DNA from: a phage
Sequence record: PQ374922.1
Direction: 5' to 3' (one strand)
Length of the DNA: 64,000 nt
Numbering within the stretch: the first letter of the stretch is position 1; each line of letters begins with the position of its first letter. The position numbers and the translations under genes were made by a program. The notes below the pieces were generated by a model, which was given only the letters and a program-made list of their open reading frames with translations, was not told where the DNA came from and did no database searches. Shown here one piece after another: positions 1 through 64,000 of the stretch.

Positions 1-1
1 T

Positions 2-262
2 AACTTCAAAGACTACGACTCCCTGGAAAAGCGCCTGCGCAAAGTTCTGGCAATCCCTGATGACCAGCCTCTGGTTGAAGGTGGTGCAGCCACGATGGCT
101 CATGCTCCTAGCACCCAGACCACACATCAGCCAACTGCTCAAGACAGCCTGAAACAGCAACAGGCCGCGCCGTCGCAGGCTCAGACTCAGACTCAGTCTC
201 AACCGAATGCCAGAAACACGGCTTCCATTGACGAATTCGAGCAGTATCTCAAGTCTAACTGA
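2..262 (+). CDS. 3' end of an upstream gene (C-terminal fragment, Gln/Thr/Ala-rich tail ...IDEFEQYLKSN)
   Basis: Open frame from window edge to TGA at 260-262, followed immediately by a hairpin terminator. Confidence 0.4.
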   Translation, partial: NFKDYDSLEKRLRKVLAIPDDQPLVEGGAATMAHAPSTQTTHQPTAQDSLKQQQAAPSQAQTQTQSQPNARNTASIDEFEQYLKSN

Positions 263-267
263 TCAAC

Positions 268-295
268 AAGCCATCTTCGGATGGCTTTTTATTTT
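268..295 (+). terminator. Rho-independent terminator (hairpin aagccatc-ttcg-gatggctt plus T-run)
   Basis: 8-bp GC-containing stem followed by TTTTTATTTT, sited between two convergent genes. Confidence 0.6.
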
Positions 296-1233
296 CCCAT
301 CACGTCTTGCAATATTCCCAACAGGCTTGTCTTCTCCGCCGCCGTCAGGTTATCGTTACCCATGATGTCACGAGAGATACCTACCGAGATGCGCTCGAAG
401 TCCTGTATGCTTATCCCAGCCAGGTTGTTTACAAGTTGGTCAAGCTGTTTGTAAGCCAGGAGAGCCTCTCCTGTGAAGTTCCCTTCTTTCAACTTGCGAT
501 AAAGCTGTCCAGCTTTTGAGGCCGCAGTTTCCCAGTCACCACTGGTAAGAGCGTCAGCAATGCCGAGAGGAAGAAAATCGCTGGAAAGGCTGCGTGTTTC
601 ATATTCTGTCTCCGAAAGCACTTTGTTGTAAGAGAAAGAAATGTTGTACTGGTTGAACTGGTCTGTGGCACCTTTATCTAGCTCAATAGAACTGAAATTT
701 ATTGGGTGAGCCTCGACGATGTAGACGCGGTGGACCACTTGATCTTCGGTGTCAAGCTGTTCAATGCATATGTCAGTCACGAAGTCTTCGTAATATCCCA
801 TTTTGGTGGTGTGTGGATCAAAGATCAGACTCTTCCACTTGTCCATCACAGACTTCTCATAATAGTCATTGGCTAATAAGAATGACAAGTCGAGGTCGAC
901 GTTGGACTTGTTGTTCGGCATCTTGATGTGATTACCGTTGTTTGTCATTGGAGTGGTGTCGATACCAACCCCTGGCAATGAGGCAACCATACACATCATC
1001 TGAAGGGAACGGGACGTCTGGTTTGTCCCTCCAAAGAAAGCGTTTACAATACGGGCTGACTGCTTAAACAAGTCACCAAAAGATGAATTGGTTCTGTACG
1101 CCTTTCCGTCATTAGCCAGAGTGGCATTGGAGTCAAAGATCCCTGGTGGTAGAGGGATGGTCACTCTGAAGCGGTTCTTGCGCGACAAGCCCCGCTGTAA
1201 TATCTGTGTGATAAAATTGCGATAGTCTTCCAC
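289..1233 (-). CDS. Late-expressed hypothetical virion protein, possibly a tail-tube-fold baseplate protein (gp48/gp54-like)
   Basis: 314-aa ORF with GTG start and GGAG RBS; exact TATAAATA late promoter about 35 nt upstream; N-terminal strand motif RFRVTIPLP resembles the first strand of tube-fold proteins. The family assignment is inference. Confidence 0.55.
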   Translation of the reverse strand: MEDYRNFITQILQRGLSRKNRFRVTIPLPPGIFDSNATLANDGKAYRTNSSFGDLFKQSARIVNAFFGGTNQTSRSLQMMCMVASLPGVGIDTTPMTNNGNHIKMPNNKSNVDLDLSFLLANDYYEKSVMDKWKSLIFDPHTTKMGYYEDFVTDICIEQLDTEDQVVHRVYIVEAHPINFSSIELDKGATDQFNQYNISFSYNKVLSETEYETRSLSSDFLPLGIADALTSGDWETAASKAGQLYRKLKEGNFTGEALLAYKQLDQLVNNLAGISIQDFERISVGISRDIMGNDNLTAAEKTSLLGILQDVMGK

Positions 1234-1267
1234 GGTGAGGACTCCACTTAAATAAAATAACTGTTAT

Positions 1268-1275
1268 TATTTATA
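1268..1275 (-). promoter_or_regulatory. T4-type late promoter (TATAAATA)
   Basis: Exact TATAAATA on the minus strand, about 35 nt upstream of the start codon at 1233. Confidence 0.6.
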
Positions 1276-1286
1276 GGAGTTGACAA

Positions 1287-1991
1287 ATGGCAAAGAATGC
1301 AGCTGGCGAAGAAGATCCGTTGCTGTTTCCGGCCGAGATGGACGCCCCCGAGCTGGTCAAGCGTTACATCCGCAAGTACCGTCAACACTTCGGTCCAGAG
1401 GCGAAGCGTAACATCCGCCGTTCGCATGTGTGGTTCATGGAGCGTGTGTCTAAGGACGCCAACCTGAGTCCCAACCATATGAAACAGGCGTTTGCTGATC
1501 ACAAACGTCCGGTACAAGGTGTGCGGTATATAGTCGGGCGTATGTTCTATTTCAAATATGATGCTCTGACGAAGAATGAACTACCCTACTGGGATATGTA
1601 CCCTCTGGTGTTCTTCTTCAACTTTGTCAAGGGTGATGGCATCACCTTTGGAGAGAAGGGTGTGACATACCTCTGGGGGCTCAACATGCACTACCTGCCA
1701 CCGAAGCTCAGGCTGTTGGTGTTTGAGGATCTGATCAAGTTGCGTAACGAACGGGCATACCGCTCAAAGACGCGTCTGAAGCTCACCTGGGAAGCCCTGA
1801 AGCGCTTCGCCAACCATCCGCTGTACAATCACTGTGTGAAGCTGTACCGTGCCGATCAGTTCCGTTCACAGCTTTACGAGATTGAGCCACAGTACTGGGA
1901 GATCGTTCTCTTCATGCGCACTGCCCGCTTCCAGAAACAGAGCCAGATGTCTGTGTGGAAAGATGCACGTCGTATGCATAAGAAGAAATAG
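1287..1991 (+). CDS. Hypothetical protein (234 aa, basic)
   Basis: ATG preceded by AGGAG RBS; long ORF with no recognisable motif. Confidence 0.55.
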   Translation: MAKNAAGEEDPLLFPAEMDAPELVKRYIRKYRQHFGPEAKRNIRRSHVWFMERVSKDANLSPNHMKQAFADHKRPVQGVRYIVGRMFYFKYDALTKNELPYWDMYPLVFFFNFVKGDGITFGEKGVTYLWGLNMHYLPPKLRLLVFEDLIKLRNERAYRSKTRLKLTWEALKRFANHPLYNHCVKLYRADQFRSQLYEIEPQYWEIVLFMRTARFQKQSQMSVWKDARRMHKKK

Positions 1992-2053
1992 TTCTATAAC
2001 CCGTTCCGAGGGATAATTCGTGAACAGGTAATCCTAAATGATGAGGCTATAAC

Positions 2054-2803
2054 ATGTCACAAATTTATCGTATGTTCGGGTTAGAGTTTACCCCAGCTCG
2101 CCTTGATATGAAACTCCCAAATTTTGAAAAGAGTGGATTCGAAGTCGGTTGTGTTCTGGGTTTCGATCGAAACGGCAGATTCGTTCGCGAACAAAATATT
2201 TTCGATGTTCTGGGTGTGAAACCGGACAGTGAAACAGCAATCCGCTTCGAAGAGGACATCCGTTTTGGTCATTCCGACCTGTACGATTATGTCCGTGATG
2301 TGATCGCTGGTTATGAACAAGCTAAAGCACACATGAAGATGGCCACCGATGCATGCCTGAAACTGGCGCATTGTCTATACTTCTTTGGTCGCAAGCGTCA
2401 GAATCTCGATATGGTATTCCCATCGGAACTGCTTGAACGCTTCTCTGAAACCGAATTCCTGCTGAAGCAAGCCGACGGAGTTGCTGTCAAATCTAGTGAA
2501 GTATTCAAATACCCGATAAATCTGGTGTCTGGGCATCTGCTGGTAGGGCGTGATCAGGTCGACCTGGCGATTCATCCGGATATGGAGTATGATCAGAACT
2601 CCTGTCGTGCCATCCACAACTACGTAGGTGTCATTCTAGAAAACTTGTACTCAGCCATGGAAGAAGTGATGGCAGCAGAACAACAGGAAGAAGTGATTCG
2701 TCGTATCCGCGAAGATATCGAAGGGAAGGTGAAACAGGATGTTCTAGGGGAATATCCACCAGAGTATTTCCCTGAAGTTCCAAACTTCTACTTGTCCAAA
2801 TAA
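2054..2803 (+). CDS. Hypothetical protein (249 aa)
   Basis: Long ORF in an early-gene block; no motif recognised. Confidence 0.55.
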   Translation: MSQIYRMFGLEFTPARLDMKLPNFEKSGFEVGCVLGFDRNGRFVREQNIFDVLGVKPDSETAIRFEEDIRFGHSDLYDYVRDVIAGYEQAKAHMKMATDACLKLAHCLYFFGRKRQNLDMVFPSELLERFSETEFLLKQADGVAVKSSEVFKYPINLVSGHLLVGRDQVDLAIHPDMEYDQNSCRAIHNYVGVILENLYSAMEEVMAAEQQEEVIRRIREDIEGKVKQDVLGEYPPEYFPEVPNFYLSK

Positions 2804-2823
2804 CTCCACTGTGAGAGGTGTGT

Positions 2824-3099
2824 ATGAAACGTTATCTGAAGCTGACGACTGTCCTTGAGTCGATCATAGAGTATTTCATCATGCAACACCTCCGCGCTGA
2901 CAACATGCATTTAGACGGTTGCCTGACGTATGACCACAAGATCATTGTCCATTCTGTTGAAGTGGTGGATGATGATCTGATGATTGCAAATGTAGAACAC
3001 TGTCTGTTTGATGAGTCGGTTGATGCGTACTGCCAACCACGGTTCGCAAAAGTCGAGCTAACAAATTGTTGGCCGCCGGAAATGGTTTTTCTATATTGA
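2824..3099 (+). CDS. Hypothetical small protein (about 91 aa)
   Basis: ATG at 2824 with GAGAGG RBS, just downstream of the previous stop. Confidence 0.35.
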   Translation: MKRYLKLTTVLESIIEYFIMQHLRADNMHLDGCLTYDHKIIVHSVEVVDDDLMIANVEHCLFDESVDAYCQPRFAKVELTNCWPPEMVFLY

Positions 3100-3190
3100 C
3101 GTAGAAAGTTAATATTCACGCAAGTTCGCGCTCCGCTTGGTCGCGCACCTTATAACACTAAGGTGTTAACTTTCTTTTCAATAAAAAGTA

Positions 3191-3220
3191 GTTTACATCT
3201 ATGAAAATGCAGTATATTAT
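3191..3220 (+). promoter_or_regulatory. T4-type early (sigma70-like) promoter
   Basis: A-rich upstream tract, -35 GTTTACA, about 17-nt spacer, -10 TATATT/TATTAT, roughly 70 nt upstream of the 3289 gene. Confidence 0.45.
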
Positions 3221-3288
3221 GTTCTCACTACACAGTCAGAACAACAATATGCCGCGGATACGGTCTTAATAACGAAAGGGTTTTTATT

Positions 3289-4125
3289 ATGTCATATATT
3301 CTTCATGTGGATTCTGGAACCAAAATTGAAATTGAAGGCAAAGACGTTGCGGCTATCCAGGCTGAAATCAAAGAAGCAGGTCTGATCATCGGAAACGTTA
3401 CCCTGCGCCGTATGGTTGAAGGTGTTCTTCAGGCTGCCAACGGCTTCGAACTGATTGAAGGTCTGAGCGCTGAAGAGAAGGAAGAAACTCAGCAGGCTCT
3501 GGCGCAAGCCCAAGAGCAAGCCCAAGCTGAAGTATCGCTGAAAGTCGCTGAAACTATTGATGCTGAAGCACCGATCTCTGCCGATGCATGTGAAGCCCCA
3601 GTGTCCGACGCCCCGGTAGACGCGGTTGAAGATGCAGTCAACGCGGCGCTGGAAGAAGGTAATCAGCCGTCCGACGCGAAAATCGGTTCCTTGGCGTCTT
3701 CTATGCTGAAAGAAGCATCGAAGGGTAAGACCCTGACCCCGCAGGCAGCGCTGGTAGAGCGTAAACGCCGTCACACCAAACGTGAGGAAATGGTTGACTT
3801 GGCTCGCGCTTCTAATCACGGTCCGGTCTTGGCGGCGATTGAAGCTGGTGTTGTCCCCGGCGTGTTCCTGAGCTACGTGAACCCAGACATGCGTTGGTTC
3901 CAGTTCCCGGTCACCGAACTGGCTAACCCTGAAAACCTTCACGCTCGCACCAATACGTATGTCGACGTTGCGCCTATCGTTTCCGGTGGCTGGGGCTTCA
4001 GTCTGTACGTGAACGGCAAGTCCTTCACCAAACGTCAGAAGATCAAAGAGTCTGATGCTGAGTCTCTGGTTAAGGCGATCAATGAATGGCTTCCACAGGC
4101 TCTGGCTGAAGCGAAAGCTGTGTAA
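3289..4125 (+). CDS. Hypothetical protein with central Ala/Gln/Glu-rich low-complexity linker (278 aa)
   Basis: ATG with upstream GAAAGGG; two globular segments separated by an AQAQEQAQAE linker. Confidence 0.55.
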   Translation: MSYILHVDSGTKIEIEGKDVAAIQAEIKEAGLIIGNVTLRRMVEGVLQAANGFELIEGLSAEEKEETQQALAQAQEQAQAEVSLKVAETIDAEAPISADACEAPVSDAPVDAVEDAVNAALEEGNQPSDAKIGSLASSMLKEASKGKTLTPQAALVERKRRHTKREEMVDLARASNHGPVLAAIEAGVVPGVFLSYVNPDMRWFQFPVTELANPENLHARTNTYVDVAPIVSGGWGFSLYVNGKSFTKRQKIKESDAESLVKAINEWLPQALAEAKAV

Positions 4126-4154
4126 ATTTAAGTTCAGAAACTGTTCAAAAGATG

Positions 4155-4185
4155 AAGGGGCTGCTATAATAGCAGCTCCTTTTGT
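4155..4185 (+). terminator. Hairpin with TATAAT in the loop plus T-run (terminator and/or early-promoter stem-loop)
   Basis: ggggctgc-TATAAT-agcagctcc followed by TTTTGTTTATT, between the 3289 gene and the kinase gene. Confidence 0.5.
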
Positions 4186-4200
4186 TTATTGGAGCAGTTT

Positions 4201-4860
4201 ATGTCCTACTCCCTGAAGGGGTTGATGAAGCGCCCCGTCCACACATTCTTTAAACCACCAGTCGTAAAGGGGATCTATCCAGCACGAGGGCAAATCTACT
4301 ACGTCAAAGGCTCCAATGGTAGCGGTAAATCCACTGTACCGTCTCAGCTGGCGGAGAGGGATCCTCAGGCGTATGTCGTGACCCATAACGGCAAGGTAAT
4401 GCTGACTGTCTGTCCTTCGTTCAACGTGGTCTGTATCGGTAAATATGACAAGTCGAAGTCCAAGGGGGTTGATTCCCTGAAGGACACTGAGCAGATGTTG
4501 TTCGCGTTGTCTATTGCTGACCAACCAGAATACTTGAAATATGATGTGATTTTCGAAGGTATCATTCCATCCACATTATTGAGTTCTTGGATCCCCCGCC
4601 TGACGCGCCCACCACGTGAATTGGTTGTGCTCTTTATGGACACTCCCCTTGAAACGTGTATCTCCCGCGTTAAATCACGTAACGGTGGTGTGGAATTCAA
4701 TGAAAGTCTGGTGGTCGAGAAGTGGGAGAGAGTTCATGACCATCGTCAACGACATAAAGACTTGTTCCCTACGGTAGCTGCGGGTATGATGAAGTCTCAC
4801 GGCCTAACGGTAGACCAGGCTGTGATGGCATTCCTCTGTCGTGATTTTGGGAGTATCTGA
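4201..4860 (+). CDS. P-loop NTPase/kinase of unknown specificity
   Basis: Walker A GSNGSGKST near residue 40; ATG at 4201 with GGAGCAG RBS; stop overlaps the start of the next gene (TGATG). Confidence 0.65.
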   Translation: MSYSLKGLMKRPVHTFFKPPVVKGIYPARGQIYYVKGSNGSGKSTVPSQLAERDPQAYVVTHNGKVMLTVCPSFNVVCIGKYDKSKSKGVDSLKDTEQMLFALSIADQPEYLKYDVIFEGIIPSTLLSSWIPRLTRPPRELVVLFMDTPLETCISRVKSRNGGVEFNESLVVEKWERVHDHRQRHKDLFPTVAAGMMKSHGLTVDQAVMAFLCRDFGSI

Positions 4861-5906
4861 TGGAAATCAAAGCAATTAACAACAATGACATGTTGAAGCA
4901 GGCTGTCTTGGCTATCCGTGAATTCGGGATCGAATCTGATCCTGGTAATGCTGAAATCAATACTGATAGCACCCGCTTCCTTGATGGTGTGACTATCACT
5001 GTTTCCGATATTCGTGACCGCTGGCTCTCCGTTGAAGGTCGCAACTCATCGGCTATCGCTGCCATCGGCGAGACCTTCTGGGTGTTGTCAGGTCGCAACG
5101 ACATAAAGTTCCTGTCACGCGTATTGCCTCGCGCTGCTAACTTTTCGGATGATGGGGTAACATGGCGAGCTGCTTATGGTCCGCGTCTGTACGCCCATGG
5201 CCAGCTGGATAGCGTTATCAACCGCCTGCGCAAGAACCCAAACACTCGCCAGGCGTACCTCACTATTTATGATCCGGCTTTGGATTCGGATGCTGGTCTG
5301 GCGAAGTTCAGCGAGAGCGGCGAAGCGAAGACCAAGGACATGGTGTGTAACCTGGCTCTGTTGTTCGCCATCGTTGAAGGTCGTCTGAACCTGACGGTCA
5401 TCAATCGCTCACAGGATGTTCTGTGGGGGATGAGTTCAATAAACTTCATTGAGTTCTCTATTCTTCAGGAAGTGATTGCTCGGGTGCTGGACGTTGACGT
5501 CGGTCAGTACAAGCTATTCTCTAATAATCTTCATTACTACAACAATGAAGTCAGCCAGAAGCAGCTGGGAAAGATCACGAAGGACACCAAAGTAGAAGCT
5601 GGGTTCATCAACTCCATGATTCACTTCACGAACGTGACCAACCAGAACCATATCCGCAATCTGTTCACTGGTGTGCTTCATCACTGTGATATCGGCAGCC
5701 CGTGGGAAACTGTGGTCGCCCACCTGAAGGAATATGATGCTGATCGTGGCCTGATTGTACAGATGGCGTACTGTCTGCACTGCAAACTGAACGAAAAGCT
5801 CATTAACCTGGACCTGATTCAGGATCATGGCTTGAACACCGCGCTCACGCATTCCCCGGTTGACCGCAAGATCATTGATCCTAAGTTCCTGGAAGGTGTA
5901 GTATGA
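4860..5906 (+). CDS. Thymidylate-synthase-fold pyrimidine C5 hydroxymethylase-like enzyme (gp42-like, divergent)
   Basis: TS-fold motifs: ETFWVLSGRNDIKFL (cf. ELLWFIKGSTNAKEL), RQAYLTIYDP, candidate catalytic Cys163 in DMVCNL, then 20 residues to RSQD as in TS (R166/D169). The canonical PCH and PFNIAS motifs are not conserved and there is a roughly 100-aa C-terminal extension. Confidence 0.7.
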   Translation: MEIKAINNNDMLKQAVLAIREFGIESDPGNAEINTDSTRFLDGVTITVSDIRDRWLSVEGRNSSAIAAIGETFWVLSGRNDIKFLSRVLPRAANFSDDGVTWRAAYGPRLYAHGQLDSVINRLRKNPNTRQAYLTIYDPALDSDAGLAKFSESGEAKTKDMVCNLALLFAIVEGRLNLTVINRSQDVLWGMSSINFIEFSILQEVIARVLDVDVGQYKLFSNNLHYYNNEVSQKQLGKITKDTKVEAGFINSMIHFTNVTNQNHIRNLFTGVLHHCDIGSPWETVVAHLKEYDADRGLIVQMAYCLHCKLNEKLINLDLIQDHGLNTALTHSPVDRKIIDPKFLEGVV

Positions 5907-6472
5907 TGTATCCAAATCTTGAATTCTTTACGGGGCGCAAGCGCTCCGGTAAGGACTTCTGTTTGGAGTCCCTGATCAGTTATCACCACTTACAGGGTGA
6001 TATGGACATCCAGCGCCTTTCGTTCTCGGATGAACTGCGCCGTGTGGCCAACTACATCTACCCATGGCTCCCAGCGGAGGTAGAGGATGCCGTGAAGGAC
6101 GTTCCTTACGTGCACCCTGATAACCCCAAGGGTTTAACTCCACGGCAGATCTGGCTTCATCTAGGCAGCGATACGGGCTTGCGTTACGTACAACCCGATC
6201 TGTTCCTGGCATTCTTCAAGCGCTTCCAGCTTCCTCTGGTAGAGCAGAACCCCCACGTTCATTATATCGTGAGCGATCTGCGTACCCCTCAGGAATATGA
6301 ATGGGCGCTGAGTACGAAATGTCCTATCACCCGTATTTCAAAGGCCGACCGTGCTGGTATCATAGAGGACGATATAGAGGCTTTCATTGACCAAATGAAA
6401 GTGGACTACGAATTCCTCAATCCATTTGATGGTTGGGAACCGTTCGTTAAATTCTACGGAGAACGTAAATGA
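5903..6472 (+). CDS. 1: Deoxynucleoside monophosphate kinase (T4 gp1-like)
   Basis: FFTGRKRSGKDF (cf. T4 gp1 FLSGVKRSGKDT) and HYIVSDLRTPQE (cf. YYIVPDTRQDHE); ATGA overlap with the upstream gene. Confidence 0.8.
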   Translation: MMYPNLEFFTGRKRSGKDFCLESLISYHHLQGDMDIQRLSFSDELRRVANYIYPWLPAEVEDAVKDVPYVHPDNPKGLTPRQIWLHLGSDTGLRYVQPDLFLAFFKRFQLPLVEQNPHVHYIVSDLRTPQEYEWALSTKCPITRISKADRAGIIEDDIEAFIDQMKVDYEFLNPFDGWEPFVKFYGERK

Positions 6473-7023
6473 TCACAGCAGGGCATATCAAAAGCCTGCT
6501 CGAACTCCAAAAGGCCACTAACGTGGCCTACTTTGGGGAAGAGTGGAAGAATGTATGGAGTCAGAACGCAGTCATCAACTCTATCTATCGTGAGTGGGCA
6601 GAGTTCCTTGATGAAACCACCCGTGACTGGAAGGTTTATGGCAACGACATCGGGTTTGATCATACGAACGCAGTTTATGAACTGGTGGACGTGGTACACT
6701 TCATGTTGTGCTTCATCCTTGTGGACCGCACCAAAGGTGAGATCGAAGAAGAATTTGAAGTCCTTAGTAATCGCGAATTCACCCCATCTGCTTTGGGTGT
6801 TGTAGGGCATCGCAATGTTACGTACCGCCTTGGGCAATTCATGAACGATCCTTGCGTTGAGACTCTCATGTTCTTCCTGTCGTCTGCGTGTTCTTATATG
6901 GAGATCGACATTGAGACTTACATACTGGCACACAAACGCAAGAACGATCGCAATCGCCTGCGTGCTGCTGGTGGCGCGGATTACGATAAGTCCGCAGAAA
7001 CCCCTCTGACCCTGGAGTTCTAA
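6469..7023 (+). CDS. All-alpha NTP pyrophosphatase (dCTPase/dUTPase gp56-like or MazG-like)
   Basis: Acidic helical pattern EWAEFLDETTRDW...YELVDVVHF typical of all-alpha NTP-PPases; ATGA overlap with gp1. Confidence 0.5.
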   Translation: MITAGHIKSLLELQKATNVAYFGEEWKNVWSQNAVINSIYREWAEFLDETTRDWKVYGNDIGFDHTNAVYELVDVVHFMLCFILVDRTKGEIEEEFEVLSNREFTPSALGVVGHRNVTYRLGQFMNDPCVETLMFFLSSACSYMEIDIETYILAHKRKNDRNRLRAAGGADYDKSAETPLTLEF

Positions 7024-7565
7024 TGTTTACAGTCGTCGTTTCATACCATGCGGAGAACGCTGCTCAGGCATCCTCCAAATTCGCCGAGCACATCATCGGC
7101 GGCGGACATAATGTATTCCTTACTGAATACAACAGGCCTGTTAAACCGGGCGACGGTCTTTCGGCGACTGTTACGCATAAGATCGCCAGCGAGCAACCAG
7201 AGTCTCTGTTCAGGATGATCGAAGAGTATGCCGGTGGTGGCACCAAGATACCAGATGAACTGGTAGACGTCTATTTTGAAGGCTCGATCTATTACATCCA
7301 CGCTATGCCAAAGGATGTAACCATTGAACAGATGATGTATATCCTGAATATAGCACTGAACACTGCGTGCATCAACCGCACGAACTACAACAATCTGCGC
7401 AATATGTACCTAACCGACCGGCATAATGACGCATCGTCGCTTGTTGAGACAATGTCCCTGAAGAGCATCCAAGAGGCGGTTAACATTTTGTCCCAGAAGG
7501 TTATGGGTGTAGAATTATTAACGACGATCAACAATAAAGAGGAAGTGAAATGGCCAGTTCATTAA
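7023..7565 (+). CDS. Hypothetical protein (180 aa)
   Basis: ORF translationally coupled (TAATG) to the upstream gene; no motif recognised. Confidence 0.5.
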   Translation: MFTVVVSYHAENAAQASSKFAEHIIGGGHNVFLTEYNRPVKPGDGLSATVTHKIASEQPESLFRMIEEYAGGGTKIPDELVDVYFEGSIYYIHAMPKDVTIEQMMYILNIALNTACINRTNYNNLRNMYLTDRHNDASSLVETMSLKSIQEAVNILSQKVMGVELLTTINNKEEVKWPVH

Positions 7566-8635
7566 TGGACCGCATGCTGAAGGTTGCTAAGAAACACGAT
7601 GACCAGGCTTCAGTGCTGTCCAAATCCGACGCTCTGGAACCGTCTATCATCTGTTCTACTGGTATTCCCCTGATCGATATCGCATGGTCTGGGCGTATTG
7701 ACGGCGGTCTGATCTCCGGTATCAAGATGATGGTGGGTGATTCCCGTACCTTCAAAACGATGTTCGGTCTGGTAGACGTCAAGGCGTACATGGACAAGTT
7801 CCCTGATGCTATCTGCGTCTTTGCGGACTCAGAAAAGGGTGCCAACGCCGATTACTGGACCTCTATGGGCATTGACATGGACCGCGTCCTGTACGTACCG
7901 ATCGACAACGTTGAACAGACCAAGATCCGCTTGCTGCAGATCCTACAGGAAGTCAAGAAAGGCGACCATGTTATAATCTTCATCGACTCTATCAGCCAAC
8001 TTCCCTCCACCAAGGAAGTTGAAGATGCGATCAAAGGGAACGACACTCAAGACATGACCCGCGCCCGTGCCCTTAACAGCTTCTGGCGTGTCATGACTCC
8101 CGAAATCAACAGCAAAAATCTCGTGTGTGTTTGGATCAACTCCTATTACGATGAGATCGGCAACCAGTATGCCGAGCCCAACATCAAAGGCGGCAAGCAG
8201 GGCTTCTTATCCTCCAACTTGATCTGGTTTATCACCCGTTCTCAGGTGAAGGAAGACAAAGATCTGCTGGGCTGGAACTTCAACATAAGCATCATGAAAG
8301 GTCGCCATGTCAAAGAGAAAGCCAAGCTCCCTGTGACGGTACTGTACAACGGTGGTATTGATCGCTGGAGCGGCCTGCTTGAGATCGCTCGTGCTCTGGG
8401 TTATGTTGATATGCCGTCTTCCGGTTGGTATGTGCGTACAGCCAAGGGTGGTTTCGATCCTGAGAAGGAAAAGAAATATCAAAAGCGTCAGATGGATGAT
8501 GATTTCTGGTATCCGCTGCTGGAGAATGTCAACTTCGCCGATGACGTGAAGAAAATGTTCGGTGTTTCTAACGGTACTGTTATGCCTGCTAACATGCTGG
8601 AGCAAATGGACCATGTTATCAACACAAGCGAATAA
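7550..8635 (+). CDS. uvsX: UvsX RecA-like recombinase
   Basis: Strong similarity by eye to T4 UvsX: FADSEKGANADYWTSMGIDMDRV, IIFIDSISQL, DMTRARALNSFWRVMTPEI. Confidence 0.9.
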   Translation: MASSLMDRMLKVAKKHDDQASVLSKSDALEPSIICSTGIPLIDIAWSGRIDGGLISGIKMMVGDSRTFKTMFGLVDVKAYMDKFPDAICVFADSEKGANADYWTSMGIDMDRVLYVPIDNVEQTKIRLLQILQEVKKGDHVIIFIDSISQLPSTKEVEDAIKGNDTQDMTRARALNSFWRVMTPEINSKNLVCVWINSYYDEIGNQYAEPNIKGGKQGFLSSNLIWFITRSQVKEDKDLLGWNFNISIMKGRHVKEKAKLPVTVLYNGGIDRWSGLLEIARALGYVDMPSSGWYVRTAKGGFDPEKEKKYQKRQMDDDFWYPLLENVNFADDVKKMFGVSNGTVMPANMLEQMDHVINTSE

Positions 8636-8942
8636 CAGTGGAGGGGGAGGAGACTCCCCCAATAACTACACAATCATCGACCCTGGTGCTGATCAGCTGG
8701 CGATCATCAAGATCACTTCTGGCAAATTCCGTGGTGTTCAATTCCGGTTCGGCAAGGTGGCCATCAACGAAGTGGACGGCGAACCCCGCCTGTCTTTCGT
8801 GACTGATATATTGAAGAAACCATTGCGTCTGATGTTTGTGAATTTGAAAGAAAATGACTTGTTCACTGAGGTGTCAGGGGATATCCTTGTAGAACTCATG
8901 CAGCGTAATGCTCAGGAATATAATAAATTTTTGGTGGGATGA
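8562..8942 (+). CDS. Hypothetical protein overlapping the 3' end of uvsX (occupies the gp40 position)
   Basis: ORF in an alternative frame beginning 74 nt inside uvsX; hydrophobic N-terminus MFLTVLLCLLTCW. An in-frame GTG further downstream could be the true start. Confidence 0.35.
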   Translation: MFLTVLLCLLTCWSKWTMLSTQANNSGGGGDSPNNYTIIDPGADQLAIIKITSGKFRGVQFRFGKVAINEVDGEPRLSFVTDILKKPLRLMFVNLKENDLFTEVSGDILVELMQRNAQEYNKFLVG

Positions 8943-8954
8943 CCGAGGGGTCCT

Positions 8955-9437
8955 ATGTTAACACAACAGTCTCTTAAAGAAATTCTGCATTACGACGAAG
9001 ACACTGGGTGGTTTACATGGCTGACGGATCGTGGTGGTACTGCCAAAGCCGGAACAAGAGCTGGGTCTTTAAAACCTGACGGATACAGGGTTATAAGAAT
9101 CGGCGAGAAGAAGCATTTAGAACACAGGTTGGCATTTCTCTATAAAACTGGTTCATGGCCAAAGAAATTGGTCGACCACAAAAATCGTATAAGAGACGAC
9201 AACCGCTGGTTGAACCTTAGAGAATCTAATGAAAGCCAGAATGCCGTCAACACAGATTTGTATAGCCACAACACCACAGGCGCGAGGGGTGTATTTCGAT
9301 ACAAGAATAGATGGTGTGTGCAAATCAGAGTTAATGGGAAATATAGATCGTTTGGGTATTACGATGAATTCGAAGAAGCAAAGGAAATGGCGAACAAAGC
9401 CTACAAAGAATTGTTCGGAGAATTTTATCAAGGTTAG
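8955..9437 (+). CDS. HNH homing endonuclease with AP2-like DNA-binding domain
   Basis: GYRVIRIGEKKHLEHRLAFLY...VDHKNRIRDDNRWLNLRE (HNH) and GVFRYKNRWCVQIRVNGKYRSFGYYDEFEEA (AP2-like); inserted between the uvsX block and gene 41. Confidence 0.85.
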   Translation: MLTQQSLKEILHYDEDTGWFTWLTDRGGTAKAGTRAGSLKPDGYRVIRIGEKKHLEHRLAFLYKTGSWPKKLVDHKNRIRDDNRWLNLRESNESQNAVNTDLYSHNTTGARGVFRYKNRWCVQIRVNGKYRSFGYYDEFEEAKEMANKAYKELFGEFYQG

Positions 9438-9477
9438 TGTTTGGTCTCTGTCAAACCAGATAATTTAGGAACGCAAT

Positions 9478-10902
9478 ATGTTACTCGAATCTGTCGTGCT
9501 TTCACAGTTGATTTACAATGAAGATTACCAAAGAAAGATCCTGCCGTACCTGAAAGCCGATTATTTTGACAACGAAGGCGAAAAGGTCATCTTTGGTCTG
9601 ATTGACAGTTATACCTCAGAGTACAATGCCCGCCCGTCTGTCGAAGCACTATCTATAATTCTTGAACGGACAAAGCTGAACGAATATGTGTTTGACCAGG
9701 CGGTATCTGCCCTGGAGAACATCAACGACAACACCTTCAATGAAGAGTGGCTGGCGAAGGAAACCGAGGCTTGGGCGCGGCAAAAGGCCGTACACAACGC
9801 AATCAAGACCGCCGTTAACATCTACGGTGACGAGAAGCGCAAGGACGAGATGAACAACATCCCGACCATGTTGCAGGAAGCCCTGGCGATCCGGTTTGAT
9901 TCATACCTCGGTCACATCTATTGGGAGATGGCGGCAGAGCAGTATGACCACATGAACTCCAACGAGGCCAAGATCCCGTTCGCAGTTGAGATATTCAATA
10001 AGGCGACACGTGGTGGCGTTGGTAAGAAGACACTGAACATCGTAACAGGTGCGATCAACGCAGGTAAGACCACAACGCTGATTGACCTGACCGCAGGGTA
10101 CTCTGAGCAGGGGCTGAACGTCTTTGTCTTCACCCTTGAAGTGGCTGAGAACGTCTGGCGACACCGTCTTGATGCCCGTATCATGCGTCGCGACTTTGAG
10201 TCTTTAGAGAAACTCACAAGGCACGAGTATATTGCAACGATAGAGAAGCTCCGCAGTCGCCAAGATGGTGCGCCCAAGGGTGATATCGTCATCAAGGAAT
10301 ATCCTTCCGGTACTGGACACACAGGTTTATTCCGCCGCGATATCCTTGAGTACATCCAGGCAACTGGTCGTGCTCCTGATGTTATCGTTATTGACTATCT
10401 TGGCGAAGCTGCTTCCTCGCGCCTGCCTGCCCACCTGATGCAGAACACGAACGTCTATTACACGTCTGTGGCTCGTGAGTTTCGTGCGCTGGGATTTGAG
10501 TTTGATGTCCCTGTATGGACTGGTATGCAGTTCAATCGTGAGAATCAGAATAGCACTGATGGTGGAATCAGTGATTTGGCAGATGCTATCGGTATTCCGA
10601 AGGTGGCCGACTTCATCATGGCATTCTATGCTCCTGACGAACTGGCGGCGGTCAAGAAAGCCCGAGCCTCAATACTCAAGAACCGTTATGCCAACAAGCA
10701 GAAGCTGAAATCATTCCTGTTTGGTATGGACCAAGACAAACAGATCCTGTTTGACCTGGACTGGAATGAAGTTAAGAAGGACCTGACTGAGGCTGAGGCC
10801 AAATATGTCGAAAACGTACACATCAAACATGACCTCAACAAGTCCGGGGCTGCTGTCAGCGATGAGCAGAAAGCCCAAACGGTCAATAATTGGAAATTCT
10901 AG
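9478..10902 (+). CDS. 41: Replicative DNA helicase (gp41, DnaB-like)
   Basis: 474 aa; Walker A GAINAGKTTT; DnaB-like architecture; synteny with uvsX. Confidence 0.9.
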   Translation: MLLESVVLSQLIYNEDYQRKILPYLKADYFDNEGEKVIFGLIDSYTSEYNARPSVEALSIILERTKLNEYVFDQAVSALENINDNTFNEEWLAKETEAWARQKAVHNAIKTAVNIYGDEKRKDEMNNIPTMLQEALAIRFDSYLGHIYWEMAAEQYDHMNSNEAKIPFAVEIFNKATRGGVGKKTLNIVTGAINAGKTTTLIDLTAGYSEQGLNVFVFTLEVAENVWRHRLDARIMRRDFESLEKLTRHEYIATIEKLRSRQDGAPKGDIVIKEYPSGTGHTGLFRRDILEYIQATGRAPDVIVIDYLGEAASSRLPAHLMQNTNVYYTSVAREFRALGFEFDVPVWTGMQFNRENQNSTDGGISDLADAIGIPKVADFIMAFYAPDELAAVKKARASILKNRYANKQKLKSFLFGMDQDKQILFDLDWNEVKKDLTEAEAKYVENVHIKHDLNKSGAAVSDEQKAQTVNNWKF

Positions 10903-10906
10903 GCAA

Positions 10907-10943
10907 TTCAATAAGGCGGGTCATAGGGTATAATTCTATGATC
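10907..10943 (+). promoter_or_regulatory. Early-promoter stem-loop (TTCAATAA, then hairpin with TATAAT in the loop)
   Basis: TTCAATAA at 10907-10914; hairpin tcatag-ggTATAATt-ctatga at 10921-10941; about 25 nt upstream of the 10967 ATG. Confidence 0.4.
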
Positions 10944-10966
10944 TGAATGTAAACCAGGAGCACATC

Positions 10967-11302
10967 ATGTCACACAATGATTTTATGGCTGGCCTGGTGC
11001 AGGCCGCCAAACAGGTGTGCCACACCAAACAAGCGATTGAGCTGAGTCCGGAGCAGACTCTGGAGTTCTTCAACAATCGTAAAATCTGGGAGGAATATGG
11101 AATTGGTATGATATGCCAAGAGGGTGAACTCGTACAGCTGGATCTACCGTCATTTCCCCTTCCAGTGCGCACCAACACAGTGGAATGGTATACGACGGAA
11201 GATGGTGTAGAGATCATCCCGAAGTTCCAGTATCACTCAATCGTAAACTTCTTTTTACGCCGTTGCGGGACTAATCTGATCCCACGAGGTATGAGATCTT
11301 AA
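10967..11302 (+). CDS. Hypothetical protein (111 aa)
   Basis: ATG with AGGAG RBS. Confidence 0.5.
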   Translation: MSHNDFMAGLVQAAKQVCHTKQAIELSPEQTLEFFNNRKIWEEYGIGMICQEGELVQLDLPSFPLPVRTNTVEWYTTEDGVEIIPKFQYHSIVNFFLRRCGTNLIPRGMRS

Positions 11303-11317
11303 CAAGAGGAACACCAA

Positions 11318-11632
11318 ATGTCTGTAGAACAAATCGGCTTTTATGTACTACCATCTGATCCTGAATCCCGTCGCAAGCTGATAGGTGCGATTGAAAACTG
11401 TCGTGCCGCCCAGGTCCGCATCAAGTCGGAACAGACTTTCATTACTGAGACTCTGGCCGAGCTGGCGAAAGACACGGGTATCAAGGCCAGCGATTTGCGC
11501 AAGGTTGTATCCGACCGCGCCAATGGAACTTACCATAAGACGATCGAAACGAGCGAGAAATATCAAGACTTATACGAGTCTCTATTCCCGAACGCCAAGC
11601 CCGATCGAGATCCGAATGCCAGTGGCGAATAA
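11318..11632 (+). CDS. Hypothetical protein (104 aa)
   Basis: ATG with GAGGAA RBS; followed by a strong terminator. Confidence 0.5.
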   Translation: MSVEQIGFYVLPSDPESRRKLIGAIENCRAAQVRIKSEQTFITETLAELAKDTGIKASDLRKVVSDRANGTYHKTIETSEKYQDLYESLFPNAKPDRDPNASGE

Positions 11633-11651
11633 GTCAATCGAACACCAAGAA

Positions 11652-11675
11652 GCCCAGTCAAGTACTGGGCTTTTT
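11652..11675 (+). terminator. Rho-independent terminator
   Basis: gcccagt-caagt-actgggc stem-loop followed by TTTTT. Confidence 0.6.
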
Positions 11676-11759
11676 AACTTCAATAACTTTACTTTCAAGA
11701 AATAATCGCCTAATATTTAATCTGTATTGAAGAGTTACAACTACATCATGAGGCTGGAA

Positions 11760-12953
11760 ATGAACGTCAAAACATTCAATATTCCGATCGACAATGAAGG
11801 GTTGGTAGTTGAGCGACTGAAGAAGCTCGAGCGCACTGCCGAAAGGTTGGGTGTTCCGTTTCCGACTGTGACTTATGGTGAACCCTTCAAAACCCACACC
11901 CGCGACTTCACTGGTGAGATCCTTACTCACTGGTGGAAACCTGTTACTCTCGAAGGCGAAGGCATTGACCGCCCCATCTCTTATGGTGGCTGGAAGATCA
12001 TCGGTCAGTTCAATCACGAATATCCAAAGGTTATTCTTAACCGCCTGTCCGACAACATCAATCCCGACTTCATCCGTCGCTTCGAGGCAGAGAACGTCTC
12101 TTGGTGTCAGCATTGCAATCTAGCCATCCGTCGCAAGAACACATATGTGATTGAAAATGAGGAAACGCACACCCAGATGCTGATTGGTAGCACCTGTATG
12201 CATCATTATGTGCCTCATCAGAAGTCCCTTGACGCGATTATGTCTTACTATCTGGAAATCCAAGAGTTCTTCATGCCAGACGAGGACGACCCAGAGGGTA
12301 TATATCGCGTCCAAAATGAGCGCTTCACCGACACCCACAGTTACCTGCGCGCATGCTTCCAGGTAATGCTGGCAGGCGTGGATATCAAGTCTGAACTGTT
12401 TGACAAAGTACTGGGCTATGTCCGGTCTCACCAGAAACCAAAAGCAGGTTCCGATGAAGAGTATTTCGTAAACAAGGCACACGAATACCGTGAAGATGCC
12501 GAGTCGGAAATGTACCATATGAAGCTCTTCATCAGTGCGCTGTCCGAATCCAATGAGTTCAATGTCCGCCTGAAACGCATGTGTGAACCCGGCTATCACC
12601 TCATCAAGGATAACAACACAGTCCGCTGGGGTGCCAAGAAGTATTACGATTACATCCATCGTCCTCGTACTGACCGCAAGGCGGAGAACAAATGGGTGGG
12701 CGAAGTCGGTGAAATGCTGGAAGTGCAAGTCAGGTTCGACAAGCGCACCTTCCTCTTCTCCAATGAATATGGTGATAGTTACCTGTTTACTTTCAAAACA
12801 GCAGAAGGCAATACAATTACATGGAAGACCTCTTATATGGATACAGAGTTCTTGCAGGGCGATATGATCATCCGTGGTCGTGTCAAAGAACTGACTGAGT
12901 ACAACGGCGTTAAACAAACTCAGGTCACCAGAGCCAAATTGAGGAAATTATGA
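11760..12953 (+). CDS. Hypothetical protein with Cys/His cluster (putative zinc-binding), about 397 aa
   Basis: CQHCNLAIRRKNTYVIENEETHTQMLIGSTCMHH; ATG at 11760 with GAGG RBS (the ORF table allows a TTG at 11727). Sits where gene 61 would be in T4, but no Toprim motif was found. Confidence 0.55.
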   Translation: MNVKTFNIPIDNEGLVVERLKKLERTAERLGVPFPTVTYGEPFKTHTRDFTGEILTHWWKPVTLEGEGIDRPISYGGWKIIGQFNHEYPKVILNRLSDNINPDFIRRFEAENVSWCQHCNLAIRRKNTYVIENEETHTQMLIGSTCMHHYVPHQKSLDAIMSYYLEIQEFFMPDEDDPEGIYRVQNERFTDTHSYLRACFQVMLAGVDIKSELFDKVLGYVRSHQKPKAGSDEEYFVNKAHEYREDAESEMYHMKLFISALSESNEFNVRLKRMCEPGYHLIKDNNTVRWGAKKYYDYIHRPRTDRKAENKWVGEVGEMLEVQVRFDKRTFLFSNEYGDSYLFTFKTAEGNTITWKTSYMDTEFLQGDMIIRGRVKELTEYNGVKQTQVTRAKLRKL

Positions 12954-13066
12954 ATTTAATTGAGTTTGTCCTGAAGTCGTTCGCCTTTGGTCTGATAGCA
13001 TGCGGGATGATTACAGCTGTGCTTCTCATCATAGCCCTGGTCATCCCCTTTAAGAGGAAACGTTGA
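12950..13066 (+). CDS. Small hydrophobic protein (38 aa, one TM helix)
   Basis: ATGA overlap with the upstream stop and TGATG overlap with the downstream start; GAGGAA RBS; sequence MNLIEFVLKSFAFGLIACGMITAVLLIIALVIPFKRKR. Confidence 0.4.
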   Translation: MNLIEFVLKSFAFGLIACGMITAVLLIIALVIPFKRKR

Positions 13067-13278
13067 TGGAATGTTCATGCGGAGGGCAGGGCACAAGTGC
13101 TTACCTGCCATTCACCACTGTGAAGGAAGCCGAAGCCGCTGGATTTGCCGTGGACAAGGCTCCCTGTGTAATCGCCACGAAGGATTGCCCGTGCTGTAAG
13201 AGGCACTCTCAGGACGTCTTCTACGCCCCTGATGCGCGTCCGGCTACGGTCAACCTGCTCTCACTGATGAGGAAGTGA
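13066..13278 (+). CDS. Small Cys-rich protein (about 70 aa)
   Basis: CSCGG...CPCCKRH motifs; translationally coupled to the small TM ORF. Confidence 0.45.
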   Translation: MECSCGGQGTSAYLPFTTVKEAEAAGFAVDKAPCVIATKDCPCCKRHSQDVFYAPDARPATVNLLSLMRK

Positions 13279-13452
13279 CATGCGCGAGTATTTCAACTGG
13301 CTGTTGGGTAAGCCCCTGATGCGCTGAGATCCGTTGTCTAATCGATGCCATTGACGCCCGACAACACAAGCGCCGGATTAATCACACAGAGGCTCAGGCC
13401 GAAATTAAAATCGTGAAGAAGTCCACAAGGCTCTGGGTTTCATAACAAATAA

Positions 13453-13485
13453 TTCAATAAACTATTCACCCATATAATACATGGG
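13453..13485 (+). promoter_or_regulatory. Early-promoter stem-loop (TTCAATAA, then cccat-ATAATAC-atggg)
   Basis: Same architecture as at 10907, about 25 nt upstream of the 13507 ATG. Confidence 0.35.
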
Positions 13486-13506
13486 AACTTACAGAAGGAA
13501 CAGACC

Positions 13507-13848
13507 ATGACTACACTCGTAGAAACATTATTCCCAGGCTGCGTGCTTGGGCGCGGTGGATCCGAAGCCAACGGGCTACCGATTGACGTCGAACCTCAGA
13601 ACTGTGTTATTGTTGACAAGTTTCACGACAACCATTATGCCCTGAACAATCGTCGTGACCACTATCTTGTTTCCGTAGGAGATTCTTTGGTCAGTCTGCG
13701 CATCTGCAAGGCTATGCCAGGATCCGGCTATGGAGCATTCGCCTATATTCACAGCGTGTCAAATGACGAGCTGGGTAAAGAAGCTCTGGTTGAAAAATTC
13801 AAGAGTTGGAAGGATTCTTTCACCTCAATTGAACCTCCGAAGAAATAA
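13507..13848 (+). CDS. Hypothetical protein (113 aa)
   Basis: ATG with GAAGGAA RBS. Confidence 0.5.
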   Translation: MTTLVETLFPGCVLGRGGSEANGLPIDVEPQNCVIVDKFHDNHYALNNRRDHYLVSVGDSLVSLRICKAMPGSGYGAFAYIHSVSNDELGKEALVEKFKSWKDSFTSIEPPKK

Positions 13849-13908
13849 CTGAGGACTACACACTGACCTCATTATCGGTCAGGCAAAATCTCACACCCGC
13901 CAATAATC

Positions 13909-13951
13909 TATTGAAGTCCCCAGGGTTATAATAGCAGCACATATAACCCTG
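13909..13951 (+). promoter_or_regulatory. Early-promoter stem-loop upstream of DNA ligase
   Basis: TATTGAAG followed by a 10-bp hairpin cagggttata/tataaccctg containing TATAAT; shares the tataatagcagc core with the 4155 element. Confidence 0.4.
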
Positions 13952-13961
13952 GAGACACCAC

Positions 13962-15392
13962 ATGATCCCTATCCTTGAAACAGTCCACCGACTTCGCGAA
14001 ACCAAAGGCAGCAATGCGAAGAAAGCCGTGCTGACCGAAGCATTCAAGAACAACCCAGACTTGGCAGACTTCCTGCAATATGTCTATGACCCAATGACGT
14101 CGTTCTATCGGACTGAGTTGAAGCTCAGCGCGTACCCTCGCATGCTCGTCCGTGAGAAGACTGATGACATCAGCGAAGTCTATGACGTCCTCGACCAGAT
14201 GGCACAGCGCCTTGTCGGTGGCCAAAAGGCTGATGCCCTGTTGGCCTCTGTCGCCCTGAAGATGGATCCCCAATACCACGAACTCATTCAGATGATCCTA
14301 GACCGTGATATCAAGGCGGGTATCGCTGAGAAGGGCATCAACGCTGCATTCAACGCCGCCGGAGGCACTGGACGCCTGATCAACATTCTTCCATATCATC
14401 GTTATGACAACATGACGATTGACCTGCTGAAGAAGATGGACTTCAAGCGCGGCGTCTACAGCCAGCTGAAGTCAGACGGTATGTTCGCCAACATCATCTG
14501 TCGTTACAACAAAGAGCCTGAGATTCGCTCTCGCTCCGGTTCCCTTATTGCAGGCGGTTCGGTTGATAACCTTTCACTGGTGTTCAAAGACCTGATCTAC
14601 GATGCGGGGATTGGTGAGAGTGTGTTCCATGGTGAACTTCTCGTTGTTGACCTCAAGTCGAATACCATCCTGCCTCGTGCTGTCGGTAACGGTAAACTCA
14701 ACAGCGTGATTCAGACAGGAGAACCCCTAGAAGATCGTTATCGGGTGATCTACCGGGTGTGGGATGTTGTCCCGTACGACAACTGGTTCAACTCCCAGCG
14801 CGTGGACACCCCGTATGAGCGCCGCTTCGATATCATCCAGCAACTGTTTGATGAAGACGACGGTCTGGTTCAGGTTCAAGAAACCCGCGTTGTTCACTCA
14901 TTTGCCGAAGCCGTTGACCACTTCAAAGACGCGCTGGCTCGCAAAGAAGAAGGCACGATATGTAAGGCCGCCGACATGCCTTGGGAAGATGGTACTTCTT
15001 CTGAAGGTCTGAAGCTGAAGATGGAGGTTGAGTGTGACCTTGAAATCGTGGGCTTCAACGAGGCTGACAAGAAGGGTAAACACGCCAAGACTTTTGGCTC
15101 ACTGATTTGTAAAACTTCCGACAGCCTGCTTGTTGTTGGCGTATCAGGGATCTCAGATGAGCTGAGACGCCATATGTGGGAGAACCAGGGCGACTACATT
15201 GGCAAGATCGCCGCAGTGCTCTCCAATGGCGTACAGGATAAGACAGATGATGCGATGAAGTCTTTGTTCCTGCCTCGCCTTGTAGAAGTCCGCATTGACA
15301 AGAAAGTGGCCAACACACTGGATGAAGTCTATGCGATACAGAAAGCGTACATCGAAAACATCGCATTCCTGTTGGAGAAGAGTAATGGGTGA
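13962..15392 (+). CDS. 30: ATP-dependent DNA ligase (T4 gp30-like)
   Basis: 476 aa; nucleotidyltransferase motif I KxDG in YSQLKSDGMFA (cf. T4 QLKADGARCF); N-terminal region similar to T4 ligase. Confidence 0.9.
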   Translation: MIPILETVHRLRETKGSNAKKAVLTEAFKNNPDLADFLQYVYDPMTSFYRTELKLSAYPRMLVREKTDDISEVYDVLDQMAQRLVGGQKADALLASVALKMDPQYHELIQMILDRDIKAGIAEKGINAAFNAAGGTGRLINILPYHRYDNMTIDLLKKMDFKRGVYSQLKSDGMFANIICRYNKEPEIRSRSGSLIAGGSVDNLSLVFKDLIYDAGIGESVFHGELLVVDLKSNTILPRAVGNGKLNSVIQTGEPLEDRYRVIYRVWDVVPYDNWFNSQRVDTPYERRFDIIQQLFDEDDGLVQVQETRVVHSFAEAVDHFKDALARKEEGTICKAADMPWEDGTSSEGLKLKMEVECDLEIVGFNEADKKGKHAKTFGSLICKTSDSLLVVGVSGISDELRRHMWENQGDYIGKIAAVLSNGVQDKTDDAMKSLFLPRLVEVRIDKKVANTLDEVYAIQKAYIENIAFLLEKSNG

Positions 15393-15618
15393 GTATATGA
15401 GTTTCTGGTGGGCGAAGTTCTTGGTTGAACTTCAGATATCCGGCATCGTCTTCTTGATCGCCGTGATCCTAGTTGCCCGTTCGGCGTTCAAGCAATGGCG
15501 CTGCAAACACAGCACCTATCGTGAGAACCATGCTTGCCATGCTATCTGCACCCATTGCGGGAAGGATCTTGGGTTTGTGGGTACTGTCCGCAAGATGAAG
15601 AATCACAAAGAGGTGTGA
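15385..15618 (+). CDS. Small membrane protein with C-terminal Cys/His cluster (about 77 aa)
   Basis: ATG overlapping the ligase stop; one TM helix (IVFLIAVILVA) then CKH...HACHAICTHCG. Confidence 0.45.
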   Translation: MGEYMSFWWAKFLVELQISGIVFLIAVILVARSAFKQWRCKHSTYRENHACHAICTHCGKDLGFVGTVRKMKNHKEV

Positions 15619-15622
15619 TCTG

Positions 15623-15880
15623 ATGGACGAGCTATTCGCATTGGTGATTGCATTAACGTTCTTACTGTCCTTGATTATCAGCTCGCTTGTGTTGTTGCTG
15701 GTGTGGATAGCTATTCCCGAGATCAATAACCACAAGGCGCTCGTTGTCGTGATTATCCTAGGTCTGAGTGCTTCCCTCACTCTTCACTATTCCAAACAGG
15801 AGTATAATCCTAACAAATATTATAAGACATTAGCGGACAAGTATCATGAGTTTAAGAATGAAAGAGCTTCCGGTAAATGA
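15623..15880 (+). CDS. Small membrane protein (85 aa, two TM helices)
   Basis: Hydrophobic segments LVIALTFLLSLIISSLVLLLVWIAI and LVVVIILGLSASLTL. Confidence 0.5.
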   Translation: MDELFALVIALTFLLSLIISSLVLLLVWIAIPEINNHKALVVVIILGLSASLTLHYSKQEYNPNKYYKTLADKYHEFKNERASGK

Positions 15881-16100
15881 CAAGAAGTACATGTACAAGG
15901 TTCTGCTGAGCCTCGGGGTGTCACAATCTGGGCTGGCTCGTTTATTGGATTGTTCTAATGTTGTGAACTACTGGGCGAAGGGTTATCGTGTTGTCCCCCG
16001 CTCCTTCCGTCGCTTCATCCTGGTGTTACAGTTCATCAAGAAGAAAGGGCTGATGGAAGAGTTATTGCAATTTATTAAAGAAGAGGAACGCAAATGCTAA
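15846..16100 (+). CDS. Small helix-turn-helix DNA-binding protein
   Basis: GVSQSGLARLLDCSNVVNYWAKG resembles an XRE/Cro-type HTH; overlaps neighbours, so the start is uncertain. Confidence 0.45.
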   Translation: MSLRMKELPVNDKKYMYKVLLSLGVSQSGLARLLDCSNVVNYWAKGYRVVPRSFRRFILVLQFIKKKGLMEELLQFIKEEERKC

Positions 16101-16753
16101 CAGAGTGGCAGAAGATGGAGTTCGAGCGGGCGTTCAACGTTTACTGTGTCTTCATGGCGATCAAGCTGCACTTCACCACTAAGGACTTCGATTACAGCTT
16201 GTATGGACCGATGAATTACAAGTTCGAGACGTTCTTGGCGAAGGAGGCCGTGTGCAAACAGTTTGCTCGCCTTGCCCGTCGGTTCGAGTCATCACAGGGT
16301 GAAGTGGTAGAGAACTACATCATTGCCAACTTCATCAAATCACCCAAGACCTGGGTGACGACATTGCTTACACGCCAGGCTCAGGCCAATTATGATGAAT
16401 ACCGTAAGCTGTACGAGAACTTCACATATAACTTCCTTGAGGAGTTCGAGCGGGAGATGATCCCTGCCATAAGGGAGCGCAACTGCACCTTCATTGAGTA
16501 CATCAAGGGGACGGGTACAGGTCATCCACCGTTGCTGACAGACATCATCATCAAGAAGTTCCCGATTTGGTTCCTTGTCGGTCTGAACAAGATCGTTGGT
16601 TTCATTCATCTATACGATACGATTCTGCGTGATGACATCTACTGGAACTCAGAGGCGTTCTTGCTCAGGAAGACGAATGCTGTGGTTCCGGATGAGGATA
16701 CCACATATTCAAAACAGAGACTCCGTGAGCTAATACAAGCCCACGGAATCTGA
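16094..16753 (+). CDS. Hypothetical protein (219 aa)
   Basis: ORF overlapping the HTH gene by 7 nt (start codon inside its 3' end); no motif recognised. Confidence 0.5.
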   Translation: MLTEWQKMEFERAFNVYCVFMAIKLHFTTKDFDYSLYGPMNYKFETFLAKEAVCKQFARLARRFESSQGEVVENYIIANFIKSPKTWVTTLLTRQAQANYDEYRKLYENFTYNFLEEFEREMIPAIRERNCTFIEYIKGTGTGHPPLLTDIIIKKFPIWFLVGLNKIVGFIHLYDTILRDDIYWNSEAFLLRKTNAVVPDEDTTYSKQRLRELIQAHGI

Positions 16754-18700
16754 TTACCATTCCCACAGGATGCGGGAATTATCTGTTTTGTTCTCAGGCT
16801 CAAGATATGAGCTGTTGAAGTTATTGGTCGTGTTGATCCTCTTAGAAGCATCCACATTCTGCTGTACTGGCATCACGACGCTGGCCGGAGGCGGTGAATA
16901 GCCGCCTTGTACTTGCTCAATATTAGACAGCGCCCTCCCTTGTGATGGCATGGCCCCGCCCAGAGTACCACCCCCGATAGAACCATACGCAGCTTTCAGC
17001 TGAGAGGTGCGGTCATTAGTCATATTCTTGTAATCTGAAGACACACCAGAAGGTATTGGAGTCAGCGTTTGTGGATCGATGTTCGGTTGTGCTGGCGTCT
17101 GTGGCTGCTGGGTCTCTGTCACATCAGGAGACGGATTCTCATTAGTGTCAATCAGCATAGACTGGCGAGCCTCATCCATCTTCTGCTTCGCAGCCTGTCC
17201 ACCCAGAGCGTCAGGGATGATGCTGACGAACTTGTCAACGATATCGAACATCGCATTGGTGATTGTGTTCAGCATGTTGAAGAAAGGTTTCTTCACATTT
17301 TCGGCAAATCCCTTCTTGATATCGTCAATGACCTTGTTGGCCACACCCATGCCCTCGTCGATCACACTACTGATACCCCCTGTGATCCAGTCTACCAGCT
17401 TTATCAACTCGGACTGTAGGTTGTCTGCTAACTTGCCAGGGATATCCGTAAGAGACGTGTCTCTCCCGATCCCTGCAAACAAGTCGTTGCTAATCCAGTC
17501 GATAATACCATTCAGCCAACGAGCGGGAGCCTCAGTGATCATGAGGGTGTATTTGCGCAGGGTTTCTCCCGCCTTGGTATCAAAGCCAAAGATCTTGGAC
17601 ACCCAGTCAAATAGATCACCAAATCCACCAACCAGTTCTGATATCCCCGCCCGTACTCGGTCAACTATCGTGACAGCACCTTTACCCAGGATCTCCTTCG
17701 CATCAATGAAGCCTTTACCGAAGTCCCAGATCATAGACAGGAGAGCCAGTGGGCCGACTTTCAGGAACTTGAACACCTTCCCAAATGGACCCAGAAGTTT
17801 GGTGATACCTTCTCCCAGCTTGGAGAACATGCCGAGGAAAGTCCCGACAACACCACCGATGATCTTGAACGGCTTGAGCAAGAAGCCCTTCAGTGCATTC
17901 AGGCCAAGCATGGCCGCCACAGCAGCCCCGATACCGGAGGAATCGTCTTTCTGGTCATCGTCTTTGGGTATAACAGAACCCGCCTGAGGATGGCCACCCG
18001 TTTCTTTGTCGGTTTCCCCACGGCGCATCTCGTCCTTCTCACGCCACTTCTGGTCTTCATCAAAGATGCGTGTCAACACTCCAACGATATGACCGCCCGT
18101 GCGCCCAATCTTGTTTTCAATGCTAGACAAGCGAGTAAGGGTGTCATCGGAGTTCTTTTTCAGTTCAGCAACATCGTCACGAACCTCGATCATCACTCCG
18201 TCGATCATGTTCAAGAATGATCCCACGCGGACCAGAGACACACTCTGCTCGTCCATGCGCTTGAGGGTGTCATCATTGGCAGACTTCAGCTGGTCTGAGA
18301 TCAGGTTAAGATACTCTAGGGACGTGTCATCTGTTGGCATGCGGGTGATCTCACCGAGGCGGTCAATCTTGCCTGCGATATTCTCCAGTTCCCGATTGCC
18401 TTCGTTACCCACATCGACAGTATCCTTCATCCATACGCTGAAGTCGCGGGTGAAGATAGGAGACATGCGAGCGAATCCCATGACGATCTCATTGACTGTC
18501 GGGATACGGATTTCAAATGGCTTGGACTCGGCCTTGGTGCCCTGTTTGGTGGCAGATTCCAGCTTGGCCAGATTCTTGTTCATCCGGTCAAGCTGTTTGT
18601 TGGTTTCATTCTGAGCGCGGAGTTGTTTGCGCTGCATCATCTCCGCCTTGATCTTGTCTAGAACTTTGACAACATCATTGTTCGTTGCTTCCTGTGCCAT
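16754..18700 (-). CDS. Tail tape-measure / baseplate hub protein (gp29-like)
   Basis: 648 aa; N-terminal coiled-coil, central Gly/hydrophobic region (GIGAAVAAMLGLNALKGFLL...), Gln/Pro-rich C-terminus; last gene of the baseplate-hub block. Confidence 0.55.
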   Translation of the reverse strand: MAQEATNNDVVKVLDKIKAEMMQRKQLRAQNETNKQLDRMNKNLAKLESATKQGTKAESKPFEIRIPTVNEIVMGFARMSPIFTRDFSVWMKDTVDVGNEGNRELENIAGKIDRLGEITRMPTDDTSLEYLNLISDQLKSANDDTLKRMDEQSVSLVRVGSFLNMIDGVMIEVRDDVAELKKNSDDTLTRLSSIENKIGRTGGHIVGVLTRIFDEDQKWREKDEMRRGETDKETGGHPQAGSVIPKDDDQKDDSSGIGAAVAAMLGLNALKGFLLKPFKIIGGVVGTFLGMFSKLGEGITKLLGPFGKVFKFLKVGPLALLSMIWDFGKGFIDAKEILGKGAVTIVDRVRAGISELVGGFGDLFDWVSKIFGFDTKAGETLRKYTLMITEAPARWLNGIIDWISNDLFAGIGRDTSLTDIPGKLADNLQSELIKLVDWITGGISSVIDEGMGVANKVIDDIKKGFAENVKKPFFNMLNTITNAMFDIVDKFVSIIPDALGGQAAKQKMDEARQSMLIDTNENPSPDVTETQQPQTPAQPNIDPQTLTPIPSGVSSDYKNMTNDRTSQLKAAYGSIGGGTLGGAMPSQGRALSNIEQVQGGYSPPPASVVMPVQQNVDASKRINTTNNFNSSYLEPENKTDNSRILWEW

Positions 18701-18711
18701 GGGTCACCTCG

Positions 18712-20100
18712 TTAAACCTTCTGTGCTTGGCCTTTCTCAATCGCCTGAGGAGTAGTGGTGGAAGCAGTTGTCTGATTGGTCTGAGGTGGAAGCACCTGCT
18801 CCAGCAAACTGTCCTTGGCAATCTCAGCGATGCACTGATAATCTTTGGTCAGGCGGGAAATCTTGTGACGCACTTTGGTCACGATATAGTGGCCTGTCGA
18901 TAGCTTACTTAACTCTGCCAGGTTTTCGTTCTTCTTAGGACGGTTGGACTGGTCTTCGACGTAGAACACCTGACCGACGTTCAGGCGGTTATCACCAACG
19001 AGCAACACGCGCATCACAGTGCTGGCAAGACTGAAGTTGATAACACGACGAGCATAATCAATCTGCTCCGCTCCATCCGGCTGGGCTTCAATGTAACGGA
19101 CGTTCTGACGATTGAATTCATCTGAGAACATCGGGAACGGATCAAGATGAGCCGTCTCTGCAAACCACTCAGTATAGATGCGCTGTGTTGGGGTGACTGT
19201 CTTGGTCTCAAAGTCGTAGACGCGCTCGTTCACCGCCAGGACATCGCGGTAGTTTGCCATGAACTGGTCACGCGCCAGCTTCTTCTCTGCCTTGATGATC
19301 GTGCGCATAAAGCGCTCAGAGTTGAAGTTGTTATCCTGCATGAGCGGCGCGTCCTGAGGATCACGGAACAACTTGTTCTGCTGAGCTAGTTCCTGCTTCT
19401 CTTCTGCTGTCAATGACTGGCTGCCCTGGTTGAACAACGTCGTCAGGCTCTTGAAGTGATAGCCATTGAAGTCTTCATAGAACACGAATGGCATGAACAA
19501 TTCGTCATAAGAACGGCTCGCCATATAATCAATAGATCGCAGCACAGGCCAGAGCGGGGTGGCGAACCGCTCTTGAATTCCATATGACGGGTCGATGTCT
19601 TCGAACTTGGTGCGCGACTCCAACTGATTGAAGATTGTCTTTGCCATGTCAGAGTACGAACCGTCAAGACCGAGGGAGCATCGGATCATGCTGTCCTTAT
19701 AGGCATCGGTGGTCACCATGTGCAACCAGAATGCTTTCTTGGACGAGCTGTTGGACTCATCAGCTACGCGCCCAACACGCGCTACGCGCAGGGAGAGAGT
19801 GGTGTATTCCGAGGCCGCCGGACTCTTGAATGACACCACAACTTCTTCACCACCCAAGATAGGCATTGTGTCAAGAATGTCCCACCCTTCTTTTATCAAG
19901 ACATTGGCTGTAAGCGATGGAGATGACTTCCCTTCAAGACCCAGATCCTGGAAGACGTTGAACTCCTCAAACAACGCCGTCAGGTCATATGGCGTTGGTG
20001 ATCCACCCTGGGGTGTATGAGGGAGTATCGCCATATACTTCAGGTCAAATGTTGTTGACGGTGTTACAATACCGTCTTGGGTCTCTCTGTTTTCGATCAT
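18712..20100 (-). CDS. Baseplate hub structural protein (possibly gp27-like)
   Basis: 462 aa, immediately upstream of the tape-measure gene; weak resemblance to the gp27 central region. Inference. Confidence 0.45.
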   Translation of the reverse strand: MIENRETQDGIVTPSTTFDLKYMAILPHTPQGGSPTPYDLTALFEEFNVFQDLGLEGKSSPSLTANVLIKEGWDILDTMPILGGEEVVVSFKSPAASEYTTLSLRVARVGRVADESNSSSKKAFWLHMVTTDAYKDSMIRCSLGLDGSYSDMAKTIFNQLESRTKFEDIDPSYGIQERFATPLWPVLRSIDYMASRSYDELFMPFVFYEDFNGYHFKSLTTLFNQGSQSLTAEEKQELAQQNKLFRDPQDAPLMQDNNFNSERFMRTIIKAEKKLARDQFMANYRDVLAVNERVYDFETKTVTPTQRIYTEWFAETAHLDPFPMFSDEFNRQNVRYIEAQPDGAEQIDYARRVINFSLASTVMRVLLVGDNRLNVGQVFYVEDQSNRPKKNENLAELSKLSTGHYIVTKVRHKISRLTKDYQCIAEIAKDSLLEQVLPPQTNQTTASTTTPQAIEKGQAQKV

Positions 20101-20651
20101 TTCGCCAACTCCTGCTCCAGCTGATTGACAAACGAAGACACATAATCTGGGTCGAGTACTTGGATGTTCCGTTTGGCTTCATTCTTACTGATTGCATCAT
20201 CATGGTATGAAACTGCCGTCAGACCATAGTTAGCAATTATGGACGGCTCATCCAGGTCTAGGTTATATGCGAATTTGATAGCACGGGCGTCGGTCACATT
20301 GTTGAACTGGTCGACATAATAGGCTGTATCCCACATACCATCGATGCCGTAATCTGCAGTCAGTTCTTCAACAATACGGCGTTCCGGTTTCGGCCAGTCC
20401 TTATTGATGTCCATGATGCCGTTTATCAGACAAGGTATCCAAAACAACTCGAAGGATCCGTAAACGCGTTCTGCGAAAGACCTTGGGGTTTCCCCATCTT
20501 GGATCGTATACGGCAGGAGAAGCCCTTCGATGTCCTTAATTTTCTGTAAGATCATCACCCGGCGCGTTAAATTCTGTAACAGCACCTGATCATTCTCTTG
20601 GACATCTTGCAATTGATGCCAAACAAGTGGAAACTTCTCAAAATATTTCAT
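20097..20651 (-). CDS. Baseplate-associated protein (possibly gp28-like, 184 aa)
   Basis: Size and position in the hub operon; 4-nt overlap with the downstream gene. Confidence 0.35.
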   Translation of the reverse strand: MKYFEKFPLVWHQLQDVQENDQVLLQNLTRRVMILQKIKDIEGLLLPYTIQDGETPRSFAERVYGSFELFWIPCLINGIMDINKDWPKPERRIVEELTADYGIDGMWDTAYYVDQFNNVTDARAIKFAYNLDLDEPSIIANYGLTAVSYHDDAISKNEAKRNIQVLDPDYVSSFVNQLEQELAK

Positions 20652-20662
20652 GGCATCCTCTC

Positions 20663-21631
20663 TTAGAAGCTATCGCCTTCGGTTTCAAAGCGCCCTTTGT
20701 GTAGAGGCTCCAGTTCGATGAAGGTCATGTCAACCTGCGTGGACACGATACCATCATCTTTGTGAACCGCGTATGAACTGTCCGGCGTCTCGTTGACGAA
20801 CATGTTGGAAAGTACACAAGTGGAGATGCGGTGCAGCCACTGGTTACGCTCCCCATTGACCATGAACGTAATGTCGAATGTTGAAGGATGCAAGTAAAAC
20901 GCGCTGGAATTCTTGTTGTACTTGTACTCTGGGTACATGTGCATCTTGAACATGCGGATGATCTCACGGACCATCTTGGCTTCCTTCTGAGATCGCGGCG
21001 TGAATTTGAATGTAAATGGAATCTCACGGTTGCGAACACCCTGGAAGATCATCTCCACATATGGGTTGGTCATGGTGCCTGTGAACAACTCAAGGGTGTC
21101 ATGGGCGTTAATGCTCGGCAGGAATGGAATAGCCTCCGACGCAGATTGGATAGCCTTGGTGGCAGCGAATCGCCCCATCTCCTTCCCGACGTTGAGCGCA
21201 TCACCCAGTTTAAACTGAGTCATGTCTTGGGCGGCGCGGGAAAGGAACTGTGCCCCCATACCAGCCAGCCCCAGCTCACTACCATTCCAGCCAACGCCAT
21301 AGTTGGTTGTAATGGACTCGGGCATACAAAGTACGATAGACTCGTTTGAACGAACGTGACGCGCCCATGCATATTTGGTGATGGAACCAGACTTGGACCC
21401 ATAGACCACAGGAGTATTCCCCAGAGGGTTCTGTATTGGGTTCTCGATAGTCTGAGTAGCCGTGTTGCCATAAGATGAACCGGAGATGCGGTTGATGTTG
21501 AATAGGACATAGTGTCCTAAGGTCTTACCCCCAGTGACGTCCAGGGGATAAGACAATTGCTTCTGAGCCTGGGACAATCCCTTCGTGTTCAGAACCTTGA
21601 TCTTATCGATTGTCTTCTTGAAGTCGGCCAT
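20663..21631 (-). CDS. Baseplate/tail-tube-associated structural protein (322 aa)
   Basis: First gene of the minus-strand structural operon; TAAATA-type motif upstream. Confidence 0.4.
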   Translation of the reverse strand: MADFKKTIDKIKVLNTKGLSQAQKQLSYPLDVTGGKTLGHYVLFNINRISGSSYGNTATQTIENPIQNPLGNTPVVYGSKSGSITKYAWARHVRSNESIVLCMPESITTNYGVGWNGSELGLAGMGAQFLSRAAQDMTQFKLGDALNVGKEMGRFAATKAIQSASEAIPFLPSINAHDTLELFTGTMTNPYVEMIFQGVRNREIPFTFKFTPRSQKEAKMVREIIRMFKMHMYPEYKYNKNSSAFYLHPSTFDITFMVNGERNQWLHRISTCVLSNMFVNETPDSSYAVHKDDGIVSTQVDMTFIELEPLHKGRFETEGDSF

Positions 21632-21642
21632 GGTCTCAGCCC

Positions 21643-21673
21643 TTAAATAGATAGAGTGTTATGGCTATTTAGG
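21643..21673. promoter_or_regulatory. Divergent late-promoter-like inverted repeat (TTAAATAG ... CTATTTAGG)
   Basis: Two TAAATA cores in opposite orientation between the divergent starts at 21631 (-) and 21682 (+). Confidence 0.3.
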
Positions 21674-21681
21674 ACTAGATT

Positions 21682-22296
21682 ATGAGCAACTATCTTCAGG
21701 GGAAGTACACCCCAGTTAATCCCAAGAAATATCAGGGGAATGTGAACAACATCATCTTCCGCTCTTCGCTGGAGTTGGTGGCTTTCAAGTTCTGTGATAT
21801 GAACTCCGCGATAGTGAAGTGGTCTAGTGAGGAGACCGTAATCCCTTACATTTCCCCAGTAGACGGGCGCACCCATCGTTACTTCATGGACCTCAAGGTC
21901 TGGACGCGCCGTGAAGGGCAAGAGGAACTACAGGTCACCCTCATTGAGATCAAGCCCAAAGACCAGATCAAGCAGCCGAAGAAGACTCCGAACATGAAGG
22001 AGTCGACATTCAACAATGCGATGCGAACCTGGTTGGTCAATTCTGCCAAGTGGCAGGCCACCCGCGAACTGTGTGCCAAGAAGAACTGGAAGTTCATTAT
22101 ATGGACCGAAGAGCATCTTGTTCCGGGTGAAGATCCGGATGTTCGTAAACAGTTTGAGCTGAAGTCGAAAAAGAAACGGGATATGGAGATGCAAGACCGT
22201 CGCCATGCTGAGCGTGTCAGATTCTTGAAAGAACAGATGATGAAGGAAGTAAGACCCGCCCCAACGGAGCGGGATGATGGACTGCTCTTACCTTAA
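21682..22296 (+). CDS. Hypothetical late protein (204 aa), possibly baseplate-hub assembly (gp26/gp51-like) or head-completion-like
   Basis: Divergent from the hub operon; size close to gp26. Assignment is inference. Confidence 0.4.
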   Translation: MSNYLQGKYTPVNPKKYQGNVNNIIFRSSLELVAFKFCDMNSAIVKWSSEETVIPYISPVDGRTHRYFMDLKVWTRREGQEELQVTLIEIKPKDQIKQPKKTPNMKESTFNNAMRTWLVNSAKWQATRELCAKKNWKFIIWTEEHLVPGEDPDVRKQFELKSKKKRDMEMQDRRHAERVRFLKEQMMKEVRPAPTERDDGLLLP

Positions 22297-22505
22297 CTTC
22301 TCTTGTGGCCAGGGGCGTAACAGGTATGTCTGTCGCGCCCAATTTGCCAGCCGTCTGCTCGCGCCTGTTTGACACACTCACCCCAAGTCTCACCAGTGTA
22401 TTGTTTGAACCCGCACTTGGGGTGATGCTCTTCCCAAGCCCAACTGCATGCCTTGCAATCTGAGCATTCACAATAAAGATCGATGGTGTAACCTGAAATG
22501 ATCAT
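22293..22505 (-). CDS. Small Cys-rich (zinc-binding?) protein, 70 aa
   Basis: CECSDCKACSWAW...HPKC...C...H pattern. Confidence 0.4.
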   Translation of the reverse strand: MIISGYTIDLYCECSDCKACSWAWEEHHPKCGFKQYTGETWGECVKQARADGWQIGRDRHTCYAPGHKRS

Positions 22506-22507
22506 GA

Positions 22508-22915
22508 TCAGTCTTCTAGGTGATCGTAGATCTTCTGACGGAACGCATTACCACCAGCACAACCCTTGGCCAGCAGGTGGGTGCCGCCCGTACCGATCAC
22601 GCTGATTGTTGAGAAGCCCAAGATGCGGCCTGTGATGGACTGATCAACCTTCACTGTCTCCACCTTACCAATGCGCAACTCATCAGCATCACGACGGATG
22701 AACCCGCGCTTGACGATGACGCGCTTGTTAGTCACAGCGAATTCAGTTGTCAATACATTTAAAATTGTTGGTATCAGAAATAACAAGCTGAATCCAAATG
22801 TTGGGATAAACGTTAAAATAACCAGAACGTAAATCCAAAAACCGCTCCACCAAGTCGGGCGGGTGAAGGCAATAACGTGCTCGTCTTTGCCGAGCATACG
22901 ATCTACATAACGCAT
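22508..22915 (-). CDS. Membrane protein with bacterial PH-like (bPH_2/YdbT-like) domain
   Basis: Two TM helices (WWSGFWIYVLVILTFIPTFGFSLLFLIPTIL) followed by a small beta-rich domain, as in bPH_2 proteins. Confidence 0.45.
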   Translation of the reverse strand: MRYVDRMLGKDEHVIAFTRPTWWSGFWIYVLVILTFIPTFGFSLLFLIPTILNVLTTEFAVTNKRVIVKRGFIRRDADELRIGKVETVKVDQSITGRILGFSTISVIGTGGTHLLAKGCAGGNAFRQKIYDHLED

Positions 22916-22925
22916 GATAAATTCC

Positions 22926-23435
22926 TTATTTGTCAGGGTTCACTAAAACAGGGGTGGATACCAGTTCGCCGTTCTTCACAGAATGCTGGACTACAACAAA
23001 CTGATCGACCATGCGATATACTTCAATTCCAGCAGCCAGCATGTCAATAATACCGTCTATGATACGATATGGTCGGTCATAGAACACTTTAGCGATCTTG
23101 CCACTGCCGATAATACGACGGGTGCACTCTGGGCATGGACTATGAGTGACAAACATCACTAGGCCACAACAGTCTTCAGTGTGCTGGGGGAGTTTGCTCA
23201 GAGCATTCTCCTCGGCGTGGATAACACCCACCGATACCAGTTGACCGTCTACTTCCTTCTCACAGACATTAGGAGCGCCAGGAGCAGTCCCGTTCCAACC
23301 GATAGACAGGGGCTGGTCAACACGCGGGTCAACGATAACACAGCCGACCTTCAGGCGCTGGGCATAGCTGGACAGAGCGTATGCATGAGCCGAGCGCATA
23401 TGCGCAAATAACATACGGGGTTTGATAGCCATCAC
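22926..23435 (-). CDS. cd: dCMP deaminase
   Basis: Zinc-dependent deaminase motifs HAEENAL and PCPECTRRI. Confidence 0.85.
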   Translation of the reverse strand: MMAIKPRMLFAHMRSAHAYALSSYAQRLKVGCVIVDPRVDQPLSIGWNGTAPGAPNVCEKEVDGQLVSVGVIHAEENALSKLPQHTEDCCGLVMFVTHSPCPECTRRIIGSGKIAKVFYDRPYRIIDGIIDMLAAGIEVYRMVDQFVVVQHSVKNGELVSTPVLVNPDK

Positions 23436-23746
23436 ATCACCAGTTTCTTTTCAAGGAGGAAGATCATGTCGTCTTGGTCTGCACGACCAAAGATCTGACC
23501 CATGGCGACCATCTGGTGGACTTCCCTTACAATGATTTCTTTGCCAGGAGTAACTTCATCCAGGTCCATGATAGTGCTGACGCGGTCTACCATGCGCGGC
23601 GGGTGATTAATGTAGCGCTGCAGGTACTTCTCGCGAGTGGCGATCAAAGTGTTCAGCTCGGACAGCTCTGTCTCTTCTTCTGAGAAGCGCTTTTCCTTCG
23701 CCTGTAGTTCAGCCAGACGCTCATACATTTCTTTTAATGGGGTCAT
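23432..23746 (-). CDS. Hypothetical coiled-coil protein (104 aa)
   Basis: ATGA overlap with cd; predicted helical. Confidence 0.5.
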   Translation of the reverse strand: MTPLKEMYERLAELQAKEKRFSEEETELSELNTLIATREKYLQRYINHPPRMVDRVSTIMDLDEVTPGKEIIVREVHQMVAMGQIFGRADQDDMIFLLEKKLVM

Positions 23747-23815
23747 TTCCGGTTCCTCTTAATAAACGAAGGGAAGTATATACTCCCCCTTCTTCAATAA
23801 CCGCTGAATCTTTAT

Positions 23816-24205
23816 TCAGAGATAAGATTTACCGAGTTCGGTCAGGCGATAGAACGTCATCTCAGTGTTCGGCCAGTTCACGTAAGAACCGTCATGAACC
23901 ATTGAGCCAGCTGGTTCGATCAACCCCTTGGCGAGAAGGGAAGCCCCTGTGCGGGTGTCCCATGGGTCGCCTTTGACGGAGGTGAAACCACCAGCGTTCA
24001 GGCATACCTGGAACGTCCAGACGGTGTTGCCCTTGTCATTGGTCCAGGATTTGGGATGCAAGTACCATTCACCATAACGGTAATGACCTTTCTCAAAGTT
24101 CTCTATCCCGTAGAGAACCGAGAGTTGGTGTCCTGTAATACGCGGCTTTTTCATGACAATACTCCTTTCAGAGCTAAAACGGAAAGCACACCAATAATCA
24201 ACCAT
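23816..24205 (-). CDS. Hypothetical protein (129 aa; start probably internal at MKKPRITG)
   Basis: ORF with alternative internal ATG. Confidence 0.45.
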   Translation of the reverse strand: MVDYWCAFRFSSERSIVMKKPRITGHQLSVLYGIENFEKGHYRYGEWYLHPKSWTNDKGNTVWTFQVCLNAGGFTSVKGDPWDTRTGASLLAKGLIEPAGSMVHDGSYVNWPNTEMTFYRLTELGKSYL

Positions 24206-24468
24206 GTCGGGATAATCGGCTTGCAGTTCATGTGGGTTTCTCCACCTTCGATGTTCGGGCTTCCTTGTATAAGAACGTGTTCACAGGAAGCTCTGAACGT
24301 CATTACACAGCCCATCAACACAATCGGCCTGATATAATAACCCGTTTTAGTTTGCTTCACGATACATGGAGAGGAGAAGCGCAGATATGGATCCCCTTTC
24401 CGGTAGCCTGTGATTGTGACCTTCTGCACTTCATAAGGCACTTTTTGGCCAGAAAAATAAATTTTCAT
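24151..24468 (-). CDS. Hypothetical tail-anchored membrane protein (105 aa)
   Basis: C-terminal TM segment [16 protein letters not shown]. Confidence 0.45.
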
Positions 24469-25043
24469 ATTTCAATCCCCAGATTGGTGTAGAGCAGCTC
24501 GGCCAATGTCACAGGGCGCTTGAATTGTTCCCAGCTGCAGTTCAGGTATTCACGTTCTTCACGCATTTTACTGTGAAGATGACCATGGATATTATACGCC
24601 CAGCGGTCCAATTGATAAGGAACGTGAGTGGTCAGCACACGACCAACCGGAGTATCACGCTCATACATCGCACCAAAGGAGCTAATCCATCCCTCTTGAT
24701 ACAGCTTCATCAACATCTTGAATCTGTCATGGTTGCCTTGCGCCACCCTGATGATAAAGTTCGGTCGCCAGTCATCGGGAACCGGGCGGCGCTTGAACTC
24801 ATCAATATTCCGCTTGGCACCCTCGCGCATCAGGCGAATGAACCCCTCAGCCCCGATGAAGCAGATGTCGCCTGCAAGTTCAAGGACGTCTCGAGACTTC
24901 AGCCCCTGAAAGATACTGTCGATAACTGCAGCATCATGCGCCTCTTGGGTATCGAACCCACGGGGCTTGAAGATCTTCTTGTGTCCAAGGTGGGTGTCTC
25001 CCAGATACTTTACAATTCCTGCCATTATGGTCTCCTCAACCAT
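24465..25043 (-). CDS. Calcineurin-like metallophosphoesterase
   Basis: Metallophosphatase motifs GDTHLG, GNHD, HGHLH. Confidence 0.7.
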
Positions 25044-25453
25044 TCTAAAATCGGTACGTTCACAAACCCTTTATGCCAGCGATGTGGTTTGTGACCTCTG
25101 TTGTGTTCGAGCAAACACGTGTCCGGTGGGACACTGAAGTGGATGCCGTCGATGTCGTAGTAATGCCCATCAATCAGAGTATACACATGACCTTCGGTCT
25201 GACTGTAATGGATCTCTGCTTGGGGATACACGTGCTTCAACAACAGAGCGACCTGGTAACACTTCCCGTTCTTCCCCACGTACTCGACATCCACCTGTTG
25301 TGGAAACACATCTTTGACAAGGTTTATCAATCTCGTGATGTCATTTACAACAACCGAACGTTTCATATCGCCTCTCCCGAGGATTCGTTGGTGAACCAAT
25401 GATACTCTATCCCGGATATAGAAAAGCCCCTCACGGGGCTTGATCATCTTCAT
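25025..25453 (-). CDS. Hypothetical protein (142 aa)
   Basis: ORF in operon context. Confidence 0.45.
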
Positions 25454-25733
25454 CAGGGAATATACGCCATCGACCTATTCCATACCACTCACCGATAGAG
25501 TTCCATGTCCTTTCCCCAGGCCAGCCACCGACCGTGTAGTAATGCGCCACCAGCCGCCAGTAAGGAAGAGAGGCCGTGTTCACGCCGCCGTCGGCCTTTA
25601 GGCAGGCCAAGTACCAATTCGTGAGACTGAACGCCTGAAATAACGGATGAAGGAACATGAAGTACAGGTAGCCCAATATGGCTGCGAACACCCCAGCTGT
25701 TACGATCACACCGATGACAGTGAATACAATCAT
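25431..25733 (-). CDS. Hypothetical membrane protein (100 aa)
   Basis: N-terminal TM segment IVFTVIGVIVTAGVFAAILGYLYFMF. Confidence 0.4.
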   Translation of the reverse strand: MIVFTVIGVIVTAGVFAAILGYLYFMFLHPLFQAFSLTNWYLACLKADGGVNTASLPYWRLVAHYYTVGGWPGERTWNSIGEWYGIGRWRIFPDEDDQAP

Positions 25734-26362
25734 CCCACAACCTCCAGCCCCATCAGATCTTCCATGGTCTTCTGAATACGCAGCCAGTCAAGCGCAGCGT
25801 CATAACGAGGGTCGTGATAGACCATACCTTCCAGTTCCCACGCCTTGATGCCAGCATACCGATCCTGCTGTCCAACACCCTTCAGCCAACTCACGATGTC
25901 GAAGGTGTGGTGGTAGTCCCAAGGCTCGTTGGAGTCCTGCTTACACGTCACCTCAATGATGTGCTGAGCCTTGCGCAGATCGAACAAGTTACGGTCACAC
26001 CAGTCAACCGAGCGCGGGTCTACCCCAAGAAGATGACAACCCTTGCGGATTTCATCGGCCAGCTGGAAGATAGAGATGTCATCTTCCTTGGGATACAGAC
26101 TGACGGCGCGAGCCGCATCACACGGGTTACGTTTACCCGTGCCCAGCCACCATTCTACCGTCCCCTGGTCCTTCACGCGACCGAGTTCGATCTGTTCTTT
26201 GACATTCAGCTTAATGAACGTCGTGCGCTCCTCAACCAGCTGCTGAAGAGTATAACGCTTGGTCAGGTCGGCGATGGTGTGTGCCCAAGACAGCATGACT
26301 GCATCATCCCAGCGCCCCAGGGTTTCGCTGTCGGCAACTGCAAGGAAATTAGACTTGTACAT
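25730..26362 (-). CDS. DEDD-type 3'-5' exonuclease (DexA-like)
   Basis: Exo I-like motif FLAVADSETLG near the N-terminus; size similar to T4 DexA. Confidence 0.55.
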   Translation of the reverse strand: MYKSNFLAVADSETLGRWDDAVMLSWAHTIADLTKRYTLQQLVEERTTFIKLNVKEQIELGRVKDQGTVEWWLGTGKRNPCDAARAVSLYPKEDDISIFQLADEIRKGCHLLGVDPRSVDWCDRNLFDLRKAQHIIEVTCKQDSNEPWDYHHTFDIVSWLKGVGQQDRYAGIKAWELEGMVYHDPRYDAALDWLRIQKTMEDLMGLEVVG

Positions 26363-26977
26363 TTATGCCTCCTCGTCGATGATTTCTTGCTCATCTTCGA
26401 CAATCATGATACTTTCTGTGTCCAGATGAGAAAGTTCCATCAGATCATCATCGAACCCGTCTCCTTCCCTGATATAGAAGACTGGGACGACACGACGGCG
26501 GGTCTCTTCATACACGCTTTCAGAGATTCGATTGATATGGCGCACTACACTGTAGAGGTTCAGACCACCAATGCCACAGCCGATAGCAGGCAGGCCGACA
26601 TAGACGGTTTCATCTTTAGTTGCTTCCACAATTTCGTGAACCTGCTCAAACAACATCTGAACAGAACTGATGACAGACGGCATGCGAGCGTTCGGACCTG
26701 GATAAAACTGAGTGTAGAGGTTCGCGCCCCAGACACCAGTGCTGTGGTCAAATGCATAGGACATGCCACCCAGGCGTTGCTCTGGACCACGAGGGTCGTT
26801 CGCATCGACTTCACGCAGGGCTGGGAAGTTGTTACCGATGTGCAGAGCAATGCCCGCACCCATGGTAGACCAACAGTTGGCACCGTGGGCAAAGATGTCG
26901 ATCAGATTGAAGCTACAGGCGGCTTTCAGTAGATCACCACCATTGATTACATAAGTTGTCATGCGTACTGTCTCCAT
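26363..26977 (-). CDS. Macro-domain-like protein (ADP-ribose binding/processing) with acidic C-terminal tail
   Basis: IDIFAHGANCWSTMGAGIA resembles the macrodomain N-x(6)-GGG-like signature. Assignment is tentative. Confidence 0.45.
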   Translation of the reverse strand: METVRMTTYVINGGDLLKAACSFNLIDIFAHGANCWSTMGAGIALHIGNNFPALREVDANDPRGPEQRLGGMSYAFDHSTGVWGANLYTQFYPGPNARMPSVISSVQMLFEQVHEIVEATKDETVYVGLPAIGCGIGGLNLYSVVRHINRISESVYEETRRRVVPVFYIREGDGFDDDLMELSHLDTESIMIVEDEQEIIDEEA

Positions 26978-27201
26978 TCAATAATGCTGTTGTCAACACA
27001 TGACACCTGGATGATGCCTGTGCGGTGGTGATAATCAGTCATCTGCATGATAAAGTTGTTCCCATTGTTGATAATGGTGTTGACAACGATACCCTTGGCA
27101 GCAAGGCGTATTACAATGGCAGTGCAAAGGCGGTCCATGTAACCGGACACAGAACCTGGTTCGAAGCATCGCTCGAACAGATTTTCAAATTCTGGGCTCA
27201 T
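26959..27201 (-). CDS. Hypothetical protein (80 aa)
   Basis: ORF with overlapping start. Confidence 0.35.
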   Translation of the reverse strand: MSPEFENLFERCFEPGSVSGYMDRLCTAIVIRLAAKGIVVNTIINNGNNFIMQMTDYHHRTGIIQVSCVDNSIIEWRQYA

Positions 27202-27251
27202 TTGATGTTACCAAACAAGGGGTCGAGGCGGTAATAATACCGCCTTTTTCT

Positions 27252-27662
27252 TCAATAGAGGTCTTCGGAAAAGAGTTCGCGGAAAGGGGTTGTCTTCAGG
27301 CGCACCTGATTGATCTGTCCAGCTTCACGGGCTACGATGCATGCCTCTTCACGAGTGAGGAAGTTGCCCTGGTTGTCGATGAATCCCTGTTCGCGGGTAT
27401 GGATGGATTTAATGACGCCTGCTTCTTTCAGGATCTTGAGCTGGCTGTTCATGAATTTGCTATGGTGACGGTCGGCAACGACGATCACGTCACCATATTT
27501 GTTGGCGGCAGCGACCACACGGCGCTCCCAGGCACCTTCGACAGGAAGTTCACGAGTGTACAATGGAATCATCGTATCGCCGATGTCATCCCCTTTCACC
27601 TGTGAGAACAACTTGCCTTCAGTGCCCGTTGGGAGTTCACGAAAATATCCCAGTAATTTCAT
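27252..27662 (-). CDS. Hypothetical protein (136 aa)
   Basis: ORF; no motif recognised. Confidence 0.5.
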   Translation of the reverse strand: MKLLGYFRELPTGTEGKLFSQVKGDDIGDTMIPLYTRELPVEGAWERRVVAAANKYGDVIVVADRHHSKFMNSQLKILKEAGVIKSIHTREQGFIDNQGNFLTREEACIVAREAGQINQVRLKTTPFRELFSEDLY

Positions 27663-27979
27663 AATCTATTCAATCCAAATTTCAGGTTCAGATATGTCGA
27701 CCATATCCACTGTCTGGTTCTTCAGATCATGGAAACGGTCGCCGAGGAATTGTATTTTGCCGTCGGTCAGGAACAGATGGCAAATGATGCTGGATCAGTT
27801 GTATTCACCAGCAGGCTCGGTGTGAACGCAAGAGCAACGACATTGTTGTTCCACATCCACATCAAGACCTTGGATTTCGCCCTTAATGCGATACAGATGA
27901 AGTATATCACACCCAGGACAATGAAAATACAAGGAATCATCCATAGACAGAAGTTTAGGACTCAGAAGCTATGTTATGA

Positions 27980-28267
27980 TCAACCCTCTACAGTAGCATC
28001 GGGATCGTAGGGGCGCAGTTCACCAACCAGTTTCGGAAAGAGTGCAATCCCGAACAGGTTGAAAGAACGCATAGTGCCTACCATTGCAACATCTTCCCCT
28101 TCCTCGATATCTTTCAGGGCGCACATTGGGTAATATTCATCGACCTCTGGGTCTTCCGTCTCACCATAGAGACCAAACGCCACCTCTTCTTTGATAAAGC
28201 GAGGAACCAGGAAATCAAATAGGAAAATGATGAATACCACAGGTGCCGCAGAACGGAGATAGAACAT
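27980..28267 (-). CDS. Hypothetical protein with N-terminal hydrophobic segment (95 aa)
   Basis: AAPVVFIIFLFDFLV hydrophobic stretch. Confidence 0.4.
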   Translation of the reverse strand: MFYLRSAAPVVFIIFLFDFLVPRFIKEEVAFGLYGETEDPEVDEYYPMCALKDIEEGEDVAMVGTMRSFNLFGIALFPKLVGELRPYDPDATVEG

Positions 28268-28306
28268 AGCACAACCCTCCAGGTGAGGAGGGCGAACCCT
28301 CCTATG

Positions 28307-29638
28307 TTAAAGGCCAAGAGCCTTTTCAAGGTCATCAAGGTCTTCAGTGTAAAGATCGATGTCCTCTTTCTTACTTAATTCCTTGTGCTGTGCTTCAAGG
28401 TTCTCAATCTGCTTCAGTAGGCGCTCACGGGCGTCCAGAGTAATAGACGACAGAGGCATCTTGAACAACTCGTCAAGATCACCACCAAAGTCCGGGTGGT
28501 CCTGCATGAACAGAGACTTCAGCACGTCAATCTTTTGGCGGAGATCAACACGCGTCGCCCATTCAATGAACACCGCCCGGTCACCCAGCTTGCGGATCCT
28601 GTCTGCCATGTCCTTCAACAGATACTGGCGACGGTCTTCATACCGTGACAGGCGATAATTGAAGAACGGCAGCAACATGTCCCGCCAACCAGAATAACGA
28701 TGAATAACACCGTCTTCATCCCACGCTGTCCAAACAGGCTTGGTGGCTGAATACAGCTTGAACATCTGCTCAACCTGCTCGTCACTCAGCTTAGAGAGTT
28801 CGCCGCGCTTAAACACAACCGTGATATCCCAGCCATCTTCCGTCGTGTCGTTGGCGTACTCGGTGAGGATACCAGCCTTGTACAGAGGCAGCAACACCTT
28901 GGTCTCATAGGTCTTGGCAAACCAACCCACTGGGACTTCGGTGATATGCAGGGTCGTGGCATTGACCCGACGGAAGATACCACGACTATATGCTCTTCCT
29001 TCCTCAGTATAGCCTGTCTCTCCTTTGAAGCCGTTCCAGTACGGTTTTAAGTCTTTCGGGTCTTCGCCACGGAGAAGCGCTCTCAGGGCATTCAGCACGG
29101 ACTTAACGCAATGACACGGGGTGTCGGTGGAATATCCGGTGCCGATACCATTGATCCCATTCACCAGGAACATGGGTAGGATGGGCAGAAAGAACTTCGG
29201 CTCCAGCCTTTCTTCACCAAGGTAGTTGTATTCCAAGATACCCTCATCCTCCTTGCGGAAGATCTTGCGGATAACGTCAGATACAGCGACGGATATGTAT
29301 CGGGCAGATGAAGCATCACGCCCCATGATAGAACCAAACTGGCCATCGCGGTCAAAGTACGGGATGTTGTTCGTGCCTGGGAACCCCTGAGCCATGTTCA
29401 CGATAGTGCCGCTCATGTTCTCACCACCAGACTTGTAGTTGGTGCGAGCGGCGGCGAACATACCAAGGCGGTCAACGATCTCCTCCTTGTTGTACTCAAG
29501 AGCAGCAAAGAGGATCTTGCGCTGGCTTGGCTTGAGGCTGTCAATCAGCTGAGGGATTTGACGGATGCTGTTGACCACAGAAAACTGCTTATGGTCAGTG
29601 TTGACAAAGTCCGTTACAGTAATGCTCTTAGCAACCAT
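28307..29638 (-). CDS. 52: DNA topoisomerase II medium subunit (gp52, GyrA-like)
   Basis: LKPSQRKILFAALEY...YFDRDGQFGSIMGRDASSARYI matches T4 gp52. Start set to the ATG at 29638, which has a GAGG RBS and sits just after the gp39 stop. Confidence 0.9.
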   Translation of the reverse strand: MVAKSITVTDFVNTDHKQFSVVNSIRQIPQLIDSLKPSQRKILFAALEYNKEEIVDRLGMFAAARTNYKSGGENMSGTIVNMAQGFPGTNNIPYFDRDGQFGSIMGRDASSARYISVAVSDVIRKIFRKEDEGILEYNYLGEERLEPKFFLPILPMFLVNGINGIGTGYSTDTPCHCVKSVLNALRALLRGEDPKDLKPYWNGFKGETGYTEEGRAYSRGIFRRVNATTLHITEVPVGWFAKTYETKVLLPLYKAGILTEYANDTTEDGWDITVVFKRGELSKLSDEQVEQMFKLYSATKPVWTAWDEDGVIHRYSGWRDMLLPFFNYRLSRYEDRRQYLLKDMADRIRKLGDRAVFIEWATRVDLRQKIDVLKSLFMQDHPDFGGDLDELFKMPLSSITLDARERLLKQIENLEAQHKELSKKEDIDLYTEDLDDLEKALGL

Positions 29639-29639
29639 C

Positions 29640-31550
29640 TTATTCATCCTCAGTTTCAAACAGGCAAACATCGCTAAACCAGGTTTTGCGGTAATCGGCG
29701 GCCTCATCACCGAAGCCATTCTTCAGTGACTGTTGGTAGCCATCGTCCAGCGTGACCGTCGTAGTATACGCATCCAGGTTGTTTAGAATACGTTTGAAGT
29801 CTTCAGTGCTGTTACCACCAAGACCTTTCAGATATTTCTTCTTCGTGATCTTCTTGGCATCAGGCGTCTTCAGGAACTCCTCATACTCGGCGTTGTTCAT
29901 GAACTCATGCATCACCTTACCACACCACACACGCATGTAAGGGGTGCGCAGGAGCTTCAGCCTGCCCTGACGGACATACTCCGGCCAGTAGGTGCAATAC
30001 AGGGTGATCAACAACCCACGGATGTGGATGCCGTCATCGTCCGCATCGGTAGCCACAACAGTCTGTGGGTAACGGGTGATATCAAGGGGCTGGCCTGGCA
30101 CTGCGCCGCCATGGATCGTACACAGGTTCTTGAACTCTTCATTGTTCATCACCTTTGAGCGCGGAGCGTTCAGGCAGTTGATGAACTTACCACGAAGCGG
30201 GAACAACCCGATCTTCTTGGTGTCGCGGGCGTTCAGGATAGGATTGGAGGCACTATCACCCTCTGTCAGCAACAGGGAGCATCCGCTGCGGTCACCACGG
30301 GCGGTCGCCGGGTAATACTTCTCAATCTCACGATAATCTCGCTTGCTGATGTCCTTCTTGGCCTTTTCAAACTCAGCATCATCCTGCTCATTGCGCAGGG
30401 AAGCCAGTTCTTTGCTCAGACCAGCCGTAACGAACTCAAGCGCCTTGCGGATCAGTTTATCACTGGGCTTGTACGACGTACCGAACTGGCTGACAGGAGT
30501 GGTCATGCGCTCCTTGGTCTGGCTGTCAAAGCGCGGGTTGTTGATGTCGGCGGCGATGAACAAGGACATGTGGTTCTTGATCATTGCTGGCTTCAGTTCG
30601 GTCTTGAACTTCTTCACCAGCTGGGGACGAATCGCTGCCACGATCTGGTCAGCAACATAATCAACGTGAGGACCACCGATGTGGGTGGCAATAGAGTTCA
30701 CGTATGATGCGTGCATGAACGTACCGGATGAAGGGGCTACAGCAACAGACCAATCCCCGGTTTCGTCAACAGCCGAACCAGCATGGAAGTAATCAACGAA
30801 GTGGCCAAAGCGGTCAATCCGGATTTGCTTCCCGTTGAGAACAATCTTCAGGCGCGGGTTACACGCAGCCACTTCAAACGCGCGGCGATAGATCATCAGA
30901 AGGTTGTTCTGGTCAAGCCCTTTGACGCCCAGACGAGCATAGTCAGGGATCCAGGCGATGGATGTGCCAGGACTGTTCACGTTGCTGATGACTGGGTTAG
31001 ATTTCTTGCTCATGTTGTCTTCAAACGTCTGAGTATAAGACTTCTTGCCGTCATTAGTCGTGACGCGAAACCATTTGGAGAACACGTTGACGAGGGACGC
31101 CCCTTCGCCATTCTGACCACCGGACTTCTGGTTGTTGTACTCTTCGTCTTCGTCGTTGAAGTTCGATCCCGCATATAGAGAGCCGAACAACATTTCAGGA
31201 AGCCACTCGTTGGTGACGCCATGCTTGACCACAGGGATACCCCCGTTGTCAGCAACGATGATTTGACCGTTCATCGGGGAAACTGTGACGGTGATTTCCG
31301 TCAGGGATTTGCCCTCAGGGGTCTTGCTGTGGTCAACACAGTTGGTGATGATTTCATCAAACTGTTTGATCAGCGCGGGGGAATACTCAAAGTTGTCACG
31401 GAAGATGACTTTGTCCTTAGTTGGGTCATACACCCACACCGTCCCCACAGACGAACGAATACTGCCCAGATGACGCTCTGGGCGGAGTAGGATATGCTCA
31501 ACGTGAGTGAGCTTCTTGTACTTGCGTTCAATATCAATTTTGTTGGACAT
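29640..31550 (-). CDS. 39: DNA topoisomerase II large subunit, fused gp39/gp60 (GyrB-like)
   Basis: RFDSQTKERMTTP and LLLTEGDSASNPILNARD...LFPLRGK match T4 gp39; 636 aa is consistent with a gp39+gp60 fusion. Confidence 0.9.
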   Translation of the reverse strand: MSNKIDIERKYKKLTHVEHILLRPERHLGSIRSSVGTVWVYDPTKDKVIFRDNFEYSPALIKQFDEIITNCVDHSKTPEGKSLTEITVTVSPMNGQIIVADNGGIPVVKHGVTNEWLPEMLFGSLYAGSNFNDEDEEYNNQKSGGQNGEGASLVNVFSKWFRVTTNDGKKSYTQTFEDNMSKKSNPVISNVNSPGTSIAWIPDYARLGVKGLDQNNLLMIYRRAFEVAACNPRLKIVLNGKQIRIDRFGHFVDYFHAGSAVDETGDWSVAVAPSSGTFMHASYVNSIATHIGGPHVDYVADQIVAAIRPQLVKKFKTELKPAMIKNHMSLFIAADINNPRFDSQTKERMTTPVSQFGTSYKPSDKLIRKALEFVTAGLSKELASLRNEQDDAEFEKAKKDISKRDYREIEKYYPATARGDRSGCSLLLTEGDSASNPILNARDTKKIGLFPLRGKFINCLNAPRSKVMNNEEFKNLCTIHGGAVPGQPLDITRYPQTVVATDADDDGIHIRGLLITLYCTYWPEYVRQGRLKLLRTPYMRVWCGKVMHEFMNNAEYEEFLKTPDAKKITKKKYLKGLGGNSTEDFKRILNNLDAYTTTVTLDDGYQQSLKNGFGDEAADYRKTWFSDVCLFETEDE

Positions 31551-31599
31551 CGGCCTATCCCGTCAATGGTAAACACACAAGATTATGTATGGGGTCGGC

Positions 31600-32181
31600 T
31601 TATAGACCAAATTTGCTACGCCACTTTTCAACCTTGTGTTCAATAGCGTGCTCCACTTTAATGCGAGTGGCCATCAAAGAGGATCCACGGATCGCCCCTT
31701 CCCCACACCCCATGCGCGCAACATGCTTGATTAGGTCATTGACGAGTTGATCCAATCTGTCTTGACTGCGATAAGGCTGGTTGCACAATCGGATAATCCG
31801 GCCATGATAATGATGGATAAGATTCAGATGCTTTTGAGGATCACGATCAATCAGACGGAACCAGTCTTCTTCCAACAGATTAGAAGAAATATCGTTCACT
31901 GTCGCCATGTGGTTGATGACAGAGTCGATCATTTCGACCTTGTTCAGAGAGCCGCGCATTTGGACGTCGTCATAATCCATGACGTACAGAAGGTCAATAG
32001 CAGAGATAATGACATCAGCAACTTCGCCATTCAACGGCTCGGAAGATACTATGCCATGAAACACATCAGACAGTTCACAGATCTCTTCACCTAGTTTGTT
32101 CAGAACAAACACAGGCGAACGGTCTGGGGTATGAGCAGTGCAGTCATAAGAAGTGTCGACGATAGTGTGTAGAAATTTCAT
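31600..32181 (-). CDS. MazG-like all-alpha NTP pyrophosphohydrolase
   Basis: LNKLGEEICELSD ... GEVADVIISAIDLLYVMDYD fits the MazG EE-x-x-EL / E-x-ADV pattern. Confidence 0.5.
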   Translation of the reverse strand: MKFLHTIVDTSYDCTAHTPDRSPVFVLNKLGEEICELSDVFHGIVSSEPLNGEVADVIISAIDLLYVMDYDDVQMRGSLNKVEMIDSVINHMATVNDISSNLLEEDWFRLIDRDPQKHLNLIHHYHGRIIRLCNQPYRSQDRLDQLVNDLIKHVARMGCGEGAIRGSSLMATRIKVEHAIEHKVEKWRSKFGL

Positions 32182-32681
32182 TTCAAAGTTCCTTGTATGC
32201 GGAGACGATTAATGTGGGCAATGATATAGTCCATAGAGTTTTGAAAACTGTATTTCCCGTTCTGAACATATGCATGGATCAGGGGTAGGCGACTGTACGC
32301 CAATCTGATCTTCAGACGTTCAGGCATTGTCTGGAGTTTCATACTAGTTGCAAATAGGATATCGCGCTTGAATTCTTCGGTAGACGGGTCCAGGACAATG
32401 ACGCGGGAAGCCGCCAATCCCTGTCCATATTGCTTGGCCTCATAACCGTCGAGCAGGCGCAGGTTGTCATCCCTATACTTCAGCCAATACCAGTACCCCT
32501 CCATGGAGTTAAACACACCATGTTCATGGGTAGTCATTGGATGATGGGTAAAATGCGAGAGGAAGCGCCCGAGTTCCGTCTGGCTCCGGCTGTAGATGTT
32601 GAAGTGATTCTTACCCTCTGTTGCAGGGGTCATCTTGTTCTGTGGAACGCTCATTAACAGCATCATGATGTAGTTTCTCAA
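32178..32681 (-). CDS. Hypothetical protein (167 aa)
   Basis: ATGA overlap with the MazG-like gene. Confidence 0.5.
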   Translation of the reverse strand: MRNYIMMLLMSVPQNKMTPATEGKNHFNIYSRSQTELGRFLSHFTHHPMTTHEHGVFNSMEGYWYWLKYRDDNLRLLDGYEAKQYGQGLAASRVIVLDPSTEEFKRDILFATSMKLQTMPERLKIRLAYSRLPLIHAYVQNGKYSFQNSMDYIIAHINRLRIQGTLK

Positions 32682-32682
32682 A

Positions 32683-32904
32683 TCAAAGTATTGCTGTGTG
32701 CAGCCAGTTTATTTCTTCACACCCCAAATAGGAGCAGAGTAAACCGACAACAGAAAATATAATGGCAAGAAGGTAACGAGTCACCTGCATTTGTGGTGTT
32801 GTAAGCAGGCCGATAACGCTTTCGAGCGCCAGGAACAAACACACCCCAGCGATTACACCGAATTTGAACGAATTACGTTCTCTGTTAATTCTGAACTTGT
32901 ACAT
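32683..32904 (-). CDS. Small membrane protein (73 aa, two TM helices)
   Basis: Hydrophobic segments FGVIAGVCLFLALESVIGLL and LLAIIFSVVGLLCSYL. Confidence 0.4.
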   Translation of the reverse strand: MYKFRINRERNSFKFGVIAGVCLFLALESVIGLLTTPQMQVTRYLLAIIFSVVGLLCSYLGCEEINWLHTAIL

Positions 32905-32953
32905 TGCGCACCTCCTGTTAGGGAAATAGGGGAGTTTCCTCCCCTGTAACTAT

Positions 32954-33499
32954 CTAGCCCAGAAACACTACTAAAGTCAAATTAGTGAGGGCGCTGCGGC
33001 CTTCCCGCAGCATTTCATGCGCAGATGCAAGGCGCTTGGGGTCATGCAATGTATCAGAGAACACGATGATGTTTGCTTTATCGATGCCCGTGCCCATGTA
33101 ATGGGAGATGGTTGTCGTGTGCTGTTTCTTGTCTACATCGGGCAATGATACATCCGCGCCTGCTCGGGAGCGGAAGAAAGAATCGCGTTCACTAACGCTA
33201 TGGAAGACTCCCATGATGTTGAGGTTGTTCTCTGTCTGGAAATCATAGGACAGAATCTTCTTCAGCGCGGCGGTGTGCCCAGTCTGGCGCAGCATGCGAT
33301 AGTACAGTATGTTTCCAGGACAGGTGGGGTCCGTCACACCTCCCCTCGATTGGCGATCTTTCTGGATTTCATACGCATCCAGGATAAGTTGTTGGACCAT
33401 TTCAATATGGGCAGTCAGGGAGATTTCGACTTTACGTTTGACCATGGATTTCATTTGGTGTATCCTCAGATAGGTTCCGCTCATGGGGAACGGTTCCAT
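32954..33499 (-). CDS. Hypothetical protein (181 aa)
   Basis: ORF; start probably internal (MKSMVKRK). Confidence 0.5.
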   Translation of the reverse strand: MEPFPMSGTYLRIHQMKSMVKRKVEISLTAHIEMVQQLILDAYEIQKDRQSRGGVTDPTCPGNILYYRMLRQTGHTAALKKILSYDFQTENNLNIMGVFHSVSERDSFFRSRAGADVSLPDVDKKQHTTTISHYMGTGIDKANIIVFSDTLHDPKRLASAHEMLREGRSALTNLTLVVFLG

Positions 33500-33521
33500 T
33501 ATACACCAAATGCTGGAAATG

Positions 33522-33545
33522 AAAAAGAGGCCGGAGCCTCTTTTG
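33522..33545. terminator. Bidirectional hairpin terminator (GAGGCCGGAGCCTC flanked by A-run and T-run)
   Basis: aaaaaGAGGCCGGAGCCTCtttt; the same hairpin core recurs at 35737. Confidence 0.55.
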
Positions 33546-33572
33546 TTAACCCATGATCATCGCGTTCATGGC

Positions 33573-33830
33573 TCATTCCTCTTCATATTTGCCTGTCCTG
33601 AAGTTCCACTTTCGCGCATTCTTCAGGTCGAGGTCTTTGAAGATGTTTCCAAAGATCTTTTGGAAGGAGGTCTGCTCTTGTTCTTCCTCAAGATCCTTGG
33701 GCTTCTTGACAGGCTCTTTCACCATACCGCCTTCGGGTTTCCCCACATCGGCGGTCGTGGTTCCAGGGGCTGCTGAGTCTTCAAGGAAGTCCTGGAAGCC
33801 TTTCATGATTAGACCGCAGCCATTTCGCAA
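33573..33830 (-). CDS. Hypothetical small protein (85 aa)
   Basis: ORF; Lys/Glu-rich. Confidence 0.4.
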   Translation of the reverse strand: MRNGCGLIMKGFQDFLEDSAAPGTTTADVGKPEGGMVKEPVKKPKDLEEEQEQTSFQKIFGNIFKDLDLKNARKWNFRTGKYEEE

Positions 33831-34618
33831 CGAGTAGAGGTCACAGAGTGGCCGTCAGCGTCTTCAACAACACACCAGTACTCACCCTCGTTTTCGGCAG
33901 CAACTGCAGTGATAACCAGGCTCGCAGTTGCAGCAGTGGGGTTAGTGCCAGCATCGATCACCTCACCTTCACCACCAGGGACATCAGAGAAGTACCAAGT
34001 ATGTGTGTATGGGGTAGTGCCGCCTGTAGCAGCGATGGTGAAGGTTGCGGATTCACCTGTTGTTACATCCTGAGAAGCGGCCAGATCGGTAGACAGAGAC
34101 AGAGCGCCAGCCACTGTGATGACGGTAGAGTCAGTGTGGTCACCTTCGATGGTTACACCGTAAACAGTCACTGAACCCGGCGCCAGTAGCTTGAATTTAC
34201 CACCACCGATGTGCACAGCTTTGGTCAGATCGCCAGAGTACCAGTTGACACCCTGGTAGGTCGCGTTCTCCGGAGCGACGACCGCCTTCAGTTCAACAAC
34301 CTGACCGACTTCACCATTAGCAGTTTCAGGGGTGATGGTCAGGCCAGTGGTCAGTACAGCGCTTGGGTCGTGGATTTCATAAGACAGCTGGAAGCCAACG
34401 GGCTTGGTTGGATCCACTTTGGTGACGCCATCGGCCTGCAAATTGCTCTTGGTCAGCAGTGCATCCAGACCTTTACACTCAGTCAGGATCTCGTCTGGGT
34501 CTTGGTTAAGACTGGTCTTTTCCCAACCCCGAGCAGTACCTGTTACAGTGTGAAGACGCTCAGTTTCCGGTTTGTTGCGAACAACTTCCGGTGCTACTAA
34601 TACAGTGATCGTTGGCAT
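33809..34618 (-). CDS. Ig-like domain surface protein (Hoc-like capsid or virion decoration protein)
   Basis: Big_2-like segment SVTVYGVTIEGDHTDSTVITV and I-set-like GEYWCVVEDADGHSVTSTRCE; ATG at 34618 with GGAGG RBS. Confidence 0.55.
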   Translation of the reverse strand: MPTITVLVAPEVVRNKPETERLHTVTGTARGWEKTSLNQDPDEILTECKGLDALLTKSNLQADGVTKVDPTKPVGFQLSYEIHDPSAVLTTGLTITPETANGEVGQVVELKAVVAPENATYQGVNWYSGDLTKAVHIGGGKFKLLAPGSVTVYGVTIEGDHTDSTVITVAGALSLSTDLAASQDVTTGESATFTIAATGGTTPYTHTWYFSDVPGGEGEVIDAGTNPTAATASLVITAVAAENEGEYWCVVEDADGHSVTSTRCEMAAV

Positions 34619-34989
34619 GGTTTCCTCCACTCATCCAAATCGTTGTTCAGAGCCATCATCAGCTCATTATCTGGTTCGTATGAACCGGAACATAAATCAT
34701 CGCGCCATACGCCTAATGTCAACAAAGCAGCCTTGAGGCGTGGCAACTGGGTCTTATCCACCTTCAAAACGAGCATGCGGCAAGCAGCCTCTGTTTCGAA
34801 CGTATTGAAGACAGTAATCAATTGATTGAGAATCAACCGAGGACTCTTACCAGGGACAAATCTCTTCAATGATTGATTAATTAGCGAAATCCGCTGAATG
34901 TCTACCAGCAGTTCATCCCACGAGACAGAATCTACAATATAATGCCTCAGTGCATAATCCATCAAGTTGCTTTCGTCAACGATAGGCAT
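34597..34989 (-). CDS. Hypothetical protein (130 aa)
   Basis: ORF upstream of the Ig-like gene. Confidence 0.45.
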   Translation of the reverse strand: MPIVDESNLMDYALRHYIVDSVSWDELLVDIQRISLINQSLKRFVPGKSPRLILNQLITVFNTFETEAACRMLVLKVDKTQLPRLKAALLTLGVWRDDLCSGSYEPDNELMMALNNDLDEWRKPCQRSLY

Positions 34990-35019
34990 ATTGAATAAGT
35001 TCAGCTGTTGTACGTCGGC

Positions 35020-35445
35020 TTATTTAATCTGCAATTTTTCGATCAGCTTCGCAATCAGCTGAATGCGATCTTCTTCTGTGATACCCAGCGGCGCAGCCAA
35101 CAACTTGAGATCGTCAACCCCCAACAGGTTCAGAGTCTCGACTATGATGTTGGTTTCAATCACAGCCCCGGTTTCAAACGGCTTGCCGAACTTGTCGCGA
35201 CCATAACGCTTGAGGGTCGCAGCCAGCCCTGGAAGCTCCTGGAGGAGTTCCTTCGTGCCGTCTTGGTATTCGCACACCCAACCGTACCCGCCAGCGTAGA
35301 CGACGCCTCCGTCTCCCCCTGGAGGGATGTTATCGATGGCGCGTTGTAGGTAGGTAGGCAACACACCTTCCTCCTTCGCCTGGATGTCATCGACTGGGGC
35401 TTCGGTTTTGATTTCAACTTTCTTGACTTCTGGTTTCTTGGCCAT
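35020..35445 (-). CDS. Hypothetical protein (141 aa)
   Basis: ORF; Lys/Glu-rich termini. Confidence 0.5.
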   Translation of the reverse strand: MAKKPEVKKVEIKTEAPVDDIQAKEEGVLPTYLQRAIDNIPPGGDGGVVYAGGYGWVCEYQDGTKELLQELPGLAATLKRYGRDKFGKPFETGAVIETNIIVETLNLLGVDDLKLLAAPLGITEEDRIQLIAKLIEKLQIK

Positions 35446-35719
35446 GTTCGGTTCTCCTATAGACTGTTACGTATTTACCACAGCAATTACAGCAGTACAC
35501 GTGCATTGCGTAACCATCATCTGTGAAATCACATCCACCACAGCGACAGAACAATTTCACGAACTGGTCACCATGCACTTCACGGGGTGGGAATTGTTTG
35601 TGTGAGTATTCCCTCATCTCCCCTTCAAACTGGAAGGAGTCTATCAAGAATTTGTCTGTCACACGATGCGAGCCATACGTCTGTCTTGCATATTTGAAGT
35701 AGACATCAGTGGTTAACAT
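35414..35719 (-). CDS. Cys-rich small protein (101 aa)
   Basis: CRCGGCDF...YCCNCCGKY cysteine cluster. Confidence 0.45.
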   Translation of the reverse strand: MLTTDVYFKYARQTYGSHRVTDKFLIDSFQFEGEMREYSHKQFPPREVHGDQFVKLFCRCGGCDFTDDGYAMHVYCCNCCGKYVTVYRRTEHGQETRSQES

Positions 35720-35729
35720 ATCGACCTCA

Positions 35730-35753
35730 AAGAAAAGGAGGCCGGAGCCTCCT
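35730..35753 (-). terminator. Rho-independent terminator downstream of rIIB
   Basis: GGAGGCCGGAGCCTCC hairpin followed on the minus strand by a T-run. Confidence 0.55.
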
Positions 35754-35770
35754 TGGTGGATGGGGTTTGG

Positions 35771-37333
35771 TTACTTGTACAGACCTGTCACGTCAATAGA
35801 CTTGTGCTGGCGATTGTACTCAGCAGTGTAGTCATCCAACACCAGGTATTCACAGCAGCGGATTTTGCTTGAACCAAAATCATCGGTGACCGACACGATG
35901 TCACGCGGGTTCAGCTTACAGCGAACGACACGCTGGCCAACAGAACCGAAGCACTGTTTCAGATAGGCCAGGGAGCAAACGTGCAAACCGTATGAACACA
36001 GTTCAGAGTTGTTGTCGTTCACGAATGAGCGAGCCATCCGCACGATAGTGCCTGGGGCGTTGCTGATCGTGTTGCTGTGCTTGTCCATGTAGTTGCCGCG
36101 CACCGATTTGTAGAGGATGATGTCACCATCGTCGTCAATTTCGATGTCAGAGTACGCCATGAACTCATAGATGCGCCCAGACTGAACCAGAGAAGCTGAC
36201 GGGTTCTGGAACATTTTGTCCATAAACTTCGCCATGCGGTCCAGGTTGTGGAAGTCACCCTTCAGCATCAGCGCCAGTACACGCTTGGCGATGGATGTGC
36301 CTGTGATGTCATGACCGGACCAGCGGACACGGTTGTCAGACACGTCTACTAGACCAGCAGCGTACTTCGCGATGGCTTCACGGGGGCGCATCAGCGAGTA
36401 TGCCAGCTTCACGTCTTTGTCTTTGATCGCCTGTACGATGCGGTCATAGGCCGGGTGTGAAGTGGTGATCGTTTCCGGCTTGCCGTCAATCGCGATAACA
36501 ACGCTGTCAGGAAGAATCAGGATCTGGTGTTCGTTCAGGAACACGTCCAGGTCTTTCGCGCCGAAGTCCTGCTTGGTCTTCTTATCATCAGCCACTTCTT
36601 CAACGTCTTTGACAGCGACGGCGAATTCTACAGAAGACAGAGCCAGACGCAGGGTGCGACCGAGGATGCCATCAAAGTAACCAACACGGCGACGGGCATC
36701 CAAGGATCCACGGATAGGATAGGTTTCCCCGTCAATCACAACGCTGATTTCAACGTTGCTCGGAACTTTGTCCGCACCTTCTGACAGAGCCACAGAAATT
36801 TCTGCCATCTTGCCGATATCTTCAACATCGAAAGCACGACTATCACCTTCCACAGGAGTCAATTCAGACTTTTCAAAGAAAGCCCCTTTGAAATTGCCGT
36901 CGTTAGTGAGACACAGATACTTGTTGTGGTTCGGCAGATATGCCCCAACATACCATTCTGTGCCATCTTTGTCTTTGGCCGTGCCGCCCGGTTGGACCTC
37001 GAACACTTCTTGTTCTTCCGGCTTGATAGGAGAGATCACAGTTACCTTGTTTTCCTCCTCGGTAATGCGGACCAACAGGGCACGGGCGATCGTCTTGGCG
37101 CTTACAGCAAAGAACTCAGCCAGGGCACGGTTGCTTTCACCAGCCTTGCTCTTCATCTGAATCTGCTGAATCTCTTCAGTGGTAAGAGATTTCAGCGATA
37201 ACGGGTTGACACCGAGTTCCGTGTCTGCAACACGTTGTACAGTCGAGCGGGGTATGCCCAACAGAGTAGCAATTGCGCTCTGGCTTTTGCCTTCCTTCAA
37301 ATACTTCAGGATCTTTTCGTCAATCTTGTTCAT
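35771..37333 (-). CDS. rIIB: rIIB-like membrane-associated protein (enlarged, about 520 aa)
   Basis: Immediately downstream of rIIA on the same strand; N-terminal HTH-like segment. Start set to the internal ATG at 37333 (MNKIDEK) to avoid overlap with rIIA. Confidence 0.55.
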   Translation of the reverse strand: MNKIDEKILKYLKEGKSQSAIATLLGIPRSTVQRVADTELGVNPLSLKSLTTEEIQQIQMKSKAGESNRALAEFFAVSAKTIARALLVRITEEENKVTVISPIKPEEQEVFEVQPGGTAKDKDGTEWYVGAYLPNHNKYLCLTNDGNFKGAFFEKSELTPVEGDSRAFDVEDIGKMAEISVALSEGADKVPSNVEISVVIDGETYPIRGSLDARRRVGYFDGILGRTLRLALSSVEFAVAVKDVEEVADDKKTKQDFGAKDLDVFLNEHQILILPDSVVIAIDGKPETITTSHPAYDRIVQAIKDKDVKLAYSLMRPREAIAKYAAGLVDVSDNRVRWSGHDITGTSIAKRVLALMLKGDFHNLDRMAKFMDKMFQNPSASLVQSGRIYEFMAYSDIEIDDDGDIILYKSVRGNYMDKHSNTISNAPGTIVRMARSFVNDNNSELCSYGLHVCSLAYLKQCFGSVGQRVVRCKLNPRDIVSVTDDFGSSKIRCCEYLVLDDYTAEYNRQHKSIDVTGLYK

Positions 37334-37364
37334 CTTGTAGTTCCCACGTTGGTTAACAGGACTA

Positions 37365-40121
37365 TTATGCCCTGATAATGGAATTTGAAATAACGTCCAA
37401 GTAATCCGAAGAATTTTCAATCGGGTTCAGGGCGCTTGGTTTGTAATTCTCTTTCAAGAACCGGACAACACGATGACGCTCGATGGTCAATCGGTTTTCC
37501 CGCCTTGCTTTCAATGACGGAGTCCTCGATATATCAAACGGTGTAAATCCATGAGACAGCAACACATCCGAAGCGTATTCAAAGATCTGTAGCATCTGAT
37601 GTTCTGAACGGAAGATCTTTTCGTCACGCTCGTTGGCGTACAAATTCACGTTAAGAGAATGTATTGTGTCCTGGAAATGGCTAAATCGACGCTTGTCATT
37701 GATTGAAACCGGGGCTTTCGCCAGGCTTTGGTAATGACGTACAGTCTGCTCATCCAAGATATCGTCCACAACTTTCATTAACTTGTTGTAACGGCTGACC
37801 AATTTTCCATAACGATCGTCTTCAACATCACCAAACGCCTGATGAACCAGATGGCTCCCGTATTTTAATCGATCCGCCCCAAGGCGCATGCGGCGGTATG
37901 ATTCCAGTATGCGTCTGGCGCTATCGCGTTCCATCATAGGCTTCACGTTTTCCAACATGATCTTCAGGATTTCATCGATCGGTATGAAGACCTCTGGGAA
38001 CTTCTTCATCATTGGCACGGATTTACGACGAGCCAAGAAGATTCGGTTGTGAACGTTCAACATATCGCTGATATACACTGGCTTGCCTTCATCGTCGACA
38101 CTGACTGCGTGCTCATACAGAGATTTACGAATACCCCGCGCCGCCGCAGTCGTCAACGTTCTGTCCATCACCTGATGGATACACGCATGGCCAGACACCT
38201 CAATATAGACGATGCGCTCGCCCTTGTTGATGATATCTGAGATCTGGTCGCCCGTCAGTTCTTCATACTGGTATATGTCGAAGTTGCTGCGCGTGAACGG
38301 AAACAGGCCAGGGTCTTTGGTGACCGGGGGCGTGACATACGACAGTTCGTTCATGAACTTGACTTCAGCAGGCTCCAACACCGCACTCAGCCAATCGACG
38401 AACTTGTCGGCGAAGCACAGATAATCAACCGTCGTTTCTTCTTTACCAATCCAAGTTTCAAAGAAATCATAGAGAGCCTGAGAATTCTTGAACGCAGGGT
38501 TGTCCTTAGATTGGTTGCGCTTGGTGACATAGGATGTGTTCGGCTTGGCCACGATGACTATCGTCCCTGTATCTTTCAGCTGCTTGATCTTCAGATTACG
38601 TGCACGAACACTATCTTCGATCACCACAGTAACATGCTGGCCGCGATCAATCCACTTCTGGATTTCTGAAATGGTCAAATTACTGGACTCACCCCAGTCA
38701 TAGAAGATCTCCATAGAGAACGGCGATGACAGCTCATTGAACGGCGCGGTATGGTCATAATCGCGATCAATCTCAACAGGCAGCGGGTAACGGTAATATG
38801 AATCATGAAAGCGCTTGTCAGCCGGGTATTCCTTTTCAACCATCTTGCGGAACCCACTGCCGAACATTTCACTCAGTTTTACCTTCTCCATATACAGGGC
38901 AAGAGGACCGCGCTTACACGCCAGCTCCAGGTCACGCATCTTTTCTGTCAAGATTGCATTGGCGGTGCCCTTAAACTCCTCAGAGAGCGTCTCACGCGTG
39001 AATTCGTCATATGAAAGGTCTTCACGCGACGGTGGTACGTTCAGCGAGCCAAGTTCGAAGAACGTATAGGACGATGGAAACTTGCTCATGATGGAAGCAG
39101 TGTCCGGGTCCAGCTGGTCCAGGTCAATCGGGTACGACACGCCACCCATTACAGCATAATGGGTGTTCCCCTGGCCTTTCGGCTGGATGTACGTGTTGTT
39201 GACCTTGAAATCATAACTGATATCTTCCCAGCTGAAGCGGTATGAAGCGTTCTCAACAATTGGACGTTGTTCAGGGCGCATAACACGACCAAGGCGAACC
39301 AGCTCATCAGAGAATGCGGAGAAGCGAGCGTTCTTCACCGGGATCTTCACCGTCATGCCGTTGAACTCATCGGTGTCTTCCGGCTTAGGATCACGGGTTT
39401 CAAGATCTTTGGTGATCAGATCAACAGTCGGGATGCGCTTGGCATTCAGGTACATCAGGAAGCGATGGAGTTTACCGTCCATGCGGCTTTCCACTGTGAA
39501 CGAATCCGATACCGCAAATGGTGATTTGGAGCCAAGACCGAATGCCCCAATCTGATCATCATCTTCTTCCTTCGTACTGTGGAAGAGAGTGGTATACAAC
39601 CCAGGCGTACGAATGATTTCACCATCTTCGCGACGGAACACTAGACCACCATTATAGAACGCAGGCACACCGATGACCTCAGCTGAGTCAGGGATCTCGT
39701 CTTCCTTGACCACCATGTTGCCTTCCAGCAGCACCTCATCTTCCTGCGCTGGGATAGGCTCGCCAATGATCTTCTCGAGTGGCAGACCGATGCCGTAATC
39801 ACGGATTTCCAGCCATGGTTCAAAGTCATCAGGTAGATGCACAACAACCTGCTTACCCTTCGGTGCAAGGTATTTGCTATGGCGGGCAGGAGGCGGAGTG
39901 AGAGGCGCGTAGTGGGATGCTATCATACGGTGCATACGATCACGCATGCCATGGGAGTCGATGGCGTTACAGACGGTTTCGCGCAGGGCTGCAGCCTCTT
40001 TGTAACGATACAATGATGAGAACAGAGTCTCAAACATCTTATCGTTCATCTTCACGTTGAACGCCTGCCCCTGAATGGAAGACGACGAGCGGATAAAGTG
40101 CTCGGACTTGCGCATTTTCAT
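37365..40121 (-). CDS. rIIA: rIIA-like protein with GHKL/Bergerat-type ATPase N-terminal domain
   Basis: 918 aa; N-terminal ETVCNAIDSHGMRD (N-box-like) and Gly-rich GAFGLGSKSPFAVSD (G2-box-like); synteny with the rIIB-like gene. Confidence 0.7.
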   Translation of the reverse strand: MKMRKSEHFIRSSSSIQGQAFNVKMNDKMFETLFSSLYRYKEAAALRETVCNAIDSHGMRDRMHRMIASHYAPLTPPPARHSKYLAPKGKQVVVHLPDDFEPWLEIRDYGIGLPLEKIIGEPIPAQEDEVLLEGNMVVKEDEIPDSAEVIGVPAFYNGGLVFRREDGEIIRTPGLYTTLFHSTKEEDDDQIGAFGLGSKSPFAVSDSFTVESRMDGKLHRFLMYLNAKRIPTVDLITKDLETRDPKPEDTDEFNGMTVKIPVKNARFSAFSDELVRLGRVMRPEQRPIVENASYRFSWEDISYDFKVNNTYIQPKGQGNTHYAVMGGVSYPIDLDQLDPDTASIMSKFPSSYTFFELGSLNVPPSREDLSYDEFTRETLSEEFKGTANAILTEKMRDLELACKRGPLALYMEKVKLSEMFGSGFRKMVEKEYPADKRFHDSYYRYPLPVEIDRDYDHTAPFNELSSPFSMEIFYDWGESSNLTISEIQKWIDRGQHVTVVIEDSVRARNLKIKQLKDTGTIVIVAKPNTSYVTKRNQSKDNPAFKNSQALYDFFETWIGKEETTVDYLCFADKFVDWLSAVLEPAEVKFMNELSYVTPPVTKDPGLFPFTRSNFDIYQYEELTGDQISDIINKGERIVYIEVSGHACIHQVMDRTLTTAAARGIRKSLYEHAVSVDDEGKPVYISDMLNVHNRIFLARRKSVPMMKKFPEVFIPIDEILKIMLENVKPMMERDSARRILESYRRMRLGADRLKYGSHLVHQAFGDVEDDRYGKLVSRYNKLMKVVDDILDEQTVRHYQSLAKAPVSINDKRRFSHFQDTIHSLNVNLYANERDEKIFRSEHQMLQIFEYASDVLLSHGFTPFDISRTPSLKARRENRLTIERHRVVRFLKENYKPSALNPIENSSDYLDVISNSIIRA

Positions 40122-40194
40122 AGTATAGAAATCCTATCAATGTCAAAGGGGAACATATTGGTTGAGTGGGTATAATACGGTGGGCGTCTTCAAT

Positions 40195-40222
40195 TGAAAA
40201 AGCCCTCGGCTGAGGGCTTTGT
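40195..40222. terminator. Bidirectional hairpin terminator (agccctc-ggct-gagggct)
   Basis: Stem-loop flanked by an A-run and a T-run, between rIIA and the downstream minus-strand operon. Confidence 0.55.
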
Positions 40223-40227
40223 TCAGA

Positions 40228-40575
40228 TCAATCTTCGGTGGCAAATCGCGCCTGGAAGTCGAATGTTGGGCGCTGGGCACCAGGTTCCAACTTCTCTTCC
40301 AGATAGCCGATGATGGTGCGGGTGACCGACACAGGCTCTTTGCGTGGGTTGACTGGAGTAGCCAGCGCGATGATAGAGGACTGCTGCTCTTCTACACGCG
40401 TGTATTCCACATTGAAGTGATAGCGAGAACCAAAGGCCGCCACTTCGACTTCAACGATTTGTAGATCTTTCAGGTCAGTGCTGCTCAGGGTTCCCACGTT
40501 CAACTGTGAGCGCAGGTGCTCAACAATGTTGGAGTACACATACTGTGGGGTGATCAGCTGTTCAATAGAACTCAT
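40228..40575 (-). CDS. Hypothetical protein (115 aa)
   Basis: ORF; no motif recognised. Confidence 0.5.
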   Translation of the reverse strand: MSSIEQLITPQYVYSNIVEHLRSQLNVGTLSSTDLKDLQIVEVEVAAFGSRYHFNVEYTRVEEQQSSIIALATPVNPRKEPVSVTRTIIGYLEEKLEPGAQRPTFDFQARFATED

Positions 40576-40716
40576 AACATATCCTCTACTTTTTGGGTTC
40601 GGTTTTACTTAATCGAGCGACCTCTGCTCGAAGGAAGATTATCTCGTCGGTCATCAAACATCACCCATGATCTGGCCAACTTTGGAGTGCCTGAAGGATC
40701 TTTCTATAGGCACTCC

Positions 40717-40917
40717 TCACTTACGTTTGCGCTTGTTCTTTCCATAGGTCTTCGCCTTCTTCTTGCGGGTTACAGATGGACGACCATGTCCTGGTTCGCC
40801 GGGTGTGCCACCCTGAGTGTAACGACGCCCCCACATGTCATCACCACGATGCGCGGCGACGATTTCCATTTCTGACAGCGCTAGCATAGCAGCAACAGCC
40901 GCAGATGATTTCTTCAT
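40717..40917 (-). CDS. Small protein with hydrophobic N-terminus and highly basic C-terminal tail (66 aa)
   Basis: MKKSSAAVAAMLAL ... RKKKAKTYGKNKRKRK. Confidence 0.35.
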   Translation of the reverse strand: MKKSSAAVAAMLALSEMEIVAAHRGDDMWGRRYTQGGTPGEPGHGRPSVTRKKKAKTYGKNKRKRK

Positions 40918-41450
40918 TTTGTTTCCCCCTTGGCAGCATAGGACAGTGCCTGAACAATCATTACAGCCAGATCGATCGGCGAGTAGGTGCTGTTCAGATC
41001 TTCTCGAACACTCTGCTCGATTTCTTCATCAGACTGGACCACAGGACAGTTCTTCCCCTGGCGACGGCGTTCTGCGTTGATCATATCACGCAGGAGCAGA
41101 TCGGTGAAGGAGTACTCGTCAAAGTTCTCCAGGTATTTCTGAATCCCAGTGGATACAGGGGTTGGCTCCGGCTCCTGTGCCCTAGGATCTTTCAGGGCAG
41201 CAACAGTGGCATCAATATCCCACAGAGGGTTCATCAGTAACAGAAGATTAACTGTTTCTCCTGACTCTGAAGTCGGGTTATTTCCCAGCACCTTGTAAAG
41301 ATTCTTCAGGGTGCTGTCAAAGGTCAGAACGGTCTGTGCCAGTTCTTCATAAGTTGGTTTGGTAGTCATCAGCGTTTGCTCCGGCGTTTGTTCTTCATCT
41401 TTCTTGGCTTGTCTGTCATGTTCCTGTCCACGAAAAAGGGGATAGGGCAA
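40914..41450 (-). CDS. Hypothetical protein (178 aa; start possibly internal)
   Basis: ATGA overlap with the downstream gene. Confidence 0.45.
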   Translation of the reverse strand: MPYPLFRGQEHDRQAKKDEEQTPEQTLMTTKPTYEELAQTVLTFDSTLKNLYKVLGNNPTSESGETVNLLLLMNPLWDIDATVAALKDPRAQEPEPTPVSTGIQKYLENFDEYSFTDLLLRDMINAERRRQGKNCPVVQSDEEIEQSVREDLNSTYSPIDLAVMIVQALSYAAKGETK

Positions 41451-41481
41451 TAATACCCTATCCCCTTTTATTGAAGAACGA

Positions 41482-41895
41482 TTAGTCTTCAGATTCTACT
41501 TTGCCGCCTCGTAGATCCCGAACTGGTTTACCGTCCGGTGCCATCACATAAATGGTGTTGATTGTCTCAAACCAAGACAGCTGGTCAACACCCTCGGTGT
41601 ATGGGGTCACCGGAACAGAAGTCTTGACCTCTTTGCCTTTCGTGTTCGGATGTTCAACCACATCCAAGAACGCACATTTCCCGCTCGGAAGGATCACACC
41701 ATCAGTAAACAGCACGATCTTCTTGCGAGGGTTGCTGGCCTCACCCAGGCACACCACCAGATGATGGATCATCTCGGGGCGGTCAATCAACATGTCGTCT
41801 TTGATAATCCCTTGCTTGATAGCAGAGATCACCACTTCATCCAACAGAGCCTGCTGTTGGTCCAGTGTCAGGGATTCAGTGAGTTTCACGCTCAT
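41482..41895 (-). CDS. Hypothetical protein (137 aa)
   Basis: ORF; no motif recognised. Confidence 0.5.
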   Translation of the reverse strand: MSVKLTESLTLDQQQALLDEVVISAIKQGIIKDDMLIDRPEMIHHLVVCLGEASNPRKKIVLFTDGVILPSGKCAFLDVVEHPNTKGKEVKTSVPVTPYTEGVDQLSWFETINTIYVMAPDGKPVRDLRGGKVESED

Positions 41896-41899
41896 GACA

Positions 41900-42469
41900 T
41901 CAGCCTTTGAAGTTAATCGGTTTCTGAATACCAGCGTCGAACGCGGCCTGGGTACGGGTATCGCTCACCACCTGGCAGGTCTTGTCAAGGTCGATGCGCG
42001 GGTAGCCGAACATGCCAGCAATCAACGAACCAGGGAATTGAGCCAGCTTGGTTTCGTACATTGCGCAGATATCCAGCTTCTTGGTCTGGCTGATGCGGAA
42101 TTCATCACGCCCAGAACTGATCACCACCTGGATCTCTTTGTACAGGCTGGAATCGAACTGAATATTCTGCTCCTGGATCCACTGCATGACGGCCTTGGAA
42201 CCATCAGCGCCATAACGCCCTTCGAACGTGCCTTTGATCACTTCCTTCAGGCCGTCTTTATACATGTCAGGAATCTGCGCCGTCTCCTGAACTTTGAGCG
42301 TGTAGTTGCTCAGGTAGTTCTCGGAGTCTTTGTTGAACTTCTTGACCTGCTGCTCAGTGCGGTTGAAGTCGTTGAAGTAGCTGATGACTGTACTGATGCC
42401 GAGAATCACTATACCCAGCAAAGCCAAACCAACTATCCAACCTGTTGCGATACCCTTAGATTGAGACAT
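41900..42469 (-). CDS. LemA-family membrane protein
   Basis: N-terminal TM helix plus C-terminal YETKLAQFPGSLIAGMFGY matching the LemA YN-x-x-I-x-x-FP-x-N-x-x-A-x-x-FGF pattern; typical length of about 190 aa. Confidence 0.5.
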   Translation of the reverse strand: MSQSKGIATGWIVGLALLGIVILGISTVISYFNDFNRTEQQVKKFNKDSENYLSNYTLKVQETAQIPDMYKDGLKEVIKGTFEGRYGADGSKAVMQWIQEQNIQFDSSLYKEIQVVISSGRDEFRISQTKKLDICAMYETKLAQFPGSLIAGMFGYPRIDLDKTCQVVSDTRTQAAFDAGIQKPINFKG

Positions 42470-42487
42470 TCTTACTTCCTCTTTTGA

Positions 42488-43600
42488 TTAAAAATTAAAC
42501 GGATAACGACGGCCACCATTGTACTCCATTCGCTGTAATATGAAAATTGCGGTGAACGGCAGACAGCCTAGCAGAACAACAATCACAACTTCCCAGGTCT
42601 TGAGTTCCCGCCACTTCAGGTACTCCATTTCCTTCATCTCAACGCGGTTGTAGCCTTTGGTGATGTTAGCGACAACATCAGCCATGACACCGACACCCAT
42701 GTCGTGTCCTGTGAGAGCCATGCCATTGCGAGAGTGGAGTTCACGGTTATGCATACCATCAGCGAACGAAGTGCTCTTACCCCAGTTGATCTTCAGGTCT
42801 TTGTTGATGTCGGTCACGACGATAACGTCGTTCTTTTTACCACCATCCCAAGCATAGACCAAGCCCTGGAAGTATTCAACTGGCTGACCGGAAGTCACAA
42901 CCCAGACGATATTGACCTGACGTGAAGCGCCTAATGTTTTCAGAGTATTGTTCAGATGGTCGTTCCAGTATGTGGTCGGTAACGCCAGACCAGACACATT
43001 CAGTACACGAGTGACGCGATAGTAGTCATAGACCTCAGGGTACTTGGGAATCTTGTCTTTGAAGCGCTCAGCAAACTGCTGGTCTGAACGAGAGAACAGA
43101 GAGTCTTTGTTACCCAGCACATAGTTCATGTAGGAATGCTCACGGGCTGCGGGTTCGCCGATCTGAACCTGCGCCCAGCGCGGGGGCTGACCAAGACCGC
43201 GACGATCAATGCGGTCAATCGTCAGATTACCGACAGTCGTCAACACATCCCAGTCCACGTCATATGAATGCTCATAACATGTACTGCAATGGCGAGTGCG
43301 GGTACAGGACTTGCTGCTGCCGGAGCCGGAGCATGATGTGGTGTAGTAGCAGTTGCATTCATATGAATGCTCACAGCTCACCTTATTCCGCTCCTTTGCA
43401 GTGACGTACCCGTTCAGGATCTCAACATCCCCTGAACTGCCAAGGGAGAACGCAGCATAAGTCCCCGCCTGAATCAGACAGGATAGCACCACTACAATCG
43501 CGGTCGCTATCAGAGTCTCTTTCGGCTCATGGGTCTTGCGGTGGTAGATCACAAACAGGATAGCCAGTACCAATGGCACACCAAACAGGAGGTAGATCAT
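42488..43600 (-). CDS. Membrane protein with N- and C-terminal TM helices and a Cys-rich extracytoplasmic domain (370 aa)
   Basis: TM helices at both ends; cluster CEHSYECNCYYTTSCSGSGSSKSCTRTRHCSTC; 4-nt overlap with the downstream gene. Confidence 0.55.
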   Translation of the reverse strand: MIYLLFGVPLVLAILFVIYHRKTHEPKETLIATAIVVVLSCLIQAGTYAAFSLGSSGDVEILNGYVTAKERNKVSCEHSYECNCYYTTSCSGSGSSKSCTRTRHCSTCYEHSYDVDWDVLTTVGNLTIDRIDRRGLGQPPRWAQVQIGEPAAREHSYMNYVLGNKDSLFSRSDQQFAERFKDKIPKYPEVYDYYRVTRVLNVSGLALPTTYWNDHLNNTLKTLGASRQVNIVWVVTSGQPVEYFQGLVYAWDGGKKNDVIVVTDINKDLKINWGKSTSFADGMHNRELHSRNGMALTGHDMGVGVMADVVANITKGYNRVEMKEMEYLKWRELKTWEVVIVVLLGCLPFTAIFILQRMEYNGGRRYPFNF

Positions 43601-43815
43601 TTGGATTCACCGACGAGCTGCGCCTTGGTCATCCCAAGGAGTTGATCTTTATGCTCAGGATTGGCACCGTTCTTTAACAACAAATCCCAACGCTCTTCAT
43701 GGTACTGTGGGTCCAGTGCTTCATCAAATGTGATGTGGTGGCGGAACATAATAGTTGCCACTGAATGGACACAGTGAGCGATTGCGCGCTTCATTGTTCG
43801 GGTATTCTTGATCAT
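43597..43815 (-). CDS. Hypothetical protein (72 aa)
   Basis: ORF overlapping the start of the 370-aa gene. Confidence 0.4.
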   Translation of the reverse strand: MIKNTRTMKRAIAHCVHSVATIMFRHHITFDEALDPQYHEERWDLLLKNGANPEHKDQLLGMTKAQLVGESK

Positions 43816-43983
43816 TTGGATTCTCCCATGACGATAACGGAAGCGCCAAAAGTCGCTTCCATGTTGAGTAGAGACATATCTTCAATTCGTTGCATTGCCA
43901 TGATGTATATTCTTGCAAAAAGAAAGGGGAACGGGCTAATAATAACCCATTCCCCTTTATTGAAGGAAGCAACCCCAGTCAGA

Positions 43984-44151
43984 TTACTTTTTCTTCAGCT
44001 CTTCCAGTTTGGCTTCGATCTGGTCCAGAATCTCTTTGCCTTTCTGAACAATCACTTCACCATCTTGCGCGTGTTTACGGAAGACCAGAGCACCAGCGAT
44101 GAAGCCGACAACCGCGCCAGGAAGCGCATAAACCAGCAGATCTTGTAACAT
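43984..44151 (-). CDS. Small membrane protein (55 aa) expressed from a late promoter
   Basis: ATG with GAGGA RBS; one TM helix (LLVYALPGAVVGFIAGALVF) plus amphipathic C-terminus; exact TATAAATA 29 nt upstream. Below the 60-aa cutoff of the ORF track. Confidence 0.45.
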   Translation of the reverse strand: MLQDLLVYALPGAVVGFIAGALVFRKHAQDGEVIVQKGKEILDQIEAKLEELKKK

Positions 44152-44179
44152 GATAATATCCTCGCTTTATAGGCGAGGA

Positions 44180-44187
44180 TATTTATA
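44180..44187 (-). promoter_or_regulatory. T4-type late promoter (TATAAATA)
   Basis: Exact TATAAATA on the minus strand, directly after the stop of the 411-aa gene and upstream of the 55-aa ORF. Confidence 0.5.
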
Positions 44188-45423
44188 TCAGCGTTTCAAG
44201 AGTGTCATGAGGTTGACGCTGCTGGACTTCGGCTTGTCCTCAACCTTGCGCACAGGCATCTTCAGGTTCGTACATACCTCGGACGGTTCCCAGCGCGTAC
44301 CCTTTTGCAGGTGCCAGATATGCAGAGGAACACCAGTCTCAAAGAACACAGGCATCTTCCACTTCTGGACGCCTGGAACGTGCCCTACAGGAGCCTTTTC
44401 GCACAACAGGGTATCTGGCAGCCAGAGCGAACGGGCTTCCCAGAGCGCTGCGCAGGAGTATTCAGGCCAGACGCGTTCCATGTAGTCTATCTCATCCCAG
44501 GTACGCTCTGCGTCCCACCCGATGTAACGGGTATTCTTCAGTCGGAAGAATTTCTTCAGCCAACAAGCGCCGGAGGTTTCAAAGTTCAGGCGGTTGATGA
44601 ACGTCAGGTGCCCGAACTCAGCCACACAATCCTGGAACGCCTGCTCAAGGTCGGCCTCAAGGATGTCACACTCTTCATCCGTGATAGCACAACCGTTGAT
44701 CTTTTTCTTCCCGTGTTTAGTCACCCAATCGTCACGGTTGGACAAGAACGCCGCGCCATTACGGTTGGACTCGCTTCCATCACGATCACGCAGCATGAAG
44801 CCAGGGACGTCAATGGTGTATTCGTTCCCGAAGACCATGTTCAGGGCTTCCAGGAAGTTCCAGGCGCTCAGGCGACCGAAGTATTTCCAGGACATCGCCG
44901 TGTCCCACAGCTGGGTGAATTGTTCTGTCTTATCGATGCACACCAACATCCCACGGAAAGCGTCATATTGAGTACGGCCAGCCAGCCAGTCAATATAGGA
45001 CTGAACACACGGGATCATCTTGGACTTGCGGTAGCGACAGTCGGTATCGAATCGCATGCGTTCAAAGTTCAGATTATACCAATCAGAGAAGCGCTGCATC
45101 TCTTCCTTAGACTGAGGCGGCACAGGGAACTCACTGTAGATCGTCCACGGTCCGACGGCGTTATAGCAACAACCCCACAGGAATGCCATCCAGATCTTGC
45201 GCTCGACTTTCTGTTCGAGGCTGATGCCTTCAGTGACTTCGATCGCATAGTCCATCAGACGCATCTGCTGGTTGTGCTCTTCTGTGTAGGACAGCGCCTC
45301 CACCCAAGCCTTGAGCAGGTACATGCGATTCTCAGGCTTGCGATAATCAACAGCCAGGTCAATCGGGTACTTCCATTCAGCCGGAGGCGTATAGCCCGTC
45401 GGCATTTTAGATAAATGATGCAT
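44188..45423 (-). CDS. Hypothetical enzyme-sized protein (411 aa, Trp/aromatic-rich)
   Basis: Long ORF, last in an operon with the P-loop kinase; no nucleotidyltransferase KxDG or other motif recognised. Confidence 0.6.
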   Translation of the reverse strand: MHHLSKMPTGYTPPAEWKYPIDLAVDYRKPENRMYLLKAWVEALSYTEEHNQQMRLMDYAIEVTEGISLEQKVERKIWMAFLWGCCYNAVGPWTIYSEFPVPPQSKEEMQRFSDWYNLNFERMRFDTDCRYRKSKMIPCVQSYIDWLAGRTQYDAFRGMLVCIDKTEQFTQLWDTAMSWKYFGRLSAWNFLEALNMVFGNEYTIDVPGFMLRDRDGSESNRNGAAFLSNRDDWVTKHGKKKINGCAITDEECDILEADLEQAFQDCVAEFGHLTFINRLNFETSGACWLKKFFRLKNTRYIGWDAERTWDEIDYMERVWPEYSCAALWEARSLWLPDTLLCEKAPVGHVPGVQKWKMPVFFETGVPLHIWHLQKGTRWEPSEVCTNLKMPVRKVEDKPKSSSVNLMTLLKR

Positions 45424-45784
45424 CTTTCGCTTCCTCTTCAGGAGCCACAGCTTCAGGCTCAGGAGCCAGCTGAATGTCTTCTGGTTTCACGAACCCCATC
45501 GGACGTTCCCACATATCGACAAAGCGACGGTCAGCGGTCACGAACCACAGACGGGCTGCGGTGTGGGTCTTACTCGAGATGAACATCTGAGCGTTCGTCT
45601 GGGTACGGAACGGAGCAGCCTGCAACCACTTGCCAAAGTCTTTGGACGACGGATTGGCATTCAGTTGGAACTGAGGGATGACGCAGTTCTTTTCAGGAAT
45701 CAGGCGCACGGCAGTAATGTGCTTGGCGTTTCCGGTGTAGTCAATCGCAACAGCCACAGCATCGCGAGGGATTTGAATTTTCAT
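45407..45784 (-). CDS. Hypothetical protein (about 126 aa from internal ATG)
   Basis: ATG at 45784 with AAGGAA RBS, overlapping the stop of the upstream small ORF (ATGA). Confidence 0.45.
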   Translation of the reverse strand: MKIQIPRDAVAVAIDYTGNAKHITAVRLIPEKNCVIPQFQLNANPSSKDFGKWLQAAPFRTQTNAQMFISSKTHTAARLWFVTADRRFVDMWERPMGFVKPEDIQLAPEPEAVAPEEEAKDASFI

Positions 45785-45984
45785 TTTGGTTCCTTGAATA
45801 TTTTGTAACCAGCAGCGCCGATAGACATCACCGCGCCAATACAGTACATCACAGTCACGTTCAACTTCTCTGAGGTTGTTAAGTCCAGAGGGGTGAAATG
45901 ATAGGCTAGGGCAGTACACATTGAAACGGCTGCCATAACCAGACCAATGAACAACAGATAATTAGACAACCGTTTCATGATCAC
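45781..45984 (-). CDS. Small membrane protein (67 aa, two TM helices)
   Basis: LLFIGLVMAAVSMCTALAY and VMYCIGAVMSIGAAGY; coupled to neighbours on both sides. Confidence 0.45.
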   Translation of the reverse strand: MIMKRLSNYLLFIGLVMAAVSMCTALAYHFTPLDLTTSEKLNVTVMYCIGAVMSIGAAGYKIFKEPK

Positions 45985-46898
45985 CCCTTCTTCATCAGGT
46001 CAAGGAGAGAGCGCGACGCTGCCTTCGTTGCTTCTGGCTGGGCGCTCGCCTTGGTTTTAGTTTTGGATGCCTTCTGCGGCTTCTCAGGGACTCTGTGCGC
46101 CAAAGGATCATGGCCGCCAACCTCACGAGTCATCGGATTGGTTTCACAGTAGGCGTAGAAGTCTTTGGTGTGTATGTCAACACCACGCAGTTCAGAGCGT
46201 ATCTGATGACAAATCGCATTACCCACAACCCACAGCGGGGCGTCGAACGGTAGTACCGCCAACTCGGACTGCTGTTTGGTCGTGAACTCCTGGGTGTTGG
46301 CATCCGGTGATTTATACAGGATATCCTGTCCGCTGTAATCATCAACAGCCACAGTGAAGCCCAGCGCCAGCATTTCGGCCTTCGACTTCTCAAACTCCTT
46401 GTAGTAAGATTCGTTGCGCGACCAGCCGGAGTTCCCTGCTTCTTTACCAGATCGACCACGGATACGAGCATCGTACTGATAGCGGTCGGGGTACGCAAAG
46501 TACAGCAGCGCCAATGATTCAATCGGATAGTTCTTGAACATCCATTCAGGACGCCATTTGTCCGACAGCATGAGAGGTTCGCCCTCGCACACCAGAGTGT
46601 ATCCCTGAACCAACCAGCACTTGATTAGATCACGAGCAATATCGCCTGAGCCTGTAGCAGCATGGATTGCATCCATTGAAGTCCAGGAAGCCAGGCCGGA
46701 TTTGTTAGACACGGTGTACTGTCCAACGAAGATTAACTTCAGCTCTCCGAACTTCAAGCCAAACGGGCGAGTCTTGTCACCAACGGTGTAGGTCAGTTCG
46801 GTAGGCTCCAGCTTCGTACGGAGCCATTCGATGAACTGGACCACTCTCGTACCCTTGCCCGTGGCCGAGGTGCCTTTCACTACAATTATTTTAGCCAT
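45981..46898 (-). CDS. P-loop kinase-like protein (305 aa) with Lys/Ala/Thr-rich C-terminal tail
   Basis: N-terminal Walker A VKGTSATGKGT; no HAD DxDGT motif, so not a T4 Pnkp-type bifunctional enzyme. Confidence 0.6.
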   Translation of the reverse strand: MAKIIVVKGTSATGKGTRVVQFIEWLRTKLEPTELTYTVGDKTRPFGLKFGELKLIFVGQYTVSNKSGLASWTSMDAIHAATGSGDIARDLIKCWLVQGYTLVCEGEPLMLSDKWRPEWMFKNYPIESLALLYFAYPDRYQYDARIRGRSGKEAGNSGWSRNESYYKEFEKSKAEMLALGFTVAVDDYSGQDILYKSPDANTQEFTTKQQSELAVLPFDAPLWVVGNAICHQIRSELRGVDIHTKDFYAYCETNPMTREVGGHDPLAHRVPEKPQKASKTKTKASAQPEATKAASRSLLDLMKKG

Positions 46899-47577
46899 TT
46901 AATATTCTCCAACCGAGACATGTTTTAGCCCTACCTTTCAAGAGATTCGTTATATTACCGGAAGGGAGGCCATATTGAAGTTCCATGTCGCACCTCCTTA
47001 ACTCAACGATGCGACCATCTTTGTGCTGCCATTTGTAAATCTTTTCATCGCGACCAGGACCAATGTCTATCAGACCAAGAGCATGCAGCCTCTTCCTAGT
47101 TTCCCCTCCACGCGTTTGAGATTCAGAGGAAGGTCTTGGTGGTTTGGGGATCTTCCCTTCTGACATCAATTTGCTTATGATCTTACCCTTTCTGGCTTGT
47201 GCTTCAGGGGTGAGTCTTGGTGGAGGTTTAATCTTACCTTCAGCGATCAAACGTTTGCGGGTTGCGGCGCTCTTTGCGGATGACTCTGGCGTGGCCAATG
47301 GAGGCTTTCCACCCCCGACGACCATGTTGTAGCACCACCCAGAGTCAAGGATCTCCTGGCAGACCAGTTCAGACTCTATCTGAAGGATAACCGAATCTTT
47401 CCCTCGGAACAGAACTTCAAACTTGAACTGGTCTTCACCGTATTTCTTGAACGCTCGTTGTAATGCAATGCTTCCCTGACCACACTTATGCTCAGCCAAC
47501 CGCCTATCCGGTTCTGAGGTGACACCGACATAGAATTTATGATTGACGAGATTCGTTATCAGGTAGAGCGATAGCAT
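46891..47577 (-). CDS. GIY-YIG homing endonuclease (Seg-like)
   Basis: YLITNLVNHKFYVGVTSEPDRRLAEHK...FKKYGEDQFKFEVL (GIY-YIG); C-terminal repeated GKIKPPPRLTPE / GKIPKPPRPSSE DNA-binding-like modules. Confidence 0.85.
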   Translation of the reverse strand: MLSLYLITNLVNHKFYVGVTSEPDRRLAEHKCGQGSIALQRAFKKYGEDQFKFEVLFRGKDSVILQIESELVCQEILDSGWCYNMVVGGGKPPLATPESSAKSAATRKRLIAEGKIKPPPRLTPEAQARKGKIISKLMSEGKIPKPPRPSSESQTRGGETRKRLHALGLIDIGPGRDEKIYKWQHKDGRIVELRRCDMELQYGLPSGNITNLLKGRAKTCLGWRILNG

Positions 47578-47882
47578 TACACAGCATCCTCAATACGCCA
47601 GCTCACGCCGCCCAGCCAAGGTGCCCAGAACACAGCAACCTGTGGGCGGCCATTCTCTTCAAACTTCACTTTATACTGGTCGTCAAAGTTATAGAAGATT
47701 TCATCTGCTTCAGAGCGCTGGCCGATCTTCACCAGTACATCATGAAGAGCCTTGGCTGCACCGATAGGAGTTGGAGTCTCCTGCTGACGAATGAAGTTGT
47801 TCACATGGTTAATCACGCTATCCATGTCGCTATCACCGGAACGCTTGTCTGGGGTTTCCCCAAACTTGGATTGTTCTTGCAC
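47577..47882 (-). CDS. Hypothetical protein (101 aa)
   Basis: ORF; no motif recognised. Confidence 0.45.
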   Translation of the reverse strand: MQEQSKFGETPDKRSGDSDMDSVINHVNNFIRQQETPTPIGAAKALHDVLVKIGQRSEADEIFYNFDDQYKVKFEENGRPQVAVFWAPWLGGVSWRIEDAV

Positions 47883-47891
47883 GATGTCCTC

Positions 47892-48671
47892 CTATCGGAC
47901 GTATTGATAATGACTAATCAGGCGGTTAACCACTTCAACAATATTGTAATTCAGGAAGTCGAAGTGATTCTGGCCTTCTACTGGTTTAATATAAAGCATG
48001 TCTTCCGAATTCGAAAGATCCAGTTTTTCATAATTGCCCTGAGGAACAAAGATAACAAAGATGTTGTTCAGACCACACGGCTCGACATACTTCGGATTGT
48101 CATCAATCAGGACATCGCCTGCCAGCAGATGCTTTTCGTCGGTGCTGACAAACCCGTTGAAGATACCAGGGAACTTGTCGTAGACAAACTGGCGCTTGCT
48201 GCGCTCGTGTTCCGGCTCGCACTTCGACACCGCAACGAATTCAACATTGTCGAAATCTTCAAGCAAGATATCCTTCAGATTTACCAGGAACTCGTAAGCG
48301 CCGGGGAGCGGGTTCATCTTGGCGTACAAGTCAGGGCGACGCCACCAATCCATAGGATCGTTACCGCTTGGCACACGTTGTTTGTGCATCCCCAATTGGA
48401 CTTCATGGTATAGCCACGCCGGATGCGCACGTTCACGCATCAGAATAGCCAGGTCGCCAGCATGGGACATATAACACTCTTTGGTAATCGGCTGGAACTG
48501 GTATGACTTATGTTCCCCCGTAGCGATAGCAGCGGCGGCGATGTTCTCTTCGTTGAACCACTGCACCCAAGGGGAGAGGCTGTCGACCAACGTCAGGTCA
48601 ACATCCACGAGAACGCGATACAGGCCACCGACCTTTGATTTCATATCATAGATACAAACCAGGTTGTTCAT
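47892..48671 (-). CDS. HAD-superfamily phosphatase, 5'(3')-deoxyribonucleotidase-like
   Basis: HAD motif I VLVDVDLTLVD (DxDxT) near the N-terminus. Confidence 0.55.
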   Translation of the reverse strand: MNNLVCIYDMKSKVGGLYRVLVDVDLTLVDSLSPWVQWFNEENIAAAAIATGEHKSYQFQPITKECYMSHAGDLAILMRERAHPAWLYHEVQLGMHKQRVPSGNDPMDWWRRPDLYAKMNPLPGAYEFLVNLKDILLEDFDNVEFVAVSKCEPEHERSKRQFVYDKFPGIFNGFVSTDEKHLLAGDVLIDDNPKYVEPCGLNNIFVIFVPQGNYEKLDLSNSEDMLYIKPVEGQNHFDFLNYNIVEVVNRLISHYQYVR

Positions 48672-49018
48672 TTGTCTTCCTCAACTTTATCGTAGCCTGT
48701 AGCAACACACTGTTCTTCGGTACAATCTGCATACAGAACGACGGAGGCCTGCTTCACGTAGGTGATGCAGTGGTAAGTTTCGTCTTCCTGGATGGAATCG
48801 TCATAGTTGCAGACAGTTTGGAGCGGACCGGGGGTGGCGTTATCCAACGCCGCATGCGCCTTAATGGTGTCTTCCATCTTGGACACGGCCTGCTCATTGG
48901 TGAACGTCGGCGCGTCAAGGTCTACAGTAGAAGCAACGTCCAGAAGGGTGGAACACGCAGTGGTAGAGAAAGCCAGAGCGCACACCAGAAGAATCTTATT
49001 GAGTTTCATTTCAATCAC
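48668..49018 (-). CDS. Secreted protein or lipoprotein (116 aa, Cys-containing)
   Basis: N-terminal signal-like MKLNKILLVCALAFSTTACS with a possible lipobox; 4 further Cys in the mature part. Confidence 0.45.
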   Translation of the reverse strand: MIEMKLNKILLVCALAFSTTACSTLLDVASTVDLDAPTFTNEQAVSKMEDTIKAHAALDNATPGPLQTVCNYDDSIQEDETYHCITYVKQASVVLYADCTEEQCVATGYDKVEEDK

Positions 49019-49071
49019 CTGTTTGTCAAAGGGTTAACAGGGGGAATTATATCCCCCTTTGGTTTATTGAA

Positions 49072-52071
49072 TCAACCTTTCTTCTTTTGCATCATGGCAA
49101 GAAGGTTCACACGGCGCTTGTGTGACCAGCCGACCACGTCGAGGATAGACTGAATCGGATCAATGAAGGACTTCTCAAAGGCCGCCTGATAATCCACCCA
49201 TTTGCCCAGACCAAGCTCCTCGGGGAAGAACTCAGGATATGCAAAGTAGTTCTGCCCAAACGGGTTGCCCGGCTTCAACAACACCATCTGTACCTTATCA
49301 CCCGACTCGATCATCGGTAGACCCAGATCTTCGTTCTTCTCAACCAGACGGTTGTAGCCCACACACGCCTTGGCAGCAAAATGAGCACCAGATATAAACG
49401 AGCCGTCAGCAGCCACACACTTCTCTATGTCGGACACGCCTGACGCCTTGGCGATATCGTCTACAGAGAGTTTCATGTACTCCTCTTTGTACTGGGAGAT
49501 GAGCGTCTGTACTTCCTCTTCGGTGCCGAGTAGGATCTTCTCATAGCACTTGACAAGGCGCTCACGACACCATTCCGGCGTGGTGGACTTGCGGGCTTCC
49601 AGACCTTTGAACTTGATCTTCGGCTTCTCGTACTTGATACCCTCACTGTCGTACACGGCCATGGCATACATCTTCTTGGCTCGCCAGACAGCGGCTGACG
49701 CAATGACCTCACGCTCCCACACCATGCGCTGTTCAAATCCGTTCATGGTGTTACACAGAAGCTGTGCCCACTCATTGGTCTTCGGCTGGTAGTTGTCTTT
49801 GATCCATTGGTCGATATTATCAACCATAGCATGATGGTCAGTAACATCAGGCCACAACTGCTTGACAAGACGCTCAATGCAGATGTAGTTGGAGTCGGTA
49901 TCCCCTGCGATGACGAAGTCCTGGCCTGTTGTACCACACAGCTTGTTCAGATAGTCATCAGTGTAACGCTTGTTCCACTTGTTGATCAGCTGACCGGATG
50001 TGGTGATGGCTTCGGCAATGTTGAGGTTGAAGTACTCTTTGAACCAGACGTTCGAGATAGCGCCATAACCTGCGTTCATCAAGATCTTCAGACCTTGCTG
50101 TAGGGTATCTTGAGCGACGCCCAGGTCTTCCCACTTCTTCATCACTTCGGTCAGGGCATCAAGATCAATGTTCTTGTGCTCTTCATACCACTCTGGGTCA
50201 TAGTAGCGAGACTTTATGGCAGACTCAAGATGGAAGTCGCCCTTCGACATCTCTTTACACCAACCAGCCCACTGCTCATACTTCAGACCCTTGGCCTTCT
50301 CTACTTTACGGTCGCTGTAGATACCACGCATGATTTCAGACAGGAACGACATCTTCTCGTTGCTGAAGAATTGAACGTTCGGCGTGAACGACACGTTGTA
50401 GCGGCGCAGGGTTTCAAAGTGGAACTCACCCAGGGCAACCAACTCATCAACAACCTGCAGGCGTTCGTCAACCGCACGCAACATCTTGTCGTGAAGGGCT
50501 TTCATCAACCGACGTTTGTGCATCGGCGTTGCCATGTTATTCATCTGAGCAGCCAGCTCTTCACACATAGCCTCAATAATCTCGCGGCGCTGGTGTTTGT
50601 CGCCAACGATAGTCTCTGGACCGAGGTTGTACTGCTGTATGATGTGAGGATACAGGGAGTTCAAATCTTCCGAGAAGACCCAGAAGTAGATTCCTGGTGT
50701 CACATCCATGACGTATGCACCCTCAAAGTCGGTCGGACCATCGTATACACGCTGGATCTTAGGCACTATCCCCTTCTCGTACAGGCGATAGTAGCACATG
50801 GCCAGCCACGGAGCCACAGTGCCCAGACCGTCTTCATAGTTGGACTTGGTGCGGTAGGCCAGGACGAACATCAGCTGGAGCAGGCGCAGCTTCTGTTCAA
50901 GTCGCCATACCAGCTTAACGTCTTTGATACCATATCGGGTGTGTTTGCAGTAGTCGTTGAAGTACAGATCAAAGAGCGACTTGCTCTCACTGTAGTCCAT
51001 CTTCTTCTCACCCAGCTCACAATACGCAATCCAGTCAAGAGAGTAGCGTTCACGGGTGGTGTACGTGTGTTTCTTGTAGATCTGCATATAATCGAGCATA
51101 GGGCAACCCACGAACTGATACGTCGTGATATCGCCCTTCTTATCGCGAATGATACGCTTCTTAATGATACCCCAAGGACTGAGGCGCGACGTTTCAGCCT
51201 CACCCAGAACCTGATTCATGCGCTCAACAAGATAAGGGCTATCAAACGTCTCAATGTTCCAGCCTGTCCAGCCGTCGAACTGACGCTGTGACCAGAAGTC
51301 AAGGAACGAGCGCAGCAGATCTTGTTCGGTGGTGAACTCCTGATAAACAACCTCAAGACCGCCGATCTCTTTGTCTTCGGTGTCGTATGCGAATTTGTTA
51401 CGATCTTTGGCACAGGGCATACCCCAGACCATGAACTTATTGGTCGCCATATCCTGAAGCTGGATCAGGGTAATGGGGAACGCCGCATTCATGTCTTGGG
51501 TGATCTTGCCGTTGCTGTCAATGATAGGGAACTGATCAGTGACGTTGTTGCTGATGAAAGAACCAGGGAAGTGCTCACGGACAAAATCATGGTTGGCCAG
51601 AACTTGTTTATGGAAGCGGCGAATGCGCGCCTCATTCCCTTTGAACGTCTGCTGCTCAATGGTTGGGTGAGGGAATGGACCTTTGGTCATCTTTCCATCT
51701 TTCCACCCGGCGGAGAACACTTCGATATCGAGGTTAGCAATATGGATGTTGGAATAATCCGGCTCAATCTTTCCAGGAAAGCTATGGGCGATGAACTGGT
51801 ATGCATAATCGGTCTGCCCGTAAATGGCCGCACCCTGGACTTCCTTGTACTCTTCAAGATAGTTGTCAGCGTCACGCATGGAAGGGAACTGCTTGGCTAC
51901 CAGGGGTTCATTGAGAAGGCCGACCTTTTCAACATTTGAATAGTCAGCCGTGGGTAAATAGAGAGTGGGTTCGAATTTCTTTTTCAACAGACGGCGATTA
52001 CCCATGTCATCTGCAATTCGAATCAACAGGTCATTGCCCCTGCGGGCAACGTTCGTATAGAAAACGGTCAT
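49072..52071 (-). CDS. 43: DNA polymerase (gp43, family B) with 3'-5' exonuclease domain
   Basis: Exo I ANLDIEVF, Pol motif A DLNSLYPHII, motif C AGDTDSNYIC; overall collinear with T4 gp43. Confidence 0.95.
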   Translation of the reverse strand: MTVFYTNVARRGNDLLIRIADDMGNRRLLKKKFEPTLYLPTADYSNVEKVGLLNEPLVAKQFPSMRDADNYLEEYKEVQGAAIYGQTDYAYQFIAHSFPGKIEPDYSNIHIANLDIEVFSAGWKDGKMTKGPFPHPTIEQQTFKGNEARIRRFHKQVLANHDFVREHFPGSFISNNVTDQFPIIDSNGKITQDMNAAFPITLIQLQDMATNKFMVWGMPCAKDRNKFAYDTEDKEIGGLEVVYQEFTTEQDLLRSFLDFWSQRQFDGWTGWNIETFDSPYLVERMNQVLGEAETSRLSPWGIIKKRIIRDKKGDITTYQFVGCPMLDYMQIYKKHTYTTRERYSLDWIAYCELGEKKMDYSESKSLFDLYFNDYCKHTRYGIKDVKLVWRLEQKLRLLQLMFVLAYRTKSNYEDGLGTVAPWLAMCYYRLYEKGIVPKIQRVYDGPTDFEGAYVMDVTPGIYFWVFSEDLNSLYPHIIQQYNLGPETIVGDKHQRREIIEAMCEELAAQMNNMATPMHKRRLMKALHDKMLRAVDERLQVVDELVALGEFHFETLRRYNVSFTPNVQFFSNEKMSFLSEIMRGIYSDRKVEKAKGLKYEQWAGWCKEMSKGDFHLESAIKSRYYDPEWYEEHKNIDLDALTEVMKKWEDLGVAQDTLQQGLKILMNAGYGAISNVWFKEYFNLNIAEAITTSGQLINKWNKRYTDDYLNKLCGTTGQDFVIAGDTDSNYICIERLVKQLWPDVTDHHAMVDNIDQWIKDNYQPKTNEWAQLLCNTMNGFEQRMVWEREVIASAAVWRAKKMYAMAVYDSEGIKYEKPKIKFKGLEARKSTTPEWCRERLVKCYEKILLGTEEEVQTLISQYKEEYMKLSVDDIAKASGVSDIEKCVAADGSFISGAHFAAKACVGYNRLVEKNEDLGLPMIESGDKVQMVLLKPGNPFGQNYFAYPEFFPEELGLGKWVDYQAAFEKSFIDPIQSILDVVGWSHKRRVNLLAMMQKKKG

Positions 52072-52150
52072 GTAATTCTCCAGGTTATCCGTGCCGTTAG
52101 CACGTGGGCATATTTAACCATAGAGCCATTCATTGACCAAGGAGTTTATT

Positions 52151-52723
52151 ATGGCAATCCCCCTCGTTGGTATGATCCCAGGGGCGCTCAAGCAACTCTG
52201 GAACCTCGGGACTGATTTGATCCAATATAAGCGGGAAGTTGTACAGGCCAAACACGACGTCAAGCTGGAGGCCATCAAGTCCTCCTCAGATTGGGAGCTG
52301 TCTAAGATTACCGAAGTCGGCGGGTCTTGGAAAGACGAATTCTGGACTATCGTGTTGGCCATACCCGCCATCCTCGTCATGACTGCTCCGGTTGTGGAAC
52401 TGATTCTGTTCCCTGGTGAGTATCATAAAGGGGATTTCATCAAAGCAGTAATCGGTGGCCTTCAGGCACTAGATACCGCACCTGAATGGTATACCTATTC
52501 GTTATTGACAGCAATTAGTGCATCATTCGGTATCAAAGGCTACAACCACTACAAAAGCAACAGGCGAAAAGCCCAAGCTATGGATGCTCTCAAGCAATTT
52601 GGGGTTCGGGTCGTACAGAAAGATCCCACTGTTGTTACTCAGTCGGGTTCTCCCGATCTTGAGTCTGCTCCCCCAGCTGGGTCTACTGCGACCTCTGGTG
52701 CGTGGCCTGATCTGAAGAAATAA
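52151..52723 (+). CDS. Hypothetical membrane protein (about 190 aa)
   Basis: ATG at 52151 with AAGGAG RBS; hydrophobic segments in the N-terminal half; divergent from gene 43. Confidence 0.45.
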   Translation: MAIPLVGMIPGALKQLWNLGTDLIQYKREVVQAKHDVKLEAIKSSSDWELSKITEVGGSWKDEFWTIVLAIPAILVMTAPVVELILFPGEYHKGDFIKAVIGGLQALDTAPEWYTYSLLTAISASFGIKGYNHYKSNRRKAQAMDALKQFGVRVVQKDPTVVTQSGSPDLESAPPAGSTATSGAWPDLKK

Positions 52724-52729
52724 GTTCAA

Positions 52730-52755
52730 GGGGAGGAAACTCCCCTTTCTTTTGG
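52730..52755 (+). terminator. Rho-independent terminator
   Basis: gggga-ggaaac-tcccc hairpin followed by TTTCTTTTGG. Confidence 0.55.
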
Positions 52756-52765
52756 TGTTTAGGGA

Positions 52766-52978
52766 ATGAAAGTGGTAAACAAGAGATTGCTCGTCACCCA
52801 GGGCGGGGCGACGATAGTGCGCGGAAGGATCTATGAACAAACACAGCTGGGTGATCACAAGACGCGCCTGACTGTTAAGGCTCCAGATGGTGGTTGGCCA
52901 ACAAAGGTAATTGTCCCTGACGGCCTCATAGAACGAGGGACGGCGACGTACAGGGGAGCAGAGTTCAAAATTTATTAA
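52766..52978 (+). CDS. Hypothetical small protein (70 aa)
   Basis: ORF between a terminator and a promoter; weak. Confidence 0.3.
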   Translation: MKVVNKRLLVTQGGATIVRGRIYEQTQLGDHKTRLTVKAPDGGWPTKVIVPDGLIERGTATYRGAEFKIY

Positions 52979-52995
52979 AATATTTATTGAATAAA

Positions 52996-53024
52996 GTTTA
53001 CTTCTTCAATAACTGGCGTATACT
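52996..53024 (+). promoter_or_regulatory. T4-type early promoter
   Basis: -35 GTTTAC, 17-nt spacer, -10 TATACT, with A/T-rich TTATTGAATAAA upstream. Confidence 0.45.
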
Positions 53025-53073
53025 TCTAATTGTAGTACGAACAAACAACAATCTGAAGAGAAGGAAATACATC

Positions 53074-53631
53074 ATGGCAATCGAAATTATCGCTCAATCC
53101 AAATCTGGTAAAACTGTAATGTACGGCACTGAAGAAGGCCGCGCAATCACCACTCTGGGTACAATTGACGGTTCCAACCCAGTGAAAGGCGGTCGCTACC
53201 TGGTTGAATACGGTTCACACCTGCTGATGGTAAGCAAAGTCGATGGTCGTGAAATCATGATTCCCCGCAAAGAGTACTTCGACTCGCGCATTGAAGCCAT
53301 GAACTTCTTCCTTTTCCAGGAACGTCACGAACTGTTCGTTGAAGCGAAAGACGCAGGCCTGGACGATGCGACTGCCGAACTGATCGCTGAAGGTAAAATG
53401 ACTCTTGAGGCTGCTCTGGGTGACATGGATTGCGATGCTGAAGCCCATTACATCGAATATTCCGCTTATCAGAATGAATGCGAAGACGATCCTGAAGATG
53501 ACGGCTTCGACCCTGACCTTCACGGGGGCGAGGATGACAATACTCCTTCCCTGGAAGTGATCATGGCAGGCGGTCAGGCCGCTTGGGAGTGGCAGAACGA
53601 AAAGAACGCCTGGCTGGATTCCCACCTTTAA
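53074..53631 (+). CDS. Hypothetical acidic protein (about 185 aa)
   Basis: ATG at 53074 with GAAGGAAAT RBS. Confidence 0.5.
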   Translation: MAIEIIAQSKSGKTVMYGTEEGRAITTLGTIDGSNPVKGGRYLVEYGSHLLMVSKVDGREIMIPRKEYFDSRIEAMNFFLFQERHELFVEAKDAGLDDATAELIAEGKMTLEAALGDMDCDAEAHYIEYSAYQNECEDDPEDDGFDPDLHGGEDDNTPSLEVIMAGGQAAWEWQNEKNAWLDSHL

Positions 53632-53644
53632 TGTGAAGAAATAA

Positions 53645-53668
53645 AGAAAGGGGCTTAACGCCCCTTTT
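53645..53668. terminator. Bidirectional hairpin terminator between convergent genes
   Basis: aggggc-ttaac-gcccct flanked by an A-run and a T-run. Confidence 0.55.
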
Positions 53669-53669
53669 C

Positions 53670-54128
53670 TTATTCTTCCCAGAAGTCTTCGTCGTCCCCG
53701 ACAGCAGCCAGTTCCGTGTCCAGTTCTTCATCGGTAAACGGTGGCAGCACCCCGTTCTGAATCAGATAATCCATCTCATCGTCTTCCAGCTGCAGGTCGG
53801 TGGCAATATACAGCGCTCCGCTGCCCTCTTCGTCCGTCTCGATACTGTACGAAGTGTATGGCACCCCATTCACTGTAATGATGATAGAGGTCGGATCCTT
53901 AGGATCTACGTGCGCCTCGAACGGCACGCCATCAATCGGTGCATCTTCCAGGAAGGTGGCAAGTGCTACGGCGGCGCGGACAACATCAGTGCCTTCAACG
54001 CCTGCATAGATCTCTTCCGCGCCTGTCTCTTCACGATCAAACAGCTCAATCGTGATACCGTCTTGAACACCAGTCCATACAGGGATGTCATTGGTGTATT
54101 CTGATTCAAACAATTTGGAGGTTGGCAT
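53670..54128 (-). CDS. Hypothetical highly acidic protein (152 aa)
   Basis: ATG with GAGGAA RBS; CCTAAATACCCC motif about 30 nt upstream. Confidence 0.5.
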   Translation of the reverse strand: MPTSKLFESEYTNDIPVWTGVQDGITIELFDREETGAEEIYAGVEGTDVVRAAVALATFLEDAPIDGVPFEAHVDPKDPTSIIITVNGVPYTSYSIETDEEGSGALYIATDLQLEDDEMDYLIQNGVLPPFTDEELDTELAAVGDDEDFWEE

Positions 54129-54272
54129 GTTGGGTTCCTCATTGGGTTAGCCATATGGGGTATTTAGGCTTCCCGCTTGGCGAGGTCTGGTTTGTACAGG
54201 ACGCCTCTAGGAAATATTGGAGGAAGGTTTCATAGATACCCCACACTGGTTGTATGGGGTATTTAGGAGGGA

Positions 54273-55466
54273 TCAGGAAGGGGTGAATTCGTTTACAGGT
54301 ACTGCTTCGGGGATAGCCAGTTCAGGACATGCTGCCTTCATCGGCTCGATGTATGGCTTGCTACCCACAATCCAGAACAGAGTGTTCTCGTTGAGCAACT
54401 CGGGCTTGTGTTGCTGAACCCAGGTCATGACCTTGCCTTCATAGCGAGGGTGCAACTCAATATCACCCCACTGATATTCCATCAGGTCATTGTAACGAAC
54501 CCAATTAGTGGTATGAAGATCCCAATGGTGTACCTCAAAGCGAGGAAGCACGACCTCTGGCTCTTCCTTCTGCCTGATACCACTTAGGAGGCCAGCCAGC
54601 GAAACGCTCTTAGAGGCATGCTGAAGCTCCTTCTTGCCGTGTACATAGTCTGGGTTGTCGTGATAGCGACGGGTGAAGTCGACAATGTGCGGCAGATTGG
54701 CATGTTTGCCGATGATGCGCAGACGGCTCTCAATGAAGTCCAGGCGGTTCGGACCGATGCCAATCAGATACACACGCTTCAGATTAGGCTTCGGATGCAT
54801 TGCCAGCCCGGTCAGAATGCTTGTGCAAGAGTTGCACGATCCGGCTGGGATAATCAGATCGGTAATATGGTCAGGGATGTTGGCAACCTGCTCGCCACCC
54901 AGCATATGGAAGCCAGCGATGCGCTCAGGAGAATGCGCTGTATGGTCGAGGGTGATACCATATTCCAGATAATACGCCTTTGGATTCTGTTGTTCGATCA
55001 ACTTCTTACAGCGCGGCTGGATCGTGCTGTTGTAACCCGAGCCGACGAAGTTGAACTCACTACCAAACCAGGCTGACATTGCCACCATGTCGTGGTTCAT
55101 ACAGGTGGTGGGTTTGGTCGCTCCGAGTACAGTGGTTGTCTTGCCGCCGAAGTGCCGAGAGACTGCTGTCGCCATAGGGGACTGCGGACTACCAACGACA
55201 GTACCATGGATGATGTCAGGGGAGCCTCCGGCCTTGAGGTGCTCAACCATCAACCAGATGGCCTGGCGGAGTTTGCTGCCGTTGATGCCCTGCTGGCCAT
55301 TTGCATAATTGGATAGCGGCGCAAAATAATCTTCACGCTTGAACCAGACCTGCTGGTTGGTTTCGGGGTTGACGACAAGTTCGCACGGGGTGTGCTTGTA
55401 GAGATAATCTTCCCAATGGACCAGGTTGCGGTCGAGGGAAAGGGTATCGAAGATGGTCTTGTTCAT
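54273..55466 (-). CDS. PLP-dependent enzyme of the tryptophan-synthase-beta fold (ACC deaminase / D-cysteine desulfhydrase-like)
   Basis: WFKREDYFAPL...NGSKLRQAIWLM (cf. DcyD FIKRDD...GGNKLRKLEFL, with Lys as the PLP-binding residue) and Gly-rich IIPAGSCNSCTS (cf. IPVGGSNALG). Confidence 0.6.
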   Translation of the reverse strand: MNKTIFDTLSLDRNLVHWEDYLYKHTPCELVVNPETNQQVWFKREDYFAPLSNYANGQQGINGSKLRQAIWLMVEHLKAGGSPDIIHGTVVGSPQSPMATAVSRHFGGKTTTVLGATKPTTCMNHDMVAMSAWFGSEFNFVGSGYNSTIQPRCKKLIEQQNPKAYYLEYGITLDHTAHSPERIAGFHMLGGEQVANIPDHITDLIIPAGSCNSCTSILTGLAMHPKPNLKRVYLIGIGPNRLDFIESRLRIIGKHANLPHIVDFTRRYHDNPDYVHGKKELQHASKSVSLAGLLSGIRQKEEPEVVLPRFEVHHWDLHTTNWVRYNDLMEYQWGDIELHPRYEGKVMTWVQQHKPELLNENTLFWIVGSKPYIEPMKAACPELAIPEAVPVNEFTPS

Positions 55467-55535
55467 TCTATTTCTCCTGTAGACATTGGCTTATCATAGC
55501 GTATCTACAGGAATATAGAAAAGGAGAATCTCGGA

Positions 55536-56192
55536 TTACTTCTTGAACAGACGAAGGAACTTCATCATGTTTTCCATGAAAGTCGGCTTCTTGACCTTTT
55601 GTTTTACCGGAGCGCCCTGATCATTCAGAACACGACTGGCCGGAGGAGTAGGCGGTGTCGGCGCTTTCGTTTCACAGGCTGGAACGATGTTCACGTCATG
55701 ATGAGAAGACTCAGATGTAGTGTTAACAACATTGTTCTCCTGGACGACAGGCTTGACGAGATTCTTTTCGTACTCACGCGCCATGGCCTGATACATCAGA
55801 TTCAAATCCACCAGATCAACAGACTTGACCTTGCGACGACGCCAATTGGCGCTTTCTTCGCCATAGAAATCATATCCGTTTCTGATCAGCCAGTGTACGG
55901 CTTGTTCAAACGAACCGAAGACCATAAGTGGAGCGCCCTGGCCTTTCTCAGATTGTTCCAGGCTACCATAACCCATCAACACAACCTGGTCTTTGATACT
56001 CAAATCAAACGTCATACCAAGGTTCGGGATGTTTTTATCGCGGCGGAAGAACCCGCCATCACGGTAGACGTAAACAGGCGACAGGAACTCATTCAGAGTA
56101 CGCTTGACACCCTTGTATCGGAAGAGTCTGACAATTGGAGGGGTGTCATGGGAAATCACTTCGTTCAATTCCCAGATAGAAACATTACGCAT
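55536..56192 (-). CDS. Hypothetical protein (218 aa) with Pro/Thr-rich linker
   Basis: ORF; PTPPTPPAS linker near the C-terminus. Confidence 0.5.
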   Translation of the reverse strand: MRNVSIWELNEVISHDTPPIVRLFRYKGVKRTLNEFLSPVYVYRDGGFFRRDKNIPNLGMTFDLSIKDQVVLMGYGSLEQSEKGQGAPLMVFGSFEQAVHWLIRNGYDFYGEESANWRRRKVKSVDLVDLNLMYQAMAREYEKNLVKPVVQENNVVNTTSESSHHDVNIVPACETKAPTPPTPPASRVLNDQGAPVKQKVKKPTFMENMMKFLRLFKK

Positions 56193-56320
56193 CGGTGTAT
56201 CCTCAAATCTATGACAGGGGGGGGTTAACGGTTAAATTTTAAACCCCCTTTGTATCATTGAACAAACTACGATAAAGGAGGACATGCTTGGGTCGATAAG
56301 AAGATAATAAGACAGGGATA

Positions 56321-56347
56321 AAAAGAAAGCCGGATAGGATATCCGGC
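56321..56347 (-). terminator. Rho-independent terminator for the minus-strand tRNA-region transcript
   Basis: gccggata-gga-tatccggc hairpin followed on the minus strand by a T-run. Confidence 0.45.
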
Positions 56348-56564
56348 TATACCACATCGATGGGATGGGTTGAAAGACTACACGCTTGCACTGGTACTAC
56401 CCTATGGGAGAGCGCGTCAGGAGTCGAACCTGAAGTCGTCGACGTAGAGAAAGCTATTTGCATTTCACTATCCTCGCCGCGATTTTCTTAACTTCCTAAA
56501 CACCCGATTACGAGAGAGTCGACATGCACATCTTCTAACTCTTCAGGAAGTCACGCCCGTAATT

Positions 56565-56653
56565 TGGCGGAAGGTGAAGGATTCGAACCTTCGGGGGCTA
56601 AAAGCCCCACTCGATTAGCAGTCGAGTCCCTTAAACCTCTCGGGCAACCTTCC
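56565..56653 (-). tRNA. tRNA-Ser (anticodon GCU)
   Basis: Cloverleaf folded by eye: acceptor GGAAGGT/ACCTTCC, D-arm CCC/GGG, anticodon stem CTCGA/TCGAG with loop CTGCTAA, long variable arm GGGGCTTTTAGCCCC, T-arm GAAGG-TTCGAAT-CCTTC, encoded CCA. Confidence 0.85.
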
Positions 56654-56906
56654 AATTTGGACGGGCTTCACACCCGATTGAGCATTTGATCTGCCGTAGC
56701 CCAACTCCCCGCGCTTCTCAGCGCCGATTGGTTAACTGGCGACCAGTGCCTTCTGGTTCAATCTCCTGGAACTTTACAGGCTTTGCGCCCGACCATTTCT
56801 GGAAGTTGGGGCATCGTTTCCGATGCGGAGTCATCCCCATTTTATACACAGCTGGCTGCAACGCTTACTGTGTTTGTCGGAGTGTCATGTTTCACACCCC
56901 TTAACA

Positions 56907-56983
56907 TGGTGATCCTGATTGGGTTTGAACCAATGACCAATGAATTATGAGTTCACTGCTCTAACCGACTGAGCTACAGGACC
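56907..56983 (-). tRNA. tRNA-Met (anticodon CAU; elongator Met or Ile-lysidine type)
   Basis: Cloverleaf: acceptor GGTCCTG/CAGGATC, D-arm GCTC-AGTCGGTTA-GAGC, anticodon loop CTCATAA, T-arm ATTGG-TTCAAAC-CCAAT, encoded CCA. Confidence 0.85.
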
Positions 56984-59203
56984 AAATTATTGTGTACCAA
57001 CCAAGGACTGTCAACCCTTTATCCCGTTTGTGCATGATCAGTTCATGCATGCCTGTTTGTGCGCCTCACGGCATGCGCTTCTGTGGGTCTTTGGCTTGCA
57101 CCATAGCCTCGCCACAGGCGTTTATTTTTCCAGGGCTTTCCACTTACAAGTCTTAACCAGACCGGGATACGGGCTTGTAAGATCGGGTTGGACACAACTT
57201 TGATAGCTCTGGTACTAAAGATCCCGCGTCACCCATAGACATGGTTTATAAAATCCAGAGCCATCAAAGTTGCAACCAAATGTTACAACTCGCAGCTTCT
57301 ATGTAGAAGCAACTTGTCCTCTAACGCTCGGACCAAACGAGGCTGGCTGGTTGATTCAGAGCCGCTGGTTGCTCCAGCAAGCATGGGTTGATAGCCCGGC
57401 AACATAGAATCACCCAAAGATGAAGAACATTCATGACTCACATCACACCACGAATGGCCTGAAAGAGAATCGAACTCTTTAATGCTCTTCATTTTGTGAA
57501 CTTGAGAATACTACGCCTGTCTCGGGTTTCCCCTTAGTTCGGCCTCCCAGTCCTCGCCGCGCCGGGTAGCTAACCCTGATGGCTCGTCTGCTACTGAGTT
57601 CTTCTTGGTGCCCACCAGTGTCCGGAATGTGTAGGCATCGCAATCTGCAAGGCATGGTCTATTTCACCCAATGCTCTCTCAAGTTCACAAATCGAAGTGC
57701 CCTGACTCAACAGTATGGCCCAATATGCTGTTATCGTCCACCGGATTGGCCGCCCAATTTGTAGATCAACCTTTGGGTTTAAGATAAATTGCCAAGGCAC
57801 TTCGATTTGTGTGCCCTTCACCTGCCAGGGATCAGGGCTGATGGCAAGACTTCGCTCACATCTTTCAAGATACTCGTGAGAATATCCTCAAAGATGTGGT
57901 GCCGTTTTAGGGAGTCGAACCCAAATGTTCGGCCAGCGTTGACCTTACATCCCATCTGACTTAGGCAACCCACCTCTGCTTACTCAGGAGATTATCCCCT
58001 TTGGACAGTCAGATGTAACGGCATTTTATTTAACAATTCATTCAACTGATAACTTCAGGGGACCACTCTCATCTCCCCACATTTCGACCGCCCGGGACGG
58101 TTTAGTGGTACGTCACTTGGTCTGTTACACGGTAGGAGCCGATTCTCCCTCGAATTACCTCTTGTTCGTATGCCTACAAACAATTTCACAGATTGCTGAC
58201 AAGTTATCATGTGAATGAATTGTCATTGTATGCCCTGACTTATTAATCACATCTCAGGGCCGCGATGCGCCAGATTCTGTTACAGGGAACTGGAATACCC
58301 CGCTGACTTATAGGCTATTACGCCGCCATCAGAACTTCGGAATCATTAGCATTTATTTGCTTGGTCAGTTTCTAAAAACCCGCAAAGTCACGCACAACGA
58401 AAACCTGTTTGAGTCCTAAACGTACCTGTCTTAGTTCACAACGCTATGAGTGACCAGGACTCAAACAGCTTGCCGTTCAGTGGGTTAACTATACTTTGTA
58501 ACCCGTTATTGATAAAACCTTTTATTTTGTTGGCGAGGGTGCCACCATCGTTTTGCCGGAACTTACGCATCCGGCCTCGCCTGTTGGTGCTCCTTCGAAT
58601 CCGGGAAGATCAGCAGGAACTATGAATCAAGTTAATTCTACCAACAGGAGCCTGTGTTGCCCTTTGACGCAACATTATGAACCCTCTACGAAGACTCATA
58701 ATGTTGTCGGCGTGATGGAACCTGGCAGATCCGTCCTCCCCTATATGTTGGTGTCGACTCGCCAACGGGGCGCTCTCAAGCATCTGAGCTAATCACGCTA
58801 CAACAGGGGGTTTCGTTCTCCGACGGTCAGTGCGTCCACCGACACCAGCGAGGTTGATATTACGCCTCTATTCGTCACGGTGCCCTGAGACTGGGCTTTC
58901 CTGGTTTCGGGTTCCAGCCCTACTACCACCGCGCTATTCGCCTCGTGTTTAATACTTTACTACAGCCCAGCTAATTTGAAAAATCCTCTCCTCTTTGAGC
59001 TACACTGCCCACAGCAGTGCGGACGAACCTTCACTCAAAACCGGATGCGCCGAAGTGGGCGTCTGTTTACCAGACTGATCGGGTAGACCCAGGAGAGTAA
59101 AGGTAATCCCGATCAGGAGGATGAGGAGTAACATCATGTAAAACATAGTGTTCCCTCCCTTCCATGCAACTAACTTTACTGCAATTCTTTATTGAATAAA
59201 GCG

Positions 59204-59773
59204 TTATTTTAACACTTCTAACTTCACAATACGACGCAGAAGGTAAACATATTCGCCAGCAGCTTCATGCGTCATATAATGGGTAGAAGGTGTGGAATGA
59301 GTGTTCTGGGTTTCTTTTAATCCAACACGTTCTGCCCAACCATTAATAGAGTTCCCATAGAAACCGATAATCGCACCAAAATAAATGCGCCCGCTTTCTG
59401 GCTCTAAAACATAGTTGACAGTGAAGCAAATGTCAGAACGAATAGACTCCAGTTTCATACCAACACGACCTTCAGAGAATTCGTTACGAACATATAAATG
59501 ACGGAAGCGATCGCGCCGTGCTTGTGATGATTCTTCCAATTCTTGTCGAAGTGAAGAAGTTATGTCAATATTAAATGAAAATGTTGGATTTCGTAAATCA
59601 GAACGGGCCAACTCTAACGCAGATTCAATAACGCGACGGAAATTGATACTTTTACCTGTCAGGCGTTTCACTTCATCGGTGATTGTTTCAAAAGGGACTT
59701 TCGTGGCGCGTTCCCCTTCGTATTTTGCTAACAAAGGAACAATGTGTTTCATGATTGCTGTGTTAATGTGCAT
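59204..59773 (-). CDS. Hypothetical protein (189 aa)
   Basis: ATG start; no motif recognised. Confidence 0.5.
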   Translation of the reverse strand: MHINTAIMKHIVPLLAKYEGERATKVPFETITDEVKRLTGKSINFRRVIESALELARSDLRNPTFSFNIDITSSLRQELEESSQARRDRFRHLYVRNEFSEGRVGMKLESIRSDICFTVNYVLEPESGRIYFGAIIGFYGNSINGWAERVGLKETQNTHSTPSTHYMTHEAAGEYVYLLRRIVKLEVLK

Positions 59774-60138
59774 TCCGGAGCCTCACTGGATTGATTAAAT
59801 GTCTCCGTTATTATATTGGGAGTATGTTTATTGAATATAAACACAGGAATGGCCAATAAAACAATGACAGTGATTATTAATAGGCAAAAACTACTTTTCT
59901 ACAACATCAAGAAACTGTATCCTAACGCAGTGCCCTTCGAGTTGTGAGTGTTAACGAACAACGAGAAGCAGCCTCCATGGCTGTGGAATGGTGCTGCCCG
60001 CATAGGGCGGTGTTACGAGCGAGGGCGTCAGCCCCCTCGCGAGTTATATTAGAATAAATTAAACGCGCGCGAGCGTTTTGATTCCCGTTGGCTAAATATC
60101 TTCAACACCATATTCAAACTCAGGTGATGGAGATTATC

Positions 60139-61917
60139 ATGGCCACGCAAACAGTCCCTTCACTCGATGTCAGGGCTTTCGAGTATCTTATCAAGAAGCG
60201 CATGAAAGCTGATCCAACTTTCAAGGATTATGACTTTGAAGGTTCTGGTCTCAGTGCAATCGTGCGTATCTTGGCCTCGGATGCCAACTCTATCGGGTTC
60301 ATGCAGAACATGCTGAATGGCGAAAGCCATCTTCACTCTGCTCAACAGCGTTCTAATGTCGGTCTGGCGGCGGGGTTCTTATCTTACACCCCTCACAACT
60401 ACCAGGCAGCGTACCTGTACGCAAACGTCACAGTCACTCCATATGACGCCAGCACGGCTCCAGACACGATTGTGATGGATCGCCGCGCGATGTTCATTGG
60501 GGTGAAGGATGGAAAATCCTATAACTTCACGGTTGACCAACCTGTGAGTGCCTCTCTTGTAGACGGCTCTTACAAGTTCGAGAACATCAAACTCATACAG
60601 GGTAACTGGCTGTACAAGTCCTATGATGTGGAAGGCAGCGCGATCTCCACCTATGTGATCCCATCTTCTTCCGTGGACATCGACCATATGGTGGTGCAGG
60701 TGCAGGAATCTGAGACATCTGACGTGCGGTCTACCTTCTCACGATATGTCAGCCCGTTCGATTTGAGCCAGTATGCGCAACTCTACTTCGTTGAGCTGGG
60801 GTTGGAAGGGATGTACACGTTCGAATTCGGTGATGGGTATATCTGTAAGCGAGTAGAAGACGGGAACGTCGTGTACCTCCAGTATCTGGAGACAGCTGGT
60901 GCAGACGGCAATGACATCACTGCCTTGTCCTCCGCGTCTTCCATCGGGGGATTCAACCTTGTAGATGTTGAGCTGGTGTCAGAACGTTCTTCCGGTGGTA
61001 AGGACCCAGAGAGCATTGAGGACATCAAGCGTCTTGCTCCGCTGGCTTATCAGGCTGAGGGTGCGGCAGTGGCCGAAGTCGATTATGCTGTGTTGACCGA
61101 GCGTCTGTTCTCCAACGTCTCCCGCGCCAAAGCATATGGCGGCGACACGCTCTCTCCGCCTGACTCCGGATACGTTTACATTGCTGTGATACCTTCTGTT
61201 GGTGAGGCGCTCTCGGACGCTGAGAAGGCAGATATCGTGGCGACGTTGGACAAGTACAATGTGGGCACGATCACACCCAAGATTGTCGACGCTGAACTGA
61301 CTTATGTTGATGTCACCACCCGCGTGTTCTGGGATCCGACTTCCACGTCCTATACCGAAGAGCAGTTGAAGACAGTCGTGAAGAACGGTGTTGTCAACTG
61401 GGGCTTGGGGAATCTAGAAGGATTCGACGAACTGTTTGATAAAGAGCAGTTGCAGTCGGCCATCACCGACATGGACAGATCGATAGTGTCAAACATCACT
61501 TCTGTGAAGTATAAGCGCCATTTCAAGCCAGACTATGGGGTACTGGACAGCTTCACGTTCGATTATGGGCGCTCGATTGCGTCTGGTTCTGTGCGTATCA
61601 GTGGGTTTAAGCCGCTTCCGGCCGAGGTCGAATTCACTTACTACATACGCGACGTCAGTGGTGTCCTGAATATGTACAAGGTGAGTACAACAGACACGAC
61701 CAAGGAATATCTGGTACAAGCTGTTGGAACGGTTGATTATGTGACTGGCGTTGTTGAACTCCAGCGTATCATAGTATCCAACTACAACACTGAGGGTGTG
61801 ACAATAATTGTGTCTCCAGACGGTCTTGATCAGAACATTCAGGCCACACAGAATCAGGTGCTCCGCATCGGTGCTGTAACTGTGGAGCCGGAGGTGCGTT
61901 ATGTCCAAAGATCTTAA
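60139..61917 (+). CDS. Baseplate wedge protein (gp6 / P2 gpJ-like)
   Basis: About 590 aa; FEFGDGY-type segment typical of baseplate J-like proteins; ATG at 60139 with GGAG RBS; CTAAATAT late-like motif upstream. Confidence 0.55.
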   Translation: MATQTVPSLDVRAFEYLIKKRMKADPTFKDYDFEGSGLSAIVRILASDANSIGFMQNMLNGESHLHSAQQRSNVGLAAGFLSYTPHNYQAAYLYANVTVTPYDASTAPDTIVMDRRAMFIGVKDGKSYNFTVDQPVSASLVDGSYKFENIKLIQGNWLYKSYDVEGSAISTYVIPSSSVDIDHMVVQVQESETSDVRSTFSRYVSPFDLSQYAQLYFVELGLEGMYTFEFGDGYICKRVEDGNVVYLQYLETAGADGNDITALSSASSIGGFNLVDVELVSERSSGGKDPESIEDIKRLAPLAYQAEGAAVAEVDYAVLTERLFSNVSRAKAYGGDTLSPPDSGYVYIAVIPSVGEALSDAEKADIVATLDKYNVGTITPKIVDAELTYVDVTTRVFWDPTSTSYTEEQLKTVVKNGVVNWGLGNLEGFDELFDKEQLQSAITDMDRSIVSNITSVKYKRHFKPDYGVLDSFTFDYGRSIASGSVRISGFKPLPAEVEFTYYIRDVSGVLNMYKVSTTDTTKEYLVQAVGTVDYVTGVVELQRIIVSNYNTEGVTIIVSPDGLDQNIQATQNQVLRIGAVTVEPEVRYVQRS

Positions 61918-62755
61918 TAACGGACACAATGGGGTGAAATATGAAACCCCATTGTTTTACCAGAATGAATTCCCAGTATTCATCGAGTTTATGGATACGT
62001 TCTTCAACTGGTTGTATCGCCAGCAGGGATTCACCGAAGAGGAGATCTTGGCGTATCTGGCAGACACTGGTGGTTGGGTGAACCCAAATACGGATCAGTC
62101 TCCTATTGAACAGTTGATTGACATCAAGAAGCGCAAGACGCCAGGTGCTGAGGCCAAAGACTTCTTGGAAGACAAGTTCCTGACGCGCACGTTTGAGAAC
62201 ATGATGGCGCTAGACTTCGAAGATTTGCTGGACGTGGACGGTCGGCCATTAATCTCAATGGAAGACAAGAACGAACGCATCGACGATTGGTATGCTGATT
62301 TTGGATTCCAGAGAACGGTTGATAAGTCCTTCCTGGAGTTCGGGAAGTTTGTTCCAGTTGGTTCGGACAGTTTAGTGACTTCAGATGGAGACACACTCTC
62401 TGTGTATGTCGAGGGAACTGAACGCCGGACACTGGACCATGTACGCTGGTTGAAGTTACTTAAACACATTTATCGCATTCGCGGGACGAAGAAAGCGATT
62501 GAATTGTTCTTCTGGATTTACTTTGGTTGCCCAGTGAGTGTGTATTATCCCAAGGAAGCAATTGGTGGCCTGGACGACAACTTTGAATGTGACGGCGCGA
62601 CAGGAATGCGTGACGATTACTACTATGATGAATTCACGTATGTGATAAGAGTTCCTGGCAACGTATCTGATTTTGAAGGTGTGTTTGATCGCGTCTTCCG
62701 TCAGCATTTCCATCCTGCTGGGTTTACTGTATTCCTAGAAAGTTCAAGGAGTTAA
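61901..62755 (+). CDS. Baseplate or tail-fibre-associated protein (284 aa)
   Basis: Translationally coupled between the gp6-like gene and the tail-fibre gene. Confidence 0.45.
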   Translation: MSKDLNNGHNGVKYETPLFYQNEFPVFIEFMDTFFNWLYRQQGFTEEEILAYLADTGGWVNPNTDQSPIEQLIDIKKRKTPGAEAKDFLEDKFLTRTFENMMALDFEDLLDVDGRPLISMEDKNERIDDWYADFGFQRTVDKSFLEFGKFVPVGSDSLVTSDGDTLSVYVEGTERRTLDHVRWLKLLKHIYRIRGTKKAIELFFWIYFGCPVSVYYPKEAIGGLDDNFECDGATGMRDDYYYDEFTYVIRVPGNVSDFEGVFDRVFRQHFHPAGFTVFLESSRS

Positions 62756-62757
62756 AA

Positions 62758-63948
62758 ATGGCCGATTTTCTGAGTCGATACACAGGTCAGCAGATTGATG
62801 CAATCCTTTCTTCTGTTGACGATAAAATAAGCAAGACTGATGTTGTCAACGATTTCGCTGTTGATGATCCGTTGTTCCCTCCTTCAGCTCATTTGACATA
62901 CGAGCTGAAGCGTTCTGTGGATAATATCTACGACACACTGGAAAACAAAGTGATTCGCACCGACGGTGGTGAACAAACGATCAACGGGAACAAGACTTTT
63001 GCTGCGTTGTTGACAGCCAACGGCGGCCTGACTGTTCCGGCTGGAAAGAAACTGTCTATCGCGGATGAGCCTATAGTAGCGACAGATGGTGTTAACCTGA
63101 GCATGCTGAGAAAGCATGGTGTCAGTGAAGACACTACCCCACCTGGTTCTGGTTTGGCTGGGGAGTTGTTGGCATCCGGATATTACAAATTCAATTTGGA
63201 TTTCACCAGATTGTCTGCGTATACCGGATCAACGATGCCGACTTCAATTCCAGTACAAACAGATTCTGGAGCGCGTTATTGGACAATGACTGCATTTTTT
63301 GATGCGTTGTTTGCAGATAACCGATTTAATGGATATGTGACATCGACAGCGTATGACGCAGATATGCTGAGTCTAGAGTCCCAGATTAATAACATCAACA
63401 CGTCGTTGAACGGGAAAGTCAACACATCGACTTACAACACTAAGATGGCGTCGTTGGATTTGAGTATCTCCAATATCAATACGTCTCTGGGTAATAAAGT
63501 CGAGGTCAGCACGTACAACACGAAGATGACATCTCTGGATAACAGCATCAGTTCTCTTTCCAGTGATAAAGTTAATGTATCAACGTATAATGCCAAGATG
63601 ACCTCTGTCGACAATAGTTTAGGGAACGCCGTTTATCGTACCAAAACGAATTTGTCTTCTTACACGGTTTCGGCTTCTGGGACGACGGCTCTTCCAGATT
63701 TTGATTTGGTGAACCTTTGTCAAATACTGGTGACCGCGCAATGGGGAACAGGTAACGTTGTTGATACATATCGAGTAACCATAACTCGCGACGGAACTAT
63801 CAAGTCGGAGTTGTTGGTTCAGAAAAGTACGAGCGGTACAGTGACGTTCACAGGGGCTGTGGTGGGTGGTAAATTGAGAATTTCCGTTGTTAATGCGAAT
63901 ACAACAACTGCTTGTTCGGTCGATTATTCTATTGTAGCTTCTTTCTAA
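62758..63948 (+). CDS. Tail fibre protein (short-tail-fibre/fibritin-like) with internal repeats
   Basis: N-terminal fibre motif TDGGEQTINGNKTF...GVNLSMLRK (cf. T4 gp12 GGQTINGTLRI); three tandem repeats of about 25 aa (NINTSLNGKVNTSTYNTKM-SLD); AGGAG RBS. Confidence 0.65.
   Translation: MADFLSRYTGQQIDAILSSVDDKISKTDVVNDFAVDDPLFPPSAHLTYELKRSVDNIYDTLENKVIRTDGGEQTINGNKTFAALLTANGGLTVPAGKKLSIADEPIVATDGVNLSMLRKHGVSEDTTPPGSGLAGELLASGYYKFNLDFTRLSAYTGSTMPTSIPVQTDSGARYWTMTAFFDALFADNRFNGYVTSTAYDADMLSLESQINNINTSLNGKVNTSTYNTKMASLDLSISNINTSLGNKVEVSTYNTKMTSLDNSISSLSSDKVNVSTYNAKMTSVDNSLGNAVYRTKTNLSSYTVSASGTTALPDFDLVNLCQILVTAQWGTGNVVDTYRVTITRDGTIKSELLVQKSTSGTVTFTGAVVGGKLRISVVNANTTTACSVDYSIVASF
63367..63615 (+). 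repeat. Three tandem ~75-81-nt coding repeats inside the tail-fibre gene
   Basis: Repeat units encoding NINTSLNGKVNTSTYNTKMASLD / NINTSLGNKVEVSTYNTKMTSLD / SSDKVNVSTYNAKMTSVD. Confidence 0.6.
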
Positions 63949-63958
63949 AGTGAAAACT

Positions 63959-63997
63959 AAATACCCCTAGATGAAACGAACACATTTAGGGGTATTT
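63959..63997 (+). terminator. Hairpin (aaatacccct / aggggtattt) after the tail-fibre gene; terminator-like
   Basis: 10-bp inverted repeat with a 19-nt loop right after the stop codon; the window ends before any T-run can be assessed. Confidence 0.4.
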
Positions 63998-64000
63998 GAA

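Follow-up and report, generated by a model that had tools for sequence, protein, structure and literature searches.

A conserved RNA-gene island in Ackermannviridae phages encodes a tmRNA-related tag-template RNA with a predicted antisense arm against host tmRNA

What occupies nearly 3 kb of a densely coding phage genome, if not protein genes? In the window, i.e., the whole 64,000-nt stretch of PQ374922.1 that was analysed, ORFs of at least 100 amino acids cover 87.6% of the sequence, versus 1% of the region 56200-59203. The interval 56229-59203 is the longest gap between such ORFs (2,975 nt; the runner-up measures 553 nt) and no ORF in 56200-59203 exceeds 79 amino acids, which bears out the near-absence of credible ORFs remarked on in a sequence-only reading of this DNA. 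The non-coding stretch is 85-100% identical across Ackermannviridae genera, in contrast to 54-78% for the flanking coding sequences, and its most conserved block, 56990-57450, is kept in all eight loci compared, Limestonevirus included. By folding energy, the minus strand of the region is also more structured than coding controls (mean MFE z of -1.5 versus -0.3 to +0.05). The sequence-only reading had allowed for overlooked protein genes; when all 35 ORFs of at least 30 amino acids were compared by tblastn with eight genera, a single one was clearly maintained:

59000-59146, minus strand: small ORF of 48 amino acids, hydrophobic (membrane protein), intact in all genera with 56-94% amino-acid identity

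This ORF is already annotated in several records and is, judging by its conservation, probably a real gene. The interval 56229-59203 is a conserved RNA-gene island, neither decayed nor overlooked coding sequence, and its RNA content accounts for a gene desert of 2-3 kb ranking among the best-conserved parts of Ackermannviridae genomes.

Part of this content is a short operon running from a promoter through tRNA-Met, tRNA-Ser and the tRNA-like unit T1 to a terminator. The approximately 2 kb upstream of it hold further structured RNA modules. The features of the operon and the tRNA-shaped or hairpin modules beyond it are as follows:

56328-56348, minus strand: intrinsic terminator of the operon, a 9-bp stem followed by a T-run
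56407-56558, minus strand: T1, a tRNA-like unit with a 73-nt insertion replacing the anticodon loop, found by relaxed, intron-aware ARAGORN only
56565-56653, minus strand: tRNA-Ser(GCU), ARAGORN and Rfam (56 bits)
56654-56906, minus strand: conserved tRNA-Ser/tRNA-Met spacer, 82-100% identity in 4-7 of 8 loci; ORFs inside are not maintained
56907-56983, minus strand: tRNA-Met(CAU), ARAGORN and Rfam (70.6 bits)
56986-57014, minus strand: near-consensus sigma-70-type promoter of the operon (TTGACA, 17-nt spacer, AATAAT; 11 of 12 matches)
57177-57286, strand unassigned: long hairpin with a stem of ~18 bp within the most conserved block, MFE z about -7 on both strands
57899-58023, minus strand: T3, tRNA-shaped and 125 nt long, its 3' end encoded as N-CCA; conservation 88-98% in 7 loci
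58024-58231, minus strand: insert common only to Taipeivirus Magnus (96-100%, from the conservation map)
58530-58545, minus strand: what is left of a minimal tRNA-like unit, 67 nt long and intact in Kuttervirus

The two minus-strand tRNAs and the minus-strand terminator at the left edge (found at 56348-56328) had been recognized from the letters, and the tRNAs proved to be the sole calls of ARAGORN and of Rfam; with Rfam run at gathering and permissive thresholds, they alone exceed gathering. The Rfam matches to miRNAs, snoRNAs and plastid UTRs are hairpin or tRNA-antisense artefacts, and the hairpin at 57177-57286 draws weak matches of the miRNA-precursor type on both strands. Three T-arm-like motifs that had resisted closure into cloverleaves are all present (56420, 57467, 57910), and the suggestion of degenerate or insertion-containing tRNAs holds for two of the three, which sit in tRNA-shaped units with a covarying acceptor stem or variable arm. 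The acceptor stem of T1 covaries across genera (C4:G69 to U4:A69; U6.G67 to C6:G67), and the Kuttervirus homologue of T1 carries the annotation tRNA-OTHER. In the alifold consensus, T3 has a T-arm and an acceptor stem of 6 bp, together with a long extended arm and a hairpin in the variable arm that shows compensatory changes. Both units retain an acceptor stem and a T-arm, with the anticodon arm replaced by large insertions or an extended arm; neither is called by default ARAGORN or matched by the Rfam tRNA model (RF00005) at E up to 10. The minimal unit of Kuttervirus (L004 3946-4012, 67 nt) has an acceptor stem, a D-arm and a T-arm and is devoid of an anticodon arm; ~52 nt of it are deleted in the window and in Agtrevirus. 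The position of the insert in Magnus coincides, by coordinate offset, with a weak tRNA-like call of relaxed ARAGORN (L003 5150-5247). We also note that the hairpin tgcatga/tcatgca is present (57031-57049), as are the short repeats (cacccgatt at 56501 and 56671; tcctcgccgcg at 56471 and 57551). These repeats carry no weight because their frequency is about that of chance: by a rough estimate, ~17 pairs of 9 nt and ~1 pair of 11 nt are expected in 3 kb.

The most distinctive module lies further upstream, and its anatomy is listed here:

58232-58405, minus strand: tag-template RNA, complete 174-nt core, homologue of the tmRNA mRNA-like domain as judged by tmRNA homology, a tag coding test and covariation
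58232-58269, minus strand: pseudoknot B; pairing in stem 1 reaches 99.6%, and the loop UGAUUAAUAA (58240-58249) is invariant
58270-58302, minus strand: pseudoknot A; stem 1 is 98% and stem 2 100% paired, with double-sided changes in 7 of 9 pairs
58303-58332, minus strand: helix-5-like hairpin whose loop contains the stop codons, with covariation in the outer stem (AU 21, GC 18)
58315-58350, minus strand: resume codon GCU, 10-codon tag ANDSEVLMAA and stops UAA UAG (translation, codon-position test, upstream U-5/A-4)
58373-58405, minus strand: 5' arm complementary to host tmRNA (duplex prediction against ssrA)
58405-58468, minus strand: hairpin of 13 bp adjoining the antisense arm on its upstream side, read from the sequence

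All loci tested give a same-strand match to the permuted, alpha or beta tmRNA models through the tag region, at scores below gathering (RF04321, 24-30 bits versus 47; RF01849, 14.5-24 versus 50; RF01850, 15.5-23.5 versus 84). The best Rfam similarity is to permuted tmRNA and includes the linker (CAA..AUAAAUGCAAACGA), and the family HMM matches authentic E. coli ssrA at nt 80-128. These similarities indicate that the RNA at 58405-58232 derives from the mRNA-like domain of tmRNA. The sequence-only reading had not recognized this origin. The undescribed structured RNA that it surmised is found here, strongly covarying, on the minus strand; its three proposals, namely stable non-tRNA RNAs, degenerate or insertion-containing tRNAs, and an undescribed structured ncRNA, all hold in general form.

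In the family alignment, 94.6% of cells are paired, versus 31-44% when the partners are slid, and double-sided changes occur in 14 of 21 pairs; the observed values were reached by none of 500 shuffles. RNAalifold independently recovers two of the stems. Both H-type pseudoknots covary: a single pair of pseudoknot B stem 1 occurs as C:G in 25, U:A in 12 and G:C in 8 cases, and stem 2 exists in 15 distinct complementary variants. A pseudoknot-1-like fold in the 5' region was considered and discarded, with no support from either the all-pairs covariation scan or RNAalifold. In tmRNA, the frame-setting nucleotides upstream of the resume codon are U85/A86, of which A86 sets the reading frame, and the pseudoknots are replaceable (PMC2481249). 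The corresponding context in the phage family is GAUAAAU immediately before GC(A/U), with U-5 and A-4 invariant in 45 members. The family contains 34 tag variants, nearly all of which consist of 10 codons followed by a stop. In the tag frame, 27% of the codon differences are synonymous, versus 2.4% and 6.6% in the other frames, and all four third bases occur in the last Ala codon. The tag reading frame, which ends in hydrophobic residues, is under coding selection, and the codon-like pattern could in part reflect the pairing constraints of helix 5.

The tag-template RNA lacks a canonical tRNA-like domain. Default ARAGORN makes no tmRNA call among 126 members, and a T-arm scan from -450 to +900 nt finds none at several loci (SP154, ESP2949-1, PJ16). 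When aligned with the permuted-tmRNA model, the 13-bp hairpin at 58405-58468 corresponds to its P2-like helix, and 21 nt stand in place of the 92-nt tRNA-like domain of the model. A promoter of the TTGACA-17-TAGATT type, which places the RNA start at the antisense arm, is present in 27 of 95 members versus 1.3% of random positions, and the 3' end of the SP154 member lies at an intrinsic terminator. Relaxed ARAGORN (-ps95) closes three lambdoid copies into a full tmRNA of 389 nt; therefore, some members of the family may be self-sufficient tmRNAs. A universal tRNA-like partner was rejected, as the neighbours picked up by T-arm scans and relaxed ARAGORN are heterogeneous and specific to each lineage.

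The 5' arm is predicted to target nt ~60-106 of the host tmRNA, across the 3' strand of pseudoknot 1 (PK1), the resume codon and tag codons 2-5. In the predicted duplex, GGUUUUCGUUGU pairs with ssrA nt 94-105, GUGACU with 86-91, UUGCGG with 75-80 and UUUUUA with 68-73. The best duplex falls on ssrA 54-109 in 36 of 45 members, with a median of -43 kcal/mol versus -30 for shuffles (z -4.1), and it ends at ssrA 100-110 in 42 of the 45, as against 2% of shuffles; mononucleotide shuffles and the reversed sequence served as controls. For nine of the 45, all divergent, the duplex is energetically on a par with shuffles at best, and the landing site alone is consistent. Divergent subfamilies reach the same ssrA target with different sequences, for example EcoM1 through a contiguous 13-bp helix and L017 through 11 + 12 bp. 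The host target outpairs the equivalent region of the phage RNA itself in 44 of 45 members, and complementarity as a by-product of pairing with its own tag region is rejected on this preference. The arm is 95.6% invariant, and RNAalifold predicts no conserved intramolecular structure in it. Duplex modelling together with this conservation portrays the 5' arm as a conserved, unstructured antisense to host tmRNA across the resume codon. The window element forms the strongest host duplex of the nine compared (34 bp, -39.9 kcal/mol). A scan of IMG/VR for host ssrA (120 sequences) yielded only two genome-matched phage-host pairs, both with the standard target, and a single anecdotal arm/target match was seen, in which CUUUUAA in L027/L044 meets a host A69U variant.

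The family spans seven or more phage lineages as well as lambdoid prophages; it is present in ~470 phage records out of 50,697 and, among 5,426 complete E. coli genomes, in 137. The genuine genomic members are confined to Enterobacterales, among whose tmRNAs the ssrA target is nearly invariant; 42 of the 48 pattern matches in the species-genome scan are chance hits in AT-rich genomes.

Our main reading, a computational model to which we assign a probability of roughly 0.5, is that the island encodes an RNA that docks on host tmRNA as a substitute tag template. By annealing to host tmRNA, the phage RNA would bury the host resume signal, and a two-piece, inter-genomic tmRNA would result, in which the alanyl-tRNA-like domain and SmpB binding come from the host molecule and the coding piece from the phage RNA. 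Rescue of stalled ribosomes would then append the phage-encoded tag instead of ANDENYALAA. The broader proposition, that ribosome rescue is reprogrammed through such a two-genome tmRNA, with a tag of the phage's choosing, by seven or more phage lineages and by lambdoid prophages, we advance tentatively, at slightly less than even odds. Further considerations count against the docking model: to our knowledge, there is no known case of a template supplied in trans being loaded laterally into the ribosome, and the phage tags still look like degrons, so that the gain from exchanging the tag is not obvious. Should docking be true, it would represent a new viral route for taking over translation quality control and the first natural tmRNA whose functional halves are encoded by different genomes; the choice of a trans-supplied tag template by the ribosome would become testable, and a design for programmable tagging of stalled-ribosome products by a short RNA would be at hand.

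The antisense complementarity and its host specificity would also suit a pure anti-tmRNA inhibitor, in which the arm occludes the resume region of the host and switches trans-translation off or titrates it, the tag part being an untranslated relic or an S1/SmpB scaffold or decoy. Enclosing the resume codon in a helix is known to inactivate tmRNA (PMC2481249), and a precedent is offered by mycobacteriophage DS6A, whose partial tmRNA, consisting of the tRNA-like domain only, is described as inhibiting host tmRNA (PMC4131195). We nevertheless consider this rather unlikely. It does not account for the constant length of 10 codons, the stop that closes almost every tag variant in frame or the synonymous excess, nor for the invariance of U-5/A-4 ahead of the resume codon in the phage RNA and the covariation that maintains two pseudoknots.

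Still less probable, in our estimate, is a self-contained phage tmRNA, one- or two-piece and independent of the host, whose acceptor would be a cryptic tRNA-like domain or a neighbouring unit, the candidates being T3 with its CCA end, the Kuttervirus 67-nt unit and a lambdoid GUUGUGG/CCACAAC unit. tRNA-shaped units with an encoded CCA do adjoin the element in Ackermannviridae and lambdoid prophages, and both the 389-nt closures and the resemblance to permuted, two-piece tmRNAs point the same way. However, no partner is common to all lineages, SP154, ESP2949-1 and PJ16 having no T-arm nearby; the G3:U70 alanine identity pair is absent from all tRNA-like units examined near the element; the Kuttervirus unit is deleted in the window; and the host-directed arm is left unexplained. 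We find it very improbable that the region is mostly an array of decaying tRNAs, interspersed with processing spacers and unrecognised micro-ORFs, into which a tmRNA-like fragment without function in this phage was captured. Such decay would fit the additional intact tRNAs that relatives hold here (Tyr, Asn, Trp, Arg, Gln), the visible deletion of one tRNA-like unit in the window, the 58-aa frame at 57479-57655 that stays open in Kuttervirus, and the conserved 48-aa ORF. Against it, the stretch is conserved above its flanking genes, the window element is intact with the strongest host duplex of the nine compared, and the element is kept by covariation in unrelated phage families.

The docking model can be set against the known systems. 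Like one-piece tmRNA (SsrA, RF00023), the phage RNA has a GCN resume codon with U-5/A-4, a 10-codon tag of the AND...AA type, tandem stops in the helix 5 loop, pseudoknots downstream and similarity to E. coli ssrA nt 80-128. In contrast to it, the phage RNA is devoid of a tRNA-like domain, an acceptor/CCA end and helix 2, has two pseudoknots rather than four (of which three usually follow the tag) and 174 rather than ~363 nt, is missed by default ARAGORN and scores below gathering in Rfam, and bears an arm antisense to tmRNA itself. With the two-piece, circularly permuted tmRNAs of Alpha- and Betaproteobacteria and cyanobacteria (RF04321, RF01849, RF01850) it shares a separate coding RNA base-paired to an acceptor piece, a pairing that is predicted for the phage RNA. 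In the known two-piece tmRNAs both pieces stem from the precursor of one gene and are paired via the acceptor and P2 helices, whereas the proposed partner here is the complete one-piece tmRNA of the host, paired at PK1, the resume codon and the start of the tag.

Mycobacteriophage DS6A likewise encodes a partial tmRNA, which is believed to interfere with host trans-translation (PMC4131195, citing Mao et al. 2009); as described there, it is a mirror image that keeps the tRNA-like domain without a tag template, the reverse of the present family. Complete phage tmRNAs are known from mycobacteriophage cluster C, Bacillus phage G, Streptomyces BE phages and the OM43 phage Melnitz (PMC4131195, PMC9004378); our literature search found none from Enterobacterales phages. 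They resemble the present family as phage-borne trans-translation RNAs, often near tRNA genes, but are full-length and detectable by ARAGORN, and the family described here is neither. Among RNAs acting on host RNAs, AgvB and AsxR are prophage anti-sRNA or sponge RNAs of pathogenic E. coli that base-pair with host ncRNA and sequester Hfq-dependent sRNAs; the phage RNA differs in its predicted target, tmRNA, and in carrying a replacement functional module. Stable non-tRNA RNAs beside a phage tRNA cluster are familiar from species 1 and 2 of T4, the parallel drawn in the sequence-only reading.

No earlier description of the tag-template RNA was found in the literature, the 79 phage sequences of the 2025 tmRNA database lying outside the comparison. 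The analysis defines a new, widespread structured RNA family, of value even without the mechanism. Existing annotation of the element is blank or overlaid by spurious small ORFs. A group I intron or disrupted gene was considered behind the split Kuttervirus BLAST matches and dismissed: in SP1 the HNH gene stands free, inserted upstream of the element, which is intact.

The source phage of the window belongs to the Ackermannviridae (Aglimvirinae), and Escherichia phage YX22 is 99.3% identical to it across the desert region. The desert, an ORF-free gap at 56229-59203, comprises 2,975 nt, five times the length of the next-longest gap in the window. The near-absence of credible ORFs described in the sequence-only reading is borne out: the longest ORF in 56200-59203 reaches at most 79 aa, and ORFs of at least 100 aa occupy 1% of the region versus 87.6% of the whole window. 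Of the 35 ORFs that reach 30 aa or more, one (48 aa) is intact in every genus, and the others, apart from a 58-aa frame, gain stops or lose coverage across genera. The 48-aa ORF at the desert edge is probably a genuine small membrane protein. The 58-aa frame, whose Kuttervirus counterparts share 59-60% of its amino acids, may encode a micro-protein or may be open by chance. Annotation of the region in public records is inconsistent, being blank or consisting of small ORFs on either strand.

The region was compared in 50-nt bins with a set of eight loci representing Agtrevirus, Kuttervirus, Taipeivirus and Limestonevirus. The desert shows 85-100% identity in most bins, and the flanking protein genes (55536-56192 and 59204-59773) show 54-78% identity to more distant genera. 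Predicted folding of the desert gives a mean z of -1.5 versus about -0.2 in coding controls. The desert is conserved non-coding sequence, an island of RNA genes, in support of the general interpretation made from the sequence. Its conservation is mosaic, with 57350-58300 being 98-100% identical to Taipeivirus Magnus, and 59000-59150 being 100% identical to Kuttervirus and 66% to Magnus. This pattern points to recent exchange, and RNA modules have evidently been swapped among Ackermannviridae genera.

Features of the desert (window coordinates unless a locus is named)
59000-59146 (-): 48-aa ORF with hydrophobic N-terminal half, intact in all genera at 56-94% identity
~58530-58545 (-): stump of the Kuttervirus-type 67-nt unit, ~52 nt being deleted in the window and Agtrevirus
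58405-58232 (-): tag RNA, 174 nt
between T3 and tag RNA in the minus-strand layout: 208-nt insert, common to the window and Magnus only
58023-57899 (-): T3, 125-nt tRNA-shaped RNA with encoded N-CCA end, extended arm and variable-arm hairpin
57479-57655 (-): 58-aa frame, uninterrupted in three Kuttervirus loci as well as in Agtrevirus and Taipeivirus Magnus
57177-57286: long hairpin with 18-bp stem, MFE z about -7
57014-56986 (-): near-consensus sigma-70 promoter (TTGACA, 17-nt spacer, AATAAT), directly 5' of tRNA-Met
56907-56983 (-): tRNA-Met(CAU)
56565-56653 (-): tRNA-Ser(GCU)
56558-56407 (-): T1, tRNA-like unit downstream of tRNA-Ser with covarying 7-bp acceptor stem, D-arm and T-arm
56348-56328 (-): terminator
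L004 (Kuttervirus SeKF_19) 3946-4012: intact 67-nt minimal tRNA-like unit, annotated tRNA-Ala

Both tRNAs were called by ARAGORN and Rfam, which called no other tRNA in the desert. The terminator and three T-arm-like motifs lie where the sequence-only reading had placed them, and its hairpin was located at 57031-57049; the short repeats it listed exist, although their lengths of 9 and 11 nt do not exceed chance expectation in 3 kb. The promoter before tRNA-Met and the terminator, placed 3' of T1, indicate a single short operon made up of tRNA-Met, a conserved spacer of 253 nt, tRNA-Ser and T1. The anticodon loop of T1 is replaced by an insertion of 73 nt in the window and of 15-23 nt in relatives, in which its counterpart is annotated tRNA-OTHER. 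A conserved GUGAAAUGCAAAUAGC inside T1 is similar to a resume-codon context. Relatives carry extra intact tRNAs at this locus (Tyr, Asn, Trp, Arg, Gln). No convincing cloverleaf could be closed around the T-arm-like hairpin at 57463-57479. The deepest conservation, 82-100% in all eight loci with Limestonevirus included, is that of block 56990-57450, which holds the long hairpin; segments 57137-57185 and 57337-57417 also match Klebsiella phages KP13-26 and FBKp27 by BLAST. T3, missed by standard tRNA detectors, is 88-98% conserved in seven Ackermannviridae loci, shows compensatory changes in its variable-arm hairpin, and in Kuttervirus lies 6 nt beyond the tag RNA. The Kuttervirus 67-nt unit retains an acceptor stem with U3:G70, a D-arm and a T-arm without an anticodon arm. 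The alanine identity pair G3:U70 is absent from every tRNA-like unit of the desert layout.

The tag RNA is homologous to the mRNA-like domain of tmRNA. Its core in the window reads, on the minus strand, GAUAAAU GCU AAU GAU UCC GAA GUU CUG AUG GCG GCG UAA UAG, encoding ANDSEVLMAA, where the E. coli tmRNA tag is ANDENYALAA. At every locus tested, the permuted, alpha or beta model of tmRNA gives a same-strand match below threshold, in an alignment that rests on linker and tag. Tag variants are nearly all exactly 10 codons long, followed by a stop (e.g., ANDDVVLMAA, ANDEQFLAVA, ANEEMYLAVA, ANDNVFLAVA). The flanking Ala/Asn/Asp codons are invariant at positions 1 and 2 and variable at position 3, and the last Ala codon shows all four bases at position 3; of the codon differences counted in the tag frame, 27% are synonymous, versus 2.4% and 6.6% in the other frames. 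U85 and A86, at positions -5 and -4, set the reading frame of E. coli tmRNA (PMC2481249), and U-5 and A-4 are invariant 5' of the phage resume codon. The retained AND/ANE start and hydrophobic L(A/M)(A/V)A end imply that the phage tags still look like degrons.

The structure was examined on 45 non-redundant members, in a curated alignment, by an all-against-all covariation scan and a formal count. Covariation supports two pseudoknots and a helix-5-like hairpin whose loop holds the stop codons. Pseudoknot A consists of a 5-bp stem and a 4-bp loop-to-downstream stem, the latter being 100% paired with all four pairs covarying. In pseudoknot B, one pair of stem 1 occurs as C:G 25, U:A 12 and G:C 8 times, and 15 different complementary versions of stem 2 surround the invariant loop UGAUUAAUAA. 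Pairing holds in 94.6% of alignment cells versus 31-44% with the 3' partners slid, double-sided changes affect 14 of the 21 pairs (136 cells), and none of 500 shuffles matches the observed pairing and covariation values. RNAalifold independently recovered two of the stems and predicted no structure across the 5' 50 nt.

A BLAST search of 50,697 phage records revealed that ~170 nt (window 58226-58404) recur in unannotated gaps of unrelated phages: Cronobacter ESP2949-1 (Drexlerviridae), KFS-SE2 (Skatevirus), SP154 and Pollock (Schitoviridae), EcoM1 and phiEcoM-GJ1 (Chaseviridae), PJ16 (Nonanavirus), and Michonne (Ounavirinae), where the copy lies within the phage's own tRNA array. The segment also turns up in E. 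coli, where 137 of 5,426 complete genomes carry it, unannotated every time. The copy in E. coli 55989 belongs to a lambdoid prophage, in which antiterminator Q and the holin flank it and the late genes share its orientation. An IMG/VR pattern scan gave at least 120 matches. HMM-confirmed members among species-representative genomes come from Enterobacterales only (Pantoea, Rouxiella, Pseudocitrobacter, Erwinia, Rosenbergiella). Six related Bacillales genomes (Lysinibacillus and Ureibacillus; L147, L159, L163, L164, L165, L167) fit the search pattern with similar spacing; the family HMM fails to recognise them, and they probably represent an unrelated conserved locus.

ARAGORN at default settings called a tmRNA in none of 126 members, and no T-arm occurs between -450 and +900 nt in SP154, ESP2949-1 and PJ16. 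In the window, 21 nt closed by a hairpin take the place of the 92-nt tRNA-like domain of the permuted model. Closure into a 389-nt tmRNA succeeds for three lambdoid copies, at relaxed stringency only and without G3:U70. A promoter (TTGACA-17-TAGATT/TATAGT) precedes 27 of 95 unique members, versus 1.3% of random positions, and its start coincides with the first conserved nucleotides; downstream, an intrinsic terminator lies ~235 nt past the resume codon in SP154, and the ESP2949-1 RNA runs into an ORF. The tag RNA is clearly derived from tmRNA; lacking the tRNA-like domain, it is not a tmRNA by that family's defining feature. Phage tmRNAs known already are complete molecules or the tRNA-like domain alone (DS6A). 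Searches of the literature, also by sequence string and tag peptide, yielded no earlier account of the tag RNA; the 2025 tmRNA database, with its 79 phage entries, lies outside this comparison.

The family HMM, searched against authentic E. coli ssrA (host tmRNA), gave the expected tag match and a reverse-strand match at ssrA nt 65-102. The latter corresponds to the 5' arm (window 58373-58405, minus strand), which is 95.6% invariant across the family.

Predicted pairing of 5' arms with ssrA
Window, GGUUUUCGUUGU: ssrA 94-105, tag codons 2-6
Window, GUGACU: ssrA 86-91, -4 to +2 around resume codon G90
Window, UUGCGG: ssrA 75-80, PK1 3' strand
Window, UUUUUA: ssrA 68-73
EcoM1: one contiguous 13-bp helix on ssrA 81-93
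L017 (divergent member): 11+12 bp
L051 (divergent member): 12+4+8 bp
L053 (divergent member): 9+4+7+7 bp
Michonne: 10+3+3+7 bp

The predicted window duplex totals 34 bp (-39.9 kcal/mol). The optimal duplex falls on ssrA 54-109 in 36 of 45 members, with a median energy of -43 kcal/mol versus -30 when the arms are shuffled and -29 when they are reversed (median z -4.1; usually 0 of 100 shuffles equal it), and its end lies at ssrA 100-110 in 42 of 45 versus 2% of 300 shuffles. In 44 of 45 the arm prefers the host resume region over the phage's own equivalent (-22.1 vs -12.0 kcal/mol). The nine most divergent members have the correct landing site with duplex energies that are not significant, and divergent subfamilies meet the same target with different arm sequences. 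Among 120 host ssrA sequences from ssrA-adjacent prophage contigs (IMG/VR), the target blocks hardly vary; the main polymorphism, A6 versus A7 in the A-run, falls in the segment looped out by the main-family arm. In the data examined, the only hint of host-phage covariation comes from L027 and L044, which carry CUUUUAA; this would make the helix perfect again on host tmRNA with the natural A69U variant. Several Enterobacterales-type host tmRNAs have variant tags (ANDSQYESAALA, ANDNQYKALAA, ANDEQYAIAA and ANDEKYELAA in L219, L202, L190 and L205), and phages of such hosts would be the most promising source of co-varying arms. The tag RNA, the most notable member of the RNA-gene island, is a new, widespread, tmRNA-derived RNA without tRNA-like domain and with an arm directed at host tmRNA.

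We infer that the simplest model accounting for all observations is a two-piece tmRNA from two genomes, in which the phage tag RNA would dock on host tmRNA and swap the tag; we assign it a probability of roughly 0.45-0.5. On host tmRNA, the free 5' arm would anneal to the resume region, which is single-stranded, and to the 3' strand of PK1, and A86 and the resume codon of the host would be buried. A helix in that place is known to abolish tmRNA activity, and PK1 can be replaced (PMC2481249). The polarity would set the phage linker (~22 nt) and resume codon beside the host PK1 remnant, where the host linker normally starts, with the host molecule providing the alanyl-tRNA-like domain and SmpB, and the phage RNA the template, helix-5-like hairpin and pseudoknots. 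Such tag-swapping would, if confirmed, be categorically new.

The arm could also make the tag RNA a pure antisense inhibitor of host tmRNA; this main rival is unlikely, as it leaves the coding signature unexplained. A self-contained tmRNA, assembled from the tag RNA and a phage tRNA-like partner, is less probable still, since it explains neither the 5' arm nor the lineages without a partner. With respect to the origin of a docking tag RNA, the closer resemblance to permuted tmRNAs, which extends to the linker, suggests that it descends from a coding piece that was naturally separate and would later have gained the docking arm for enterobacterial tmRNA.

We also note that, in Salmonella phage SP1 (L186 776-1246), a free-standing HNH homing-endonuclease gene is inserted just 5' of the tag RNA, where the GGTTTTCG box is duplicated, leaving the tag RNA intact (tag ANDNTFLAVA); the same insertion is present in Se-G (H119). 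Copies of the lambdoid and siphophage kind have the tag RNA flanked on both sides by a 16-bp hairpin module that recurs among them (ACAACAGGUAAGAGCA...UGCUCUUAUCGUUGUGG; L131, the E. coli 55989 prophage, 5808-6599; L005, L009, L013, L014 and others). What often follows is a tRNA-like unit that has a large insertion and the acceptor stem GUUGUGG/CCACAAC. The flanking hairpins and tRNA-like unit may be processing sites or alternative pairings.
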